Below are positions 1 to 42,022 of a stretch of DNA of 42,022 bases, piece by piece. The DNA is from an uncultured bacterium (lineage in GTDB: Bacteria > Patescibacteriota > Minisyncoccia > Phycocordibacterales > UBA918), in assembly GCA_913050645.1 (NCBI GenBank), contig CAJXAG010000003.1, forward strand, positions 1 through 42,022, read 5' to 3'. How positions within the stretch are numbered: position 1 is the stretch's first letter; every line of letters starts with the position of its first letter. The notes under the pieces are model-generated. The model worked only from the letters and a program-made list of their open reading frames with translations. It was not told where the DNA came from and ran no database searches. Position numbers and translations under genes: made by a program.

Positions 1-68
1 TTTTACCAGCCGGTAGCAGAGCTAGTTTTTTTTCAATAGCACTAAAATCAAATACTCCTGGCCTTGGT

Positions 69-518
69 TCAAGCTGGGCCCACTCTACTCGAATCAGTCC
101 ACCATATCATAATATCCGCACCGTTTTTTACCGCCTTGTCTGTCAGCACTGAAGTGAACACACCTTTTGGTTTTTTGATATTAGATTTATTAATTGATTT
201 GTTACAAATTAGCCCCGAAGTAGGAATAACTTGTTCTGCCGACCTCTCAACAGTATCGACTTTTATAAACTTAGACAATGAACCATCTATCGATACTGAA
301 ACTACTTCGGTCTTTTCTGTTTCAGCAGCTGACATTGAATTATTTTCTGCAGTCTCAGCGACTTCTGAATTCTGCGTAATTTCAGTCTCGCGATAACCTA
401 CATCTTCTATTTCCGATGGCTGGGTTGAAACTATTTCCTCTTTAGAAAATGGATAATAAATATAAACACCAGCTAGGAAAGTTGTGACAAATATAAGTAT
501 TGCTAGAGACTTGATCAT
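69..518 (-). CDS. Hypothetical membrane-anchored protein
   Basis: 149-aa ORF with an N-terminal hydrophobic helix followed by a Ser/Thr/Glu-rich linker. Confidence 0.6.
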   Translation of the reverse strand: MIKSLAILIFVTTFLAGVYIYYPFSKEEIVSTQPSEIEDVGYRETEITQNSEVAETAENNSMSAAETEKTEVVSVSIDGSLSKFIKVDTVERSAEQVIPTSGLICNKSINKSNIKKPKGVFTSVLTDKAVKNGADIMIWWTDSSRVGPA

Positions 519-926
519 AATTATTAAATAGTTATTCTGTAACTATACCAAAACTACTACACTATGTTACTGTTTATTATTCCCTGAATCTTTGTATATC
601 TGTACACTTCTATCGCTATTACTAGATCATCTTCAAGAAATTAGGACACTCCATTTCAATCAAGGAGGTTTTCACCACAAGAGCATTTCCGAAATTATTG
701 TCGCTGACACCCCTTAATTTCTAGGTCAACTTGGTGCAAAGTATCAAAGAATGTCACTTCCAAGTAATTAAGTTTCAGCTCACTAACTGTCATGAGGACT
801 ATCATCCTAAGAAGACCACTTCACCGTATCGTATTGAGGAAATGACTCCACCGATTACCATTGCTTCAATTCCGTACATTGCAAAGATGCATCGCTACCA
901 AGAGTATTTGGCGAATGGAGGAAATC

Positions 927-2048
927 CTAACGATTGGCCAGAGCAACCATAGTGCGTACGTCGTGAATTATTGCATCAAGTATTGTTGACACTTGGTATG
1001 TATCATCAAAATTAATGGACTGGTAGAAATCAGTGAGACCATACTTATTAAAGGTCTTATGATCTTGGGTAGGATATACCTTTATATCATCCTTGATATG
1101 GTTAAATTTAAACCACTGATTTTCTTCTAAAAGCCGCTCGGCATATGCCCGAGTGGCTTTTCCGTATCCAGCGTAGCCTTGAAGCATTTGACTGTATCGA
1201 CGCTCTTGCAGTTGAATGGTTATGTATAAACCATCTTCGAGTAAGTAAAAAATATCAATGATGCCTTGGGCACGAATCATACCTGGTCCTATATAGATTA
1301 TTCCTCGCTCAAGCACTTTTGGTCTAGTTCCAAAATGAACGGTGATATCGGGCAGTTCTTTACCTAGACGCTTCGCTAACAAGGCACCCAGTGACTGGTA
1401 CTTAATTTTTAGATACACATCCGCCATGCGAATGTTCTGCAAAAGTTGGAGGGTAGGATCAGTCTCTGGTTTATAGAAAGTAAATTGGTCAGACTCTTTC
1501 ACATCCACATCCTTCATAACGTCACTGATAAAAGTAATGAAGTAGATGTAGTCTTCGAGGATGAGTTTGTCGTACTGACCAGTAGTTGTGGGGACGAGTG
1601 TCTTAAGCGCCTCCGCTAATTGACGGTAGGACATGGTGTGCCAGAAGATATCGAGAACAGGAATTTTATCGGTCTTGGTGAATTCGGGACGAGTGAGAGT
1701 AAGGAGGAGAAAGTTTTGATTGTCAGTGTGACCCTTTGAATATTCCTCAAGTTGTTCGATGTACGGAATACTCTTTACTTTATTCTCCAGAATAAGTTCT
1801 TGACCATTGGCAAAGAAAAGATGTACGTCGATATTTTTCTGCTCTCGCTCGATACGTGTGATGGTGAGATCATCAGTAGTATCTTTTAAGTATGGAGAAA
1901 AAAGTTTACCAACTTGCTCAGGATATTTTCCTGCCAGCCAAGCAATAAAGTTACTGTGAAAGAGCTCTTTTGAACCCAATGATAATTGGAAAAGAGGTGA
2001 CGCTTTTATAGCGTCAGCTTCCCCGATAGGGGATGTAGTTGTATTCAT
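927..2048 (-). CDS. PD-(D/E)XK nuclease family protein (PDDEXK_4-like)
   Basis: ELFHSNFIAWL and RE..NIDV...LILENKV motifs. Confidence 0.8.
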   Translation of the reverse strand: MNTTTSPIGEADAIKASPLFQLSLGSKELFHSNFIAWLAGKYPEQVGKLFSPYLKDTTDDLTITRIEREQKNIDVHLFFANGQELILENKVKSIPYIEQLEEYSKGHTDNQNFLLLTLTRPEFTKTDKIPVLDIFWHTMSYRQLAEALKTLVPTTTGQYDKLILEDYIYFITFISDVMKDVDVKESDQFTFYKPETDPTLQLLQNIRMADVYLKIKYQSLGALLAKRLGKELPDITVHFGTRPKVLERGIIYIGPGMIRAQGIIDIFYLLEDGLYITIQLQERRYSQMLQGYAGYGKATRAYAERLLEENQWFKFNHIKDDIKVYPTQDHKTFNKYGLTDFYQSINFDDTYQVSTILDAIIHDVRTMVALANR

Positions 2049-2091
2049 ATTTTCTAGCGGGTTTTAGTTGTTGGAACCGATGACGAGTATC

Positions 2092-2187
2092 AAAAGGCTC
2101 CCAGCCATTGCGATCCAACCTTTCGGCCAGACCCATACCCGTTTCCAGATATGACCCGCTAGAGTGACTCTGACTGGGAGTCCTTTA
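2092..2187 (-). ncRNA. C4/CI-like antisense RNA candidate
   Basis: Closing stem, two stacked GAAA-tetraloop hairpins and a segment complementary to two flanking direct repeats. Confidence 0.6.
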
Positions 2188-2255
2188 ATCTCTAGCGGGT
2201 ATTTACAACCATACCGCCAGCAAGCTGTCGGGTTAGGTCTGATTTGTAATGAACA

Positions 2256-2278
2256 TAATAGCTCAATTTGAGCTATTA
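2256..2278. promoter_or_regulatory. Perfect 11-1-11 palindrome, putative operator between divergent genes
   Basis: TAATAGCTCAA-T-TTGAGCTATTA. Confidence 0.5.
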
Positions 2279-2397
2279 GTCAGTACCTTAGCTTAGTTTA
2301 AGGCTCTTACGAAGCCTCGGTTAACGACAGTTGCTTCCACATCACCACATAATTAAAGGGGTCTTATAAGGTAGAATATAAGTATATATTTGTTCCT

Positions 2398-3009
2398 ATG
2401 CAATCTCTTAAGACAATTCAACAAACTAACGATGCGATAATCAGAGAGGCTTTAGTCGGGCAACTTAAAACTGAATACTCTAAAAATCCAGAGTATCGTG
2501 TTATTCCTGAATTGGGTTTATGGCATGGTGCTTCGAGGATTGATGTCGCTGTGGTTAATGGTATTTTGCATGGGTTTGAAATCAAGAGCGATCGTGACAC
2601 ACTCAATCGTCTTCCTGATCAGAGAGAGGTGTATAACTCAATTTTTGATAAGGTTACTCTAGTTGTAGGAGCAAAACACTTTGTAGATGCATTTAAGATC
2701 GTTCCTGAATGGTGGGGTATCGAAACTGCACACTTAAATGAGGAAGGATCGGTTTTCTTCAATACAATACGTGAACCAAGAGAGAACCCAAAACAAGACG
2801 ATATTTCAATCGCACGATTACTATGGAGAAGCGAAGCTCTAGAATTGCTTGAAAGTATAGGTAGAGCTGATGGCGTTCGTTCAAAAACACGAGATGTAAT
2901 ATATACAAGAGTAGCTGAATCTATTGAGATAGATGTGCTTAAAAAGTATGTTAGGAATGTTCTTCAGGGACCCCGTCAAGACTGGAGGTCTGATGCGCAG
3001 CTAGCGTAA
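2398..3009 (+). CDS. sce7726 family protein (nuclease-like D...EIK motif)
   Basis: RIDVAVVNGILHGFEIKSDRDTLNRLPDQ, PEWWGI and LLWRSEAL motifs. Confidence 0.85.
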   Translation: MQSLKTIQQTNDAIIREALVGQLKTEYSKNPEYRVIPELGLWHGASRIDVAVVNGILHGFEIKSDRDTLNRLPDQREVYNSIFDKVTLVVGAKHFVDAFKIVPEWWGIETAHLNEEGSVFFNTIREPRENPKQDDISIARLLWRSEALELLESIGRADGVRSKTRDVIYTRVAESIEIDVLKKYVRNVLQGPRQDWRSDAQLA

Positions 3010-4084
3010 GGTGGTGGTTTATACTGACGGTTAGCCATGTGGTTGGACTTCCTGGTTTAATATTTTCTGGCGAAGCAATTCTAGAAACCTCAGCATCGCC
3101 AAAACTGTATTTGTCCAGTTTATAGAAATCACGTTTTACTAGTGTTTGTGCGTGTGCAATATATTGTTCTCTTCCAGGCCCCTTGATTCCAGTTTTACGG
3201 TCAATATGACCAGGCTTTTTGCCTCTGAATATGTACCACTTTTCGTCATCTGTATATCGAATACTGGCGCTTCCAATAGCTGCTACATATTCGTAAATTG
3301 GGTGTTGAGTTGTGTAGTCAGAAAAGAAAGGTGTGCGAGAAGTTATTGTGTCACAAATATCATTCCAAAGTTTCCATTCAGTTCTCTCTAACTGGTGTAC
3401 TTCACCTGAATTAAAATTGGTTAAGTCCTTTGGGAAAGCACCCCCAGACACAATAAATGATCGCCACCCATCTAAGTTTGGTAAAAGATTAAGACTTTTT
3501 ACAACTTCAGCTGCCTCCGTTCCGCTATCGATAATGCGTAAATCAATCAGGAGATCAAGGTCACTAATGTTCAATTTGTTAACCTCAATAAAATCAGTTA
3601 GGTGCTTAGATAAGTCCGTATCTTTAAGATGGGATTTGTCTATACGAATACAGAGTCCGTGCCCACTCTCCTTTGCGTAGTTGACAGCAATTTTACGAGT
3701 TTCCATGTCTGCGTCAGTACTAGTTACAGGAATGACATAAATAACCGGGATAGAGAACAAATCAAGGTCACTTGATGAAGATAATATTTCCTTAAAAGAT
3801 GTGGCTCGGATATCGCTGTCTAGAAGATGAACGTCAATAAACACAGGCTCACGCCCACACGATTTAAGCAAGCTGGTTGCAACACCAGGTAATTTTTCTA
3901 GGAATTTCTCTTTTGGGGTTTTCTTAACTTCCCGAGTTTCTCTGTCGATTGACGGTGCGGGCATAATAAATTCGATCAGAGGTGTAATTTTATCTCGATC
4001 TTCTGGGAAGAGCTTTTCAACTGCAGCTATCTCAGCAGGTCTCCATCTCAGTATAGGTACATAGGGTCTAATAATATTTCTCAT
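2951..4084 (-). CDS. Beta family protein (P4 beta/sce7725-like)
   Basis: YVPILRWRPAE N-terminus, GGAFP, FSDY, IRYT, FSxGD-like and W...NHH C-terminal motifs. Confidence 0.85.
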   Translation of the reverse strand: MRNIIRPYVPILRWRPAEIAAVEKLFPEDRDKITPLIEFIMPAPSIDRETREVKKTPKEKFLEKLPGVATSLLKSCGREPVFIDVHLLDSDIRATSFKEILSSSSDLDLFSIPVIYVIPVTSTDADMETRKIAVNYAKESGHGLCIRIDKSHLKDTDLSKHLTDFIEVNKLNISDLDLLIDLRIIDSGTEAAEVVKSLNLLPNLDGWRSFIVSGGAFPKDLTNFNSGEVHQLERTEWKLWNDICDTITSRTPFFSDYTTQHPIYEYVAAIGSASIRYTDDEKWYIFRGKKPGHIDRKTGIKGPGREQYIAHAQTLVKRDFYKLDKYSFGDAEVSRIASPENIKPGSPTTWLTVSINHHLTLAAHQTSSLDGVPEEHS

Positions 4085-4086
4085 AT

Positions 4087-5298
4087 TTATTCTTTAAACA
4101 CGTCTGCAAAATACTTTTGCACACTTAGGTCGGGGTTATTAACTATTTTGTTTAAGTAAAAGAAATTTTGATGTTTAAATCTAATCATGCCTGCTATAAC
4201 TGCTATGTTTACCTGTAATTCATTTGCCAAATCTTCTGTTGAAAATTGATTTGGAGTAGTTTTAGCTGCGCTTGTTTCCCATTTACTCTTAGGAAGAATA
4301 GCTTCTTCTGCAAGTGCATCTGCCTCAATTTCTTTTTGGTCATTTTCCTCACCGTCTTTATTTTGTAGTTCTTCGTCAAAGAAATATTCGATATTCATTT
4401 CGTAGTGAAGTGCCACGTGTGCAAGTTCATGCATAAGCGTAAACCAAAAATTGTCAGGACGATCGTGACGAATTGTAAGCCCAATAATTGGGTTGTCTTT
4501 ATCGGCAAAGAAAGTAGCACCGTCCAAATGTGATTTAGGAAGGTGGGGCTCAATAACCAGCTTAATACCGTGTTCTCCTAGATATTTTTGAGCAAGAAGT
4601 GGGCCAGTTGCTTTTGTGCTTAGTTGCACCACTTTGCGCATGAATGGCAAGTCCACGGTACCTTTCTTGTATTTTATAGGCACTTGTATTTCTGTAGCCT
4701 TCTGTAGTACTCGTGTGCCCCACGCAAGTAGTGAATTGTTGTCAGTACGAGGTGCTTTCCTAAAAATTGTCTTACGGTACAAGGCGGCTGGTTGAGGTTG
4801 GTTGAAAGTCGCAAAAAAGTTACTGACTAATTCTGATTTGCCAAAATCCTTAATAGTTTTATTCCCAAAGTAACCGCGCCGTTCCATGGCTTTCACTAAG
4901 GTAGTGTCCCAGTTTTCTGATTCAGAAGCGTTGTTAGATTTTTGTATAAGTACTTTTGCGGGGATTCCTAGACCAGTAGAAAGTGAACGAACCATGTCAA
5001 GTGAAAGTTGTCGTTTTCCAGAAAGAATCTCAGACACTCTACCCGCACTACCTACATAGGGAATTAGATCAGATGGTTTGAGATCTGCTTGCTCCATACG
5101 AAATTTAATTGCCTCGATTGGATCTGGGAGATTTTCGGGGAATGACTTTGATTCGTAGTCTTTTACTAGTGCTGTGAGAAGGAGTAGACGATCACCATCG
5201 ACAGTTCCAGATTCTGGATCACGATCAACTAACTCTTCAATGAAGTTGAGAGCATTTCGATATTCTTCTTTTGTTGTGATTATTTTTATGTTTTCCAT
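4087..5298 (-). CDS. higA: HigA-type HTH antitoxin fused to an ImmA/IrrE metallopeptidase domain
   Basis: PDPIEAIKFRMEQ...VSEILSGKR HTH plus FWFTLMHELAH (HExxH) and E.EAD; start placed at the ATG just after the higB stop. Confidence 0.85.
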   Translation of the reverse strand: MENIKIITTKEEYRNALNFIEELVDRDPESGTVDGDRLLLLTALVKDYESKSFPENLPDPIEAIKFRMEQADLKPSDLIPYVGSAGRVSEILSGKRQLSLDMVRSLSTGLGIPAKVLIQKSNNASESENWDTTLVKAMERRGYFGNKTIKDFGKSELVSNFFATFNQPQPAALYRKTIFRKAPRTDNNSLLAWGTRVLQKATEIQVPIKYKKGTVDLPFMRKVVQLSTKATGPLLAQKYLGEHGIKLVIEPHLPKSHLDGATFFADKDNPIIGLTIRHDRPDNFWFTLMHELAHVALHYEMNIEYFFDEELQNKDGEENDQKEIEADALAEEAILPKSKWETSAAKTTPNQFSTEDLANELQVNIAVIAGMIRFKHQNFFYLNKIVNNPDLSVQKYFADVFKE

Positions 5299-5303
5299 AA
5301 GCG

Positions 5304-5591
5304 TTATTTGATCTCCCATTTTTCATACTCTTTATGAGTACCAACATTTTTTACGAACACGACTCCACTGTTGTATGCGACTTTTACCCATAGACGGTAA
5401 TTATTTCCATAAATATTAAATACCACTTGTTTATTACCTATTAAGCTGGCTTTAGGGAAGTGAGCCTTCAGATCGTGGGGTCCCTTCCATGTCAATTCCC
5501 TTATTTCTGCTTCCCAGGCGTCAACATGGGATCTGGCATCAGAATGCTTTTGCTTAAAGGCATCAAGAATTTCTTTTCCGATTAGTTCCAT
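5304..5591 (-). CDS. higB: HigB family toxin (mRNA interferase)
   Basis: VFNIxGNNYRL and VGTHKEY motifs; directly upstream of higA. Confidence 0.9.
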   Translation of the reverse strand: MELIGKEILDAFKQKHSDARSHVDAWEAEIRELTWKGPHDLKAHFPKASLIGNKQVVFNIYGNNYRLWVKVAYNSGVVFVKNVGTHKEYEKWEIK

Positions 5592-5624
5592 ATATTTAAT
5601 AAATTTTTGATACCTGTGTATTAG

Positions 5625-5668
5625 TTCCCACTACGGGAAGTATATTATAGGTACTCTTAAGTTGTCAA
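5625..5668 (-). promoter_or_regulatory. higBA promoter with putative HigA operator
   Basis: Minus-strand TTGACA-18-TATACT followed by the inverted repeat TTCCC-N5-GGGAA (5625-5639). Confidence 0.5.
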
Positions 5669-5726
5669 GAGTCAAGAACCAGAACCCCTAGACTTACTAG
5701 AGGGATTGCGTCATTAGTGTTGGTAT

Positions 5727-7055
5727 ATGAGCAGAACAGAGGCACCAGAGGGATTTGTATCCAAACATACGTTTACACCTGTAACTACACGCTATTGCCT
5801 CTATGCTCGCAAGTCTACAGAGTCTGAGGAGCAGCAGGTTCTTTCAATCGACTCACAGATTAAGGAGATGCTCCAGATGGCAGAACGAGACAATTTAGAG
5901 ATTGTCGAAATCAAGAAAGAATCACACTCTGCCAAGGAGGCTGGGATGAGACCTGTCTTCAACGAGATCGTGGACGAGATAAAGTCTGGCAAATTTAACG
6001 GAATATTGACATGGGCTCCAGATCGTATTTCAAGAAATGCTGGTGACCTTGGGAGGATTGTTGATCTCATGGACTCAGGATTATTGCAGGAGATACGAAC
6101 GTATGGACAAAAGTTTAGTAACAATCCAAACGAGAAGTTCCTGCTAATGATTCTCGGCTCACAAGCCAAACTTGAGAACGATAATAAGGTGGTGAACGTA
6201 AAGCGAGGAATGAGAGCTAGGTGTGAGATGGGGCTGTATCCATGCATTGCGCCAACAGGATATTCAAATAGTAAGAATGTAGATAAGCGGTGTCATATTG
6301 AAATAGATGCAGAACGAGCACCGATAGTGAAGAAGATGTTTGAAAAGATTGCCTATGAAAACCTAACAGGCAGACAACTCTACTTTTGGCTAAGAGATGA
6401 AGCGAATTACAAAACAAGAACTGGTAAACAACTTCATCTCGGAAATCTCTATATGATTTTGCGAAACCATTTCTACTACGGCACATTTCAATATCCGAAG
6501 AATAGCGGGCAGTGGTATAAGGGTGCTCACGAGCCACTGATTAGTAAGGCGTTGTTTGATCAGGTACAAGAAAAAATACAGGTACAAAATACCCGAGGTG
6601 GTGGTATGCAAACAAAAGAGTTTGCCTTCACAAAGCTGATGTCTTGCGCACTTTGCGGATCAGGAATTACGGCTGACGAAAAGTATAAAACTCAGAAGAA
6701 TGGAAACACCCATCGCTATGTCTACTATGGGTGCTGTAAGTCGAATGATAGGAGTTGTACCTCGGGCTATATCAATGAGGATGACCTGGTCGAACAGCTA
6801 GTTGCCCTGATGGACAAGATTGAGTTCAACGACATCGGAATGAGGCAAAAAATAAAAGCGGAGATAGAGAGGCATAAAAAGTTCCAGTCGGGATTACTTG
6901 GTGAAAAAGAATCGAAGATAAAGGTAAAAGATGTCGAGGTTAGGAGTTATGCTAAGTACATCTTGAGAGAGGGGCAGACGCATGAGAAGAGAGAGTTGCT
7001 GTCGTGTTTGAAGAGTAGGATATGTGTCGCTAATAAACTGGTTAGCCTAAAATAG
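5727..7055 (+). CDS. Large serine recombinase (resolvase, recombinase and Zn-ribbon domains)
   Basis: YARKST catalytic motif, DRISRN, AHEPLIS, CALCG and YYGC. Confidence 0.92.
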   Translation: MSRTEAPEGFVSKHTFTPVTTRYCLYARKSTESEEQQVLSIDSQIKEMLQMAERDNLEIVEIKKESHSAKEAGMRPVFNEIVDEIKSGKFNGILTWAPDRISRNAGDLGRIVDLMDSGLLQEIRTYGQKFSNNPNEKFLLMILGSQAKLENDNKVVNVKRGMRARCEMGLYPCIAPTGYSNSKNVDKRCHIEIDAERAPIVKKMFEKIAYENLTGRQLYFWLRDEANYKTRTGKQLHLGNLYMILRNHFYYGTFQYPKNSGQWYKGAHEPLISKALFDQVQEKIQVQNTRGGGMQTKEFAFTKLMSCALCGSGITADEKYKTQKNGNTHRYVYYGCCKSNDRSCTSGYINEDDLVEQLVALMDKIEFNDIGMRQKIKAEIERHKKFQSGLLGEKESKIKVKDVEVRSYAKYILREGQTHEKRELLSCLKSRICVANKLVSLK

Positions 7056-7059
7056 GCTT

Positions 7060-7108
7060 AAGTACACCTTTACGTAAATGTTTACAACATTTACGTAAAG
7101 GTGTACTT
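7060..7108. repeat. 49-bp palindrome (perfect 23-bp arms, 3-nt spacer)
   Basis: AAGTACACCTTTACGTAAATGTT-TAC-AACATTTACGTAAAGGTGTACTT. Confidence 0.95.
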
Positions 7109-7115
7109 TTGGGAT

Positions 7116-7334
7116 ATGGAAAGCGATAAAAGAAAAAGATTTAAGCGGTTGGCCGCACAACGTACAGAAAAGGTGCTTCAAAAGCTCCACGTTCTTGGTA
7201 ATTGCTCAAACCGCAGTTCTTATGAATATAGTGAAGAGGATATTAACAAGATCTTCTCAGAAATCGACAAGGCAGTGAAAAACACCAAGTCACGATTCAA
7301 TTATCCACGTAAGCGTAGTCAGTTTAAGCTTTAG
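7116..7334 (+). CDS. Small basic helical hypothetical protein
   Basis: KRKRFKRLAAQRT...LGNCSNRSSYEYSEED pattern; ATG at 7116. Confidence 0.75.
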   Translation: MESDKRKRFKRLAAQRTEKVLQKLHVLGNCSNRSSYEYSEEDINKIFSEIDKAVKNTKSRFNYPRKRSQFKL

Positions 7335-7338
7335 TATT

Positions 7339-7521
7339 ATGTCAGTAAAAGTTCACATTTCTCCCCACATCGTTAATTCTGTTGCAAGTCTCTATAATGA
7401 TTCTAATAGAATCTTTATGGAGTATATTGATAATGCGATCGATAGTTGCCGAGGACGCCGAGCGGCAAGCATCATGAGCACGGCTACAACTGCTCCTGCG
7501 TATCCTAATGAGAGTGCGTGA
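7339..7521 (+). pseudogene. Truncated GHKL/MORC-type ATPase (N-terminal fragment)
   Basis: LY......EYIDNAIDS N-box ends at about 7446 and is followed by unrelated sequence and an early stop. Confidence 0.7.
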
Positions 7522-7626
7522 AGTGTTTTCATATTTTTATGATTAGTTGTTAATTCTGCATAGAGTGTGCAAATTAAGTTGACACCTAATACCCCATTGA
7601 GGTATGGTACTATAAGTATAAAATAT

Positions 7627-9156
7627 ATGAAAAAAATATCTTTTTATCTCGTCGTCGTAGTTATTATAGGTATAGCCCTTATCTCTTTGTGGTCGTATCA
7701 AAAATATTTTAAGGGGGAAGAAGTAGAGCTTTTGTTGTTCAGTGTGGAGAGAGGAAGCATGCAAGAGATTGTAAAAGTAAGAGGCGAGGTGGTTTCTCAA
7801 ACAGACTTCGATTTAGGCTTTCCTTTTTCGGGGATAATAGAAAATATTTTTGTCCAAGAGGGACAAGAGGTCAAAAGTGGAGACCCGCTTATGAAACTGG
7901 AGATCACAGATTTTGAACTGGAGAGAGGAAAGTTGCAGGCACAATTGGATGGAGCTAAGGCTGACCTCGCACTGCAGGAGGCGGACTTAAAGAGAGCACA
8001 GATTGAGTCAACAAATACTCAAACGAACCTTGCTAAGGTGATTGAAGAGCAAGACACACTGGTAAAAAATGCGTTTCGTACGCTTCTTTCTAGCAACCTT
8101 GAAGCACTTCCAGTAGACAAAGGAAACGACGACATCGCACCTTTGGTGAGCGGAACCTATTCTTGCGATACGGAAGGCTCATACACGCTTTCTACGTATA
8201 GTTCTGCCGCTAACTCCGGGTACTCATACAGACTTTCTGGGCTTGAGACCGGTACCTACACCGCATACACGGAGTCCCCCGCTCCATTTGGCACATGCGG
8301 TCTATCGCTCCAATTTGTTGATGGTGAGGCATACAGGAACCGAGACTGGACTATTGCAATTCCAAACACAAGAAGTGCTGCATATATCGGAAATTTAAAT
8401 GCATACGAGGAAGCAATCAAGGTGCGCGACCTTGCTGTCGAGAAAGCGCGCGCTTTACTTGAAGAGAGACTCAAGAATGCTGGGCTTGAATCTGAACGTG
8501 ACGAAGCAGTGACTTCTATGGAACAAATGACAGCGCAAGATGCCCGAGTGGAGAAGGCAAAGGCCACCATACGAAACTATCAGGCGCAAATCGCGACTGT
8601 TCTAGAAAAAATTAAAAAATCTACGCTCTATGCACCCGCTGATGCGGCAGTTGCAAAACTCTGGTTTGAGAAGGGTGAGTTTTTCAGCCCTAACCAAATA
8701 GGTGTTTCACTGTCGACTTCTGGACACAAGATTCAAGCCGATATATCTGAGTTGGAAATAGGGAAAATAAATGAAGTTGATGGAAGCAAAGTACTCATAC
8801 AGCTTGATGCATTTCCGGACGTGAAATTTACCGGCAACATTGTTTCCATAGAACCAAGAGAAATAGTGAAAGAGGGAGACAAGTATTACCGAACTAATGT
8901 GTATGTAGAACCACACGGTTCAGAAATTCGTGCAGGAATGAATGCTGACTTAATGATACTCACCTCGTCTAAGGATGACGTATTAAAAATTCCTGAATTT
9001 GTAGTGTACAAAAAGGACGACAAAGAGTTCGTAACGGTACTGGTGGGAGACCTGCAAGAAGAGGTGGAGATTGAAACAGGCATTTCTGACGGTGAGTTTA
9101 TTGAAGTTGAAAGCGGGCTGCGTGAGGGTCAGACGGTGGTCTTTTCCGCTGATTAG
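7627..9156 (+). CDS. Efflux membrane-fusion/adaptor protein (MacA/HlyD-like)
   Basis: N-terminal TM helix, biotinyl-lipoyl-like GQEVKSGDPL, coiled coil, LYAP and GMNA motifs. Confidence 0.85.
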   Translation: MKKISFYLVVVVIIGIALISLWSYQKYFKGEEVELLLFSVERGSMQEIVKVRGEVVSQTDFDLGFPFSGIIENIFVQEGQEVKSGDPLMKLEITDFELERGKLQAQLDGAKADLALQEADLKRAQIESTNTQTNLAKVIEEQDTLVKNAFRTLLSSNLEALPVDKGNDDIAPLVSGTYSCDTEGSYTLSTYSSAANSGYSYRLSGLETGTYTAYTESPAPFGTCGLSLQFVDGEAYRNRDWTIAIPNTRSAAYIGNLNAYEEAIKVRDLAVEKARALLEERLKNAGLESERDEAVTSMEQMTAQDARVEKAKATIRNYQAQIATVLEKIKKSTLYAPADAAVAKLWFEKGEFFSPNQIGVSLSTSGHKIQADISELEIGKINEVDGSKVLIQLDAFPDVKFTGNIVSIEPREIVKEGDKYYRTNVYVEPHGSEIRAGMNADLMILTSSKDDVLKIPEFVVYKKDDKEFVTVLVGDLQEEVEIETGISDGEFIEVESGLREGQTVVFSAD

Positions 9157-9166
9157 TCTTAATATC

Positions 9167-10027
9167 ATGGAACAAAAATACACAAACCAAAAAAATGATT
9201 CAGTTTGTGGAATGAATTTAGAAGGGCTGGATGATATTCCAGAGACCGTTCATAACGGTAACCAGTTTTTCTTTTGTGGAAATTTTTGTAAAAAACGATT
9301 TGAAAGTAACCCAGAAAAATTCCAAGGGACGCCGCTTATTGCCCTGAGGGAGGTGCGAAAGAGTTTTATAGTCGGCAATGTCGAGACCAAGGTGCTTAGA
9401 GGCCTTAATCTCAATATCTGGGAGGGTGATTTTGTAGCTATTGTCGGTTCAAGCGGCTCTGGCAAGAGTACGGCATTAAATATGATAGGGCTGCTTGATC
9501 GGCCTACGTCTGGTTCCATTTTACTGAACGGAGAGGATGTATCTGTGCTTGGGGACGATGTGCGAGCCGGATTTCGCTCACATACTTTTGGTTTTATTTT
9601 TCAACAGTACAACCTTATACCGTGGCTTACTGCGTATGAGAATGTAACGCTTCCTCTCATCTTTTCAAATAAAACAGCTGATTCAGGCACATTAGAGGCT
9701 CGTTTTCACGATTTTGGTCTTGCCGCACGCTTGGCACATAGACCTTTTGAACTTTCAGGAGGAGAACAGCAGCGCACAGCTCTTTTGCGGGCACTGGCTA
9801 ATGATCCTGAAATAATTTTGGGAGATGAACCAACTGGCAATCTTGATTCTGTAACCGGAAACAAAATTTTGGAAATATTGATAAATTTAAATAAAATCCA
9901 AAAGAAGACACTTATCATTGTCACGCACGATGATGATATTGCAGAAAAAGCGGATCAGGTTATTATTTTCAAAGATGGCCAGCTTGAACGTAACCACGAG
10001 GTGCAAAGAAAAATTTACACTGAATAA
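9167..10027 (+). CDS. ABC transporter ATPase (MacB/LolD type) with an N-terminal YHS domain
   Basis: DSVCGM...FFFCGNFCKKRFESNPEKF, then Walker A GSSGSGKS, LSGGEQQR and DEPTGNLD. Confidence 0.9.
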   Translation: MEQKYTNQKNDSVCGMNLEGLDDIPETVHNGNQFFFCGNFCKKRFESNPEKFQGTPLIALREVRKSFIVGNVETKVLRGLNLNIWEGDFVAIVGSSGSGKSTALNMIGLLDRPTSGSILLNGEDVSVLGDDVRAGFRSHTFGFIFQQYNLIPWLTAYENVTLPLIFSNKTADSGTLEARFHDFGLAARLAHRPFELSGGEQQRTALLRALANDPEIILGDEPTGNLDSVTGNKILEILINLNKIQKKTLIIVTHDDDIAEKADQVIIFKDGQLERNHEVQRKIYTE

Positions 10028-10029
10028 AT

Positions 10030-11235
10030 ATGTTTAAAAATTTCATCATTTTGACGTTAAAGGGAATCAGGTACAGGCCGATTAGAGGGTGGCTGACGAT
10101 TTTGGGTATTGTAATCGGCATTATGCTGGTGGTCATCATTCTCGCTTTGGGTGGCGGGATTCAAAGTGCTGTAAGTAAAACCCTCCAGATGTTTGGCTCT
10201 GATCTCATTATGATATTGCCCGGCAAAGAGAGTAACCCGCTTGTAGGGTTCTTAGGAGCTCAGAAATTTAAAGAAAGAGATTTAATGGATTTAGAAAATA
10301 TTCCGGGTGTAAGATTCGTCCTGCCGATGGAGATAGCAACGATAAACCTTGAATATAAAGGGGAGAAAAAATCTTCAATGGTCCACGCCTCGCCGTGGCG
10401 CGGTTTGAAGGAAACCTACGAAGAATCACAAGGCCTCAACCTGGAAAAAGGCAGATGGCCAACTGACGAAAGAGCAAGCGAAGTTGTTTTGGGCTATAAA
10501 GCGGTTAACAATCTTTTTAAAAACAAGATACAACTCGGAGATGAAATTATCATCAAATCAAAAAGAATGAAGGTCGTCGGCATTGTCTCTGAAGTAGGAG
10601 AACAGATGTCTGACAATATCATTTTTATATCGTTAGATATTTTCCGCGATATGACCGGTTCAAGAGGAACCGCCGGCTCGGCTTTTGTGAAGGCCGCGCC
10701 GGATGCGAATATTAACCTTGTTGCCAAACAAATAAAATTTCAACTCTCTAAGCAAGAGGTAGTACGCGATTTCTCCGTTTTAACACCAGAAAAATCCGAT
10801 CGATTGATCGGCAACGTACTTTCGATTATTGAGCTTGTCCTGCTGGTGGTTGCCTTAATCTCACTGATTGTTGGTGCAGTAGGAATTATGAACACAATGT
10901 ATACGTCTGTCTTGGAACGAACAAAGCAGATTGGCGTCATGAAAGCCATCGGTGCTTCAAGTGATGCTATTCTGTCACTATTTCTTATAGAATCAGGAAT
11001 GATAGGTCTCGTCGGGGGAATGCTAGGAATTATTTTCGGAATATTTTCCGCGTATCTCATCAGTTTAGCAGCTGCTGGCCTTGGTATTAGAGGGCTATTC
11101 TCTTTTGCTTCGTTGGATTTTCTCGGCTTCTTAGTGGTTTTGTTCCTCACCTTCATTATTGGGATAATAGCTGGAGCATTGCCGGCAAGACAGGCATCCA
11201 AAATGGAGCCAGCAGACGCACTGCGGTACGAGTGA
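10030..11235 (+). CDS. ABC transporter permease (MacB/FtsX family)
   Basis: LTILGIVIG, GIMNTMYTSVLERTKQIGVMKAIGA and PADALRYE. Confidence 0.92.
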   Translation: MFKNFIILTLKGIRYRPIRGWLTILGIVIGIMLVVIILALGGGIQSAVSKTLQMFGSDLIMILPGKESNPLVGFLGAQKFKERDLMDLENIPGVRFVLPMEIATINLEYKGEKKSSMVHASPWRGLKETYEESQGLNLEKGRWPTDERASEVVLGYKAVNNLFKNKIQLGDEIIIKSKRMKVVGIVSEVGEQMSDNIIFISLDIFRDMTGSRGTAGSAFVKAAPDANINLVAKQIKFQLSKQEVVRDFSVLTPEKSDRLIGNVLSIIELVLLVVALISLIVGAVGIMNTMYTSVLERTKQIGVMKAIGASSDAILSLFLIESGMIGLVGGMLGIIFGIFSAYLISLAAAGLGIRGLFSFASLDFLGFLVVLFLTFIIGIIAGALPARQASKMEPADALRYE

Positions 11236-11378
11236 CATGTTTAACCTCACAATTACATAGAGAAGCTAATAGGGGTGTTTCAGTAACATCGCGTACATGT
11301 GTCAACTTGTTATAATGAATTGAATGTCACTACGCGCTTTTATTTGATGATATATTCTATTTTGAGAGTTTTAAAATC

Positions 11379-11641
11379 ATGACCACTGCACTTCTTACAA
11401 GTATTATTATTGCTGGCATACTTGGCGTAATCCATTTCTGGAACGAGAAATTCGTATTGGCCGGTAGTAAACGCCAGTTGGCAGTTTCATTTGTCGCGGG
11501 TACCTTCCATTACCAATAGAAAAAAACCCGAAAGATGCAGATCAAATTAAGAAACAGTTGGGTAATGTCTTTAAGCAAAAGTGGGAAAGTCAAAAAGGAA
11601 TGGAGGCTATAACAAAACAATACGGAAGATTTACTACTTAA
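11379..11641 (+). pseudogene. Fused gene remnants: N-terminus of a membrane protein joined to the C-terminus of another gene
   Basis: MTTALLTSIIIAGILGVIHF...SFVAG stops at 11519; the overlapping frame YLPLPIEK...FTT stops at 11641 with no evident start. Confidence 0.4.
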
Positions 11642-11671
11642 TTTGATTAACTCTGAAGAGTCTAGCATTGC

Positions 11672-11708
11672 AACAATAAAACCACCCATATAGGGTGGTT
11701 TTATTGTT
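11672..11708. terminator. Bidirectional intrinsic terminator
   Basis: AACAATAAAACCACCC-atata-GGGTGGTTTTATTGTT. Confidence 0.8.
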
Positions 11709-11775
11709 TAGCACTGTTCGTGAGTCTCTTCTGAGCTAATCGAGCATTTTAGCCCTCTCAGTAGGTCTCGCTACG

Positions 11776-11850
11776 TGGTGCCCCTACTAGGAATCGAACC
11801 CAGATCAAGAGCTTAGAAGTCTCCTGTTTTATCCATTAAACTATAGGGGC
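11776..11850 (-). tRNA. tRNA-Arg(TCT)
   Basis: GCCCCTA acceptor stem, CTTCTAA anticodon loop, GGTTCGATTCC T-arm and encoded CCA. Confidence 0.95.
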
Positions 11851-11981
11851 AGTTACTACTGCATCGTGCAGTGGCAATACAATACCAGAAGTTTTCTAAT
11901 ATATAAACAAAAGAAAAGAGCGGCCCAGACATTCCAATGAAATGATGATGCGAACGTGGGCGCGCTCTACGTTGTGCCGCT

Positions 11982-12113
11982 TCAGTGAAGCGGGTATTCT
12001 TTTGCAGCTTTTTCAAACTCAGACCCCCCTTCAGTGAGCGTTCCTTGATGGATAGCTTTCCAGAGGTTGGGGTGGTGAAATTTGAGCAGCTCGTGTTTGC
12101 TTAGGGCATGCAT
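11982..12113 (-). CDS. Small 43-aa hypothetical protein (below the ORF-track cutoff)
   Basis: Strong AAAGGAGG SD before the ATG; MHALSKHELLKFHHPNLWKAIHQG...; followed by a hairpin and U-tract. Confidence 0.5.
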   Translation of the reverse strand: MHALSKHELLKFHHPNLWKAIHQGTLTEGGSEFEKAAKEYPLH

Positions 12114-12255
12114 ATCGATTCCTCCTTTGTGCAGTGACCTAATCTCACTATACCTCTATACAAGGATTAAAAATGTGGTGTGGTGTGGATAAGTGTCATG
12201 AAGCATGGTTCTATAGGTACAATAAAAAGAAGGTTATAAGATAATTTCAATTCAT

Positions 12256-12495
12256 ATGGAATTAGTATACTTTGTGCTCGTAGGTGCTATTGCAGGTTTT
12301 CTTGCAAGTAAAATGATGAAAATGGAGTCAAATCTCGTGATGGCCATTGTGGTCGGTATCGTTGGTGGCTTCGTAGGAGGCTGGGGCTTGGGACAGCTTG
12401 GGCTTATGCTTCCGTGGGGTATGGTTGGAGAAATTATTACTGCTGCGTTAGGTGCGGTGGTACTTCTGTATCTTTATAAACTGGTGGCAAAATAG
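12256..12495 (+). CDS. GlsB/YeaQ/YmgE (transglycosylase-associated) membrane protein
   Basis: GAIAGFLA, IVVGIVGGFVGG and GAVVLL pattern; 79 aa. Confidence 0.9.
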   Translation: MELVYFVLVGAIAGFLASKMMKMESNLVMAIVVGIVGGFVGGWGLGQLGLMLPWGMVGEIITAALGAVVLLYLYKLVAK

Positions 12496-12502
12496 CTATT
12501 GT

Positions 12503-12546
12503 ACCAAATAAAAAACGCAGCTGTGTCGCTGCGTTTTTTATTTGGT
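12503..12546 (+). terminator. Intrinsic terminator
   Basis: 19-bp inverted repeat with a T-tract. Confidence 0.8.
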
Positions 12547-12625
12547 GTAGTAGATTTGTCTTTTGATCACTAGTAAAGCGTAAAGATTCGTGTACAGTAA
12601 TATATAGATTAAACAGGAGGTAATC

Positions 12626-12904
12626 ATGTTTTCAAAATTGTTCCCCTGGGCGTTCTTCTTTAACTGGATGCCCTATCCTCGCCGATTTTGGGTTCTCGGG
12701 CCGTTTACACAACTGTTTTATGTTCCGTTGTATCGTACATATGAGGCAGCAGTAGTTTCCTACTATAAGAAACAACTACGTGAACTCGATTTCTGGTATG
12801 CGATGTCCGAGGCAAGTAAAGAACTTATCCGTCGCCGTGAGCTTGCACGTGAGCAGGGTATTGGCCCCGCGGATCCCGAGTATCCTAATCTGCATGATGT
12901 TTAG
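12626..12904 (+). CDS. Hypothetical protein
   Basis: 92-aa ORF with AGGAGG SD and a downstream terminator. Confidence 0.65.
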   Translation: MFSKLFPWAFFFNWMPYPRRFWVLGPFTQLFYVPLYRTYEAAVVSYYKKQLRELDFWYAMSEASKELIRRRELAREQGIGPADPEYPNLHDV

Positions 12905-12932
12905 AAGACCAACTTTAAGCATCTATAAAAAG

Positions 12933-12958
12933 AAAACCCGCCAAATCTGGCGGGTTTT
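12933..12958. terminator. Bidirectional terminator between convergent genes
   Basis: AAAACCCGCCA-aatc-TGGCGGGTTTT. Confidence 0.8.
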
Positions 12959-12968
12959 GTTTAGGTGC

Positions 12969-13622
12969 TTAACCAACAACCCTAAAGGCAATAATGTTCC
13001 ATCCGCTTTTCGGATCATCTGGTGGTCGATGACGCCAGCAAACCTGTGGCCATTGTTTGGCACGTACGGGGGCTCTAGGAATGCCACTTTGTACCTCCAC
13101 TGCGACTATTGCGTCTGGGGCAACCGGCCGGTCCCCACCTGTCCAAGGGATCATTCCATCTTTTCGAGGTTTCAGTTTTGTCACTGCGTCACCAGTTTTG
13201 ATGATGCCGCTGCTAACTACGTCGGCAATCAAACCACCGCGATCGAAGAACACTTTACGAAAACTGTCGGTGATACCTGCAAGCTTGCTGGGTCGTTGGC
13301 AGGGGTCACAATACCGTACCCCTTGAAACGTTACTGCTCCGACGGTGAACATTTGACCGATAAGATCCATCAGCTCAATATCATGAGTGATGAAGTTTCG
13401 TCGTGCATCGGCGTATTTGAATTCGGTCCTTTCAAAAAAGATACCGTTGATCAACGTTACTTGTCGATGGCCTGGCTTGCCTTTGTTCCAGCTACCAGCA
13501 CCTCCATGGTACCGGTCTCCGACCAGGCCCATGCCTGCTTCAGCATAAACTTCATCGATGGTCTTGAGCTCCTCGCCAGCTTCTGGTGCAATACAAATTG
13601 CGGTGACTGTGCCGTTTGGCAT
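12969..13622 (-). CDS. MOSC domain protein with an extra C-terminal domain
   Basis: GLVGDRY, RQVTLI, RRN, CDPC and GGL..V...G.I..GD motifs; GAAAGGA SD before ATG 13622. Confidence 0.85.
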   Translation of the reverse strand: MPNGTVTAICIAPEAGEELKTIDEVYAEAGMGLVGDRYHGGAGSWNKGKPGHRQVTLINGIFFERTEFKYADARRNFITHDIELMDLIGQMFTVGAVTFQGVRYCDPCQRPSKLAGITDSFRKVFFDRGGLIADVVSSGIIKTGDAVTKLKPRKDGMIPWTGGDRPVAPDAIVAVEVQSGIPRAPVRAKQWPQVCWRHRPPDDPKSGWNIIAFRVVG

Positions 13623-13759
13623 GATGTTTCCTTTCAAGCGGGTTGATTTCTGCTTGTACTGTACTGGAATATCTAAAAGAGGCAAGGGGTTGGGGTGATG
13701 TGAACACTTTTTATATTGAAAGAAAGAGCCTACCCACGGTTGTGGATAGGCCGGAGGGG

Positions 13760-14284
13760 CTATCTGTCAGGATCGTTCATAACAAACCCACCTCTGTAGT
13801 AATGGTGGCCTATGGCATGATCACCCCCATTTGGGTAAATTTCGTAGACTGTTTCTTTCCCGCAGAAGTCTGCAAAATTATTTTTCTCAACGCGATTTTC
13901 GTAGGAAAATACACCTTCTTTGTATGCGGCTGGTCCTCGACCTCCTAACCATATGCCCTGGGTATAATTTCTCTCAAGCATCTTGCGTAGGAAAGGAATT
14001 ACTCGATTTGGGTACTGACCACCATATTGCATCTCCCAAATCAGATGCCCTCGGTAGTAAATAGAAGTGACTCCGTTACTACCTTCACCGAGATCAGTAG
14101 TTCTCCATTCGTCGATTCCATACCAACCTGAGAGACCTTCCCAGGTGTTACGTTTGGTTCCTGGGTCACCAGGGAATCGTTCTACTTTCTTCGGTTCGAC
14201 ATCGACTGCATAACCAGCCATTAACAGTGCAAAAAAGGCTTGCTGGCATCTTACACGAGGTAGTGGTATTTCCAATTTGGTCAT
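13760..14284 (-). CDS. DUF5680-like protein
   Basis: IWEMQYGG, FLR, RGP, F.G.E and Y.GG pattern; GGAGG SD. Confidence 0.7.
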   Translation of the reverse strand: MTKLEIPLPRVRCQQAFFALLMAGYAVDVEPKKVERFPGDPGTKRNTWEGLSGWYGIDEWRTTDLGEGSNGVTSIYYRGHLIWEMQYGGQYPNRVIPFLRKMLERNYTQGIWLGGRGPAAYKEGVFSYENRVEKNNFADFCGKETVYEIYPNGGDHAIGHHYYRGGFVMNDPDR

Positions 14285-14398
14285 TACATTCCTCCAAGTG
14301 TTTAGCTATCTGTAACTAAATTACCTGAAAGTTCGATAATAGCAAGTTTTTGAGAGACGTGGCAAAAGTTATTGAGTTTCTTTGTGGTCACGAGTTAT

Positions 14399-14559
14399 TG
14401 AGAGACTTGGTCCCTACAGGACCTGTACACCTTTTGGGTATTTCTGTTCGTCCCTCCAGAAATTCCACAAAAGCTTTTCAAGTCTCCCGTAACAGTGTCT
14501 ACACACTGTTACTTCATCGCGCACAAATGAAAAACACCCCGGAGGATGTTTTTGATTTG
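14399..14559 (-). other. Structured 3' trailer of tRNA-Val containing anti-tRNA segments
   Basis: 15-bp inverted repeat with the tRNA 3' end, an anti-T-arm segment and a 10-nt direct repeat of the T-arm. Confidence 0.6.
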
Positions 14560-14632
14560 TGCGCGATGAGAGACTTGAACTCCCGGCCTTCTCCGTGTAA
14601 AGGAGCTGCTCTACCAACTGAGCTAATCGCGC
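14560..14632 (-). tRNA. tRNA-Val(TAC)
   Basis: GCGCGAT acceptor stem, AGCTCAGTTGGTAGAGC D-arm, TTTACAC loop and GTTCAAGTC; no encoded CCA. Confidence 0.95.
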
Positions 14633-14724
14633 ATGTATTAATTTGTGCGTGGCAGTATAACGTGTTTATGGAAACTTGTCTACACATGAACAGCGAATAT
14701 ATACGTTTATGATATACTTTCTAT

Positions 14725-15384
14725 ATGAAAGCTGAAGAGAAGAAAAAAGCAATTCAGATGCGCAAGAAAGGAGTCGCTATGGGTGAGATAGCGAAAGAGC
14801 TTGGTGTTGCAAAAAGTAGTGTGAGCTATTGGGTGCGGGGTATTCAGTTGACTGCTGCGCAGCGCAATAAACTAAATGCAAATGGTCACAGTGTGGATGC
14901 GATTGAAAAAAGAAGACTTTCACGTCTGGCAAATCTCACCCAAAAGAGGAATGAAATTATGGAACGTGCCATGAAGGAAGCTGCTGTGCTTTCAAGTAAC
15001 TCACTATGGTGTGTCGGTGTTGCATTGTATTGGGGAGAGGGTGGTAAGACACAAAATGCGACACGCATAGCAAATAGTGATCCCGAGGTTATTGCACTGA
15101 TGATGCGATTTTTTCGGAAAGTATGTGAAGTGGAGGAAGGTAAGTTTCATGGTCATATACACACCTTTGCACATTGTGACGAGAAGAAAGCAGAACGATA
15201 TTGGTCGAGTGTGTCGGGAATCAGTCAGTCGTGCTTTTTTAAGACGTACAAAAAACAGAGTAGTGCTAGTAAAAAGAAGCGAGATACGTTACCGTATGGT
15301 ACGTTTCAGATTTACGTCCATGATACTAACTTCTTTTTTCGGATGATGGGGTGGATTGAGTATTTAAAACAAAACGAACTATGA
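14725..15384 (+). CDS. HTH plus LAGLIDADG-like domain protein
   Basis: IAKELGVAKSSVSYW HTH; LYWGEG..NSDP degenerate LAGLIDADG-like module. Confidence 0.7.
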   Translation: MKAEEKKKAIQMRKKGVAMGEIAKELGVAKSSVSYWVRGIQLTAAQRNKLNANGHSVDAIEKRRLSRLANLTQKRNEIMERAMKEAAVLSSNSLWCVGVALYWGEGGKTQNATRIANSDPEVIALMMRFFRKVCEVEEGKFHGHIHTFAHCDEKKAERYWSSVSGISQSCFFKTYKKQSSASKKKRDTLPYGTFQIYVHDTNFFFRMMGWIEYLKQNEL

Positions 15385-15521
15385 TGGAAATGAATTGTGT
15401 GATCACTGGTAAGGTGAGAAAGTCTGGGAGACTTTCGCAAGACCTTGACTACTATTTCAGGAATGCATGGACTGAAATAGTGACAAGGTGTACAGCATCT
15501 GTAAGATGCAAGGGATTTTAA
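15381..15521 (+). pseudogene. Short ORF beginning with an acylphosphatase N-terminal remnant
   Basis: MMEMNCVITGKV resembles the downstream MKSEINCVISGRV. Confidence 0.5.
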
Positions 15522-15522
15522 T

Positions 15523-15798
15523 ATGAAAAGCGAAATCAATTGTGTAATAAGTGGTCGTGTTCAAGGTGTTTCTTTCCGTGCGTATGCACAAGACTCGGCC
15601 GATGAGCTTGGTCTTTGTGGTTGGGTGAAGAATCATGACGATGCCTCGGTACTAGTCTGTGCGCAGGGTGACCGTGATCTGCTCAAAGAATATGTTGAGT
15701 ACTTGCACGAAGGATCACTACGCGCAGAGGTTGCTGCGGTGTCTGTTGAATGGGGTACACCCCAGGTGGTATTTCCGGAGTTTTCCATTAAGCACTAA
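15523..15798 (+). CDS. acyP: Acylphosphatase
   Basis: SGRVQGVSFR and GWVKN motifs. Confidence 0.95.
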   Translation: MKSEINCVISGRVQGVSFRAYAQDSADELGLCGWVKNHDDASVLVCAQGDRDLLKEYVEYLHEGSLRAEVAAVSVEWGTPQVVFPEFSIKH

Positions 15799-15802
15799 CA
15801 GT

Positions 15803-16843
15803 ATGCAACAGGTTATCGATCTATTCTCTGAGTATACAAAAGAAGTTGATGTATATATGAACGATGTGCTCACAAAGCATGCTGATATTTCACTGTATAA
15901 GCACCTATCGTATTTTCTTGGATTTTTAGACGAAGAACTGCAGCCGGTGCAAGCATATGCAGGGAAGCGGATGCGCGCGGGACTCTGCATGCTGCTTGCG
16001 GACTGGTATGGCAGCAAAAAAGAGGCTCTATCTGTGGCTGCATCGATCGAACTCTTTCACAATTTTACACTCATTCATGATGACATTGTTGACGAAGACG
16101 CGGTGCGGCGCGGTCGACCTACAGTCTGGAAACTCTTCGGTGTTGACCATGCGATTAACAGCGGTGATGCGCAGTTACTTATTGCACTACAGGTCGTTAC
16201 AAATGCTACTGACCTGTCTGACCAGCAAAAGGTTGCACTTAACTCATTTTTAACGAAACAGTATTTGCGGGTTGTTGAGGGTCAATATCTCGATTTTTCA
16301 TTAACTAAAAAAACGCTTGAGGACGGAGTTTCAGAAGAGGAATATTACAAAATGATCGGCCGAAAGACTGCTGATTTGATTGCTGCATCGACGCAGGCTG
16401 CAGGTGTAGTTGCTCAAAAAAGGGATGCGGAGTTAGAGGCTTTGTTTGCGTATGGACACAGTGTAGGTATGGCGTACCAGCTGTGTGATGATCTTGTGTC
16501 TATTTGGGGATCACAAGAGCAGACCGGGAAGCGTGCGTATGGTGATCTACTTGAAAAGAAAAAGACGTTGCCGGTCATTCATTTATATGAGAAGGCATCG
16601 CAGGATGTACAGGAGCGACTGCGTGCGATATATGCACCAGATACTGTAGTGTCGCAGGAACATGCACAAGAAATTGTTAAAATACTTGAAGTTGCGAGAG
16701 TACGTATATATGTAGAAGAGAAAGTTGTAGAGTATGTTCGCAAGGCGAAAGACTCTACGCACGTGCTTTCAATAACACCAGAGCAAAAAGAGCAGCTGTG
16801 TCGACTTGTCGATGATGTATTACCGATTACAATAAATATATAA
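15803..16843 (+). CDS. Polyprenyl diphosphate synthase
   Basis: GKR, LIHDDIVD..RRG, GQ and KT motifs; ATG at 15803. Confidence 0.92.
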   Translation: MQQVIDLFSEYTKEVDVYMNDVLTKHADISLYKHLSYFLGFLDEELQPVQAYAGKRMRAGLCMLLADWYGSKKEALSVAASIELFHNFTLIHDDIVDEDAVRRGRPTVWKLFGVDHAINSGDAQLLIALQVVTNATDLSDQQKVALNSFLTKQYLRVVEGQYLDFSLTKKTLEDGVSEEEYYKMIGRKTADLIAASTQAAGVVAQKRDAELEALFAYGHSVGMAYQLCDDLVSIWGSQEQTGKRAYGDLLEKKKTLPVIHLYEKASQDVQERLRAIYAPDTVVSQEHAQEIVKILEVARVRIYVEEKVVEYVRKAKDSTHVLSITPEQKEQLCRLVDDVLPITINI

Positions 16844-16848
16844 ACAGT

Positions 16849-17625
16849 ATGTTTGGTTTTGGAAAACAGAAAGAAGCTCTATTGGATATAGAAATACTTT
16901 TTGAGAATGATGATGTGGTTGTAATCAATAAACCTGAGGGGGTGATGGTGCATCCCGATGGACATCATGAGGGAGCGACAGTTGTCGATTGGTTTTTAGA
17001 AAAGTATCCTGACGCAAAAGGAGTTGGTGAGCCACAAAAGAATAATAAAGGAGAAGAACTCGAACGATCAGGTGTGGTGCATCGACTGGATACTGATACT
17101 TCTGGTGTGTTGATTCTTGCAAAAACACAAGAAGCATTTGAACATCTAAAGAGCCAGTTTCATGATCGACAGGCAAAGAAAGAGTATCGTGCGTTTGTGT
17201 ATGGTCCAGTGCGCGAGAAGTGGGGGACGATTAACAAAGCAATCGGTCGCAGTCCAAAAGATTTTCGTAAACGTCTAGCAACACAAGGTGCAAAAGGCAC
17301 ACTGCGTGACGCGGTAACTGATTGGGAATGTATAGGGCAGGGACGGTTTGAAGACCAAGACTTTTCATATATGAAGCTTAAGCCGAAGACAGGGCGGACG
17401 CATCAGATCCGGGTGCACTTGCGCGCTATTGAGCGCCCGGTGGTGGGGGACACGCTCTATGCAGAGCATATGATGGAGCAGTCAAACAACCTCGGTCTTG
17501 ATCGTATGGCGCTGCATGCGCATACGCTTGAGATTATGCTGCCCGATGGTGAGATGCAGCGGTTTATCGCACCACTGCCAGCGTGTTTCGAAGAAGCAGC
17601 TGAAAGACTAGCTGAGGAGATATAA
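16849..17625 (+). CDS. RluA family pseudouridine synthase
   Basis: NKPEG, VHRLDTDTSG and TGRTHQIRVH. Confidence 0.95.
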   Translation: MFGFGKQKEALLDIEILFENDDVVVINKPEGVMVHPDGHHEGATVVDWFLEKYPDAKGVGEPQKNNKGEELERSGVVHRLDTDTSGVLILAKTQEAFEHLKSQFHDRQAKKEYRAFVYGPVREKWGTINKAIGRSPKDFRKRLATQGAKGTLRDAVTDWECIGQGRFEDQDFSYMKLKPKTGRTHQIRVHLRAIERPVVGDTLYAEHMMEQSNNLGLDRMALHAHTLEIMLPDGEMQRFIAPLPACFEEAAERLAEEI

Positions 17626-17718
17626 AAGCCCTAAAAGGACTTCCTTTTTCTAGACTGTTGTGGTAGATTAGGGCACGTTTTATTGCGACTTCTAAAGCAT
17701 TTAACAGTAGATATATTT

Positions 17719-18426
17719 ATGAACACAGTAACAACAGGTGTAGCAATTTCTCCAGTAAACATGGAGGACCGAAAGAACATCGGCATTAAAGCTGGTGACA
17801 CGGTACGCGTACACCAGAAAATTCAAGATAAGGGTAAGACACGTATTCAGGTTTTTGAAGGTGTTGTGCTCGCACGAAAGCACGGAAGTGAGCCAGGAGC
17901 TACATTTACCGTTAGAAAGATGGCTAGTGGAGTCGGTGTAGAAAAAATTTTTCCACTGTACTCACCAAGTATTGATAAGATCGAGATTGTGAAGCGAGCG
18001 AAGGTTCGTCGAGCAAAGCTCTACTTCATCCGAGAGAAGGTTGCACGAGAAATCAAGCGACAAATGCGTCGCATGCGTCTGGTTTCTATTGCATCAGAGT
18101 CTGAAGCAGAAGCAGCAGTACGAGCTGAAGCAGAAGAGGAAGCAGCAAAGGCTGCTGAAGAAGCAAAGAAGGCTGAGGAAGCAGCAGCAGAAGCTACTAA
18201 AGCAGAATCTACCACACAATCTGATGAGTCAGATTCTGAGGCAGACAAGGATGCTACAGAAGACGCACCAGCTGCTGAGGTGTCCGAAGAACAGAGCGAA
18301 AGCGACAATTCTGAAGATACACAGAGTGAGACTCCAGCTGAAGAGGCAACAGAAGAGGTTGCTGAAAAGGCTCCTGCAGAGGAAGAAGCTGCAGAAGTAT
18401 CAACTGACGAAGAAAAGAAAGACTAG
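17719..18426 (+). CDS. rplS: 50S ribosomal protein L19 with a long acidic C-terminal tail
   Basis: GDTVRV, RIQVFEG, TFTVRK..GVGVE and KVRRAKLY. Confidence 0.95.
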   Translation: MNTVTTGVAISPVNMEDRKNIGIKAGDTVRVHQKIQDKGKTRIQVFEGVVLARKHGSEPGATFTVRKMASGVGVEKIFPLYSPSIDKIEIVKRAKVRRAKLYFIREKVAREIKRQMRRMRLVSIASESEAEAAVRAEAEEEAAKAAEEAKKAEEAAAEATKAESTTQSDESDSEADKDATEDAPAAEVSEEQSESDNSEDTQSETPAEEATEEVAEKAPAEEEAAEVSTDEEKKD

Positions 18427-18441
18427 TTTCTTTCAAAAAAC

Positions 18442-18475
18442 AAAAAACTATCGGCATGCCGATGGTTTTTGTTTT
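18442..18475 (+). terminator. Intrinsic terminator after rplS
   Basis: AAAAACTATCGG-catg-CCGATGGTTTTT. Confidence 0.75.
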
Positions 18476-18525
18476 CTGAAACAGAATATTAGAAAACTAA
18501 TTGGTAGACATGATATAGTAGAGGT

Positions 18526-19185
18526 ATGGGAAAGCGTGGACCAAAACCGAAAGGGAGAGTAGACACTTCGTGGCGAGCTGAGCTTGCCTATGCACTTGGT
18601 TTGATTACTGCTGATGGGTCTTTGTCAAAAAACGGCCGCCACATTGATCTTACCTCAAAGGATCTGGATCAGTTAGAAACATACAGAAGTTGTCTTGGTA
18701 TAGAAGATATAAAGATTGGCTCTAAGCGTAGTACTCATGCAAATGATGTTTCGTACTATAGAGTTCAGTTTGGTGACGTGTTGTTTTATCAGTGGCTCGC
18801 GGACAGAGGTTTGGCACCCAATAAATCTAAGACGATTCAGAAAGTTGATGTACCAGATAAATACTTTTTTGATTTCGTGCGTGGTGAATGGGATGGAGAT
18901 GGGACGATCTATTGTTCGGAGGACAAGCGCTGGAAAAACAGTTATGTTGTTAGTATTGCATTTGCAAGTGGGAGTTCAGAGTTTTTGCAGTGGCTTCAAA
19001 AAGAAATTAACAAGAGAATTGGAACTACCGGACACATTCAAGAAAGTACACGTGCGCTACAGCTACGATATGCACGAAGAGATTCAAGAAAACTTTTTGA
19101 CGCTATGTTTTATGTAAACGACCTGCCACATCTTTCAAGAAAGTTTGCAAAAGCTCAAAAAATCTTTAAAATGACGGGACTCTAA
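18526..19185 (+). CDS. Free-standing double-motif LAGLIDADG homing-endonuclease-like protein
   Basis: LAYALGLITADG and FVRGEWDGDG motifs. Confidence 0.85.
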   Translation: MGKRGPKPKGRVDTSWRAELAYALGLITADGSLSKNGRHIDLTSKDLDQLETYRSCLGIEDIKIGSKRSTHANDVSYYRVQFGDVLFYQWLADRGLAPNKSKTIQKVDVPDKYFFDFVRGEWDGDGTIYCSEDKRWKNSYVVSIAFASGSSEFLQWLQKEINKRIGTTGHIQESTRALQLRYARRDSRKLFDAMFYVNDLPHLSRKFAKAQKIFKMTGL

Positions 19186-19196
19186 CGAGTATAGAT

Positions 19197-19278
19197 GCCC
19201 AGGTGGAGAAATTGGTAAACTCGTACGCTTGAGGGGCGTATGCTTAACAGCTTGCTGGTTCAAGTCCAGTCCTGGGCA
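19197..19278 (+). tRNA. tRNA-Leu(GAG)
   Basis: GCCCAGG acceptor stem, TACGC-TTGAGGG-GCGTA anticodon arm, long variable arm and GGTTCAAGTCC. Confidence 0.95.
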
Positions 19279-19481
19279 CAAATCAGTATAAGTAAAAACC
19301 ATCATTCCTAAGAATGATGGTTTTTATTTATAGAAAGCAAACTGCTTTGCTTGCGTGCTGATTTGTGAGCCGGAGACATGTTTTCTGCTCTTTCCTAGAG
19401 CAGAAAACGGTCGAGGCCGGGGAGGAACCACTTAGTATTTGTTGAACCTAGTGAAAAAGAAATGCTTAGTGAGTTGACCCC
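19279..19481 (+). other. Structured 3' trailer of tRNA-Leu (terminator-like hairpin plus further stems)
   Basis: Several nested inverted repeats immediately after the tRNA. Confidence 0.55.
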
Positions 19482-19515
19482 AAGAGAAAGATGTCTTGTT
19501 TGCTATACTTTCTCT

Positions 19516-19950
19516 ATGGAAACCATACAAGACTACTCGTACGGGGTGATACCAGTGCGGAAGGAAGGCGATGAATGGAAAGTGTTTGTGCTGCATCAGA
19601 TATCAAAAGCAGATACCTATTGGACCTTTCCAAAGGGTCACCCGGAAGAAGGGGAGACACAAGAGGAATCAGCACTGCGCGAACTACATGAAGAGACAGC
19701 ACTTGTTCCTGGAAAACTGGAGAAAGAAAAAACATTCGATCAGCAGTATCACTTTATGCAAAATGGCATACGTATACATAAACACGTATCGTATTACATT
19801 GGATATATTGATAACCCTGCCTTCACCATGCAAGAAGAAGAGGTTCTTGATGCGCGGTGGTGTACTTTTGCAGAAGCGAGAGTATTATTAACCTATGACC
19901 TCGCCAAAGAGCTTCTTGATGAGGTTGCTCAATTTTTAACAGGTAAATAA
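19516..19950 (+). CDS. NUDIX hydrolase (Ap4A hydrolase-like)
   Basis: WTFPKGHPEEGETQEESALRELHEET Nudix box. Confidence 0.93.
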   Translation: METIQDYSYGVIPVRKEGDEWKVFVLHQISKADTYWTFPKGHPEEGETQEESALRELHEETALVPGKLEKEKTFDQQYHFMQNGIRIHKHVSYYIGYIDNPAFTMQEEEVLDARWCTFAEARVLLTYDLAKELLDEVAQFLTGK

Positions 19951-19956
19951 ACGACT

Positions 19957-20145
19957 ATGAAGACGTTTAAATGCTATGACTGTGAGAGCTCGTTTCAGGC
20001 AGAGACGCGAGAGATGATTCTCAGTATTCTTTACGAACACTATATGAAGAACCATCACAGTGTTATCAGTAACGCTTCTGATGAGGAGAAGAAGCAGTGG
20101 ATGCAGCAGTTTGAGAAGGATTGGCAAACTGCTGAAGAAGTGTAA
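19957..20145 (+). CDS. Small putative metal-binding protein (DUF1059-like)
   Basis: CxxC...H....H pattern; 62 aa; operon-like spacing. Confidence 0.6.
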   Translation: MKTFKCYDCESSFQAETREMILSILYEHYMKNHHSVISNASDEEKKQWMQQFEKDWQTAEEV

Positions 20146-20156
20146 ATAAAATAAAT

Positions 20157-20801
20157 ATGAATACTCACAAACTGTTATTTGTAGGCCTTGCAATCATTGT
20201 GCTTGGGCTTATTGCCTACTTTGCAATCCCGGCGTCAGACGATGTGCCAAATGATGCAACAAACCAACAGGATACAGATATTGTATCGGAAAAAGATAGT
20301 GGTAGCGGATCGTTCCTCTCGCTTATGGAACGTGATGAAAATATCGCCTGCACCTTTACTTCAGATACAGAGGGTACGAAGTCGGCTGGTATGTTTTATT
20401 ACAGCGATGGAAAATATCGTGTTGAGTCAGAAACAGAAACTGATGGTATGACGTTTACCTCGAACATGATTGGTTTAGAAGACAAGTCATATATTTGGGG
20501 AACGTCACCACAGGGAGATATTGCGCTGGTTGTTGCAAACGATGCTGTAGATGCAGAGGAGTCAGCACGTGAATTTGCTGATAGACAAGAGGAATCCACA
20601 ATCGACCTAGAGGAAGGTGTGGTGTATAACTGCAACCCATGGCAACCAGTTCCAGCTCTGTTGGAACCTCCAAGCGATATAGAGTTTATGGATATGCAGG
20701 AAATGTTAGAAAGCATGTTTTCTGGAGAAATGCCGGATATGCCAGAAGGATTTGAAATGCCTGAGGGGATGGAAATTCCCGCTGATCTACAGATGCAATA
20801 A
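20157..20801 (+). CDS. Hypothetical membrane-anchored acidic protein
   Basis: N-terminal TM helix, two Cys and an MPEG-repeat tail. Confidence 0.8.
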   Translation: MNTHKLLFVGLAIIVLGLIAYFAIPASDDVPNDATNQQDTDIVSEKDSGSGSFLSLMERDENIACTFTSDTEGTKSAGMFYYSDGKYRVESETETDGMTFTSNMIGLEDKSYIWGTSPQGDIALVVANDAVDAEESAREFADRQEESTIDLEEGVVYNCNPWQPVPALLEPPSDIEFMDMQEMLESMFSGEMPDMPEGFEMPEGMEIPADLQMQ

Positions 20802-20937
20802 CTTGCACAAAAAAGAAAACTTGTTACTATCAAAACGTATGACACATACACACACAAATAACCTGCTGGGGCTCCTTCGAAATAGTCGTGGAGCATTCGT
20901 GTGTGTATAGTTTCTCTTAAACAAAGTATGTAGATAC

Positions 20938-20963
20938 AAACCCTCCACGAAAATGGAGGGTTT
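20938..20963 (+). terminator. Intrinsic terminator
   Basis: AAACCCTCCA-cgaaaa-TGGAGGGTTT. Confidence 0.7.
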
Positions 20964-21136
20964 GTTTGTGTCAATGGTGACATATATGTTCTTCCCGTTA
21001 GAGATCAGGAGTGTACATACTTCTGATGGGTAAAACTAACGGACTGTTCTTTAAAACTGAAAAAGAGAATCTTTTGTTGGGAGTGAAGCATAACGTTTCA
21101 ATCTCTAACGGGATTCTATACAAAAGGAGAAAACAC

Positions 21137-22699
21137 ATGGATCAGGTACTCTTCTTCGATACGACGTGTCGAGATGGTAAGCAGGCACCGGGGAATAACC
21201 ACGGACCTGCAGACACGGTGCGTATTGCACATCAGGCTGCTGCACTTGGTATCAATATCTTCGAGGCAGGTTTTGCTGTTTCCTCGGAGCTTGATTTCCA
21301 GTCAGTCTCACGTGTTGCAAAAGAAGTTGATGGTATCGTGCCGTGCTCACTTGCACGCGCAAGCACAAAGGATATTGAAGCAGCTGCACGTGCACTTGAG
21401 GGTGCGCTTGTTTCGCCACGTATCCATACGTTTATAGCAACTAGTGATATTCATATGGAACATAAGCTGCAGATGAGTCGTGATCAGGTGCTTGAAAAAG
21501 TTGCGGATTCGGTACGGTTCGCACGGACATTTGTGGATGATGTGGAGTGGTCTGCGGAGGATGCGATGCGCAGTGACTTTGAGTTTCTTAAGCTCGCGGT
21601 GCGTGAAGCAATTTTCGCCGGTGCACGCACGGTCAACGTGCCAGACACGGTGGGATATCTCATGCCCGGTATGATTCGAGAGAAAGTTTCTCAGCTTATT
21701 GCTGAGGTACCTGAGATTAACGAGTACGGTGTGGTTGTGTCGGTACATTGTCATGATGATCTGGATTGTGCTACCGCCAACACGCTTGCAGGTATCGAAG
21801 GTGGTGCGCGGCAAGTTGAGTGTACGATCAACGGTATTGGCGAGCGTGCAGGGAATACGCACTATGCACCGGTTGTCATGGCACTGTCATTGCATAAAGA
21901 CTACTTTGGTGTGACGCACAGTATCAACACGCAAGCTATTGGTGATACAGCGCGGTTGCTTTCATCAGTGCTCCAAAAGCCAGTGCCGAGCAATTTGCCC
22001 GTTGTGGGTGAAAATGTATTTGCGCATGGCTCAGGTATTCATCAACATGGTGTCAGTGGCAACACACAAACGTATGAGATCATGACACCCGATTCGGTTG
22101 GTTGGAAAGCTGAAGGGTTTCCACTTTCGTCCCAGTCTGGTCGTCGCGGCCTTTCTGAGCGTTTGCGCCTGCTGGGGTACGAGCTTGGCGAGAATGAGCT
22201 GCGCGTTGTGTATGATCGCTTTGAGTCGTATGCGACAGGACGCAGTCTCGTTTCCAACAATGAGCTGCATATGCTCATGCAGCAACATCGGTGTGGGGTT
22301 GACCATGCTGCACATCGCATCGTGCTTGATGATATCTCGTATGCAAAAGTAGGTGATGTTGTTGGAGCAAGTGTAACACTCTGCTATGGGGGAGTGATGC
22401 ATCATGGTAATGGGCGTGGTGCGGGTCCGTTTGCAGCAGCAAAACAAGCTTTGTCGGAAGCATTGCGTGCATGTGATGTTTCACTTGCTGATATTTCGCT
22501 TGTACACTATGACCTTGAGAAAGGAGAAGGTGGTGCAGATGCAATCGGACAGGCACACATTACAGTCCAAAGTGAAACCATGACTGGCTTTGGGTATGCA
22601 GAAAATGTCGATACAGTACTTGCAAGTGTCCAGGCATATGTACAGGCGGTGAATCACTTGTTGCTTGTGGGGATTCCAAAAGATCAGGTGGATGTGTGA
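21137..22699 (+). CDS. leuA: 2-isopropylmalate synthase family (DRE-TIM) enzyme
   Basis: DTT.RDG.Q, PDTVG, HCH, NGIGERAGN, SGIHQ and C-terminal regulatory domain; AAGGAG SD. Confidence 0.85.
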   Translation: MDQVLFFDTTCRDGKQAPGNNHGPADTVRIAHQAAALGINIFEAGFAVSSELDFQSVSRVAKEVDGIVPCSLARASTKDIEAAARALEGALVSPRIHTFIATSDIHMEHKLQMSRDQVLEKVADSVRFARTFVDDVEWSAEDAMRSDFEFLKLAVREAIFAGARTVNVPDTVGYLMPGMIREKVSQLIAEVPEINEYGVVVSVHCHDDLDCATANTLAGIEGGARQVECTINGIGERAGNTHYAPVVMALSLHKDYFGVTHSINTQAIGDTARLLSSVLQKPVPSNLPVVGENVFAHGSGIHQHGVSGNTQTYEIMTPDSVGWKAEGFPLSSQSGRRGLSERLRLLGYELGENELRVVYDRFESYATGRSLVSNNELHMLMQQHRCGVDHAAHRIVLDDISYAKVGDVVGASVTLCYGGVMHHGNGRGAGPFAAAKQALSEALRACDVSLADISLVHYDLEKGEGGADAIGQAHITVQSETMTGFGYAENVDTVLASVQAYVQAVNHLLLVGIPKDQVDV

Positions 22700-22715
22700 T
22701 ACTCAAATAAAAAAC

Positions 22716-22741
22716 AAGGCGGATGCAATCGCATCCGCCTT
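22716..22741. terminator. Bidirectional terminator
   Basis: AAGGCGGATGC-aatc-GCATCCGCCTT. Confidence 0.8.
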
Positions 22742-22744
22742 TTA

Positions 22745-23335
22745 CTATTCCCAATCAGCAGGAAAGCAGTTTTTGTCATAGTATTTTTTCATCACGCAGT
22801 CGTACTGGTGTGCGATGAAGTCCTCGCTCACTACACCTCCCCAAGCGTCAATGCCGACATTGATAATCGGTTGGCCGTTGGGCATATACTGGGTGCGCCA
22901 GATTCCATGGACATGGCCACAGAGGGCCGGTCGCCCATTGAAGTTACTTATGTCGATACAGTCAGTAGGCTTATGTGCCAGCGTATAGATTTTATTGTCT
23001 ACACGTACCACGGATTGCATGTGCACTTCATGAAAAATGGACTGCTCTTGGTTACGCTCGATGAACTCATCAAGGGTAAATGCTTTGTTAGCGTACTCCT
23101 TGTCACCTAGAATGAGAATCTTATGACATTCAGGAAGTCTTTGGAGCGTTCGAAGATCATCAAGTGTAATCCCAATATCACCCAAAAAGACAATTGTGTC
23201 TTCAGATGTAAGCAGGTCTTGGCATTGTTGCAGCCATTCCTCAACCATAACCTCTGTAGGGTGTGGGCGAAGATACGAGTGGGTATTGGGGAGCTGTTGT
23301 TCCCCAACATGCCAGTCGGACGTGAAGTAAATCAT
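22745..23335 (-). CDS. Calcineurin-like metallophosphoesterase
   Basis: FTSDWH, LGD, GHVH and NVGID motifs; the usual GNHD reads GDKE. Confidence 0.85.
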   Translation of the reverse strand: MIYFTSDWHVGEQQLPNTHSYLRPHPTEVMVEEWLQQCQDLLTSEDTIVFLGDIGITLDDLRTLQRLPECHKILILGDKEYANKAFTLDEFIERNQEQSIFHEVHMQSVVRVDNKIYTLAHKPTDCIDISNFNGRPALCGHVHGIWRTQYMPNGQPIINVGIDAWGGVVSEDFIAHQYDCVMKKYYDKNCFPADWE

Positions 23336-23949
23336 GCTGCAGTCCTTCTGCTTTGTAGTGCAATGTTAATTGCTGCATTGACGCTATCTTCGAGTGTTTC
23401 GAAGATAGGTACCTGAGGAACTTTTGTCCGAAGCTCGTACCGCACTGTGTCCCATTCAGGGAACTCAGGATCGGCGCCAATCACAACTCGTAGATCGGGT
23501 TTATGGAACTGGATTGTGGAAATCATTTCACCAAGTTCAAGCATGGTGATTTGTGCATACGATTTCCCTGGATGCTTCTCGTTCTCCGCTTTTTTGCCAA
23601 GAAAGAAGAAGCCACATCCACCAGTGTCTTCAGCTTCGCTTAGACCCATAGCACGGTCGATATAGTAGTTTTCCCAAGCTCTCTGTCGTGGGAAAGTTTC
23701 ATACCGAGGCCAGTCGCGCTCAGCATACTCTGTTGTCTGTTCTGACAATTCGGTCGGTCGAGCAGGACATGCAAAGAAAACATCTTCGTTCATAGTAATT
23801 GCATGTTCAATGGCTCTGCCATGCCAGGGAAACGAATTCCGAATTGGGCCAAGCGAGAAGAGTACCGGCTTACGGGTCGGTATTTTCACCTTGCGACCTG
23901 CGTCTGAAACACCAAACGCGATAGGGAGGTGTATTTGCGTTCGATACAT
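23332..23949 (-). CDS. Nucleoside 2-deoxyribosyltransferase-like protein
   Basis: LFSLGPI...W, QRAWE and TMLELG motifs; AAAGGAG SD; 4-nt overlap with the phosphoesterase gene. Confidence 0.65.
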   Translation of the reverse strand: MYRTQIHLPIAFGVSDAGRKVKIPTRKPVLFSLGPIRNSFPWHGRAIEHAITMNEDVFFACPARPTELSEQTTEYAERDWPRYETFPRQRAWENYYIDRAMGLSEAEDTGGCGFFFLGKKAENEKHPGKSYAQITMLELGEMISTIQFHKPDLRVVIGADPEFPEWDTVRYELRTKVPQVPIFETLEDSVNAAINIALQSRRTAA

Positions 23950-24014
23950 TCTCAATCTCCTTTCTTTGTGAAGTTCTATTCCTGCCGCAACAGTACCATT
24001 TCTTTGCGTTTTGT

Positions 24015-24758
24015 CTATAGACTGCGGCGATTATGCTTGCGCAACTGCCGGAAGAGCATCATAAAGATATCTTTTTGCATTTGCGCAAGTACCGGGTTTT
24101 CAATAATAGTCGCAATAGGTTGGGTGTAGTCGATAAAGGCAATTTTGCTTCCATAGACGATCTGCGATACACCATAGTCAAATGGAAGGTATTCGTCAGG
24201 TACCACCATAAGTGATTCGTCCAATGATGGTTCGCGTGAGGTGGAGTAGGTTGGGTTAGTAATTACGAGGCGTTCAAGCTGAAGCTTGCCACGCTCCTCT
24301 TCGTATCCTTTTGGAAAGCCAACTGACTTTAGCTCATCAACACCTTCCGCACTGTACCGATAGTATGTCTCGCCCTTTTTCAGTGTCAGGAGAATATCTT
24401 CATAGACCGCGTGTACACCTGCTTTACCGTCGAGCCTTCGAACAATCGGCGTTTTATTATCTTGCAGTTGTATGAGTTTTGGGATCACTGTGTCGAGCTC
24501 TTCATGGAGGGAATGAATGCGGTCGCGTAGTCGCTCGGGCGGTTCAGCAGCGTAGTGAATGAGTTTGCCGACACGTCGTTCACTAATAAGACCCTTTTCT
24601 TTCAGGTGGGGAAGGGCACGGTAAATCGCTGGACGGTGGAGTTTGCTTGTGCGCGAAATCTCAGAGATGGTTTGCGTTCCGTACTCAATAAGATCCATAT
24701 AAATGCCCGATTCAGTGTCGGTTAAGCCAAAGTTGGTGAGCAGTTTCTTTAATTCCAT
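24015..24758 (-). CDS. TrmB family transcriptional regulator
   Basis: FGLT..E..IY..L wHTH plus a C-terminal effector domain (YG.KIA, IIEN). Confidence 0.85.
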   Translation of the reverse strand: MELKKLLTNFGLTDTESGIYMDLIEYGTQTISEISRTSKLHRPAIYRALPHLKEKGLISERRVGKLIHYAAEPPERLRDRIHSLHEELDTVIPKLIQLQDNKTPIVRRLDGKAGVHAVYEDILLTLKKGETYYRYSAEGVDELKSVGFPKGYEEERGKLQLERLVITNPTYSTSREPSLDESLMVVPDEYLPFDYGVSQIVYGSKIAFIDYTQPIATIIENPVLAQMQKDIFMMLFRQLRKHNRRSL

Positions 24759-24896
24759 AAATATGTATTTTTATGTTACAACTCTTTTATATCATAAACA
24801 TGGCTAAAAATAAAGCTCTAATACCTAAAAACAGAGTTTTTCACTACACATTGTATTATTTTTTTACACAATTTAACTTAAATATAATATAGTAAG

Positions 24897-25390
24897 GGTG
24901 TTGGAAAGAAAGAAAGCAAACGAAATCCGACACAGTACATAAACAATTTGTTAAATCTGACAACTGAAGGAAGGTTCCTTGCAAGGCTTTTCTTGGATGA
25001 TGTTTTTGTCAGATTTAGCATCAAAAGAGAAAAGCACTGCAAAGAGCGTTTCCTTCCGGAAACGCTCTTTCGCATGCTGGTGTCATGGTGACAACAGGAG
25101 ACAATGCGAAGCTCTTCACAAGCAAAAGGAGAAATAGCTATGGAACTGCTGACAGCACTCTTCATCATAAAGACTGGCGTCATGGCGGTGATCTTGCTGG
25201 GGCTCTGGGTGATGAATCGTTCTTTCAATCAGGCGAGCTGAGGCTCGCCTGATAGCTACAATTTCAATAAATCTGACACATTCCTTCAGTACTGCTTGGC
25301 AGCGCCAAGCAGTCTTGTGTGGAGTGTTTATGACAAATGCTCTGTGTTATCGCAGGTTCACCTGATGGATAGCGCGTTCTTTAAAGCTTC
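24897..25390 (+). ncRNA. Candidate large structured RNA or structured mini-ORF mRNA
   Basis: Upstream TTTACA-16-TATAAT, at least six hairpins and a long-range 5'-3' pairing; boundaries approximate. Confidence 0.45.
25140..25241 (+). CDS. 33-aa hydrophobic mini-protein (alternative in-frame start at 25104)
   Basis: AAAGGAG SD; MELLTALFIIKTGVMAVILLGLWVMNRSFNQAS; the stop codon lies in the loop of an 11-bp hairpin. Confidence 0.55.
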   Translation: MELLTALFIIKTGVMAVILLGLWVMNRSFNQAS

Positions 25391-25402
25391 AAGGCGGTAG
25401 TC

Positions 25403-25430
25403 TTGACATATCAGTTATTTTGTTCATAAT
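25403..25430 (+). promoter_or_regulatory. Sigma70-type promoter for the flotillin gene
   Basis: TTGACA-16-CATAAT. Confidence 0.5.
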
Positions 25431-25477
25431 TTTGCGCAGACTAACGAAGATCCTCAAAAGAGAAAAGGAAAACGAAA

Positions 25478-26899
25478 ATGGAAATGTTTCTTTCAAGTGC
25501 TGTTTGGGTGACGGCTGTTGTTGTCATCCTTCTGGTTGTTACGCTGGGTATCTCTATCTGGCTACGTACTGTTGTGCCCACAAACCGTGTACATGTGGTG
25601 CAGTCCGCAAAGCGAACAACGTCCTATGGCGGTGTTGCAGAAACCAACCAAGGCAACGTCTACTGGGTCTGGCCCTCGTGGGTGCCGCGGTTTGGTGTGA
25701 CGGTTATCGATCTGCCGATCTCTAACTTCGACTTGTCGCTCAATGCCTATGAGGCATACGACAAAAACCGTGTGCCGTTCGTTGTTGATGTAGTGGCCTT
25801 CTTTCGTATTACCGATACGGACAAGGCAGCGCGTCGTGTGAAGACGATCGAGGAGCTGCAAGATCAACTGAACAAAATCGTGCAGGGTGCAGTGCGTAAA
25901 GTACTTGCTTCTGACGAGATTGACTCGATTATGCTCGAACGTGCAAAGTTCGGCGACATGTTCACCGACGAGGTTGCCGGTCAGCTCGAAGAGTGGGGTG
26001 TTGAGTCAGTCAAAGCGATGGAACTGATGGACATCCGTGACTCGAATGGCAGCAATGTCATCGAGAACATCATGGCAAAACAGACATCGTTCATCGACAT
26101 GGAAAGTCGGACCGAGGTTGCAACCAACAAGAAGAAGGCTGAAACTGCGGAAATCGAAGCTCAACAGGAGATCGATGTTCGTCAGCAAGAGGCCGAACAG
26201 GTCGTGGGTGAACGGACTGCGGAAAAAGACAAAGCAGTCGGTATCGCGACAGAGCAATCTCAACAGGAAGTTCTGACCGAACAGCGTGAGACCACCGATC
26301 GTCAGATGGAGGTTCGCCGCGTTGAAGAGGTTAAAACTGCCGAGATCGAACGTGACAAGGAAATCGTTGCGGCCGATCAGGAAAAGCAGACAACAGTTAT
26401 TGTTGCTGACGGTAAGCTCGAAGCTGAGCGCCGTGAGGCAACAGGTATCGAAGTTGTTGGTACAGCGAAAGCTGCTGCCGAGCAGGCCATGCAGATGGCC
26501 CCGGTTGAAGCGAAAATTGCGCTTGCCAAGGAAATCGGTACGAACCCCGCCTTCCAGGCATACCTGCAGGTTATCGAAGCAGTTGCTGCTCAAAAAGAGA
26601 TCGGCATCGCTCAGGCCGCAGCGCTGGTTGAGGCTGACCTGAAGGTCATTGCCAACACCGGTGATGCCTCGAAAGGGGCTGGTCTGATTGGTGGTGTGCT
26701 TAGCTCGCAAGGCGGCACCAACTTGGCTGCTTCGCTTGAGGCGCTTGCCAATACACCGATGGGTAAAGGGATGCTGGACAAGTTCGGCATCACCCCTGAG
26801 GAGGCTGTTGTGGCAGTTCAAAATCTTCCGAAAGCCGAGACTTCTGAAGTAGAAGATGAGACTGACTCTGATCCTTCTGACGAAGCTCCGCAGTCGTAA
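25478..26899 (+). CDS. SPFH/flotillin-like membrane protein
   Basis: N-terminal TM helix, Band-7-like domain and long Ala/Glu coiled coil. Confidence 0.85.
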   Translation: MEMFLSSAVWVTAVVVILLVVTLGISIWLRTVVPTNRVHVVQSAKRTTSYGGVAETNQGNVYWVWPSWVPRFGVTVIDLPISNFDLSLNAYEAYDKNRVPFVVDVVAFFRITDTDKAARRVKTIEELQDQLNKIVQGAVRKVLASDEIDSIMLERAKFGDMFTDEVAGQLEEWGVESVKAMELMDIRDSNGSNVIENIMAKQTSFIDMESRTEVATNKKKAETAEIEAQQEIDVRQQEAEQVVGERTAEKDKAVGIATEQSQQEVLTEQRETTDRQMEVRRVEEVKTAEIERDKEIVAADQEKQTTVIVADGKLEAERREATGIEVVGTAKAAAEQAMQMAPVEAKIALAKEIGTNPAFQAYLQVIEAVAAQKEIGIAQAAALVEADLKVIANTGDASKGAGLIGGVLSSQGGTNLAASLEALANTPMGKGMLDKFGITPEEAVVAVQNLPKAETSEVEDETDSDPSDEAPQS

Positions 26900-26917
26900 G
26901 ACTGCAACAACAAAAAC

Positions 26918-26943
26918 AACCCTAGCGAAATTTCGCTAGGGTT
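26918..26943. terminator. Bidirectional terminator
   Basis: AACCCTAGCGAAATTTCGCTAGGGTT. Confidence 0.8.
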
Positions 26944-26948
26944 TTCTT

Positions 26949-27296
26949 TTATGAGGGTTTATGTTCTGACATAACCATACCTTGGTGTGGCTGGAGTAAA
27001 ACTACAAAATGTATGGGGTGTAGCTCTGGTAGGGTACTGATTTTTTGTGTAAGTTGGTCACTGTGTTCTTTTGCTTTTTGCATAACACGCGATCCAGCAG
27101 TGATGCTGAAAATGAGCCCGTCGATGTTTGATGCAATTTCTTGGTCCTGCGGGCTAATCGGTTCTGGGATTACCTTTATGTTTTCTTCTGGGTAACCAAA
27201 TTCGTTTGCGACCAATGTTTCAATGTTGGTTATATTGACCTTAAGTGCGTCACGTATTGTTTGATCCTCAAAGAAAGTTACTCTCACATGTGGCAT
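26949..27296 (-). CDS. Hypothetical protein, possibly tautomerase/MIF superfamily
   Basis: Met-Pro N-terminus and beta-alpha-beta-like pattern; AAGGAG SD. Confidence 0.55.
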   Translation of the reverse strand: MPHVRVTFFEDQTIRDALKVNITNIETLVANEFGYPEENIKVIPEPISPQDQEIASNIDGLIFSITAGSRVMQKAKEHSDQLTQKISTLPELHPIHFVVLLQPHQGMVMSEHKPS

Positions 27297-27364
27297 TGCT
27301 TGCTCCTTTGTGTACTATTTATATTGAACACTACTACGAAAGATATATTTGTCGATAGTATCGA

Positions 27365-27399
27365 AAGAAAAACCCTGGCTGCTAGCCAGGGTTTTTCTT
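27365..27399 (-). terminator. Terminator after guaC
   Basis: AAGAAAAACCCTGGCT-gct-AGCCAGGGTTTTTCTT. Confidence 0.8.
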
Positions 27400-28468
27400 A
27401 GTTACCGGTATCGAACTGCTCGAGATAGGTAGTGAGTTGTTTATTTACTCGTACAAATGTAGTTCGTTTTGAGAACTCTTTGAGTTTTCGTGCACCTATA
27501 TATGTACCTGTGCTACGTAGTGACCCGAAGAGATCTTGCAGGTAGTGTGCAATGTCGCCTTTGTATGGCATGAGCACTTCGCGACCTTCGCTTGCACGGT
27601 GCTTCTCTTTCTTTCCATAAAATGTTTCCAGCGCTTTGTTTGAAGAAGATCCGAAGTATTCTTTATACTTCTTTCCATTTTTCTCAACAATCTCTCCAGC
27701 GCTTTGATCGTATCCTGAGAACATTGAACCAAACATATTAAAATCAGCTCCTGCGCAAAATGCTTTCGCGACACAAGAAGGAAACTGTTGTCCACCGTCA
27801 GCGATTACTAATCCGTATCCTTGGTCATTGTCGATACCATGTGCCGCATCTGCACACTCGATTACTGCGGATAGCTGTGGGTAGCCCACACCGGTCATTC
27901 GGCGCGTAGTGCACGCTGAGCCGGGCCCAATACCTACTTTCACAATATCGGCACCATTAAGAATGATTTCTTCTGTGATTTCATTGGTTACCACATTACC
28001 CGCGATGATGATGTGCTCGGGGCAGAGTGTTCGCAGTTCGCGTATTTTTTCTAGGAATACTTCAAGGTATCCATTAGGGATATCGATGCAGATGAATGAG
28101 AAATGCTTCATAAGGTCCGCAGCAATCATTGCATGCAACTTTTCGAAGTCTTCTGCTCGGGTACCAAGAGTGTACACAACGTAATCTGGATTGGTAAAGT
28201 CAGCAAAAAACTTTTTAAAGTCTTCTACATCATAGTATTTATGAAAGGTAGTGATCATTTTATGTGGCGCAAGTGTTTGTGCCATTTCAAAAGTGCCACA
28301 AGTCGCCATGTTGGCGGTCATGATCGGGATACCGGTCCATTTTTTAGGGGAGTGATAAAAGGAAAAGGTCCGCTCCAGCTGCACCTCTTTACGTGAGGTC
28401 AACGTACTTCGCTTTGGGCGAAGGAGGACATCGCTATAATCTAGCTTTAAATCTTCTTCAATTCGCAT
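27398..28468 (-). CDS. guaC: GMP reductase
   Basis: [45 protein letters not shown] and RASEG. Confidence 0.95.
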
Positions 28469-28510
28469 ACCTGCCAAGTGTAGCAGATGCATGTGGTCTG
28501 TCTATGAAAT

Positions 28511-28538
28511 AAACCCTGACGGAAGCCCGTCAGGGTTT
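28511..28538 (-). terminator. Terminator after the alpha/beta hydrolase gene
   Basis: AAACCCTGACGG-aagc-CCGTCAGGGTTT. Confidence 0.75.
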
Positions 28539-28546
28539 TTCTGTGT

Positions 28547-29548
28547 TTAGTGTGCGTCAGCTTCGATAATCTGCCGCAATACACCCGGCCGTTCGATACC
28601 CAGTGCGGTGTGTCCCGCACCTTCACGAACAAACGAGGCCCATGCGTCAATCAGTGCAAACAGGTCACCACCACCATTTCCGTGATCGCGCAGCAGATAC
28701 TCATGGTACTCACGGGGAGTAAACAGTCGGTCGCTGTGTCCACTTAAGAGTGTAACTCGCACTGGTGTTGATTTTAGGTACAGCAGCAGTGTGCCAACAT
28801 CTGCTTTGATACCCTCGGGCACCTCATCAGTCAATCGCCAGATAGACTTTTGCGCGAAGTTGCGCATAAACGTACGTCCAGCGCGACCTGACGGTTCCAG
28901 TAGTTGCGTGTCACCTCGCAAGACCTGGCCGGCAATGTCGGTCATTTGATCAAATGCCTGGTGTGCAAACTTCGCCGCAATCAGAAAAGTGTCTTGGTCT
29001 TTTTGAAATCCCTCGGGGTTGACCAGGGTAAGGGTGGGTACGTGTTTAGCATGCAGTGCCGCAACGTGTGTTGCGAGCATACCTCCCTGCGAGTGTCCCA
29101 CTAGATGATACTGATTGGCGTCGAGTTGGTCTAGTAAGGCGTCAAGAGCAAATACTTTGCGCAATACCACGTCAGGCACCGTGTATGTACCTTGGAATTG
29201 CGCATGCATTTCAGACAGTGGTCCTGTGTATCCATAGATCGGATTCACAAATACCGTCACGTATCCCTTGTGGTAGAAATCAAAGAGTTCGCCAGCGTAT
29301 GCATGTACCCCCTGGGAAAACCCACCAATCAAAACGATAGGTTTGTCATGAAGTATTTCCTCAGGAATGATGATGGTGTAGACGTCATCACAATGCTCAA
29401 GCTGGATACCTCGCTCAACTTCTATTTGTTCAACAAAGTCATGTGCGTGTTCGATCTGCTGTGCAACATCCTTTGAAAGTTCTTTGCGCAGCAGCATTTT
29501 GCGGATAGTCATGACGGGATTGTATAGCAACTCCTTAAGTTTGGTCAC
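28547..29548 (-). CDS. Alpha/beta hydrolase fold protein
   Basis: GHSQGG nucleophile elbow, G.SD and AGH; GGAGG SD with a GTG start. Confidence 0.85.
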   Translation of the reverse strand: MTKLKELLYNPVMTIRKMLLRKELSKDVAQQIEHAHDFVEQIEVERGIQLEHCDDVYTIIIPEEILHDKPIVLIGGFSQGVHAYAGELFDFYHKGYVTVFVNPIYGYTGPLSEMHAQFQGTYTVPDVVLRKVFALDALLDQLDANQYHLVGHSQGGMLATHVAALHAKHVPTLTLVNPEGFQKDQDTFLIAAKFAHQAFDQMTDIAGQVLRGDTQLLEPSGRAGRTFMRNFAQKSIWRLTDEVPEGIKADVGTLLLYLKSTPVRVTLLSGHSDRLFTPREYHEYLLRDHGNGGGDLFALIDAWASFVREGAGHTALGIERPGVLRQIIEADAH

Positions 29549-29681
29549 TGTGTACCTCCTGTAAAGAACAGTTTTATGAACAGTATCAGGAATTGTATGT
29601 TTGTCTATATTTTGCGTATGTGCTGCAAATGGCTACATTGCGCATGCTACGATAACAGTACTAGTACATAACAACATATAT

Positions 29682-30725
29682 ATGAAGTCTCAAAAGCAGT
29701 CATTAAAAGAAAAAGTGATAGGAAAGCTTAAACAGTATGGTGTGCCAGGCTTGGCAGTGGTCGGAGCACTTGCGCTGCTCATGGTGGTGTTTGGAGGTTT
29801 CAATTCGTTCCACCCGTCTGGTATCGGTTTTTCTGACAGTGCGACTGTTCAAAATATGCCGGGTGTTCCGTCGATGGGTAGAGGGGGTTCGTTTGGTGCC
29901 GAGAAGATGTTCTATGCTGAAGAGATGGCGATTGAGGGTGGTTATATACAACCCATTCCAGACCCGTCTCCATACGTACCAGAGCTAGAAAAGTATGAGA
30001 CAACTGACTATCGGGTGAGCGCACGTACCCGACAGTTCGATGAAGCGTGTAGCCTACTTCGTGCCCTGAAGGCTGACACGCGTATCGACTTTAAGAGTAT
30101 TTCTGAAGGACTCAATCGCTGTTCAGGAACCTTCTATGCAGATGAAGCGCAGTCTGCGTGGGTACTTGATAAGCTGAATGGCATTGCAGGTGTAGAGATA
30201 AATCGCCAGACCGTATCGGTTACCCGACATCGAGAAAATCTCCAGACTGAAGCAGGAGTACTTCGTGAACAGCTTGCAGTGGTCGAGCGTACGCTTACGC
30301 AGGCAGAATCGCAGTACGAAGAGATTACTGAAGTTGCTCGTGTCGCAAGTGACGCAAGTGCACTTACTGAAGCGATTCGTGATAAGTTGTCGATGATTAA
30401 AACGCTTAACAACGAACGTATTCAGCTACTTGCACGTTTGCGTAGCATCAGTCAGCAGTCGTCTGACCTTGAAGAACGCATCGGTGTAGTGGCGTTTTCA
30501 GCTTCCTTCACACGGTCATACCCGGTAGATCTTGATGAAAACTCACGCAAGTGGGAAGCGGCATGGGAGAACCTGAACGATGCGTTTATAGACTTCATGA
30601 TGGCGTTTACAGTCAACCTCGGTATCTTTCTTCTGAAGGTGATTCAGTATGTAGTGTACGGTTTGATTCTCTTAGTCTTCGTACGAGTGGGATATCGTGT
30701 CGTACGCCGATTGTGGCAGATCTAA
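29682..30725 (+). CDS. DUF4349-like membrane protein
   Basis: N-terminal TM helix, central coiled coil and C-terminal TM helix with a basic tail. Confidence 0.65.
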   Translation: MKSQKQSLKEKVIGKLKQYGVPGLAVVGALALLMVVFGGFNSFHPSGIGFSDSATVQNMPGVPSMGRGGSFGAEKMFYAEEMAIEGGYIQPIPDPSPYVPELEKYETTDYRVSARTRQFDEACSLLRALKADTRIDFKSISEGLNRCSGTFYADEAQSAWVLDKLNGIAGVEINRQTVSVTRHRENLQTEAGVLREQLAVVERTLTQAESQYEEITEVARVASDASALTEAIRDKLSMIKTLNNERIQLLARLRSISQQSSDLEERIGVVAFSASFTRSYPVDLDENSRKWEAAWENLNDAFIDFMMAFTVNLGIFLLKVIQYVVYGLILLVFVRVGYRVVRRLWQI

Positions 30726-30754
30726 AACCTGCCAACTAGCGTTGCACAAAAGAA

Positions 30755-30785
30755 AAAAACCGCGCACGTTCCATGCGCGGTTTTT
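30755..30785 (+). terminator. Intrinsic terminator
   Basis: AAAAACCGCGCA-N7-TGCGCGGTTTTT. Confidence 0.8.
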
Positions 30786-31032
30786 CTGTTCGAAGTACGA
30801 AATATTGGCAGTGATAACTAGATGTTCCCCAGTCAGACGGATCGTGAGCATCATAGCCGAGACACCTTGTTTGAATATATTCACTTTCGATCTGGATTTC
30901 GTACCTCTCGATCTCTGGCCACTTCACCCGAACCTTTAGCCTACAAAGATGCTTAGTTTTAGAGGGGGAGAATATGTTGTTTCTGCAGGTTTTTTGAGCT
31001 TGTCGCGTACGTTATACACAGTGCCATAAATG

Positions 31033-31083
31033 CATAGATAGACATCTATGTGTAGAATGTAATTCCATAGATACTCGTCTATG
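31033..31083 (+). promoter_or_regulatory. Two 18-bp palindromic operators flanking a -10 box upstream of nrdD
   Basis: CATAGATAGACATCTATG (31033) and CATAGATACTCGTCTATG (31066), with TAGAAT between them. Confidence 0.65.
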
Positions 31084-31130
31084 ATACCACACTCCACAGT
31101 GGTGATTTTGTCAGCACTAAATTACAACGA

Positions 31131-33281
31131 ATGAATACCTCACTACACCAAACGACACTTGCTAAAATTGTTAAGCGCAACGGCACATCGGTTACATTTG
31201 ATCCGAGAAAGATTACTCGGGCAATTGAAAAAGCGATGCGTGCAACTGACACTTATACTGAGAATGCACCACTAGAGATTACGAATACGGTGTTGCATTC
31301 GCTTGAGGCGGCACAGAAAGATCGTCCCCAGTATATTCCCACTGTTGAAGAAATACAGGACTTGATTGAAGCTGAGCTCATGCGACAAGACTATACCGAG
31401 ACTGCAAAAGCATATATTCTCTATCGTGAACAACATGCACATATTCGACGGATGGTTAACACCGAAACTGTCGATTTAGTTGATCAGTACCTCGATCGCG
31501 CGGACTGGCAGGTAAAAGAAAATAGCAATATGGCCTTTTCGCTACAAGGTCTCAACAACTATATTGCTTCGGAGGTCAGTAAGACCTACTGGCTGGATAA
31601 GATATATCCAAAAGAAATAAAGAAAGCTCATCTTGCAGGGGACTTCCACATTCACGACCTGAACTTACTTTCAGTGTACTGCGTGGGATGGGATTTGTAT
31701 GATGTGCTTGTACGGGGGTTCGGCGGTGTACCGGGCAAAGTACAAAGTAAGCCAGCAAGACACTTTCGCAGTGCGCTTGGGCAGCTCGTCAACTTCTTCT
31801 ACACGCTGCAAGGTGAGGCGGCTGGTGCACAAGCATTCTCAAATGTAGACACCCTTCTCGCACCATTTATTTGGTACGATCACCTTTCCTACGACGAGGT
31901 TAAACAAGCAATACAAGAATTTGTTTTTAACGTAAACATTCCAACACGAGTTGGATTCCAAACACCATTTACGAATATCACCCTTGATCTCACTACCCCA
32001 AAACACTACGCAAACATGCGTGTAGTGCGCGGTGGAGAGAAAATGAAAGAAACGTACGGCGAGTTCCAACGAGAGATGGATATGTTCAACCAGGCTTTTC
32101 TTGAAGTTATGTGTGAAGGTGATGCATCGGGCCGTGTCTTCACTTTTCCGATTCCTACCTATAACATTACTGAAGACTTTGACTGGGATAGTGATCGGGT
32201 TAAAAACCTGTGGGAATCTTCAGCAAAGTATGGCATTCCGTACTTCTCAAACTTTATAAATTCTGACATGAGCCCAGACGATGCACGTTCCATGTGTTGT
32301 CGACTGCGCATTGATAATCGTGAGCTCTACAAGCGCGGAGGTGGACTTTTTGGTGCCAATCCTCTCACGGGCTCAATTGGTGTGGTCACAGTCAATTTGC
32401 CACGGATTGGACACGAAGCAAAAACGAAGGATGAGTTTTTTGAGAAACTATTCTTGCTTATGGATACCGCCAAGGAGAGTCTTGAAATTAAACGAAAAGT
32501 ACTAGAAAGAATGACCGATGCTAACCTGTATCCGTACACAAAATACTATCTTGAAAATATAAAACTTGGCTTTGGTTCTTATTGGCAAAACCATTTCTCA
32601 ACCATTGGACTGGTTGGGGCCAATGAAGCTTTGAAGATGTTGCTTGGCGTTGATATTACTACCGAAGAAGGCAACGCTTTCGCCGCAGAAATTCTCACAC
32701 GTATGCGTGATCGGCTCGCGGACTATCAGGAGGAGACGGGTAATAATTACAACCTTGAAGCAACGCCAGCCGAAGGGACTTCATATCGTTTAGCCTTACT
32801 TGACCAAAAGTGTTTTGCTGACATGCAGTTCGCCAATGGTGTGGGGCAGGATGTTGTTGATCCGTATTATACCAATTCAACACATACTCCCGTTAACTTT
32901 TCTGATGATGTGTTTGAGCTTCTTGATGCCCAAGATGGTTTGCAGACAAAATATACAGGAGGTACCGTCATCCACTTCTTTCTTGGAGAACGTGTTGATG
33001 ATCCGGAGTCTGTGAAACAGCTCGTGAAAAAGATATGCTCTAATTACCGCCTGCCGTACTTTACGCTCTCTCCGACCTTTAGTGTCTGTGTTACGCATGG
33101 ATACCAAAATGGTGAGGTGCACGAATGTCCCAAATGTGGCGCACTGTGTGAGGTGTACACTAGAATTGTTGGCTACCTCCGTCCTGTTGAGCAGTGGAAT
33201 AAAGGAAAAAGAGCTGAGTACGATGATCGGACGACCGTTCCGGCACGTGACGTGTCTACCTCTGAGAGTGTATGCGGCTAG
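31131..33281 (+). CDS. nrdD: Anaerobic (class III) ribonucleoside-triphosphate reductase with ATP cone
   Basis: VKRNG ATP cone, HIHDL, SMCCRL, C-terminal Zn site and RIVGY glycyl-radical motif. Confidence 0.95.
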   Translation: MNTSLHQTTLAKIVKRNGTSVTFDPRKITRAIEKAMRATDTYTENAPLEITNTVLHSLEAAQKDRPQYIPTVEEIQDLIEAELMRQDYTETAKAYILYREQHAHIRRMVNTETVDLVDQYLDRADWQVKENSNMAFSLQGLNNYIASEVSKTYWLDKIYPKEIKKAHLAGDFHIHDLNLLSVYCVGWDLYDVLVRGFGGVPGKVQSKPARHFRSALGQLVNFFYTLQGEAAGAQAFSNVDTLLAPFIWYDHLSYDEVKQAIQEFVFNVNIPTRVGFQTPFTNITLDLTTPKHYANMRVVRGGEKMKETYGEFQREMDMFNQAFLEVMCEGDASGRVFTFPIPTYNITEDFDWDSDRVKNLWESSAKYGIPYFSNFINSDMSPDDARSMCCRLRIDNRELYKRGGGLFGANPLTGSIGVVTVNLPRIGHEAKTKDEFFEKLFLLMDTAKESLEIKRKVLERMTDANLYPYTKYYLENIKLGFGSYWQNHFSTIGLVGANEALKMLLGVDITTEEGNAFAAEILTRMRDRLADYQEETGNNYNLEATPAEGTSYRLALLDQKCFADMQFANGVGQDVVDPYYTNSTHTPVNFSDDVFELLDAQDGLQTKYTGGTVIHFFLGERVDDPESVKQLVKKICSNYRLPYFTLSPTFSVCVTHGYQNGEVHECPKCGALCEVYTRIVGYLRPVEQWNKGKRAEYDDRTTVPARDVSTSESVCG

Positions 33282-33955
33282 GTGGACTACAAAAGTGTTC
33301 CTTAATAGATTATCCCAAAAAAGTATCCGCCATTGTTTTTACCGTTGGCTGCAATTTCCGCTGTCCATACTGTCACAACCCCGAGTTGGTTGATGAGACT
33401 GCTGATGAAATCTCTGAAGAAGCATTCTTTAGTTTTCTGATGAATCGTCGCGGCAAACTGGACGCCGTCACGGTCACGGGTGGGGAACCAACGGTACATG
33501 ATGATTTATTGAGCTTCCTTGAGAAAATTAAACAGCTTGGATTCCTCGTTAAGCTTGACAGTAATGGCACACACTCTGATATGCTTCGCGGTGCAATCGA
33601 CGCGAAACTGGTTGACTACATTGCCATGGATATAAAAGCACCGTTGCGTATGTACGAAGGAACGGTAGCACGACCCGTTGATATTGAAGAAATAAAAAAG
33701 AGCATTGCGTTGCTCAAAGAGGGGCAAGTAGCGTATGAGTTTCGTACCACGGTCATTAAGTCGCTGTTGTCGATTGAAGACTTTCACGAGATTGGTACTG
33801 CTATTGCCGGCGCAGATAGATATTACCTGCAAAAATTTGTACCAACCAAGTTACTCAATCCGGCATTTATCAAAAAGACTACGTATAGTGACGAAGAGTT
33901 TAGAGAAATAAAATCCATCATGGATTCTTATGTGACAACATGCAACATCAGATAA
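33272..33955 (+). CDS. nrdG: Anaerobic RNR activating enzyme (radical SAM)
   Basis: GCNFRCPYCHN and TGGEP; overlaps the end of nrdD. Confidence 0.93.
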   Translation: MRLGGLQKCSLIDYPKKVSAIVFTVGCNFRCPYCHNPELVDETADEISEEAFFSFLMNRRGKLDAVTVTGGEPTVHDDLLSFLEKIKQLGFLVKLDSNGTHSDMLRGAIDAKLVDYIAMDIKAPLRMYEGTVARPVDIEEIKKSIALLKEGQVAYEFRTTVIKSLLSIEDFHEIGTAIAGADRYYLQKFVPTKLLNPAFIKKTTYSDEEFREIKSIMDSYVTTCNIR

Positions 33956-35160
33956 CCAAGCAACAGATCTATCTCGATCATGCGGCGACAACGCCGTTGT
34001 CGGAAACAGCTGGGGCTGCTATGGAAGCGTGTCTCTATGAGCCGTATGGTAACCCGTCATCAATGCATCAGATTGGACGCCAAGCGTACGACGCATTGTA
34101 TGCGAATCGTAGAACGCTTGCAGAAGCACTTTCAGCTGACCCGGACGAAGTCATTCTGACCGGAAGTGGCACCGAGTCAGATAACTTGGCGCTGCTTGGT
34201 CTTGCACGTCAACACCGCGAGCACGGTAACCACATTGTCATTTCAGCAATCGAGCACAAAGCAGTCTTGGCTGCAGCTAAACAGTTGGAACGGGAAGGTT
34301 TTTCAGTTACGCGTCTGCCAGTGGATGCGACTGGGATGGTGTCAGTGGTAGATCTGCAGACCGCATTGCGACCAGAAACAATTTTGGTATCGATTATGTA
34401 CGCCAACAATGAAATTGGAACCGTTGAGCCCATTGGTGACGTAGTGCAGGTATGCAAGGAGTTTCGGCCGAATAGTCAGTACCCGCTTGTACACACGGAT
34501 GCTTGTCAGGCAGTCGGTATGCTGCAGTGTGTTCCGCACGTGCTTGGGGTAGATGCCATGACCATTAATAGTTCAAAAATATACGGGCCAAAGGGGGTTG
34601 GTTTATTGTATCTGCGGCGAGGTGTGGCCATACAGCCACTGATTGTCGGAGGCGACCAAGAGCATGGTATGCGGGCTGGTACTGAAAATATCGCCCTTAT
34701 TGCCGGTTTTGCTGCGGCGTTGACCGAAGCTGTGGCATATACTCATACGCATGTTGTAGCGATGAGGAAACTACAATCCTACTTCATGCAGGAGTTGTTG
34801 GCCACGGTGCCAGACATTGCGTTCAACGGTCATCGAACTGACCGATTGCCGAACAATGTTCATGTCACCATCCCAGATATAGAAGGTGAGTCGTTAGTTT
34901 TAATGTTAAGCGAAGCGGGCATTTGTTGTGCAACTGGTTCAGCGTGTTCTTCGCTTGATCTTGAGCCTTCGCATGTGCTGCATGCCATTGGACAGAGTGC
35001 TGATGTGATACATGGCAGTGTACGCTTTACCTTTGGTAGAACGACAACTCAGGAAGCTCTGAGTCATACAGCACAGGTGTTGGGGGAAGTAGTGAAACGG
35101 CTTCGCACCATTACTGCATGTACAACGAAGGTTTACAAGCAACAAAAAGCACATATATGA
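33940..35160 (+). CDS. iscS: Cysteine desulfurase
   Basis: IYLDHAATTP, SGTE, HTDA.Q, K.YGPKG and TGSACSS. Confidence 0.93.
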   Translation: MQHQITKQQIYLDHAATTPLSETAGAAMEACLYEPYGNPSSMHQIGRQAYDALYANRRTLAEALSADPDEVILTGSGTESDNLALLGLARQHREHGNHIVISAIEHKAVLAAAKQLEREGFSVTRLPVDATGMVSVVDLQTALRPETILVSIMYANNEIGTVEPIGDVVQVCKEFRPNSQYPLVHTDACQAVGMLQCVPHVLGVDAMTINSSKIYGPKGVGLLYLRRGVAIQPLIVGGDQEHGMRAGTENIALIAGFAAALTEAVAYTHTHVVAMRKLQSYFMQELLATVPDIAFNGHRTDRLPNNVHVTIPDIEGESLVLMLSEAGICCATGSACSSLDLEPSHVLHAIGQSADVIHGSVRFTFGRTTTQEALSHTAQVLGEVVKRLRTITACTTKVYKQQKAHI

Positions 35161-35594
35161 ACACAACACCAGACATCTACGCCTGCGCTGGCAAACCCTC
35201 ATGGATCTATAGTGACATAGTGAAAGATCATTTTTTTAAACCGAGAAATCTATTGATTGATGAAGAGCATTATGAGGCAGACGGTATTGGTATCGTTGGC
35301 AGTCCCGCCTGTGGTGACATGATGGTCGTTTGGATTAGAATTGATGATACGACGCAACAAATTAGTGAGTGCAAGTGGCGTACCTTCGGTTGTGCGTCGG
35401 CTATTGCCTCAACCTCAATGATGTCGGTAATGGCAACAGAAAATGGCGGTATGACACTGAAGCACGCCAAACGCCTGACACCAGAGGCAATTTTAGAACG
35501 ACTCGGTGGGCTACCAGAGAAGAAGTATCATTGCTCGGTACTTGGGCACCAAGCGCTACGGGAAGCAATTCTGGATTATGAGAATAAACAATAA
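35157..35594 (+). CDS. iscU: Fe-S cluster scaffold protein (IscU/NifU-like)
   Basis: PACGD, FGCASAIAS and HCS; ATGA overlap with iscS. Confidence 0.93.
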   Translation: MNTTPDIYACAGKPSWIYSDIVKDHFFKPRNLLIDEEHYEADGIGIVGSPACGDMMVVWIRIDDTTQQISECKWRTFGCASAIASTSMMSVMATENGGMTLKHAKRLTPEAILERLGGLPEKKYHCSVLGHQALREAILDYENKQ

Positions 35595-35597
35595 TGT

Positions 35598-36305
35598 ATG
35601 GAACTTGGGCACGAATACCGTTGGACTGTAGCTAATGTACAAACAGAAACACCGCGGATAAAAAATATATATCTGGAATCTTGCAGTGAAAGACCAGTGT
35701 TTATCGCCGGGCAGTACTTGACGGTGAAGTTGCCTGATTGTAGTCCAGCCGAGGGCAAGGCATATAGTATTTCCAGCGCCCCCACAGAGTCACAGGTGCG
35801 TTTGAGCATCAAACGTATTGGTGTTTTTTCTGAAGCACTGTTGTCACTTCAGTCGGGAGATGAACTTATCACGACTGCTCCATATGGGTTTTTCTATCCT
35901 GAACCTGAAGAGAGCAGCCCGTTGGTATTTGTGGTCGGTGGCATTGGTATCACCCCATGTCTGAGTATTATAAAAGACCTCGCATACCAGCAAAACTCTC
36001 GACCGGTACAGCTACATTACTCAAACCAGACAGAATCCGATATCGCTTTTTTTGCAGAACTGGAACAACTTACAGCACAACATCCGAATCTCAGCGTAAT
36101 GCATTACGTCACGCGTGAGCAACCAGCCAACGATGCAGTTACGTTCGGCAGGATGACAATCAAGTCACTTCTCTCCCATGTTGATCTCAGTACAGATGCA
36201 GAGTTTTTTATTTGTGGATCAATGGATTTTACAAAAACCCTTTGGAAAGGACTCCACGGTGCAGGTGTGCCACAGCACCAATTGTATACTGAGGGTTTTT
36301 TCTGA
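35598..36305 (+). CDS. FAD/NAD(P)-binding oxidoreductase (FNR family)
   Basis: GQYL, YSISS, GGIGITP and FICG motifs. Confidence 0.9.
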   Translation: MELGHEYRWTVANVQTETPRIKNIYLESCSERPVFIAGQYLTVKLPDCSPAEGKAYSISSAPTESQVRLSIKRIGVFSEALLSLQSGDELITTAPYGFFYPEPEESSPLVFVVGGIGITPCLSIIKDLAYQQNSRPVQLHYSNQTESDIAFFAELEQLTAQHPNLSVMHYVTREQPANDAVTFGRMTIKSLLSHVDLSTDAEFFICGSMDFTKTLWKGLHGAGVPQHQLYTEGFF

Positions 36306-36403
36306 GATATGCTCAGTGAGATATTTTGTAAAATGCAAAAAAAGTAGGCTCCGCGAGTGTGTCGCGAAGCCTGTTTGTTATTACTGGAGACTGTCCGGTT
36401 CGA

Positions 36404-36877
36404 CTAGAGCTCCAGGTAGGTCTTCTCAGTCCTTGGTGAAACGGAGAAGTCTGCAACCAGTCGGTCGGGTCCACTGCCTGTGAAGACGACGGCATTGTAT
36501 GGTGCAGAGATGCGCATTAGCAAATCTTCGGTAAAGCCAATGCGGCAGACACGATGTTCTGCGAAGTGGTGGTAGTAGCCAGTACGACCATTGTCCATGC
36601 ACCATTTCGTGTCATCGTCCCATCCGGGTATCGCTGTAAACTGAACCTGTACCCAGTCCTCGTCGTTGTCTTCGAGGGAGGTAAAGGTTGCAGTACACTC
36701 AATGTGGCCGTGGTATTTTCTGCTGCGACTGTATGAGTAATCGATGGATTTCAGGCCGCAAGCCATTTTTCCAGTGAGTACCTCGTACGCCATTACAGCA
36801 AGCCGCTCAAACGCTTGTTGAAGTGTTTGACGGCGGTGGTTTTTTGTCAAAAGGTCTAGTAGTTCTTGAGTCTTCAT
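36404..36877 (-). CDS. Hypothetical protein
   Basis: 157-aa ORF with AAGGAG SD. Confidence 0.6.
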   Translation of the reverse strand: MKTQELLDLLTKNHRRQTLQQAFERLAVMAYEVLTGKMACGLKSIDYSYSRSRKYHGHIECTATFTSLEDNDEDWVQVQFTAIPGWDDDTKWCMDNGRTGYYHHFAEHRVCRIGFTEDLLMRISAPYNAVVFTGSGPDRLVADFSVSPRTEKTYLEL

Positions 36878-37194
36878 CTTTCTATGCTCCTTGGTTGCCA
36901 GCGAGTGCTGGTGACGCAGAGCTTATCGGTCGCCTAAGGTTAGTCCGATAACTGGGAAGATCATGACATCTTAGGTTCTTTCAATTTATAACCAGCAGCT
37001 AGTATGCTGGTCACCCGTACCCAGTCGATAGGGAGTGAAAGTAGCTATATTTAAGCATAAAATATTGACTTTGTCAATAAAATGTGGTATTCTACTTAGG
37101 TTGGTATTACTCCAACCCTATCGAGATACGCAGTCCCATGCGTATCGGGCATATCGCGCGATAGGAACCCTCACATATATGAAGGGAGACTACT

Positions 37195-37779
37195 ATGGGA
37201 CGTAACCTGGACTGGCTCTATAGCCACGCCACTCGCCTTGAACAGAAGTTCGGGGTGAACAAGTTCCTGAAAAGGAAAGGGGTCGTGCACGCGACCAAAG
37301 AACAGTTCGCTGACGATTGGGCTGCTAAGGTGCGCGAAGAACTTCGCGGCTGGAAGCCTGAAACACTTGGCAAGCTGATTGCCTGCGGTGCCCAGAGCAT
37401 GTCCAGTGCCCTTGAGCTTCGTACTGCGATGTCTGATATGAGCACTCAAGAATACAACAAGCTCAAGCATTATCCTGGTGCCATCTGGCTCGAAGAGCTG
37501 GCCACCCAGGTTTTGCTTGCTGCACTCTACGACGTGACCGTTATCACCGAAGGTCGCCGTCAGTCGCAGAAGGGAGAACATCCCTACGTCGACAACGGTC
37601 GGCAATGCTACCATGGTCGCACCGTTCAGGTGATCGAAAATGGTCGCCAGATCGAGATTCCGAACCCGTACTGGCGCTCGGAAGCAGTCGACGTGAGTGT
37701 CATCCCTGATGTACGCTTTGCGGGGCGGCATGAGGATGAATATCCTGGCCTGGAGCCGGAAGACATTCATATTCCGTAA
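37195..37779 (+). CDS. Hypothetical protein
   Basis: 194-aa ORF with GGGAG SD and downstream hairpins/terminator. Confidence 0.7.
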   Translation: MGRNLDWLYSHATRLEQKFGVNKFLKRKGVVHATKEQFADDWAAKVREELRGWKPETLGKLIACGAQSMSSALELRTAMSDMSTQEYNKLKHYPGAIWLEELATQVLLAALYDVTVITEGRRQSQKGEHPYVDNGRQCYHGRTVQVIENGRQIEIPNPYWRSEAVDVSVIPDVRFAGRHEDEYPGLEPEDIHIP

Positions 37780-37792
37780 CTCCAACAATTCG

Positions 37793-37885
37793 AGGGTGAC
37801 GGAATATGCCGTCACCCTACAACTGCTACACCACACCGGTGTAGCTTTTTTTACATAAAAGAGCCCCGCATTTTTGCGGGGCTCT
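37793..37885. terminator. Three hairpins between convergent genes, including terminators for both strands
   Basis: Hairpins at 37793-37818, 37825-37845 (followed by a T-tract) and 37860-37885. Confidence 0.75.
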
Positions 37886-37889
37886 AAAC

Positions 37890-38348
37890 TTAGGTACGTA
37901 ACCGGTCACGCAGTTCATAGAGTCTTGAAGTAAGTTCAAGAACGGTCAGAACAGTGTCGTGAGTGTCGTGCGACCCAATGGTGTGGATCAAGCGTTCGTT
38001 TCCGGTTTGTTGCAGAATTAGATGGAGTTCAGCTGATGCAGCAAAAGCAACATCATACAACCGATCGAGTAGGTCTTGGTAGTTCTGACTTGACCGTTGG
38101 TATACAACCCCGTTCCAGTGCAGCATTTGGGTGTCTTTCCAGTCATTGTGCGACCGCCCAGCTTTCTTAGCTGCTTTACCGTCAAGCCCACAGATACGAA
38201 CTTGCTCCGCCCAATCAGCGCATTTAAACGCTTGAAGCGGCCCTTCAAGACAGGTACAAGTCACACCGTCAAACGTGAACGGAAGGGGATTGAAGTTTGA
38301 GAGTTTTTTCTCAAGTGGGTTCTTCGAACCATAACCAATGTTCAGCAT
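37890..38348 (-). CDS. NADAR family protein (phage T4 gp30.3-like)
   Basis: LSNF...F.FDG...EG.LQ.FK, G..AKK.G, L.W.G and L..TG...L.H..G motifs. Confidence 0.75.
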   Translation of the reverse strand: MLNIGYGSKNPLEKKLSNFNPLPFTFDGVTCTCLEGPLQAFKCADWAEQVRICGLDGKAAKKAGRSHNDWKDTQMLHWNGVVYQRSSQNYQDLLDRLYDVAFAASAELHLILQQTGNERLIHTIGSHDTHDTVLTVLELTSRLYELRDRLRT

Positions 38349-38481
38349 TGTATTTCTCCTCTTTTGTAAAGAACTACTGCACTGAGTATAGTGATCTCCA
38401 GATATTTTGCTTATATTTTAGTCACGTTTATAGATTTTTCTGAAATATCTTTTATATAAGCCATTATATTTATATATAGTG

Positions 38482-38510
38482 TTGACGAAAATTACGTCAA
38501 TATGTATCAT
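38482..38510 (+). promoter_or_regulatory. Promoter with an overlapping inverted repeat (possible autoregulatory operator)
   Basis: TTGACG-17-TATCAT; inverted repeat TTGACG-N7-CGTCAA. Confidence 0.6.
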
Positions 38511-38516
38511 GCAATC

Positions 38517-39347
38517 ATGAAACAAAAGCTAAATGATGTACTGTACCCACTGGGCCTTACAAAGTCTGAGGTAGACGTATACTACAAACTTCTTGCCTAC
38601 GACCATGTAAACATAAGTGTGCTCAGTCGTGAGACAAAGATTCCGCGTACGTCGCTGTATACCATTCTCGCGACACTACAGAAACGAGAACTTGCTCGAC
38701 AGATAACTGTTGGTGGCCATAAAGAATGGCAGGCAGCTTCACCTGAGGAACTACAGGCGATAGTGAATCGCTCATACCAGGCGATGGAAAAAGTCATGCC
38801 TGATCTTGTGGGGCGGCAGGGATATAAAAGTCTTCATAAGAAAGGAACGGTTGAGTTTATTGCTGGGGAGAAAACAAAAAGTCGTGGAGCGTTGCGTACT
38901 CTCTATAGCAATTTGCGAGCGCTTCCGAAACATGAACATGTATATATAATTGAAGGACTTGGCTCTGTAGCGTATCGGTCCGGGTCATTTGGCTCGGCGT
39001 ATGCACGTGTATGGCAAAACCTACTAACCGATGCGTCGTTTGTGCTCCATGCAGTAGTGTCACGATCTTCATTGGAAGAAATTCTTGCACTCGATAAAAG
39101 TACTCTGCAACTTTTTTTGAAGACACCCATTAGTCTGTATGTACTTGATGATGATGCACTTGATTTTAGTTGTGACATTGTTGTGCACAAAGAACAGGTG
39201 TTTTTTGCACACCCGCCACATAACACTGCAGCAATCATAAACTACAAATACACCGCTGATGCGATGATGAGCGTGTTTGACAGCGTAGTGCTTAGTGCAC
39301 AGAAAGTTAATCTGCAGGCAGAGGTACACAAGCGATTGGGTATATAG
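38517..39347 (+). CDS. TrmB family transcriptional regulator
   Basis: LGLT.SE..VY..LL and IPRTSLY.IL..L wHTH. Confidence 0.85.
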   Translation: MKQKLNDVLYPLGLTKSEVDVYYKLLAYDHVNISVLSRETKIPRTSLYTILATLQKRELARQITVGGHKEWQAASPEELQAIVNRSYQAMEKVMPDLVGRQGYKSLHKKGTVEFIAGEKTKSRGALRTLYSNLRALPKHEHVYIIEGLGSVAYRSGSFGSAYARVWQNLLTDASFVLHAVVSRSSLEEILALDKSTLQLFLKTPISLYVLDDDALDFSCDIVVHKEQVFFAHPPHNTAAIINYKYTADAMMSVFDSVVLSAQKVNLQAEVHKRLGI

Positions 39348-39354
39348 TATGGAT

Positions 39355-39714
39355 ATGGAAATGGCATACACAAACGCAAAAGATTTTTTAAGAAAGACGG
39401 TAACTATAGAGATGGACCGGCCGCTTGGAAGCGTCCATCCAAAGCATGGCTTTGTGTATGAATTGAACTATGGGTTTGTTCCGGGGACACGCTCACCTGA
39501 CGGGGAAGAGCTCGATGCATATGTGCTTGGTGTTGACGAACCACTGCAAACGTTTGAAGGTGTGTGTATCGCGATTATTCACCGTACCAACGATGACGAC
39601 GACAAGTTGATTGTGGTGCCTTCTGACAAAACTGACATCACTGATGAAGAGATCCGAAAGAAGACACACTTTCAAGAACAGTGGTTTGAATCAGAAATTG
39701 TTCGTAACAATTAA
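39355..39714 (+). CDS. ppa: Inorganic pyrophosphatase (short family I type)
   Basis: DRPLGS.HP, NYGF, DGEELD and DDKL; start uncertain (39349, 39355 or 39361). Confidence 0.88.
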   Translation: MEMAYTNAKDFLRKTVTIEMDRPLGSVHPKHGFVYELNYGFVPGTRSPDGEELDAYVLGVDEPLQTFEGVCIAIIHRTNDDDDKLIVVPSDKTDITDEEIRKKTHFQEQWFESEIVRNN

Positions 39715-39743
39715 AGGGAAGGCTTTTGCCGGATACTTCTCTT

Positions 39744-39779
39744 CGAAATTTCGAACGAAATTTCGAACGAAATTGCGAA
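39744..39779. repeat. Three tandem copies of a 12-bp unit
   Basis: CGAAATTTCGAA x2 plus CGAAATTGCGAA. Confidence 0.9.
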
Positions 39780-39838
39780 GGGGGATAAAAAGAATAAAAA
39801 TAAAAGTACGCGCTGGCCGAGTATGATACGCTAAAAGT

Positions 39839-40006
39839 ATGATAGAAAAATTTGTACGCAAACTTACCAAGACAGGTATGTATAGTTACACAGTGAACGT
39901 ACCTAAAGAGGTCATTGCTGATCTAAAGTGGCGCGAGCGTCAGAAGCTTGAGGTGGTGTATGATGCAAAGAAGAAAGAATTGAAAATAAAAGACTGGAAG
40001 AAATAG
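39839..40006 (+). CDS. AbrB/MazE-like DNA-binding protein (55 aa, missing from the ORF track)
   Basis: MIEKFVRKLTKTGMYSYTVNVPKEVIADLKWRERQKLEV..., swapped-hairpin pattern. Confidence 0.8.
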   Translation: MIEKFVRKLTKTGMYSYTVNVPKEVIADLKWRERQKLEVVYDAKKKELKIKDWKK

Positions 40007-40012
40007 CAAAAG

Positions 40013-40043
40013 AAAAGCTTGGCGACATTGCCGCCAAGCTTTT
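40013..40043. terminator. Bidirectional terminator
   Basis: AAAAGCTTGGCG-N7-CGCCAAGCTTTT. Confidence 0.8.
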
Positions 40044-40063
40044 TGTTTGTTTTGAGAAACGCG

Positions 40064-41920
40064 TTACCTGTCTTCACCGCGCAACTGCTGCAAGAGCAGT
40101 TCAACGTCTTCCGGCGAAAGCTGGTTGACGGTTGCCTCGAGGTCTGAGCGTTGCATTTCCGCCTCATAGCGCGCAAAGACCGACTCGGCCCGAGCGTCCA
40201 TCACCTCCTGTAGTTCACTTTCGGCGAGTGTCAGCACGAGGTTGTCGAAGGTTTCCACTTCGATGACGGCCGGCTCGGTGTTGATGGTTGAGAGTACGAT
40301 AGGTTCGCCAACGAGGCTCGCTGCCACCTCTGCCGAGCGTGTGCCACCGACCAGAAACACCTTGTCGGTGACGGTGTCGAGACGTACGTAGAAGTACGTA
40401 TCGCCGTCTTGGATAACCGGCTGCAAGCTCAGGAGTAAACCTTCGTAGAAGGTTGCCTCAAGGTCTGCATTGCCTTCGAAGGCGCCGATACCTTGGTTTT
40501 CACGCGCCGAGCGCAGGTATGCCCGCACCGCTTCGGTGACCGTGTCGCCCGTGCCGTAGATATCACGGCTCCGCTGTGAAACGAGTCCGAAACCTTTGCG
40601 AGCGCCATTGGCATCGGTGATGACCGAGAAGTAGGTTTCCATTCCGCTCACTTGGATGAGAATGGGGTTCTCGGCCGACCAGCCATCGAAGTTCGAAATT
40701 GCACCGTTGATGGTTCTTATTGCGGTAACTTCGGTAATACCGGCCCGGCGATAGAACTGGACTTCGCCGGTCCGCGCGTTTACGGTCGCTACACCCGAGG
40801 TCGCTTCGCTGTCAGCGCGTGCGAACTGGGTGCCGGTCACGTAAATCATGGTGCCGGTTTCATTCATAGTGACGACCATGTCCGGTGTCGGGTCGATGAC
40901 GTTCTCATTGGTGAAGTAGCAAGCCACCCATCCTTGCGAGAAGCAGCCCCAGTCTTCGAGGCGAGCCTCGATGACGTCCTGCGAATATGCACGGTCAACC
41001 CAAGTGGGGATTTCCGAAACGTCATTGGCTTCGGTGATATTGCCCGTGGTCGCGTTGACGATGAGCCAACGCTCGGGGTAGTTTGCAAAGAAGCCGACCT
41101 GTGGTCGCTCGAGCGGTACCACGTAGTACGGTACACCAGCGTCGTCCACCTGGAAGAATGGCTCGCCAAAGTTGAAGTTGATGTAGCCATTGAGGTAGAT
41201 GTGACGGTTCAAGTCTCGCGCCCAGAAGAAACCTTCCGAGCCGTAGGCAATCGGCTGGTCTTCCACGAGCTCCGCATCGGTCGAATTGATGTGCGAAGCC
41301 ACGAAGTAGCCAGGGGTTGTCCCATTGCCGAGCCAGCGCAAGAAGCCCGAGTGCACGAGTGGCGAAATCCAGACCGGTTCACCCGCTTCGGTGACGCCTG
41401 CGTAGATTTCACCAAAGTTCGTGCGGGAGGCGAGTCCCGACTCTTCAGCCGAGCCAATGAGTTCGGCACCGCGCTTGAGTGCGAGATCGGAGGTCACCCG
41501 CTGTGCCTGCTCTTGCGAGACGAGCGAGAGGGTGCTCTCCATCGTGCCGTTGTCGGTGATGTCGATAACCGATGCTAGCGATGTGGAACGGAAGAATCCG
41601 CTGCTCGCAATCGAGCCGACAATGATGACAAGAATGATGCATGCAGGCACGATGAGTGCCGCTGGTGCGCGGCTGTCAAGATTATCCTGGCCCAGCATGA
41701 TGGTCATGCCAGCTGCTGCTCCAGTCGCAATCATGAGCATGAACCATGTTCCGATCATGTCTAACGAAAACGGAGGCAACATCAACCACGAGATAATGTA
41801 GAAGTCCACGAATAGTAGCAGGGCAGAGAAGATCTGCGGCTTCTGCCGGAAGATCAGTCCAAAGGCTACGGTTGCGATTGCCGCAATACCGCCCCAGATG
41901 AGGAATCCGATTGAAAACAT
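40064..41920 (-). CDS. Large membrane protein (several N-terminal TM helices plus an extracytoplasmic domain)
   Basis: Long GC-rich ORF; GAAAGGA SD before ATG 41920. Confidence 0.8.
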   Translation of the reverse strand: MFSIGFLIWGGIAAIATVAFGLIFRQKPQIFSALLLFVDFYIISWLMLPPFSLDMIGTWFMLMIATGAAAGMTIMLGQDNLDSRAPAALIVPACIILVIIVGSIASSGFFRSTSLASVIDITDNGTMESTLSLVSQEQAQRVTSDLALKRGAELIGSAEESGLASRTNFGEIYAGVTEAGEPVWISPLVHSGFLRWLGNGTTPGYFVASHINSTDAELVEDQPIAYGSEGFFWARDLNRHIYLNGYINFNFGEPFFQVDDAGVPYYVVPLERPQVGFFANYPERWLIVNATTGNITEANDVSEIPTWVDRAYSQDVIEARLEDWGCFSQGWVACYFTNENVIDPTPDMVVTMNETGTMIYVTGTQFARADSEATSGVATVNARTGEVQFYRRAGITEVTAIRTINGAISNFDGWSAENPILIQVSGMETYFSVITDANGARKGFGLVSQRSRDIYGTGDTVTEAVRAYLRSARENQGIGAFEGNADLEATFYEGLLLSLQPVIQDGDTYFYVRLDTVTDKVFLVGGTRSAEVAASLVGEPIVLSTINTEPAVIEVETFDNLVLTLAESELQEVMDARAESVFARYEAEMQRSDLEATVNQLSPEDVELLLQQLRGEDR

Positions 41921-42022
41921 AAAGAAGTCCTTTCCTTGGTGAAGTTGGTTGTGAAGAACAGAGATAATGCTTCCCAACCTTTAAATACAGTCATAGAATA
42001 GAAGTCTATGAACAAAGGAAAA

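Follow-up and report, generated by a model that had tools for sequence, protein, structure and literature searches.

A LOOT RNA leading a nuclease gene in a Patescibacteria island, with a closing stem and a start-codon box outside the Rfam model

The structured element upstream of a PD-(D/E)XK nuclease gene in the 42,022-nucleotide stretch of Patescibacteria (CPR) DNA analysed here, called the window throughout, is a member of the catalogued LOOT RNA family (Rfam RF03000) and not, as an earlier note had proposed, a relative of the phage C4 and CI antisense RNAs. The analysis adds two conserved pairings that the public LOOT model lacks, namely a 3' extension of the RNA that forms a closing stem, and a box just before the start codon of the following gene that copies one strand of the RNA's own P2 stem. 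It seems probable (roughly 0.6) that LOOT serves as a 5' leader driven from its own promoter, in which the other P2 strand, box B, toggles between its partner, box A, and the start-codon copy, box C, and so frees or masks the start site.

LOOT reportedly comes from the metagenomic motif collection of Weinberg and Breaker, and is said to have been described in Weinberg 2017. Rfam types RF03000 as 'Gene; sRNA'. A literature search returned no paper on what LOOT does or on the pairing described here; the motif name is absent from the main text of Weinberg 2017, whose supplement may hold remarks on a pseudoknot or on gene context. A figure legend in Rfam 14 describes LOOT as a 'metagenomic-based' RNA, Table 2 of Rfam 15 gives it two added covarying pairs, and Rivas 2020 mentions cross-covariations for it.

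The RNA, its fold and its parts

A scan of the window matched the LOOT model full-length (model positions 1-121) on the minus strand with 77.6 bits and E 4.5e-13, the curated gathering score of RF03000 being 46.4 bits. The hallmarks of the family are seen in the Rfam alignment, in the fold and in the invariant columns: four hairpins, of which P1 has CCUAA...UAUGG, P2 is long with a stem that varies by compensating changes, and P3 and P4 end in GNRA loops. When positions 1900-2450 were run by cmscan against all 4227 Rfam families at E<=10, no C4-type model matched, and only LOOT, sR55 and RefB11 were listed, the latter two at chance level; membership of the C4/CI family is thereby set aside. 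The parts of the element and the gene behind it, in the order of transcription, are as follows.

2255..2283, minus strand: promoter-like site, -35 CTGACT (2283-2278), 17-nt spacer, -10 TATTAT (2260-2255), read from the sequence
2256..2278, no strand assigned: perfect 10-bp palindrome TAATAGCTCA-AAT-TGAGCTATTA, overlapping the -10 hexamer, read from the sequence
2112..2239, minus strand: LOOT RNA (RF03000), covariance-model match, 77.6 against 46.4 bits
2206..2239, minus strand: P1 hairpin with the conserved CCUAA / UAUGG internal loop, from the LOOT model alignment
2190..2200, minus strand: box A, 5' strand of basal P2, ACCCGCUAGAG, formerly read as an 'upstream target' (sequence, LOOT model and fold)
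2171..2186, minus strand: T5', apical part of P2, AAAGGACUCCCAGUCA, from pairing computations
2154..2164, minus strand: box B, 3' strand of basal P2, CUCUAGCGGGU, formerly read as a 'guide', complementary to A and C (sequence and pairing)
2134..2153, minus strand: P3 hairpin with GAAA loop (LOOT model and fold)
2112..2133, minus strand: P4 hairpin with GAAA loop (LOOT model and fold)
2092..2107, minus strand: T3', UGGCUGGGAGCCUUUU, partner of T5', outside the Rfam model (pairing computations)
2053..2062, minus strand: box C, ACCCGCUAGA, copy of the first 10 nt of A, complementary to B (sequence and relatives)
927..2048, minus strand: LOOT-led gene, 373 aa, PD-(D/E)XK nuclease, ATG at 2048-2046 (Pfam PDDEXK_4)

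The 10-mer ACCCGCUAGA occurs twice on the minus strand, at 2200-2191 and at 2062-2053, and its exact complement UCUAGCGGGU lies between the two at 2163-2154. In the 1.0-Mb genome the 10-mer has only three occurrences over both strands, and since all three are inside this element the pattern of repeat and complement goes beyond chance. The minimum-energy fold has z = -4.98, with none of 200 shuffles equally stable. In this fold, and likewise in the Rfam LOOT consensus, B pairs with the upstream copy A in an 11-bp stem (2200-2190 / 2164-2154), and boxes A and B are thus the two strands of LOOT's basal P2 stem. The earlier note had placed much of the element correctly: the direct repeats, the complementary segment and the 4 nt to the ATG are where it put them, both of its GAAA hairpins appear in the minimum-energy fold (2153-2134 and 2133-2112), and its closing stem exists and is widely kept. 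The complementarity of its 'guide' also stands, while the exposure of that segment belongs only to the alternative fold drawn in that note, and the 'target' that it placed upstream turns out to be the partner strand within P2. The parts of the RNA that it delimited are all present, but its coordinates leave hairpin P1 (2239-2206) outside.

In P1 the bases C3, C4, T5, A6 and A7 are invariant in an alignment of 46 loci (A1, below), and we take the CCUAA/UAUGG loop to resemble the 11-nt GAAA-tetraloop receptor. The apical part of P2 has two mutually exclusive options, since T5' can fold locally into a hairpin of 5 bp (GACUC/GAGUC) or join T3' in the long-range closing stem, 2186-2171 / 2107-2093, a 15-bp duplex with one bulge and a computed energy of -23.1 kcal/mol. 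T3' ends with four U (2095-2092), and by these computations may be a strand either of a terminator-like helix or of a pseudoknot. Box C follows about 30 nt beyond T3' and ends 4 nt before the ATG (2048-2046). Counted from the start codon it occupies -14 to -5, a stretch covered by the 30S subunit, and the second repeat does sit where the ribosome must bind. The nested-fold energies computed for the window are -74.9 kcal/mol for the A:B state, -73.2 for the T state and -69.0 for the B:C state.

Two conserved pairings across LOOT loci

LOOT is present in 60 of 151 genomes of the window's genus or order and close relatives, above the cut-off in 57 of them, and all 88 hits from the 151 genomes make up the relatives' set used below, whose members are not mutually independent. 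A phylum-wide sample has it in 29 of 150 other genomes, and none of 14 control genomes contains it. The window's own genome holds two further copies, scoring 73.3 and 63.3 bits. These lie at C9:22986-23117 (L002) and C13:12410-12526 (L003) of genome G000; L002 carries a box of another sequence, CCCACGCGA, which stands 4 nt 5' of the ATG of a 157-aa membrane protein, and L003 is without a box yet leads a 304-aa ORF.

Records that contain the window's P3 sequence are labelled Paceibacterota, Parcubacteria, Saccharibacteria, Nomurabacteria, Woesebacteria and similar. One LOOT with a box (L168) is on a contig labelled 'uncultured Flavobacteriaceae bacterium', all others being from Patescibacteria groups, and this label may reflect a binning error or a transfer. 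As regards a phage origin, the P3 24-mer had no exact match in IMG/VR, and blastn against INPHARED gave no hit.

An exact repeat of A of at least 9 nt, 25-80 nt downstream of LOOT, is found in 48 of the 88 relatives' loci, and one of at least 8 nt in 51. For the 9-nt repeat the controls are low, with 1/88 in the upstream flank and 0/88 in the reverse complement of the downstream flank, and matching the LOOT of one locus to the downstream flank of another gives 3.6% of 7656 pairings. In 50 of the 51 loci with the repeat of at least 8 nt the box ends 2-7 nt before an ATG, which opens an ORF of 67-479 aa. A second set of 25 distinct loci was selected solely by the exact 24-nt P3 sequence, and here the repeat reaches at least 9 nt in 22 and at least 8 nt in all 25; the figures 48/88 and 22/25 are the unbiased ones for the frequency of the box.

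The box is not one fixed sequence. At least 18 different sequences of box C, as counted from the locus listings, shift along with A and B, and P2 as a whole falls into 47 different sequence classes across the 88 loci. Among near-identical leaders of the second set there are single-base differences that are altered in A, B and C together (L177 and L179). Where A and C of one locus do mismatch internally, pairing with B is retained through G-U or G-C in 6/6 cases, and this speaks for selection that acts on the RNA pairing rather than on a repeat in the DNA. An A-rich 5' flank is also common to A and C, and does not pair with B.

Alignment A1, made with MAFFT from 46 box-bearing loci, was picked for the repeat, so that pair counts taken from it are biased toward B:C. 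On A1, 85.1% of B:C cells are paired against 62.5 +/- 1.4 in shuffles, a level that 0/500 shuffles reach, and sliding the partner lowers the figure to 34-59%. Two-sided changes occur at 9 of 10 B:C pairs, which describes the pairing, though loci selected for the repeat do not prove it. The complementarity of guide and target in homologous leaders, the feature on which the earlier reading had been staked, is in this way borne out, with the box in 48/88 loci, and the target-antisense-target layout stands with it. A:B comes out at just 59.8% paired on the MAFFT alignment, where the columns of A are misaligned, and the Rfam alignment and per-locus stems were used for it instead. In 42 distinct loci the A:B duplex has a mean energy of -20.2 and the C:B duplex one of -18.4 kcal/mol, A:B being stronger in 28 of the loci, equal in 4 and weaker in 10.

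The exact repeat of at least 9 nt is missing in 40 of the 88 relatives' loci and in 24 of the 29 phylum-wide loci (box in 5/29), and its absence from so many makes C an add-on of some lineages and not the core function of LOOT. For the LOOT copies that have no box, no convincing remote box was found in any of the five genomes searched (the window's own, G129, G038, G007 and G026), the hits being at the level of the reversed-pattern control. A candidate remote site in G007, 10 nt followed by an ATG, was rejected, as it opens merely a 38-aa frame. Two copies of the same P2 class were met within one genome in 0/45 pairs, 1.3 being expected, and this is not significant (P = 0.26).

The second pairing, the closing stem, is the more widespread. 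The top of P2 pairs with the segment right after P4, over 10-17 bp, in 83 of the 88 loci, compared with 14% for pairings between loci; on A1, 97.4% of its cells are paired, with two-sided changes at 8 of 10 pairs. Downstream of this T helix, 73 of the 83 loci have TTT within 8 nt and 49 have TTTT, the U run often being short or interrupted. The T helix shares bases with the local hairpin of 3-6 bp that Rfam draws at the top of P2, so the two are mutually exclusive. Formed together with A:B, it would by this modelling make a pseudoknot. It varies by compensating changes and usually has a U run behind it; however, it spans about 60 nt of enclosed sequence, an unusual arrangement for an intrinsic terminator, and a simple terminator scan did not list the long-range T helix. 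The Rfam model of LOOT ends at P4 and has the top of P2 as a local hairpin, whereas in the window and in the 83 of 88 loci it also pairs beyond P4; the start-codon copy of the 5' strand of P2, present in about half of the loci, is likewise outside that model.

Promoter, genes and island

The promoter-like site in front of the window's LOOT places the predicted transcript start about 8-10 nt 5' of P1. Among the 85 distinct upstream regions of LOOT loci, a -10-like TAnnAT is found in 74, against 28.5 in shuffles, and the extended form TGnTAnnAT in 43, against 1.9. The palindrome over the -10 hexamer has counterparts elsewhere, in that 33 of 85 upstream regions have an inverted repeat of at least 6 bp at this spot, compared with 8 of 86 after shuffling, and the arms differ by locus; it could be an operator, a two-way promoter or -10 shared with the divergent gene at 2398..3009, or a hairpin.

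Between the -10 and P1, about 10-25 nt 5' of LOOT, 45 of the 85 regions (loci L009-L087) have a conserved ACAAYTNAAT, typically ACAACTGAATAT, with which the transcript probably begins. This box is missing upstream of the window's LOOT. Short contigs from two runs labelled as RNA align over 2104-2263 and 2122-2262 with 90-95% identity, giving neither ends nor strand nor proof of transcription, and from their identity they derive from relatives; one of them extends 5' past the predicted transcript start.

The gene that the window's LOOT leads was already read as a PD-(D/E)XK nuclease from its translation, and Pfam agrees, the 373-aa ORF matching PDDEXK_4 with E 2.9e-7 and 31 bits over a cut-off of 22.3. 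Loci treated as box-less are also followed by genes, a same-strand ORF beginning within 300 nt in 38 of the 40. Of 50 genes behind box-bearing LOOTs, 15 score above a Pfam cut-off. The families met among these are PDDEXK_4 (the window), N6_N4 DNA methylase, HNH, Imm_superinfect, Ltp, DUF4352, tRNA_anti-like, FemAB and Pmp3, and a strongly hydrophobic segment is present in 28 of 48 proteins behind box-bearing LOOTs. This set has no metabolic theme and is too varied for an ordinary metabolite riboswitch. The lack of a Shine-Dalgarno sequence was considered as a special trait of LOOT-led genes (0/50 have one) and dropped, the genome at large standing at 11% against 8.9% for random sequence, so that the lack is not distinctive.

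Two recurrent LOOT-led families have no Pfam match. One is of about 197 aa (L018, L037, L040, L054, L074) with the motif ...LEFWQYGFSSLNSNVLRGALAEF..., the other of about 246 aa (L009, L010, L014, L034, L080) with the motif ...NFWGYGNL...WFVGMEEG.... The first codons after box C, ATGAATACA (MNT...), are common to unrelated genes, at 2046-2037 in the window and at L010, L015, L028, L034, L047, L050, L061 and L080, and this start is found in the PD-(D/E)XK nuclease, in the 246-aa family and in zinc-ribbon membrane proteins. The leader cassette may reach into coding sequence, or may be swapped onto new genes by recombination.

On the other side of LOOT from its gene, the window continues with the following features.

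2398-3009, plus strand: 203-aa ORF, no match in a Pfam search
2951..4084, minus strand: 377-aa 'Beta protein', Pfam PF14350, E 5.7e-63
4087-5319: M78-domain protein
5304-5591: HigB
5727-7055: large serine recombinase
11779-11850, minus strand: tRNA gene, Rfam tRNA, 64.3 bits
14560-14632, minus strand: tRNA gene, Rfam tRNA, 67.1 bits

The 3' ends of the 203-aa ORF and of the Beta protein ORF overlap. LOOT sits in a serine-recombinase island of a Patescibacteria genome, and its neighbourhood has the look of the accessory portion of an integrative island, one that continues beyond the start of the contig.

Modes of action

In the toggle that we favour, B paired with A, as in the LOOT fold, would leave box C single-stranded and make ribosome loading possible, and B paired with C would mask the start region and leave the gene untranslated. 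The A:B and B:C helices differ little in energy, as would suit a switch. A further choice would lie at the top of P2, where the short local hairpin and the pairing with T3' beside the U run resemble the alternatives of an antiterminator and a terminator, and this choice would set the number of transcripts that reach the gene. As trigger, a ligand, a protein, ions, temperature or co-transcriptional folding kinetics are all conceivable. A:B is the first helix to form in transcription and in most loci outweighs C:B, so that B would have to be released by some factor, for which no candidate was found; it also counts against a toggle that nearly half of the LOOT leaders do without C. Action of B within its own transcript, in the style of a riboswitch platform, seems more likely than that of a processed RNA on other transcripts, given that no remote box was found in 5/5 genomes and that B is sequestered wherever A is kept.

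Action on other transcripts is what the C4/CI comparison of the earlier note would imply. A short LOOT RNA, ended at the U run or cut out as a stem-closed domain of about 95 nt, would pair with box C on read-through transcripts, silencing the gene in established cells and allowing a pulse of expression on entry, and we hold this to be unlikely. Mature C4-type RNA is cut from its leader by RNase P and works with two loops, compared with a single box of 10-11 nt in LOOT, and the variable sequence of LOOT is reminiscent of P1/P7 heteroimmunity. A short form of LOOT is made plausible by the terminator-like helix that follows it in 83/88 loci, the 47 P2 sequences in 88 loci and the lack of same-class copies within a genome (0/45 pairs) can be counted in its favour, and the A-rich 5' flank common to A and C looks as though C could replace A in the fold. 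However, the 0/45 result is within what chance gives, B stays paired in any RNA that still contains A, nothing indicates that A is removed, and P1, situated upstream of A, is better conserved than any other part and so is unlikely to be discarded; nor was a box C met away from its own LOOT in any of the 5 genomes checked, or a C4-type Rfam model matched.

What LOOT does share with these phage RNAs is layout only. In P4 the antisense segment of CI RNA is flanked by two direct repeats complementary to it, with seqA on the upstream side and seqC downstream, at the first gene (PMC4825925), and P1 C4 is similar (PMC8198154). Unlike theirs, the upstream copy in LOOT is paired inside the RNA's own fold, and where the C4/CI immunity regions hold antirepressor or replication genes, LOOT leads a nuclease and has a serine recombinase, HigB, an M78-domain protein and the Beta protein for neighbours. 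A functional parallel is IsrK of Salmonella Gifsy-1, described in PMC4825925 as an sRNA with its own terminator whose read-through product is an mRNA, complementarity in the leader deciding its translation; IsrK activates translation on other transcripts, and its sequence and fold are unrelated to those of LOOT.

Carried further, LOOT might be a self-addressed, programmable regulator of mobile islands in ultra-small bacteria, a compact knotted RNA with a freely changeable address of 10-14 nt. Each strand of P2 would carry this address, a third copy would stand at the cargo gene's start codon, and the short terminated RNA would repress other transcripts in a manner akin to immunity. We regard this as rather improbable. 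If true, nucleases, methylases and exclusion proteins would be silent in established hosts and pulse in a naive cell, the dozens of address classes would be orthogonal 'immunity groups', and the principle of P1 C4 and P4 CI would have been invented independently, with a different RNA fold and in a different part of the tree of life.

Two readings remain, and we consider both to be very doubtful. By one of them LOOT is merely a transcription attenuator or a stabilising 5' structure, and box C has no pairing role but arose as a side effect in the DNA, for instance through duplication in the recombination by which the leader cassette is attached to new genes. That 40 of the 88 LOOT loci serve as leaders without C would fit this, as would the cassette-like recombination suggested by a leader and first codons (ATGAATACA) common to unrelated genes, and the running on of the repeat into the A-rich flank, a stretch outside the pairing with B. 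A duplication should decay freely, though; instead C tracks A and B across at least 18 sequences and through single-base changes made in all three, the internal differences between A and C preserve B pairing in 6/6 cases, and C stays constantly 2-7 nt from the start codon. By the other reading LOOT is a true riboswitch for a small molecule or ion, with A/B/C and the T elements as its translational and transcriptional expression platforms.

A riboswitch would suit the compact conserved fold with its GNRA loops and receptor-like loop, and the two pairs of mutually exclusive helices, A:B or B:C and local P2 hairpin or T helix. In the adenine 'add' riboswitch the 3' strand of a domain helix has two alternative partners, the 5' strand of that helix and the translation start region, with a variable helix and a conserved core, and LOOT likewise joins a variable switching helix to a conserved core, as in known riboswitch platforms. 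In contrast to platforms of the 'add' type, the terminator-like helix is additional and the genes have no common theme: a coherent gene set, as expected behind a riboswitch, is not what is seen, 28 of 48 LOOT-led proteins having a hydrophobic segment and others being nucleases, methylases or superinfection-type proteins. Conserved unpaired bases are, from the LOOT alignment, largely explained by tetraloop and receptor motifs, and there is no obvious ligand pocket.

LOOT has been listed as a motif without a known role since 2017, and the present results place it as a promoter-proximal leader. They also offer a hypothesis that can be tested by mutation, namely that one P2 strand alternates between the opposite strand of its stem and the copy near the start codon. 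If true, this would be among the first regulatory mechanisms for accessory genes in CPR bacteria, a group not easily approached by genetics, and it would provide a compact part whose specificity is reprogrammable by sequence.
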